A stretch of 63,737 nt of DNA, the filler included, from Collodictyon triciliatum (taxonomy: Eukaryota), in assembly GCA_043381765.1 (NCBI GenBank). It is 6 parts of 6 records of this genome, joined end to end, with 100 filler letters (N's around TTAATTAATTAA, not from the genome) between each part and the next. Parts side by side here need not be neighbours in the genome. Positions count along the whole stretch, not along the records: positions 1 to 30,318 come from JBHJMP010000880.1; 5 more parts are not named here. One strand, written 5' to 3'. The notes below the pieces were generated by a model. The model did not search any database. It worked only from the letters and a program-made list of their open reading frames with translations, and was not told the origin of the DNA. Position numbers and translations under genes: made by a program. Positions 1-63,737 of the stretch are shown piece after piece. Position 1 is the first letter of the stretch; each line of letters opens with the position of its first letter.

Positions 1-365
1 AGAAATAGAAAAAAGAAATAGAAAAAAGAAATAGAAAAAAGAAATAGAAAAAAGAAACAGAAAAAAGAAATAAAAAGAAATAGAAAAAAGAAAGAAATAG
101 AAAAAAGAAATAGAAAAAAGAAACAGAAAAAAGAAACAGAAAAAAGAAACAGAAAAAAGAAACAGAAAAAAGAAACAGAAAAAAGAAATAGAAAAAAGAA
201 ATAGAAAAAAGAAATAGAAAAAGAAATAGAAAAAAGAAAGAAAAGAATGAAAAAAGAAAGAAAAAGAATGAAAAAAGAAAGAAATAGAAAAAAGAAAGAA
301 AAGAATGAAAAAAGAAATGGAAAAAGAAAAAGAAAAAAGAAAAAGAAAAAAGAAAATAGAAAGAA
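1..365. repeat. Purine-rich degenerate minisatellite (AAAAAAGAAA[T/C]AG-like ~13-mer units)
   Basis: Tandem agaaatagaaaaa/agaaacagaaaaa units read directly from the sequence. Confidence 0.85.
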
Positions 366-903
366 AAATTAAAGAAATAGGAAAATGAATTGTTGATTGA
401 AAAGCTAATCGACAGATTGATCAAAAGTTGCAGTGGCCATCACATGATTTAAATCAGAATCAAACGCCAAAAAAATAACAATAACTAAAAAAAATAATTT
501 ATTAATAAGTTTCTAATAAAACAGACGCTGACTTCTTAAGAGATCCAAAGTATGTCGCCCAAGATATTGAGCGAAAGCGACTCTAAAAGAAGGCCAAACA
601 GCCGCAGAGCCTCTTTAGTATACCTCCCTTCGCCTCAGAGGCCCAAAGGACAGCCCAACGCAGGGCAACAACCGGATGTTACGGGCTTTGAACTGCCTAT
701 TTTCCAATTCCCATTCATCGGACATCGCCCGTTGAGCCACGCCACTTTTGGGCCGACAATGAGGCATAACAAAAATCCACATATGAAATATTTCTGCGTA
801 TTCTTCCTTGTTTTATTTTTTTTTAATCAACACCACGCACGCAGAGCAAAAGCACACTCGCGTCGGATGTGAATCTCAAACCCGCCGAAAGCCACAACGC
901 ATA

Positions 904-3958
<3,055 letters not shown>

Positions 3959-5537
3959 NNNNNNNNNNNNNNNNNNNNNNNNNNNNNNNNNNNNNNNNNN
4001 NNNNNNNNNNNNNNNNNNNNNNNNNNNNNNNNNNNNNNNNNNNNNNNNNNNNNNNNNNNNNNNNNNNNNNNNNNNNNNNNNNNNNNNNNNNNNNNNNNNN
4101 NNNNNNNNNNNNNNNNNNNNNNNNNNNNNNNNNNNNNNNNNNNNNNNNNNNNNNNNNNNNNNNNNNNNNNNNNNNNNNNNNNNNNNNNNNNNNNNNNNNN
4201 NNNNNNNNNNNNNNNNNNNNNNNNNNNNNNNNNNNNNNNNNNNNNNNNNNNNNNNNNNNNNNNNNNNNNNNNNNNNNNNNNNNNNNNNNNNNNNNNNNNN
4301 NNNNNNNNNNNNNNNNNNNNNNNNNNNNNNNNNNNNNNNNNNNNNNNNNNNNNNNNNNNNNNNNNNNNNNNNNNNNNNNNNNNNNNNNNNNNNNNNNNNN
4401 NNNNNNNNNNNNNNNNNNNNNNNNNNNNNNNNNNNNNNNNNNNNNNNNNNNNNNNNNNNNNNNNNNNNNNNNCACCAGTGTCTGGTTTAGGCTGGCACTA
4501 AAATTTCCACAAATATATAAATATTTGTCCAATTCAATAAAAATCATCTATCCTGATGTTCCAGATATATACCAGACCACAGGCTTGATTGTGTTGAGCA
4601 CGACGTTTCGCCAATACACTCATAAACCGCTGTCCAAAAAGCAATGCCGAAATGAATCCGAATCTGTCAAACTCATCAAAAAAAAATTAGGAAGAAAAAA
4701 ATGGCATATGGAAAATACCCATATATAAAGAGCCTGGCGAGATGTATCCACAGAATGGTATTGACACTGTGGGGATGTGCGCCTGATTTCTCGCTGGATC
4801 AGACGTAGATCAAATGGCCAATGCTCAAGCATTTGAGGAGGGAGCGCAGATTGCCTTGCCCACTAATTCCCTCACTCTCATCTACTTGGCCTTGCGGGTA
4901 CTCCGTCTATGCTTCCAGCGTCCTACGCTATATCAATCTGCTTCACGGCAAAGAAACCTCTGCCTGCTTCATATCCACAAGCGAGACTCAAAGTGAGAAA
5001 GGCCGATTCCTTTAGGGCGAATCTACTCACCCGCAGTTTTTCAAACGCAGTGACCCAAGGCACACACGGACTCACACGGACCGCATCCTTGCTGACCTGT
5101 CTGCTCAGTTTGCTCAAGCCGGACAATAGACATAGAGCCCCATAGAGTTTCTCTTACACCGCCCAGCTTGCTTCAAACCCAGCTCAGCACTCGGACCCAA
5201 ACTTCATCGCGTACGAGGACAACTTTTGTAGTTGCACAAGTCTTCTACTGTGCTCCTTTCATCATCATTCGTATTTACATTTTTTATTTTCTATAGCTTT
5301 GGACTCACGATCCCACAAGACAACGATTGTCGAACACACCAGTTTACACTCACCAAATCAACACTTGTTAAAGTTTTCAACCCCACCGTTAGTTCTCCTC
5401 CTTCTCAACGACCCTAATCACACGAATTGTTTTGTGTCAGATGAAGGAATTCCTTCGTATTCCTCCTTTTTTTTTTCTACTATTCCATTTATAAAAACTC
5501 TTTACACGCCTTATAACCCCATTTTCTTCGTCCAACA

Positions 5538-5543
5538 TATAAA
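5538..5543 (+). promoter_or_regulatory. Possible TATA box upstream of the FAS start
   Basis: TATAAA about 45 nt upstream of the inferred ATG 5587; the motif alone is weak evidence in AT-rich DNA. Confidence 0.2.
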
Positions 5544-5586
5544 TCGGAACTTTTAAAAAAACCCAACCAGAACAAGTTTCCAGGGA

Positions 5587-7403
5587 ATGTCGGACCATGG
5601 TATCTCCCTCTTTATCCATACACCCACCTACAAACATCGCTTATCTGAGTCTCCTGTTAAGGTTTTCATTCCCTCCTCACCAACACACTCTTATTCACAA
5701 ACGCCCCATTCCTATCAGACACACATCCTGCCCCCTTCGACCTGTGGAAGAAACACCACGCGCTTGAGAAAGCCGCAGCCCATGCCCAGCATTCCGAAAA
5801 TGCGGAACTGGTAAGCCCGGACATGAGCTACTCTCCTCGCACACAAAAGACAAAAAGACAAAAAGACAAAAAGACAAAAAAGGGAAAAAAAGGGAAAAAA
5901 AGGGAAAAAAAGGGAAAAAAAGGGAAAAAAGAAAAAAGAAAAAAGAAAAAAGAAAAAAGAAAAAAAAGAGATATAATACTAACCTACTCTCCACTACAGA
6001 CCCCGGTGAAGCTGACCGACACGACGGAGCTATGGGTCCCGCACGAACTCGCGGTTGCATCCCAGACCATCTGGGAGCGCTACGTTCGCAAGACAGAGAC
6101 CGCCAAAGCCCTTGTGAGCGGCCCCGAGCCAAGCAGCGAAGCCGACGAAGCGCCCGCCGACCGCACGGTGCGCACATGGTTGCACTTTGTGAACGCCGTT
6201 CTGCACCAAACCACATCATCACCATCACCATCACCATCACCATCGCCCACAAACACAAACACCGAGGCAGACACCGCTGCAGACGCAGACGCAGACGCAG
6301 ACGCACTCAAGGTTGCGACGACAACACGACAGTATCTGCTGCGCATCGGCCTGGACGCAGTAGAGCGCGCGCTGCCGCCCGGGACGACGCTTCACGTGGC
6401 GACACGAGGGATGGCGGAAGGGCGGGAGCTGCTGCGGAGCGTCTTTGTCGGACGCGGCGAGCTGCACGGGCCGTGGACGCGCGAGTGGGAGAGCGAGGCC
6501 GGGGCGCTGACCCAGTCATCTACACCATCATTATCATCACCACCATCATCAGCATCACCGCAGACGGGCGGGGCATGCGCCGGGCTGTTTGGCGGGCAGG
6601 GCCAGGGCGGGGCGTGGCTGCAGGAGCTGCGGACGCTGCATGCGACATACCCGGCCGTGCGCGGGCTGATTGCCGAGTGGGCCGGGATTGTTGCGGCGCT
6701 CGCTCAGGCGGAGGACGCAGGCGGGGACGTGTATCGCCACGGCGTGGACGTGCTTGCCTGGATCCGGGATGCGGGCAGCGCGCCGTTCGGCGAGTATCTC
6801 GCGGCCGCGCCGGTCAGCTACCCGTTTGTCGGGGTGACGCAGCTGGCGCACTATGCAAACACGCTGCTGCTTCTCGGCTGCGGCCCGCACACGGCCCCGG
6901 GCTCCTGGCTGCGCGCCGCCGTCGGGCACTCGCAGGGCGTTGTCGCCGCCACAGTTGCCGCCGCCGTCCCGGGCCTCGTGCGCCGCGCGCAGCTGCCGCC
7001 CTGGGCCGCCTTCCAGCGCCTCGCCCGCCACGCTGTCGTCGCCCTCTTCTTCTGCGGCGCACGCGTCCACGCTGCACAGCCCTTCCCGGCCTCCGTCTCT
7101 GCAACCCGCCCCGACATCCTCCGCGAAAGCGAGGCCAACGGCGACCGCCGCCCGTCTCCCATGCTCGCCGTCCTTCAACTCCCGCATGCGGTCCTCGACT
7201 CGTATGTCGCCCGCGTCAACGCCGCCCTCGGCTCCGACCTCACGCGACATCTCCAGATTGCCCTGGTCAACGGGCCCCGCGCCTTTGTCGTCTGCGGCCA
7301 TCCCGAGAGTCTCCACATGCTGGCGCAGCTCCTCCGCGCAAAAGAAGGTTTGTTTACCCTTTATTTAAATCGGTTGATTGCTCAATATATATATTTTGTG
7401 TTT

Positions 7404-7470
<67 letters not shown>

Positions 7471-10400
7471 TTCGTTTGTGATGTAATGGGTGGCTGCTGT
7501 CTAGCTCCTTCCAATGTCGAGATTGACCAGAGTCGCGTTCCGTTCTCAAAGAGAAAAAAGCCGTTCACACTAAAGTACCTCGACGTCTCGGCGCCTTTCC
7601 ACTCTTCAAAGTTTGTGTTGGTTACTCGGAGAATCTATCCATCGCTCAATAATATTTCGTCGACGTGCACCTGTTATCTCTCCCTTTCTGCTACTCTTTC
7701 GCTCCCTGGGATTCAATGGCGCCCATACTGCGACTAATATATGGTTATTGCCCGTTTGTTTTGGGTATCATTAAAAGCGTGTTTATCGTAACGAGCGCTG
7801 CGATTTCTTTTTCATCTCTAGCCTGCTGAGCTCAGTCCCAGCTCGTATCATGGAGGACTTGAAGAAGCATGACGTGGAATTCCTTGCCTCCGACTTGGAA
7901 ATACCTGTTTACTCCACAAAGGATGGTTCGGACTTACGCTCATGCGCTGACCTGACCTCCACACTTATCAGGTTTTTTTCTTTTTTTCCTTTTCCTTTTC
8001 CTTTTCCTTTTCCTTTTCCTTTTCCTTTTCCTTTTCCTTTTCCTTTTCCTTTTCCTTTTCCTTTTCCTTTTCCTTTTCCTTTTTCATTCTACTCTACTCT
8101 ACTCTACTCTACTCTACTCTACTCTACTCTACTCTACTCTACTCTACTCTACTCTACTCTACTCTACTCTACTCTACTCTACTCTACTCTTTTCTTTCCT
8201 TTTCTATTCTACTCTTTTCTTTTCTTTTATTTTCCTTTCTATCAAAGCGAGCTTATTTTCACTGCTTTACAGACTGCAAATTTGCGAGCCCGTCAACTTC
8301 ATCAAATGCATGGAGCCCATCTCAGCAGCCAACGGGTTTACGCACATCATCGACTTCGGTCCGGGTGAAACTAGTGGAGCAGGAAGCATTGTCGCCCGTA
8401 ATATGAACGGCGCTGGAATTCAGGTTAGCTTTATCGACTGTTCATTTAACACCATTTTTCTCACATCAAATAGGTTTTTCTTATTTTTGTTTTCCTGTTC
8501 AATATATTTCAACCACACCAATTTGTAGCTGAATATCCTCACTGTATTTCTTCATAAAACCTTCAGATTGTTTTGGCTGGTTGCTTCTCAGTCCCACCCT
8601 CCCCGAATATAGTTTCCGACAAGTCTGTCCTTTTCGAAAAGAGAAAGGAATTCGTTCCATATGCACCGGTAAGATTCCCTTTCCTCTCCTTCTCTTTATT
8701 TTTAACTTGTGTCACCTATAAAAAAAAGTATCTAAAAACCCTTCCTTCCCTTGAATCGAATAAAGGAAAAAAAACTTGTGTCCCCTTACTTTTGATTTCT
8801 TATGTCCTGTTTCGGCCGTACATTTCATTGGTTGGAAAACAAATAATCAAAACAACTAAGCCAAGTTACCTAATTCATTACATAAATAGAATTGGGCTGT
8901 GGAGTATCAACCGAAACTAGTCAAGCGCGAAGTGGATGGAAAAGTTATACTTGACACCCGTTTCTCTCGCCTAATTGGAAAGCCTCCAATCATGGTTGCT
9001 GGAATGGTACACACGCAAGCACTTACACATCCTCTCACTAGTTTTTATATGCAACCACCATCACAAGCGTATCGAGTCTCGAGTGTAAAGCCAAACAATT
9101 TATAAATATATATTACCTAGACACCCACCACCGTTCATCCACCGCTGATTGCCGCTGTCTTGAATGCTGGATATCACGGTGAATTGGCAGGAGGCGGTCT
9201 CCCAACAGAAAAGGTAGCTACGAACATATTATCTAATTCACAGCCCCCTTTCGATGGAAATAAAAACTCTAAAGTTTCTTAATACAACTCGACGGTTTTT
9301 TCATATCATGATTGTTGTCTAGAATATCAAACCATAGGGACTCTGTGATTGTCATTCATACAATTACATTAAAAATATTTCCATATCAATTATCAGATGT
9401 TTAGAGACCACGTTCATGGCGTTCTTTCTGAGGCAACAGAGGGAAATGGTGTCACGCTCAATCTTCTTTTCCTAAATGCTCGTCTGTGGGGAATGCAAGT
9501 ATGATGAATTACTTTCTAGTATCATCTATTCATTATTCCTTAGGACTCTCATGCGCCCATATATCGTATCCAATGTCGAGTATCTACGTGACTATCCTTG
9601 ATTCCTCATCGATTTCAACTACAGTACCCTCTGATCAAGAAAATGCGGACCGAAGGCATCCCCATAGAGGGACTGACATGCGCGGCCGGTGTCCCATCCA
9701 TCGACAATGCCACTGAAATCCTCACAACATTGAAGGAATCTGGATTACGCCATGTGTCCTTCAAGCCTGGCTCCATTCAGGTCATAATTTTACATCCCAT
9801 TCTCATAGATTGTGTCTACATATAAGAGGAATTTGACTTGGTATTGATTTTTATCCCACATTTTCCTATGATTAACAAATATCCTCAGCCAGTTAAACCT
9901 CAAAGTGCCTTTTTCTTTTCTTATTCATAATAGGCCATTCACGATGTAATCAAAATCGCTGCTGCCAATGCCACAGTCCAAATCATCCTTCAATGGACTG
10001 GTGGGCGTGGAGGTGGTCACCATAGGTATGATGGTATTTACAGTCATCATAAGTATTCTTCTTTCTCTGCTCTTTGTTGCATTCAAATGTTAATGCCCCG
10101 GTACTTTCTCTCAATTACACGGAGTTGTTAACTTCCACAAAAAACCAAACCATTATTAGCTTTGAGGATTTCCATGAACCTATGCTCCAGACGTACAGTG
10201 ATATCAGAAACCAGAAGAATATCGTGCTTGTTGCTGGAAGTGGATTCGGAGACGCCGAAGGCTCCTGGCCATACATGGTACGAATTTTGCTCATATTGAG
10301 TTAAAGTGTAGAAGTCTAGGAACGACACCGTGCACTTATTTTTTTTTAAACATATGTCATGCATATTTGAATCGAATAAAAAGCGAAACAAAACTCAAAT

Positions 10401-12771
10401 GTCATAAATGTACACCAATATACAAACAAACCAAAGGTTCTATCATTTTTTCTGAAGAAAATATTTATTGTCGAATTAAGATTTAATCACCTTTTCTTGT
10501 GGATCTAATATTCGGTATAGTCCGGGCAATGGAGCACACAATACGGCTACCCTCCCATGCCATTTGACGGAATTCTGCTGGGCTCAAGAGTGATGGTTGC
10601 CAAAGAAGCGGCCACTGCAAATGAAGTCAAAGAATTGCTTGTTCAGGTAACAAACGATCGAATGTAACATTTATATATTCTCTAATTCTATTAGTCAGCT
10701 TTCATATGTTTATCTAATATGAGAAACTGTTCTTACTTCCTAATCTCCAAATCGCCCCAAGACTCCTGGAATCAAAACAGACGCTGAATGGGAGCTTAGT
10801 TACGACTCCGTCGCGGGAGGAATCATCACAGTGATGTCTGAGCTCGGAGAACCCATCCATAAGGTTGGAACCCGAGGACTGCTCTTCTGGAGGTTTGTCC
10901 ATAAACCTATTTAGTATACTCTAACAGAAAAATGGAGTCATAACCAAAACTTTAATATGATTGAATTACAATATTTACATGTTATTGAAATCTGACTTTT
11001 TTTTTATCTGTTATCCAGAGAAATGGATAAGGACATCTTCTCTCAGTCAAAGGAAAAGCAGATACAGTTGATATCTGCCAAGAAGGATTACATCATCAAG
11101 AAACTGAACGCTGACTTCCAGAAGGTTTACTTTGGGAAGAGGCGAAATGGTTCTGTTGTCGACTTGCACCAAATGACCTATGAAGATGTGCTCTACAGGC
11201 TTGTTGAGCTGACCTATATTCTCAACACCAAAGTGAATACGCAATACATATTAACAATGAATTACTTTTTTGATTTTTTTTTTATAAAACTCCAAAATCT
11301 GATTCATACCAAACGTTCATAAGGTTGACTTAAGTGAACATACTAACATATTTGCGTTCAGACCAACGAGCGCGTCTGGATTCACAATGACTTTAGGGAT
11401 AGAATATACACATTCGCTGTCCGAATGGAGGAAAGATTTGTCGGCGAAGTAAGTGTATTCCTGGATTACGATGATAATCCAAACCAGAATCGCATTTCTG
11501 ATTTGTTTACTATTCTTATTATTAATAAATGTTTTCCTTCCCTGATTTTTATCATTATTATTACAAAGGTCTTCCTCTCGGATTGGAAAGAGAAAGAGTT
11601 CACAGGAGATGATGAATCTGACAGCCAATTCAAGTAAGATGCATAAAGAAAACAAAGTAAAATATCCACATGCTTGAGTCATGAATTCTTGTTGTATTGA
11701 CAAACATGACAAAAGCACCAACATAACTAATACACGTAGAACCGTTCCAAATTCAGTGNNNNNNNNNNNNNNNNNNNNNNNNNNNNNNNNNNNNNNNNNN
11801 NNNNNNNNNNNNNNNNNNNNNNNNNNNNNNNNNNNNNNNNNNNNNNNNNNNNNNNNNNNNNNNNNNNNNNNNNNNNNNNNNNNNNNNNNNNNNNNNNNNN
11901 NNNNNNNNNNNNNNNNNNNNNNNNNNNNNNNNNNNNNNNNNNNNNNNNNNNNNNNNNNNNNNNNNNNNNNNNNNNNNNNNNNNNNNNNNNNNNNNNNNNN
12001 NNNNNNNNNNNNNNNNNNNNNNNNNNNNNNNNNNNNNNNNNNNNNNNNNNNNNNNNNNNNNNNNNNNNNNNNNNNNNNNNNNNNNNNNNNNNNNNNNNNN
12101 NNNNNNNNNNNNNNNNNNNNNNNNNNNNNNNNNNNNNNNNNNNNNNNNNNNNNNNNNNNNNNNNNNNNNNNNNNNNNNNNNNNNNNNNNNNNNNNNNNNN
12201 NNNNNNNNNNNNNNNNNNNNNNNNNNNNNNNNNNNNNNNNNNNNNNNNNNNNNNNNNNNNNNNNNNNNNNNNNNNNNNNNNNNNNNNNNNNNNNNNNNNN
12301 NNNNNNNNNNNNNNNNNNNNNNNNNNNNNNNNNNNNNNNNNNNNNAAAAAACTGCAACATCGCTGAGGTTTCACATAGACACAAATCAGTATACTATTGA
12401 GCCAGTGTTAAAAACGATATTAAGATAAAAATTGACCGTAGGATTCCCTTTGGTATTCTGAATATTTGGATGCTGTCCCTGAAAGGGATGTTGGGCGCGT
12501 TTGTATCCTGCAAGGGCCCCTTTCTGTTAAATACTCTGTGAAGGCAAATGAACCCGTGGGTGAAATCTTGGACAATATCCACGAAGGCTTCATTCAAAAA
12601 CTCTCTTCTGAGTTGGAGTCAAAGGTAATGTATTTAATTCTAATGAGCGTTGCTTTGAATCAAATTAATATATATGGGATTTTTTTCTAACCAACCTGTA
12701 GAAAGCATATCCACGTTTCTTTCTCGATTTTTTTTAACCTTCACCTATATACCATCGACCAGTCGTGTAAC

Positions 12772-12839
<68 letters not shown>

Positions 12840-15800
12840 AATGGCGGAATTCCGTACCCGAAAACAGGGAAAAGCAGTACCCGAACAAGTTGAGTATCTC
12901 GGGGGAGAGACTCTATTGACCGTGACTGACGAACAATTATCTGAGGCTACGAACGGGAGCATCAAAATCTCGAAAGAGGTAATAGATTGCCGGATACCAC
13001 GTTTGATAATATTCATGCAGTTATTACACATATCCAAAAATAACATCTACGATTTCTTCCTATTTTACTTCCAATCTTCTTTTTACTTGTCTATCTCTGT
13101 CTTTATGCAAATTTCTAGACTAATAAATAGTCTTGTATATATCGAACCTTAGTCATCAAAGGAAACTGAAATTGTTACCGTGGAGCTTCCCTCTGTCGAG
13201 TCGAGTCTTCCAGAGAGTTCTTTGTGGTTCGAATGGCTCTCCGGGCCTTCATACAATTGGTTAGAATCATCATCTTATTAAAGGGGCATCCCGATTTTTA
13301 TTTGCCTTTTATTTTCGAAATATGATGTTTCTCCCCCAAAGACCCAAAGTCCAACCTTGGTGTTTACGTCTCATAGGTGGAGAGCGCTCCTAACTTCAAC
13401 ATCCTTTGTGTATGGAAGATCCCAGAAGGAAAATTTATTGAGCCATGTTTTCCGACCTCGTCCTGGACTTAAGATTGTCCTTAGATACACAACCAGCGGA
13501 ACAAAAAAGTAAGGAATACAAAGTGCCGGTCTAATTGAATGTTTCAGTATTGTCAAAAAAAAGTAATATTATAATACCCTATTTTCTTTTGATATTCGAA
13601 AGGAATAATATACGGTTCATCACATTATCGAAAATTTGATTTTGATGCTTATTTCACCTTCTGCTTTATAGGAATCTACAAAGCGTCGGTATCTTTGAAC
13701 AAAGTTCTACGCATCCAGATAAGCCATCTTTGCAAGTCAATTACAGTCCCTCCAGCGAAGCAGCCTATGCAGGAAAGATTGTGGTGACCATGTTCCATCA
13801 CCGACCTGCTATTGGTGAACGCGCACCCGGCTTGATTCCACTTGACCTGACATATGGCTACAACCCACGACATGGCTACGCACCAATCCACGCAGACATG
13901 GGATACTGGAATCAGAAAGTCAAAGAATTCTATGCACGTCTGTGGTTTGGTGATGAGGTCTGTACATACAACTATCAAGCTCAAAATGCAAATGTATTCG
14001 AATTCTTCTATGAGATAAATCAACTACTGTCTGCTCATACATATTCTCTTTGTATGTACATTGTATAGGATAACACGACTGTCTTTGAAGCGAATCCTCT
14101 CGATGTCATCTTCAAGTCCCAATTCATTGTCAAGAAGGAGGTGCTTTTTGTATTCATAGTTTTCTAAAAATAAGTAAAAAAAAGAAAAATTGAAGAAGAA
14201 ACAACCAGAATTCATTTGGTTATATGTTATCAAATAAGATCAATTGTGGGTGAACTGACCCGATCTGTCAAATTTGTAGGACGTCGACTCATTCAGCCGC
14301 TCTGTCAACCAAATCCTGAGGTTTTTTCTTTTTGGTCTATGACGGCCCTTGCAATTACCTGTCATTCATCAATCATTCTTTGAAAACAGTTTTCTTGTAT
14401 TCCATTTTTTTAAATTGTGTACTATTCACAAAGAAACGAAGATGGAAAAACTATTGCCCCGATGGACTTTGCTATTGTTGTCGCATGGGAGCCCTTAATC
14501 AAATCTTTGTTCCCGAAAACGATTGACGGAGATATTCTTCAGCTCGTCCATCTATCGGTATCACATTTTTTTTTTTAGCTCTTGCTCTTTTAATTTACTT
14601 AATTATTTACTTAATTATATGACTATGAGCACTTAGTTGTTGTTTGCATATCTTCGTTCAAAATGTCGATAGAATGGATTTTCCGCTGTCTCCAAAGCAC
14701 CGAAGGCTGGCCTAATGGCAGTTGGAGACAAAATTAATATTTCTATGAAGATAGTAGAAATAATTAATAACACCAACGAGTTTCTTGGAAAGCGAGTGTC
14801 AGTTGTTGGTCAACTCTCAAGGTAGACTCTGACATGGATATAAACCATTTTTTTTTTTTTTGTTATCAACCTTCATGTTCCTAGGAAGCCAACGACGACA
14901 TATTGATGTAACATTCAAAAACTCACGAATAGGGAAAATGAAGAGCCCTTCATGGAGATCAAAAGTCAATTCCTATTCAGAGGCACGTTTTCTGATTTTG
15001 CAAACTCCTTCCGACGCTCCAAAGAAACAAGAAAGATTGTGCTTGATAAAAAGGTCTTTGAAAAATTTCAAACACATGTTTGTGATACTATGGCGAGAAA
15101 AGAAAGTCAGTATCCGTGGTCAAACACCTCAACAACGCTTTTATTACATTCCTCTATCTTTTTGTTTTATTGACAGGAAAAAATTGAGATATTGAAATCT
15201 AAGCCTTGGTTCTCCTGGATTGGCAGCGAGGCAGATAATATCAAAACTGGAGATAGTTTGATTGTTGATGTTGAGACTCTAGAGTTCTTCCAGGTTCTCA
15301 TTCCTATGATTACTTTTGAAAAGTCAACACGATGCAAATGATTTTCTCTGCTTGGTTACAGCAAACCTAAGTATCATATGCTATTTTACAGGATGACAAT
15401 ACATCTCTCGAGAAAGTCTTCTGCAAAGGCACTGTCCTGAAGGAAAGTGCAATTACATCGGTATCTGCTACTCGTATTGCTGATGTTGAATATAAAGCAG
15501 AGAAAGTTCAGGTAACATTTATTCATACTTTAAAATAAGAGATTTGTAAACTAGATTATACCCCAAACGCCATCGGCTACATGAAAAAAAACAAACAAAC
15601 AAAATGACATTGTAACGTTTTTTTTTTTATCATGATTGCTGCTACACTACCCACTTGATGAACCATCGACAATATAGGGAAATGCTCTGAAGGCTTATCT
15701 TCTGAGAGAGGGCGAGTCTTTACAACCCGCAATCTTTTTGAGAACTGGTGGCTACAGTTTCCCAGCCAAGGTTTTACTTTATATATTTATAATTAAAAGA

Positions 15801-18800
15801 CTGTAGTATCCTTAGCAACTACGTTATGTAAATATGCAGACGATGGAATAAAGCAACGGAGGTTGATATTCGAGTATCTTATACATACCCTTAAATCATA
15901 CAGTCTGACACTGTGACAACTCCACAAAGCAACGTTGCTTATGCCATCGCCTCCCGCGACTTGAATCCAATCCACACCAACCCTTTCATCGCAGACCTTG
16001 CTCGACTCCCTGCAACAATTACGCACGGAATGTGGACCTCAGCAAACGCCAGGCGTGTGGTGGAGATGTATGCCGCAAGAAACAAACCAGAAAGGATTCT
16101 GAGCTATAACGTCGAATTCTCGGATATGGTTAAACCGTCTGACACGCTCTTTACAAAGCTGAAGCACGTAGGAAATCGCGATGGGAAGCTGCTGCTGGAA
16201 GTCGCCACAAAGAATCAAGTCTTTACTCATTTATTATTATATCTAAAAACAAAGCACCGATCAAATCGAAATATACTTTCTTTTATTTCCTTTTCAATTA
16301 AAACATATTTAAAATTGCTGTATAGCTATAGACTTATATACTCACACAATATAATAGAACGGCTCCACCGTGCTTAAGGGCTCTGCGGAAGTTACCGGAC
16401 CTCTGACCGCTTATGTTTTTACTGGGCAGGGTTCGGCCGAAGTAGGAATGGGCATGGATTTGTATGCATCGTCACAGGTCGCAGCTGATGTAATGCTTTT
16501 ATTCTTTAGACGCACATATCCTCCCATCCTTTATGCTTATTTCATCTCTACTTCCTCTTGGTCGTAATGAAAAACGGAAATTCTTCTCCAAGAGATAACT
16601 CCACTCTATATTTTATCAGGTCTGGAACCGTGCTGACAAGTATTTCTTGTCCAACTACGGCATTTCACTGCTCCATATCGTTAAACAAAATCCGAAAGAA
16701 ATCATCATACACTTTGGAGGTACCCAAGGAGAATGCATCCGCAAAAACTACCAAAGCCTAACTCAACAAGTTGTGGTAAAGAGAGATGAACAAATAGTCC
16801 GAGAGACCCGGTCTCTTTTCCCAGATATCAAGGACGAAACTCCAAACTTTACCTTCCGTCACCCTGAGGGACTCCTCTTTGCAACTCAGTTTACACAACC
16901 TCTGCTTACTATAGTCGAATATGCGGCGTTCCAAGACATGCGAGACAAAGGTCTCGTGTCTGACGATTCTATCTTTGCTGGCCACAGTTTAGGCGAGTAT
17001 GCTGGTATTGCCTCGGTCGGAAATGTAAGCACATAGTCTTTGTTAGTTATAGCTATTTCAGATTATTCGTTGAAAAGAATCATAGATTAGCGCTACCTCC
17101 TTTTTTTTTTTTTTTGGAATACTCATGGATATGCGCATGTTTTTACCGATTCTGGGGGATTGAAGGAAATTGTTGAGATGGAGCTAATAATATTCGATTG
17201 TTTAGGTTCTTTCAGTCGAAGACTTGGTTGCGATTTGCTTCCTGAGAGGAATGACGATGCAAAATGCTGTGATTCGCAACGAACAGGGAAGATCACAATA
17301 CGCCATGGTAGCTGCAAACCCGTCTCGTGTGCATCCCCGCTTTAGTGAGCAAATGCTGCAACGTGTCGTCGATTCAATCGCTCAAGCCAGTGGAGAGCTT
17401 CTCCAGGTAATCACACGATAACAAATCGACAACTTTGGGCAACCAGTCACAGCAATAATTACAAATCTAAGTACACGCTAACCATTTTTTCATCAAAATA
17501 GGTCGTCAATTTCAATATCGTTAACTACCAATATGTGGTTGCCGGAGAATTAAGTGCCCTATATGTTTTAGAAAGTGTACTGTCACAAATCAGACAGAGT
17601 AACGCACTACCCAAGGTAGTATTGTCTGGTTGCTGATTTTGTTTTTGTAAAAAAATAAAATAAAAAAAAGCACATTAAACTATATTTAATAGCATGTTGT
17701 TTTCTCCGTTTTTCTTCCCCTTCCCACAACTTAGTAGCTAGTGCTAAACTAGCTCATGTAATGCCACGTACAATACTAGGTGGCAGAAATGGTTCCCGAG
17801 TTCATTCAAAAGGCTATCGCCGAAGCGCGCGACAAGAAGTCAGCTGCCCCCGATGGACTGATAAGGCTAGAGAGAGGGCAAGTCACCATCCCGCTACCGG
17901 GCATTGACGTGCCGTTCCACTCCAGATTCCTGGAAGGAGGAGTGCCACCATTCAGAGAGATTCTGAGAAAGACTATTGATAAGAACCGCATCAACATCAC
18001 CCGAATGACAGGAAGATATATCCCCAATCTCACTGCGAAGCCCTTTGAAGTGACAAAGAGCTATGCCGAAATCATATTCCAGCAGACGAAGAGTCCTGTC
18101 ATGGAGCAGCTAATCGCAAACTGGGAGATGGAATCAAAGGACGTTCAGCAAGTGGCCCATTCGATTATTACTGAACTGCTGGCCTATCAATTCGCCTCAC
18201 CCGTCCGCTGGATCGAAACACAGAACCTGTTCTTCAAGGATTTCAACATCGAGCGCCTAATTGAAGTCGGTCCTGCCCCGACTCTATTCACAATGGCGAA
18301 GAGAACACTTGAAATTGGAGGGTTTTCCCCGTTTGTCACCCGTGACCTTTACTGGTACAACCGCGACCGTGCAGCAATCTATTACGAACAAGCCGACGAA
18401 GAGGAGGAAGAAGAATCGCCCCAACAAACAAGTCAATCTTCAGTCGCACCTATTCAGTCATCCTCTACACCTGCACCTGCAATTGTTGCGGCTCCGCCGA
18501 TTCCTGTTGCTGCCCCCGTCGTCGCTTCTGCTCCTGCCGCTGCCGTTCCTGATGCCCCCGTCACTGCCCTCGAGTTCTTCCAGACTCTCCTAGCCCTGCG
18601 CCTGAAGAAATCTTACAGCGATATCTCCGGAACAAGCACGATAAAGTCTCTTGTTGGAGGAAAATCAGCGCTGCAGAACGAACTCATCGGAGACATTGAA
18701 AAAGAGTTTGGAGCCAGCGTGCCCGAAGGCGCCGCAGATGCATCCATCACATCACTCGCGCAACAAATGGGCCGCAATTACTCGCAACTTGGTAAAGTCA

Positions 18801-21800
18801 GCAGCAATCTTGTCCACAAGCTGATATCGTCAAAGATGCCAGGAGGGTTCTCAATGTCCAAGGTCAAGTCATACTTGGGCTCGACATATGGGTTCGGAGA
18901 GGGAAGAACACAAGGCTTGCTCCTCCATTCCCTTGCACACGAGCCAAGTGCACGTCAGCAAAGCGAAGCCGATGCCCAAGCCTGGCTGGATTCCATGGTA
19001 CAATCCTACGGGTCGCGCTCAGGACAGTCGTTCTCAAAGGGAGGCAGCTCAGCAGCGTCTCCAGCAGCTTCTATGAGTATGCCCCAGGCAGCAGCAGGCC
19101 CTGTCCGGGCATCACCGGGAGGTGCCAATATTCCTGACGCCCCAGTGTCTGCACTGGACTTTTTGAAGGTATTGCTGGCTTTGAAGCTGAAGAAGCCGAT
19201 GAGCTCAATCGACTCGTCAGCTACCATCAAACAACTGGTTGGAGGAAAGTCCGCCCTTCAGAACGAACTTGTTGGGGACATAAGCAAGGAATTCGGATCT
19301 GAACCCGAGGGCGCGGCAGAGATGAACCTTCAGCAGCTGGCATCATCCATAGGTACAAAGTACACAAAGCTTGGTAAATTATCCTCTGGGCTAGTAAGCA
19401 AATTGTTTTCAAGCAAAATGTCATCTGGATTCTCCTTGAGTTCCGCCAAAGGGTACCTTGGACAGCAATATGGCCTGAGAGAAGGCCGCATCGACAGTGT
19501 TCTGTTGTATTCGCTCTCTATGGAGCCAGCCAATCGCTTAGCATCTGACGAAGGCAGCAAATCGTGGTTCGACTCTGTCGTGTCATCTTATGCCTCTTCG
19601 AATGGCTTGAATCTGAGCGGAGATTCTGGTGCTGGCGTATCTGCTCCAGTATCCGTTGCGGTGGGACTTCTATGTTCTATCTAATTTTATGCCATTATAT
19701 TTCTTTTTCCATTTTTTTTTCCAAAGAAATACATAAACTGGGCATGAATTTAATGAGTTTACTTTTATGTCAGTATGCAAATCCTGCCGCTGTCAACGCC
19801 CTCCAACAAAAACAAGAGGCTCTCATCCGCGAAACACTCAAAGCATATTATGAATTTTTGGGCGAAGACCCTATGGCTGGAGAAAGAGCACAGAAGTTGG
19901 AATCGTCTCTTCGTGTTGACTCTGAAAAGGCACTTGCTCTGTGGATTAAAGAGCACGGAGAAGCATATGCAGATGGAATCAAACCTGCTTTTGACTCCAA
20001 CAAGGTTAAATCAATGCCATACAAAACATTTTCCCCCTCAAAATGTCAACAGAAATAAAAAAAAAAGTGATGACATCTGTCGATATTTACATATCACTTT
20101 ATGAATCCATGCTGTTAATTACGAATGGCTCACGGTCTGACATAGGAAAGGAGCTATGATTCCTTCTGGAATTGGACCCGCCAGGATGTGCTAACACTTT
20201 ATTACGACGGATGCACTGGAACACGTCGATGGGGTAATGACATTCGTGAAAGATTGTACCACGTGAAGAATCGCTCCATTCCCCAGTTAGTTGATATGGT
20301 TGAATACTACATTCTGAAGGTAGTATATAATTTTTACAATTTTTAATTTTCTTAAAATCCGTCAAGAACCCTCTCCTTTGAATTCGTATTCTTATTTTGT
20401 GAGAATATACGTATCCAATATAAAAAAACTTTATTTTTTCCTCGTAATTTTGTCATAGTCACAAAAAGATGGCCACGGAGACCTTGTTGAGTTTGCCTCG
20501 ATTCTCGCAAACACAGTCCGGTCAGTCATGCACGAGTTACCCAAATATCGTGTCCACGCTACGCCTTTAGGACCATCTATTTCAATCACTAGCGACGGAG
20601 CCCTCAATTACAAGGAAGTCAAGCGCTCTTCTGTGAAATCATTTGTCGATTATGTCAAGGATTTAAGGGGGAAATCTGTGCCAAAACCCGATGAACCTGC
20701 CTCCAGCCTAACCTCCGAAGAGTTTTCTCTAGTTGAAGCAGCCCTTGCAAGCAGCTCCTTAGATGAATCTGTTCGCGCACTTCTGAAAGAGAAGCTTGGC
20801 AATCTCATGGAGAGGGCTCAAAATGCCGTTGTGTTGCCAGAGGAGCCCAAGGTGACCATCAGGTCTCCTTCAGCGACAGATGGAAGTCATCGAGTTTATG
20901 ACCCTGCCCTTTCGCACATGTTTTTAGATACTATGGAAAAGGTTTGGCTTTCTTGTCATTATTTTTTCTGTTCAAATAAATTTTTAATGTCAGCACGAAT
21001 AGTTATGTGACTATCTCAAAATTCTTTCAAAATATGACCTGATTCATGTTTTTTTTTCCCGTTTGTTGTTGTGCTATTCAATGAGTGTACTTACTACGAA
21101 AATTTTTGATGTAAATTTCATACTTAGGTCGCGGAAAGCGGTGTTACATTCCATGGAAAAGTGGCTCTGATAACTGGATGCGGAAAAGGCTCCATCGGCA
21201 TAGAAATTGTTAAGGTGAATCTAATATGTAATCATGATTTCAGCAACTTTGCTCCTCTTCCTCATTCGACATATGCTACGATTCAATGTGAGTCGTGAAA
21301 AGTCTTTTGAGTTTGTGTATTTGAATCAGTTTATTTTCCTTGTAATTTCATTCATATATCTTTTGCTTATTTATACTTTTATTTGCCTTTTCCTGTTTGG
21401 AATTTTTTTTCTTTTTCGATACGATAGGGACTTTTGATGGGAGGGGCTACTGTTATCGCAACCACATCACGATTCTCACGCAAAGGAGCAGACTTTTATC
21501 GTTCTGTCTTTGACAACCACGGAGCCAAAAATAGTCGACTGATAGTTGTTCCGTTCAACCAAGGAAGTCTCCAAGACGTCAATGCTCTAGTCAATTACAT
21601 CTACGATTCCAAGAGAACACTGGACATCGATTACATCGTGCCTTTTGCGGCTATACCAGAGAATGGGAATGATATCAGCTCCATCGATGGCAAATCAGAG
21701 CTCGCACACAGGATAATGTTGACAAACACTGTCCGATTGCTCGGCGCTGTCCGTTCTAAGAAACAGGAGCTTGGAATCACGACTCGCCCAGCTCATGTTC

Positions 21801-24800
21801 TGCTTCCTCTGTCTCCCAATCATGGCATATTTGGATTTGACGGACTTTACGCCGAGAGTAAAATGGGGCTGGAGGCTCTTCTGAACAAATGGAAGTCCGA
21901 AGGCTGGAAGAACTACCTCAGCTTGGTGGGTGCTGTCATAGGATGGACTCGAGGCACTGGCCTGATGTCCGCTAATAATATGGTCGCCCCTGGAATTGAA
22001 GAGGCTGGAGTGCGAACCTTCTCTACATCTGAAATGTGCTTCAATCTACTGTGTCTGATGCACCCGTCCCTCGTATCTGTTGCCCAAGAGCAGCCAGTGT
22101 GGGCCGACCTCACAGGCGGCCTTCACAAAGTCCACGACCTGAATGCCCTGACAACATCCATCCGACAGAACCTGCTTCAGCAAGCTGCAATCAAAAAGGC
22201 CGTTGCTCGGTGAGTTTAAGAATATCACAAAACGGCACTCCCTTTACAATAAGTTTGTCCGAATAGGCGTGTTTTTTTTTTTTTAAGGTGTCAAAGAAGA
22301 AACTAGAATTCGAAATTTGGTTTAATATTGCAATATACATGAAAAAATCATTTCAATAGGACATAGCTTACTGACCTTGATTATTCTTTGCTTTTTTTTT
22401 TCTTTCAAAAAATGCACAGAGACCGCACACTTGATAAAGAAGTGGAATCAAATCCATCAACCAAAACAGCCAACTCTAGATTCGGTCCTATTCGTGGCCC
22501 TTCCTCCGTCACACCACGCGCAAATGTTTCCGTCCAATTCCCTCCTCTCCCATCAGAGGAAAGGCGGAAAAAGTTGGCTGGCTTAAAGGGAACAGCAGAC
22601 TTGGAAAAGGTACTTCGAAACGTATACATGCATTTTTTATCGTTATTTTATTTGCTTTGCTTTTAAATTAGAATTCCAACAATTATTTTCTTACTTTATA
22701 GATGCTTAAAATTAATCAATAGCTAAATTAAAATAGATTGTCGTTTTGACCGGTTTTGGTGAAATCGGGCCTTGGGGTAATGCACGAACTCGCTGGGAAA
22801 TGGAATCCAAAGGCGAATTCTCATTGGAGGGATGTCTTGAGCTGGCATGGATGCTGGGATTGGTTAAGTACGTAAGTTTGAGCGGGAACAAGAAAGCCTG
22901 GGTTGACGCGAAGACGAACGAGCCTGTCCAGGATTGGGAAATCAAGGTAAGATAAATCGAAGCTCAGTTTTACGTTTCGTATCAATTATATAATGCCTCT
23001 AACTAGCTAAATAGTGAGAGCGTACTCTGCAAGTCATTAATTTATAATTCTCGCCAATCAGGCCAAATACGAAGAAACTATTCTGAAACATTCTGGTATT
23101 CGATTCATCGAGCCTGAATTGTTTGATGGATACGACCCACACAGAAAGATGTTCTTGCATCAGGTATAGCTCATTGTCCCATCTCCGAAGTGTAGATAAT
23201 AAAACCGTGTGCTTCTGAGGTTCAAACTTTCATATATACCCCACATCATGTCTAAATAATGTTATTGCTGCATCGTTTGCTTTGCAGATTGCTCTGAATC
23301 ATACCATGGACCCACTTGAAGTCTCACAAGAGGAGGCTGTCAACTTCCAAAGACAGCACGGAGAAGCTGTGGACACTTTTGAACGAGGTGGCGTCTGGTA
23401 CATCCAACTCAAGAAAGGCAGCGTTCTCTACATCCCCAAGGTGCTTATTCACTTTTGCTATCTCCTGAAGGATTAGGACCATAATATTTATCCAGAAAGT
23501 ACCACAAAACCATTTATTTATCTATTTATATGTATTTATTTATTTTTGTCGCATCAGGCTCTTAGGTTCGATCGATTTGTTGCGGGACAAATCCCAACTG
23601 GCTGGAACCCATCCATTCTTGGTATTCCTGATGACATTATCAACCAGGTCGACCCAGTCACACTTTACACATTGACCTCCATGGCAGAAGCACTGATATC
23701 TTCTGGTGTGTCTGACCCGTATGAGTTTTATGAATACGTACATGTTTCTGAAGTTGGAAATACCATTGGCGGCGGTTTTGGAGGAATGAAGAACCTGCGC
23801 GATACGTATCGCAATCGCTTCCTCGACAGACCTATCAAAGGTACAAAAAGAGAAAAAAAAAACCCTCCCAATAGTTCAAAAAATAATGCGACAGTCTCGT
23901 TCAGCTTATGAATGATTTTCCTTTTCTTTTTCGAAGGCGACACGTTGCAGGAGACATTTATCAATACAGTTCCTGCATGGATTAACATGCTGCTTCTCAG
24001 TGGAAGTGGCCCTGTCAAGACACCTGTTGGTGCGTGCGCCACTGCCGTAGAGTCTGTAGAGGTCAGTTTCGCGATAAATACTTAATTTAATTAGGTATAT
24101 TTTTCATTTGTTGCTGATTTAAAGCTAGGTTAATTTATGGGTTTGGGCTGATGTATAGTATTATTCCCTCTCTCGTGTTTAGATTGGATTTGACACTATT
24201 ATGACGGGCCGTGCAAAGATATGTATTGTCGGCGGCTACGACGATTTTGGAGAGGAAGGCTCATATGAATTTGCCCAGATGAAGGCTACCAGTAACTCTG
24301 TCAGTGAAATTGCAGCCGGACGTGAGCCAAGTGAAATGTCTCGCCCAACCACAGACACTCGCTCAGGTTTCATGGAGGCACAAGGTGCAGGTGTTCAGGT
24401 AGATATAATTATTTCGATTTAATGGATATCATGTTGATTTCTCTCAACCTTGGTCGCTTGGCTTTCGTAACCTTGTAAATTGTGGAAACATTCAGAATAG
24501 AGTGCATTCAATTCTATAAATTGATATTATCTTGCAATAACATCTGAATAATCGATAGATTCTGATGACTGCGGCTATGGCCGTCGCTATGGGTGTTCCC
24601 ATATATGCTATCGTCGCACATGTTAGCACAGCCACAGACAAGGAAGGCAGAAGTGTCCCTGCTCCCGGGACAGGTTCGATCATTAAATAAATTTTACTTT
24701 GGTTCCTTTTGATGCGAATTACTGGGAAAAATTTAATAGAAAAATCATGAGATGGTTTGTTCAATTCCATATGAAAAGGCCCTGATGATGAATTTGATAT

Positions 24801-27543
24801 AATGAAATAAAAAATCGTGCAGGAATATTGACTACTGCTAGAGAGGTGAAAACACGGTTTGAGAACCCATTGATGAAGTTTGATTACAGACAGAAACAGC
24901 TGCGAAAGGAGCTTGTTAGAGTTGAACGATGGGAACAAGAAGAAAAAGAAGCCATGGAAGAGGAATTGCTGGTAATTTGTACAATCATGCGATTATCCTT
25001 TAATTTTTGTAGCATATTTCTATCTCTTTTTTTTTTTTTTTAATTCTGTGTGTGCCTATATCCAGTTGGGATGCTTTAGACAATATATATAGGATAAAAT
25101 ACAAACCGTTTGGCACTCTCTAAATGAATTCCTTTTATTCATTAATTATTGTGTTGATAGACACTTTTGGATTCTGGAGCAGTTTCTGAATCTGAGAGGG
25201 ATGTCTGGAGGAAGGAAAGGGCTGAATTGCTGGAGAGAGAGGTTCACAAGCTGAATAAGAGAGCCTACAGCGTTTGGTCGAATGAATTCTTCAAGAATGA
25301 TCCAACCATCGCCCCGCTTCGTGGTGCTCTCGCTGTTTACAACCTCACTGTCGATGACATCGGGGCAGCGTCTTTCCATGGAACCAGCACAAAGGCTAAT
25401 GATAAGAATGAATGTTTTGTCCTCCAACGCCAGCTTGAACATCTGGGACGCTCCAAAGGAAATGTCATTCTCACCATCTTCCAAAAGTATCTTACCGGTC
25501 ATCCTAAGGTGAGCACGTTTTCATTTTTTTTTTTTTAACAAACGAGAGGCATTTTGCACTCTATTAAATTTACATGAAATCTACTGCAGGGTGCTGCTGG
25601 CTCTTGGATGCTAAATGGCCTTGTTCAATCGATGCTTTCGGGCATTGTCCCCGGAAATCGCAATGCAGACAACATCGACCCTGAACTCCGCAAATACGAC
25701 CAGATTGTCTTCCTGAACAGATCTTTGCGAACTTATGGGTGAGTCTATTACCATCGTTCATGAACCAGTCGTACGCATGCTATTTACGCGATGTTGAATT
25801 CTGAATGTAATTGTATTTATAGCTACGAAGCTGGTATTCTCAAGAGCTTTGGTTTCGGTCAAGTTGGTTCTGAGGTTCTCATCATTCATCCTGACTTTGT
25901 CTTGGCCCAGCTTGATGACGCCGCACTCGCGCGATATACAAAGCTCAGAGACCGGTAAATCAAGCTTTTGTGAACGAATAGAAATTTCATGATTGTTTTT
26001 TTTTTCTAAAAAAAAAAAAAAAGATAACTGTCAATGGCTGGACTCTTGTGTGCCCAAGACATGAAACAAGATAGACAGAAGAGAATCTTTTTTTTATTTT
26101 TATTTTATTGAAATCGATCTCTTATTTATTAATTTTGCTTGTAGTCGACTGGAAATAGCTTATAGCCACTGGCAGTCAGCACTTACCGGCAAAGGAAAGT
26201 ATGTGCGTGTGAAAACTGAGCCTCCGTACAGTTCTGACATCGAATCAAGGTAGGCAAGAATAGAATTTGCATATGAGAGTATGTGAACTGCGACTCGAAT
26301 ATGTTTTTATCAATTAGTTGCAGATATTGAAAAGGCATTCATGATAAACAGTGTGTATCTCAATCCAACCGCCCGCGCATCCTTTGACGGGAAGAAAGGC
26401 TCATGGGCTTTCAAGCTGGCAGGAAAAGAGTCTGGAAAGAAGTACACAACAGCTCCGGTACAAGAAGATGAGCTTGGTCCGTTGGCACCTATGCAGCCAT
26501 CTCGTCCAGCCAAAGTTCTTTTTCCATATTTTTTTATTATTACATACAAATAAGTTAATATTATCAAGAGGCAGCCGCATCCTACTCACAAGGCGCACAG
26601 CGGTTGCCGCAAAATTTTATTGACTCTATCATCTTTTACACAGTCTGCAGCAATGCCTCGGGTTTCTTCCTCTGCAAACTTGACAGTCACACTGCGAGAA
26701 ATGGCCGAAAAGCAAAGACTTCCATCAGATAAAGTGATTGCATCTGCTATTTTTCTGGAAGTGCATCTCGATGAAAAACTTTGTGTTTTCTTAATTTCAA
26801 ACTTGTTTGGTGGCTTGAATAATGATTTAATCAACATACGAAGCCATTCTGTTGATGTACGCTATTCTAAATAACTCGCTAATTGCAGGGAATCGGGGTT
26901 GATGCACAATCCATCTCAGACATTGATGTTAGTATAAACAACGACGAGTTTGTCCGTCGCAACTTTACCCCTGCTGAAATAGCACATTGTCGCGCCTCTC
27001 AGGTTTGCTATTTTTCACGTTTTTTTCACTATTTTTTTATTTTACTCTTTTATTTTTGTTGGCTACCTTTTTTTTTTTTGGGTGTAATCATAGCATCACT
27101 CTTGTTAATGTTGGTTTACACAACGACAAATATCAGGACCCGTCAAGCAGCTTTGCTGGGCGCTGGGCTGCTAAAGAAGCTGTGGTGAAGGCCATGTCAA
27201 ACACCGATGTGAACCGCCGCTCAACCAACCTCTGGCGCGGAGGCGGCGCGCCTTTGAAGGATATTGAGATTGTTGCGTCGGCATCTGGCGCGCCTTCTGT
27301 TCTTCTTCACGGGTGCGTCAACTTTGTGCATTTTTCTCTAGCTTCTATCGCGAAGCGTGTCGCATCATACAACCAAAGGCCCAAACCCATGAAAATAACT
27401 CATCCACCTAATTCTCTATTTTTCACCTTCTTTCTTTCAATAGCTATGCTCTTGAGGTTGCTACAGCCCTCGGCATTACGGACGTCAAGGTTACCATCTC
27501 TCACAGCGGAGACTACGCTATTGCACAGGCGGTCGCTCGCTAA
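5587..27543 (+). CDS. Single-chain fungal-type type I fatty acid synthase (Fas1+Fas2 fused): AT-ER-DH-MPT-ACP-ACP-KR-KS-PPT, ~60 exons, roughly 4,200+ aa by hand-summed exons
   Basis: Hand-spliced in-phase GT-AG exons from ATG 5587 (MSDHDTHPAPF...) to TAA 27541-27543. [104 protein letters not shown]: two [93 protein letters not shown]. One N gap (11759-12345) falls inside the ER. Confidence 0.96.
7985..8190. repeat. Intronic compound microsatellite (CCTTTT)n(CTACT)n
   Basis: Seen directly inside a FAS intron. Confidence 0.95.
18545..19030 (+). other. FAS ACP domain 1 (phosphopantetheine Ser at 18665-18667)
   Basis: [22 protein letters not shown]...[25 protein letters not shown]...SSKMPGGF; matches fungal ACP GGKSTLQNE consensus. 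Confidence 0.9.
19130..19615 (+). other. FAS ACP domain 2 (phosphopantetheine Ser at 19250-19252)
   Basis: [22 protein letters not shown]...[25 protein letters not shown]...SSKMSSGF; colinear paralogue of ACP1. Confidence 0.9.
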
Positions 27544-27635
27544 ACGCACACAGAAGAAAAAAAAAACTCAAGACAACGCAAATAGAAGAAAAAAAAAATC
27601 AAATCTGACACTTACAATGTTGTGACTTTCACAAG

Positions 27636-27641
27636 AATAAA
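27636..27641 (+). terminator. Possible polyadenylation signal for FAS
   Basis: AATAAA about 90 nt after the stop, in the short convergent intergenic region. Confidence 0.3.
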
Positions 27642-27858
27642 GGCATGACTCAAAGCAACGGTGGACTTTATGGAATCCAAACGCGCTTTACTGCTTATTT
27701 TACTTTGTGATTAGTCTTAATTTCAATGGTTGATTACATAGTGGAAAAAAGAAGGCAGCGTGTCGTTTGCAGTTAGAACCGAGTAGCCCCTCCCTAGATA
27801 GCGCCGCCCCAAGAGCCAGTTTGCAATAAGCTTAATATTTCGTCAGGATGGGTTGCGG

Positions 27859-52583: not shown

Positions 52584-52732
52584 TTTTCATTTTCATTTTC
52601 ATTTTCATTTTCTCAATTATTCTCTTCTAACTAGGTTTCGACGGAGTTTGTGAACTCGATCTTGTGACTGGCTACGAGAAAACAGTCCTTTGAAGTTGGC
52701 TTGTAACTCTGTAATAACCGTTCAGCAGAGCA

Positions 52733-61420
<8,688 letters not shown>

Positions 61421-61549
61421 TACTTTATCCTCTCTTCGCTTTTATTTCTCTCCTTTTTTTTCTTTTTTTTCTTTTTTTTTTCTTTTTTTTTCTTTTTTTT
61501 CTTTTTTTTCTTTTTTTTTTTTTTTTTCTTTTTTTTTCTTTTTTTTTCT

Positions 61550-61649
61550 NNNNNNNNNNNNNNNNNNNNNNNNNNNNNNNNNNNNNNNNNNNNTTAATTA
61601 ATTAANNNNNNNNNNNNNNNNNNNNNNNNNNNNNNNNNNNNNNNNNNNN
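61550..61649. other. Artificial contig linker
   Basis: 12-mer at 61594-61605 within Ns. Confidence 0.95.
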
Positions 61650-61752
61650 ATTGAATCTCTTAGAACATCCAAACAAGAATATGATTGCCGAAAAGCAGCT
61701 GGAGAACTCATACGAACGACGATTATTAGGATTATTTACAGAGAAAGTCCAC

Positions 61753-61869
61753 CTTTCTCCTCGTGGCATCTAAGTGCAGCTCCTCCCCGACCTTGAGGCA
61801 GCATTGGAGCATCTTGTAGAACAACTTGAGACCTCGCTCTGGGATAATAAACTCGGCGGACGTGCTCAT
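61753..61869 (-). CDS. RAD9: Probable first exon of RAD9 (9-1-1 checkpoint clamp subunit); remainder lost at the linker
   Basis: MSTSAEFIIPERGLKLFYKMLQCCLKVGEELHLDATRRK then a GT donor; resembles the Rad9 N-terminus (xxLKxFxKxxxCLxKIGDELxLE). Too short for the ORF track. Confidence 0.6.
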
Positions 61870-63512
61870 CTTACCGTGTTGGTGGTTTTCTGTCCTGCTT
61901 CATTGAATCGCACATACCATCCAAGGTTTCAGGGGTTTAAAGATCTGAATAGGGCCAGTAAACTAAGCCCATAAACAGGGCTCCCTCAGTATGTTTAAAG
62001 ATATTCGGCATAATGAGCCTCGAGCGGATATAAGGCGGCAGGGATTCACTTTTTTTTCTTTATATTTCTTTCAGTTATTATTTTTTTTTTTTTTTTTTTT
62101 TTGTGTTTTCAGTTGTTTCTGCGACGGTCGCAGATTTAGCCCTTCTCAAAAATCAAGCGTGGAGGCTTCAACGGCAACCAATCTATAAAACCTCTTGCGC
62201 CTTTTACTTTTTGTTGTCTATCCCTTGCGGCGATAATTCCAGCGCACGAAAATTCGGCGAAGCCAAAGGAATTTTTCGGGGACTCACCGCCATATGCGAG
62301 GTATTGGTGTGCAAATATCTTTTCCACATTAATTGTTCAAATGTGGAGTATAATATATTTATACCTATATGCACAAATATGCTCCTCAAATAATCTAATT
62401 TATTTACAGACAGCACTGAGTATTGACAAAGTGTGCACAAAATGAATAGGATGCAGCAAAACATCTACACCAAACAATCTAGTCAAGGACATCAAGTCGA
62501 AAATATCAGTGTGGAGCAACTTTCATCTCTAGGACGTGGGGAAATTAAGGTTGTGGAACCAAGTGATGCTGTCGACCCTTATCTACAACACGAAAACGAA
62601 AGGCACTTTTGCTGAAACCTCAAAGAGCTGAAGGAGCGGGGCGAAACATGCTGCCGCAACTTTTTCATTCACTAGAATAAATCCAAAAATATAAATCAAG
62701 ACGCTCTCTAGCCACCTTACATGGGGAGAAGGACTGGGACTCATAATGCTTTCCATGTTCAGAGTCTATTGCATGGACATCCTTCACGATGAGATGGTGG
62801 ACAAGATATGCTTACCCATCCGAAAAGAGATTTTGGCAGTGGAGTGCATCTCATCCATGACATATGCCCGAACTTCAAGACACAGCTCTGTGAGAGCAGA
62901 ATCCTGTCACCCCCGCCGAACACGCCCGAGCCGCTACTAGCGCGGTGGAAGGTTCTGTATGCAAACTGTGAAATGCACGAGTCTACCCAACTACAGTCTG
63001 TTACGGGTCAACTTTTGCTGGGATTAGAGGCAAAAGCTCTGTCATCATCAAGTGAAGAAGAAGGAAGCAAGCAGCTTCATCCTGCAACAAGTCGCTTTCC
63101 AAAAGGATGGGAGCTTCGCCACGACCGCGTGTCAAAATTGCTAACGCGATATATTCCACTCCTCGAATGCAACCCCACCACAGCCATCTATCTGAACAAC
63201 ACAAAGGGAAAAATGGCGCTCACGAGCGTCCCATCTCATACGGAGCGCCGTCGCCATTTTTCTTTCGCTGGGGCTGAGGAACCAAAGCAGGTCCATTACG
63301 CCTGATTCTCCCGCAATTCTCGATGGCCACTGGCGTACTCCACAGATAGTTGGTTCGATACGCTAAACTGTGCCCCGTTTCACCGTAACTTCCCTGCTAA
63401 CAAAACCGGAGAAAGAAAATGGTCGTGGGCCGAACTAAGGGCATTTATAGACCCGCGATAGTCAAAAGCTGAAAGCAAGCCCGTAGTATCTCAGTTAGTC
63501 TGACGGGCAACC

Positions 63513-63573
63513 AGAGAGAGAGGAAGGAGAGAGGAGAGAGGAGAGGAGAGAGAGAGAGAGAGAGACGAGAGAC

Positions 63574-63619
<46 letters not shown>

Positions 63620-63672
63620 AGAGAGAGAGAGATGAGAAGAGAGGAGGAGAGAGAGAGAGAGACGAGAGGAGA

Positions 63673-63737
<65 letters not shown>
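63513..63737. repeat. (GA)n microsatellite to the window end
   Basis: Seen directly. Confidence 0.95.

Follow-up and report, generated by a model that had tools for sequence, protein, structure and literature searches.

The fungal type of FAS has been described both as a single chain and in split forms. Fungal FAS is split at three different sites, and the single gene is presented as the state from which the split forms arose (PMC6972935). Ustilaginomycetes-type single-gene FAS (Ustilago maydis, Coprinopsis, Laccaria; PMC6972935) forms one chain ending in a phosphopantetheinyl transferase (PPT), and the single chains of chytrids, mucoromycetes and zoopagomycetes likewise contain all domains and a terminal PPT. 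The FAS of Rhodotorula toruloides, which is split after the enoyl reductase (ER) region, has tandem ACPs and an intrinsic PPT (PMC13705844, PMC12014800), and either of its ACPs suffices (PMC13705844). Outside fungi, cytosolic fungal-like enzymes have been published: a fungal-type FAS I for Cyanophora paradoxa and Paulinella, FAS I for Euglena gracilis (PMC11714747), and FAS I candidates for diplonemids (PMC7052976). In bacteria, the CMN-type FAS-I (Mycobacterium; PDB 6gjc, 4v8v) is a single chain with homologous domains in the same order, about 3,070 aa long, with the PPT outside the chain (PMC12014800).

We analysed a window of 63,737 nucleotides (the whole stretch of DNA under study) from the assembly of Collodictyon triciliatum, which contains a fungal-type FAS gene. 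As in the single-gene fungal enzymes, the product is very likely one chain with a terminal PPT, and it shares the tandem ACPs with Rhodotorula. It differs from the CMN-type enzyme in its length (about 4,290 aa), its fused PPT and its at least 59 introns. The closest counterparts are transcriptome proteins of Diphylleia rotans (EP00002_P033397; 4,343 aa, 76% identity over 4,187 aligned residues) and Rigifila ramosa (EP00004_P027694; 4,296 aa, 56% identity), whose domain order, two ACPs and C-terminal PPT are the same. These two were available here only as transcripts from the unannotated EukProt set, whereas the Collodictyon gene is a genomic locus with introns, from a different species and probably a different genus. 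In papers accessible without subscription, no report of a FAS gene from CRuMs, Diphylleia, Rigifila or Collodictyon was found. The features of the locus were as follows.

5587..27543, + strand: fungal-type type I FAS gene (spliced model; about 4,290 aa; AT-ER-DH-MPT-ACP-ACP-KR-KS-PPT)
5587..5810, + strand: inferred start, exons 5587-5599 and 5719-5810 (GT-AG intron; N-terminal likeness to the D. rotans protein)
6000..7347, + strand: long exon, rich in GC (69%), holding most of the acetyltransferase (AT) domain (GHSQG motif at 6924)
8890..12624, + strand: ER region, approximate bounds (GGHH motif at 10009; RNA joints)
11759..12345, no strand: assembly gap of 587 N in the ER helical region, about 68 codons expected (D. 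rotans residues ~1134-1207 fall here)
13672..13957, + strand: exon read through the Rhodotorula-type split site at ~13700 (split-site mapping; crossed by RNA contigs of runs X1 and X2)
15904..16218, + strand: dehydratase (DH, MaoC-like) exon (NPIH motif at 15964)
16358..18300, + strand: malonyl/palmitoyl transferase (MPT), approximate bounds (GHSLG motif at 16980; an X6 contig spans 18034-18421)
18551..19048, + strand: ACP 1 with attachment serine (GGKS motif starting at 18656)
19136..19630, + strand: ACP 2 with attachment serine (GGKS motif starting at 19241)
20146..20319, + strand: exon read through the Tremellomycete-type split site at ~20254-20272 (split-site mapping)
21128..22209, + strand: ketoreductase (KR; nucleotide-binding motif at 21176, YAESK at 21848)
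22737..25954, + strand: ketosynthase (KS), approximate bounds (Cys motif at 24029; His motifs at 25374 and 25494)
26889..27543, + strand: C-terminal AcpS-type PPT and stop (Pfam ACPS; RNA joints to KS exons; 89% identity to the D. rotans PPT)

The gene model was built with a self-written spliced protein-to-DNA aligner, using Rigifila, Diplonema and another homologue, and then Diphylleia, as templates. In it 61 exons are visible, 19 upstream of the gap and 42 downstream, and all 59 visible introns are bounded by GT..AG (81-301 nt, median 133). The visible codons (1,094 + 3,126, i.e. 4,220) contain no internal stop, the gap would add about 68, and the frame closes with TAA at 27541-27543. The count of about 60 spliced exons lacking a stop at domain boundaries, made in the earlier note, was confirmed. 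Its complete, single chain is very likely, with the length nearer 4,290 than the 4,200 aa given there. The least certain parts are the 5' end, where both the start codon (ATG, 5587) and a first exon of 13 nt were positioned by eye and are inferred, exons 1-2 being set by likeness to Diphylleia and exons 1-3 lying outside any RNA contig, and the donor at the end of the long ACP-region exon (19636-19660), which affects at most 8 linker residues.

All 14 motifs searched for in the model were found, with AT, ER, DH, MPT, both ACPs, KR, KS and PPT in the expected order. These included the catalytic motifs of AT, ER, DH, MPT, KR and KS (Cys-His-His) and the ACP serine; the residues within them are those we take to be catalytic. 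Pfam searches with single exons returned MaoC, two Fas_alpha_ACP stretches (PF18325, E 8e-107), KS-C and ACPS, and no family for two exons. As the last exons match ACPS (PF01648), the AcpS-type PPT end claimed previously is indeed present, and with a fused PPT the enzyme may well be self-activating, as had also been proposed. The tandem ACP had escaped the earlier note. A further contig of the assembly (C12372) is identical to the locus at 728/747 exon positions (97.5%) and 288/327 intron positions (88%); we read it as an allele, although it might represent a recent paralogue.

Transcription was supported by public RNA data. Of 24 runs listed by the search, 20 contained part of the window (shares of at most 0.20) and five were aligned. 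Spliced contigs over the FAS gene came from four of them, three freshwater metatranscriptomes (a label resting on the aligned contigs of runs X1-X3) and one further run. Most contigs were 95-100% and a few 90-95% alike to the locus; the metatranscriptomes are environmental, and none of the runs comes from the sequenced individual. Among the RNA joints listed, 22 of 22 agreed with introns of the model, and the PPT exons were tied to the KS exons in this way.

We then examined how common this layout is. In a survey of 129 proteins longer than 3,500 aa, including redundant cluster members and bacterial sequences and using strict patterns, 83 contained the AT motif, the KS cysteine motif and the C-terminal PPT motif together. 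Named single-chain enzymes came from chytrids, Mucoromycota, Zoopagomycota, Blastocladiomycota, oomycetes, Euglena, diplonemids, Cyanophora, Copromyxa and Chromosphaera. Among the sequences retrieved, the fused chain with PPT is common outside Dikarya and its architecture is already known; its rarity, implied in the earlier note, did not stand, and in the literature the single gene counts as the precursor state (PMC6972935). With a known architecture, the enzyme will probably hold little surprise for specialists, and its value is that of a data point, adding a deep and little-studied eukaryote lineage to the FAS family tree.

The position of this lineage was assessed in a tree of 41 of the 71 collected rows, from which near-duplicates, partial sequences and three Dikarya fragments had been left out (1,852 columns from ER, DH-MPT, KR and KS; LG+C20+F+G4 PMSF, short search, SH-aLRT without bootstrap). 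Collodictyon grouped with Diphylleia (support 100) and both with Rigifila (99), in agreement with the previous suggestion of a poorly sampled lineage, which here is a non-fungal one. The sister of this CRuMs clade is a clade of five intronless sequences (support 100), one of them from a locust assembly; at four metagenome loci, the flanking DNA was too short to assign this sister clade to a host. When the CRuMs clade was moved among 30 selected branches, only the placement next to these five sequences survived the AU test. The enzymes of Cyanophora, Paulinella, Euglena and diplonemids are on other branches, and the Cyanophora copy examined has one ACP. The last exon of cytosolic HSP90 in the assembly was 84% identical to D. 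rotans and 92% to a JGI protein, and other named full-coverage matches reached at most 73%. From the likeness of both FAS and HSP90 to D. rotans, the host can be identified as a diphylleid (CRuMs) other than D. rotans. We are confident that this is a spliced and expressed fungal-type FAS gene of a diphylleid. Its product is likely a single chain with some 4,290 residues, and the gene was likely passed down vertically from the ancestor shared by Diphylleia and Rigifila. The long residence that had been deduced from about 60 introns is supported, though by the Diphylleia and Rigifila orthologues, as the number of introns dates nothing. The presence of the enzyme in two CRuMs orders shows that it is old in CRuMs and was not obtained from fungi.

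The origin of the gene before this ancestor is a separate matter. CRuMs are placed next to the animal-fungus-amoeba group. The FAS tree departs from the species tree, with fungi and Chromosphaera being joined by Euglenozoa and Copromyxa. It is quite possible, if somewhat short of probable, that the CRuMs ancestor received its FAS laterally from a protist or a bacterium and not from a deeper eukaryote ancestor, as might be indicated by the CRuMs and their sister clade standing apart from opisthokonts, against the species tree, and by the grouping of euglenozoans with fungi and of bacterial sequences with Cyanophora. However, a root on the bacterial group makes the CRuMs and their sister clade sister to an opisthokont-rich clade, the placement that vertical descent predicts. 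Among 26 of 69 branches tested as root positions, 11 were unrejected and the best three lay on the bacterial group. A root among partial Dikarya sequences, obtained with FastTree, was dropped as an effect of long branches and missing data. Lateral acquisition of this kind would concern the deep origin only and is compatible with inheritance from the Diphylleia-Rigifila ancestor.

Bacterial relatives were sought in a GTDB scan, which yielded 17 FAS loci. Twelve were shorter forms or fragments, the full ones being about 3,000-3,300 aa long with a weak single ACP, and one (L018) was fungal-looking. At three loci of uncultured bacteria (L017, L019 and L021), the encoded FAS has two ACPs and shares 43-49% identity with the Collodictyon protein, and L020 encodes a large form with one ACP. 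Directly downstream of FAS in L017, L019 and L020 is a separate acpS-type gene (61%, 55% and 46% identity to the Collodictyon PPT, respectively), while the L021 contig ends before this position. In L019, an ACC-like gene lies directly upstream of FAS, with bacterial sugar-nucleotide genes close by. Viral homologues were looked for as well, but all 100 pattern matches were discarded on inspection.

In the free tree, the four large bacterial forms were nested beside Cyanophora (support 94). Uniting all nine bacterial rows in one clade gave a slightly better likelihood (lnL -77857.3 vs -77862.8; AU 0.68 vs 0.33, 2,000 replicates), and a transfer from eukaryote to bacterium, considered because of the nesting, was therefore not established. 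The bacterial two-ACP FAS could be donor or recipient. As a tentative and rather unlikely scenario, fungal-type FAS would not be a fungal invention but an early acquisition by eukaryotes, no later than the CRuMs-Amorphea ancestor. The source would be uncultured bacteria resembling deltaproteobacteria (UBA10199 and its relatives), which to this day have a full-size two-ACP FAS in an ACC-FAS-acpS block, with the adjacent acpS becoming fused to the chain in eukaryotes. If so, the CRuMs gene, whose ACP pair is old, would have survived as a witness of that early stage. Together, the full-size bacterial look-alikes and the CRuMs FAS make the origin of fungal-type FAS and the timing of the PPT fusion testable with a larger tree.

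Two ACPs were present in 54 of 120 long FAS proteins, the Collodictyon protein counted. Its ACP 1 and ACP 2 are 55-57% identical. In a 51-row ACP tree, the three CRuMs sequences grouped by position for both ACP1s and ACP2s (96/87 and 100/96), and the CRuMs ACP1 also grouped with the FAS sister clade (97/90). Such grouping by position indicates an old duplication in CRuMs. In contrast, five of six fungal tandem pairs grouped by species in the same tree; the copies are 60-89% alike across all six pairs measured, compared with about 55% in Collodictyon, which also stands outside the fungal clade. The pair of Rhodotorula, 75% alike, represents a separate or a homogenised duplication. The attachment serine is retained in both CRuMs copies, and the two Collodictyon ACPs probably work in parallel, by analogy with Rhodotorula. 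The deeper divergence of the pair leaves room for specialisation, of which this diverged and intact pair provides a natural test.

As for the number of chains, all three known fungal split sites (3/3) fall inside open exons of the gene. The ascomycete site corresponds to ~18128, in the MPT region, within the open frame 17780-19681 that also contains the peptide quoted in the earlier note. In a PDB search, residues 12-117 of this frame matched the last part of yeast Fas1 (1943-2047 of its 2051 residues), and the stretch 122-443 matched the beginning of yeast Fas2 (6-322). With the two lying side by side, the yeast split is read through in one exon, just as had been claimed.

This leaves the assembly gap. 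In D. rotans, about 74 residues separate the gap-flanking exons, of which seven can be read ahead of the N run. From run X6, a spliced contig of 693 nt extends 124 nt upstream of the first post-gap exon, into the gap, and its last 10 codons before this exon are in frame, with 7/10 identical to D. rotans (read by hand). The gap is not bridged in full by any contig, whether RNA or DNA, and about 26 codons were seen on no molecule; in four runs aligned on 8230-12770, positions 11574-12333 were uncovered throughout, a lack of cover which is no evidence either way. Two protein searches for the missing exon elsewhere in the assembly gave the known flank or a 27% chance match with stops. The length of the N run may be an estimate, and it gives room enough for a short intergenic stretch. 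A two-gene FAS, with a new split hidden here within the ER helical region, might thus be envisaged, the more so as three different split sites are already documented in fungi (PMC6972935). It is nevertheless very improbable, since the D. rotans and Rigifila chains are collinear and unbroken at this position, exon sequence runs into the gap on its 5' side, as does the spliced contig on its 3' side, and none of the three known split sites maps to it. FAS is very likely one chain. Finally, transfer of the gene from a fungus, or a fungal contig, is hardly credible: many database matches are fungal, and the position of Copromyxa and Euglenozoa with fungi means that such transfers may have occurred in this family, but a phylogeny nesting the gene within fungi was looked for and every tested placement of the CRuMs clade in or next to them was rejected (delta lnL >390), and HSP90 of the same assembly is closest to Diphylleia.

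If the enzyme works like the fungal FAS, six chains would assemble into a barrel (PMC12014800). The C-terminal PPT would load phosphopantetheine onto both ACP serines (self-phosphopantetheinylation). AT would then provide the acetyl primer and MPT would load the malonyl units. These would come from a eukaryote-type acetyl-CoA carboxylase, which is encoded on another contig of the assembly (ACC_central). KS, KR, DH and ER would cycle to C16-C18. As no thioesterase domain was seen in the chain, the product would presumably be released by MPT as acyl-CoA. Regarding other KS genes, a PF00109 search gave five weak matches in the assembly and missed the KS of FAS itself, so that a further type I synthase may have escaped it. 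One matched contig (C2951) has the appearance of a type II FabF-like KS, and on the two others no clear KS frame was found on the + strand.

Two exons of the fatty acid synthase (FAS) gene stand out by their length, the gene being otherwise fragmented (median exon 126 nt):
window 6000-7347, very long exon
window 17780-19660, very long exon
When introns were placed at random in the part of the gene that follows the gap, an exon of at least 1,869 nt had a probability of P = 0.004. The exon at 6000-7347 has 69% GC and carries simple-repeat inserts. Since the ACC gene of the same assembly also contains open frames of more than 1,000 aa, long exons are not unique to the FAS gene in this genome.

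The gene is flanked in the window by the following features:
window 1603-4500, + strand, pieces of an upstream gene, which we take to resemble a nucleotide-sugar transporter
window 27862-29697, - strand, intact frame of 612 codons, which matches the Pfam transposase domain DDE_1 at E 1.6e-22
No Pfam match was found in the one piece of the upstream gene that was scanned. The transposase frame, opposite in strand to FAS, ends about 320 nt past the FAS stop.

Elsewhere in the assembly, part of the gene occurs a second time:
contig C12372, 1-1084, second copy of window 21839-22922
Its exons are 97.5% identical to those in the window and its introns 88%, and the copy is likely an allele. Contig C2951 appears to encode a FabF-like type II ketosynthase, containing one or more introns, which is probably mitochondrial.

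Fungal-type FAS were also found in the bacterial database:
L019:124-17901, L017:2-8482 and L021, full-size two-ACP FAS of UBA10199-like MAGs (Deltaproteobacteria)
L020:1-17628, Myxococcota FAS, of 6,086 aa in protein P0369, with which the length of the contig agrees
A separate acpS lies immediately downstream of FAS in L017 and L019, and in L019 a carboxylase bearing ACC_central lies upstream. With 13 members in the P0276 cluster, the bacterial two-ACP FAS is a recurring form. The Myxococcota FAS has one ACP and an adjoining acpS. Its N-terminus is extended by about 2,000 aa, in which the Pfam scan gave no match.

In the FAS tree, the dictyostelid Copromyxa and Euglenozoa cluster with fungi and Chromosphaera, which suggests eukaryote-to-eukaryote transfers or hidden paralogy. 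A 4,348-aa FAS with two ACP (P0283), annotated in the Schistocerca gregaria assembly, falls within the sister clade of CRuMs; it is probably a protist contaminant of that assembly. A MAG chromosome labelled Lapillicoccus (L018) carries Fas1-like and Fas2-like frames, arranged head-to-head and divided at the ascomycete split site. These frames contain one break resembling an intron, and they look like fungal DNA within the MAG assembly.
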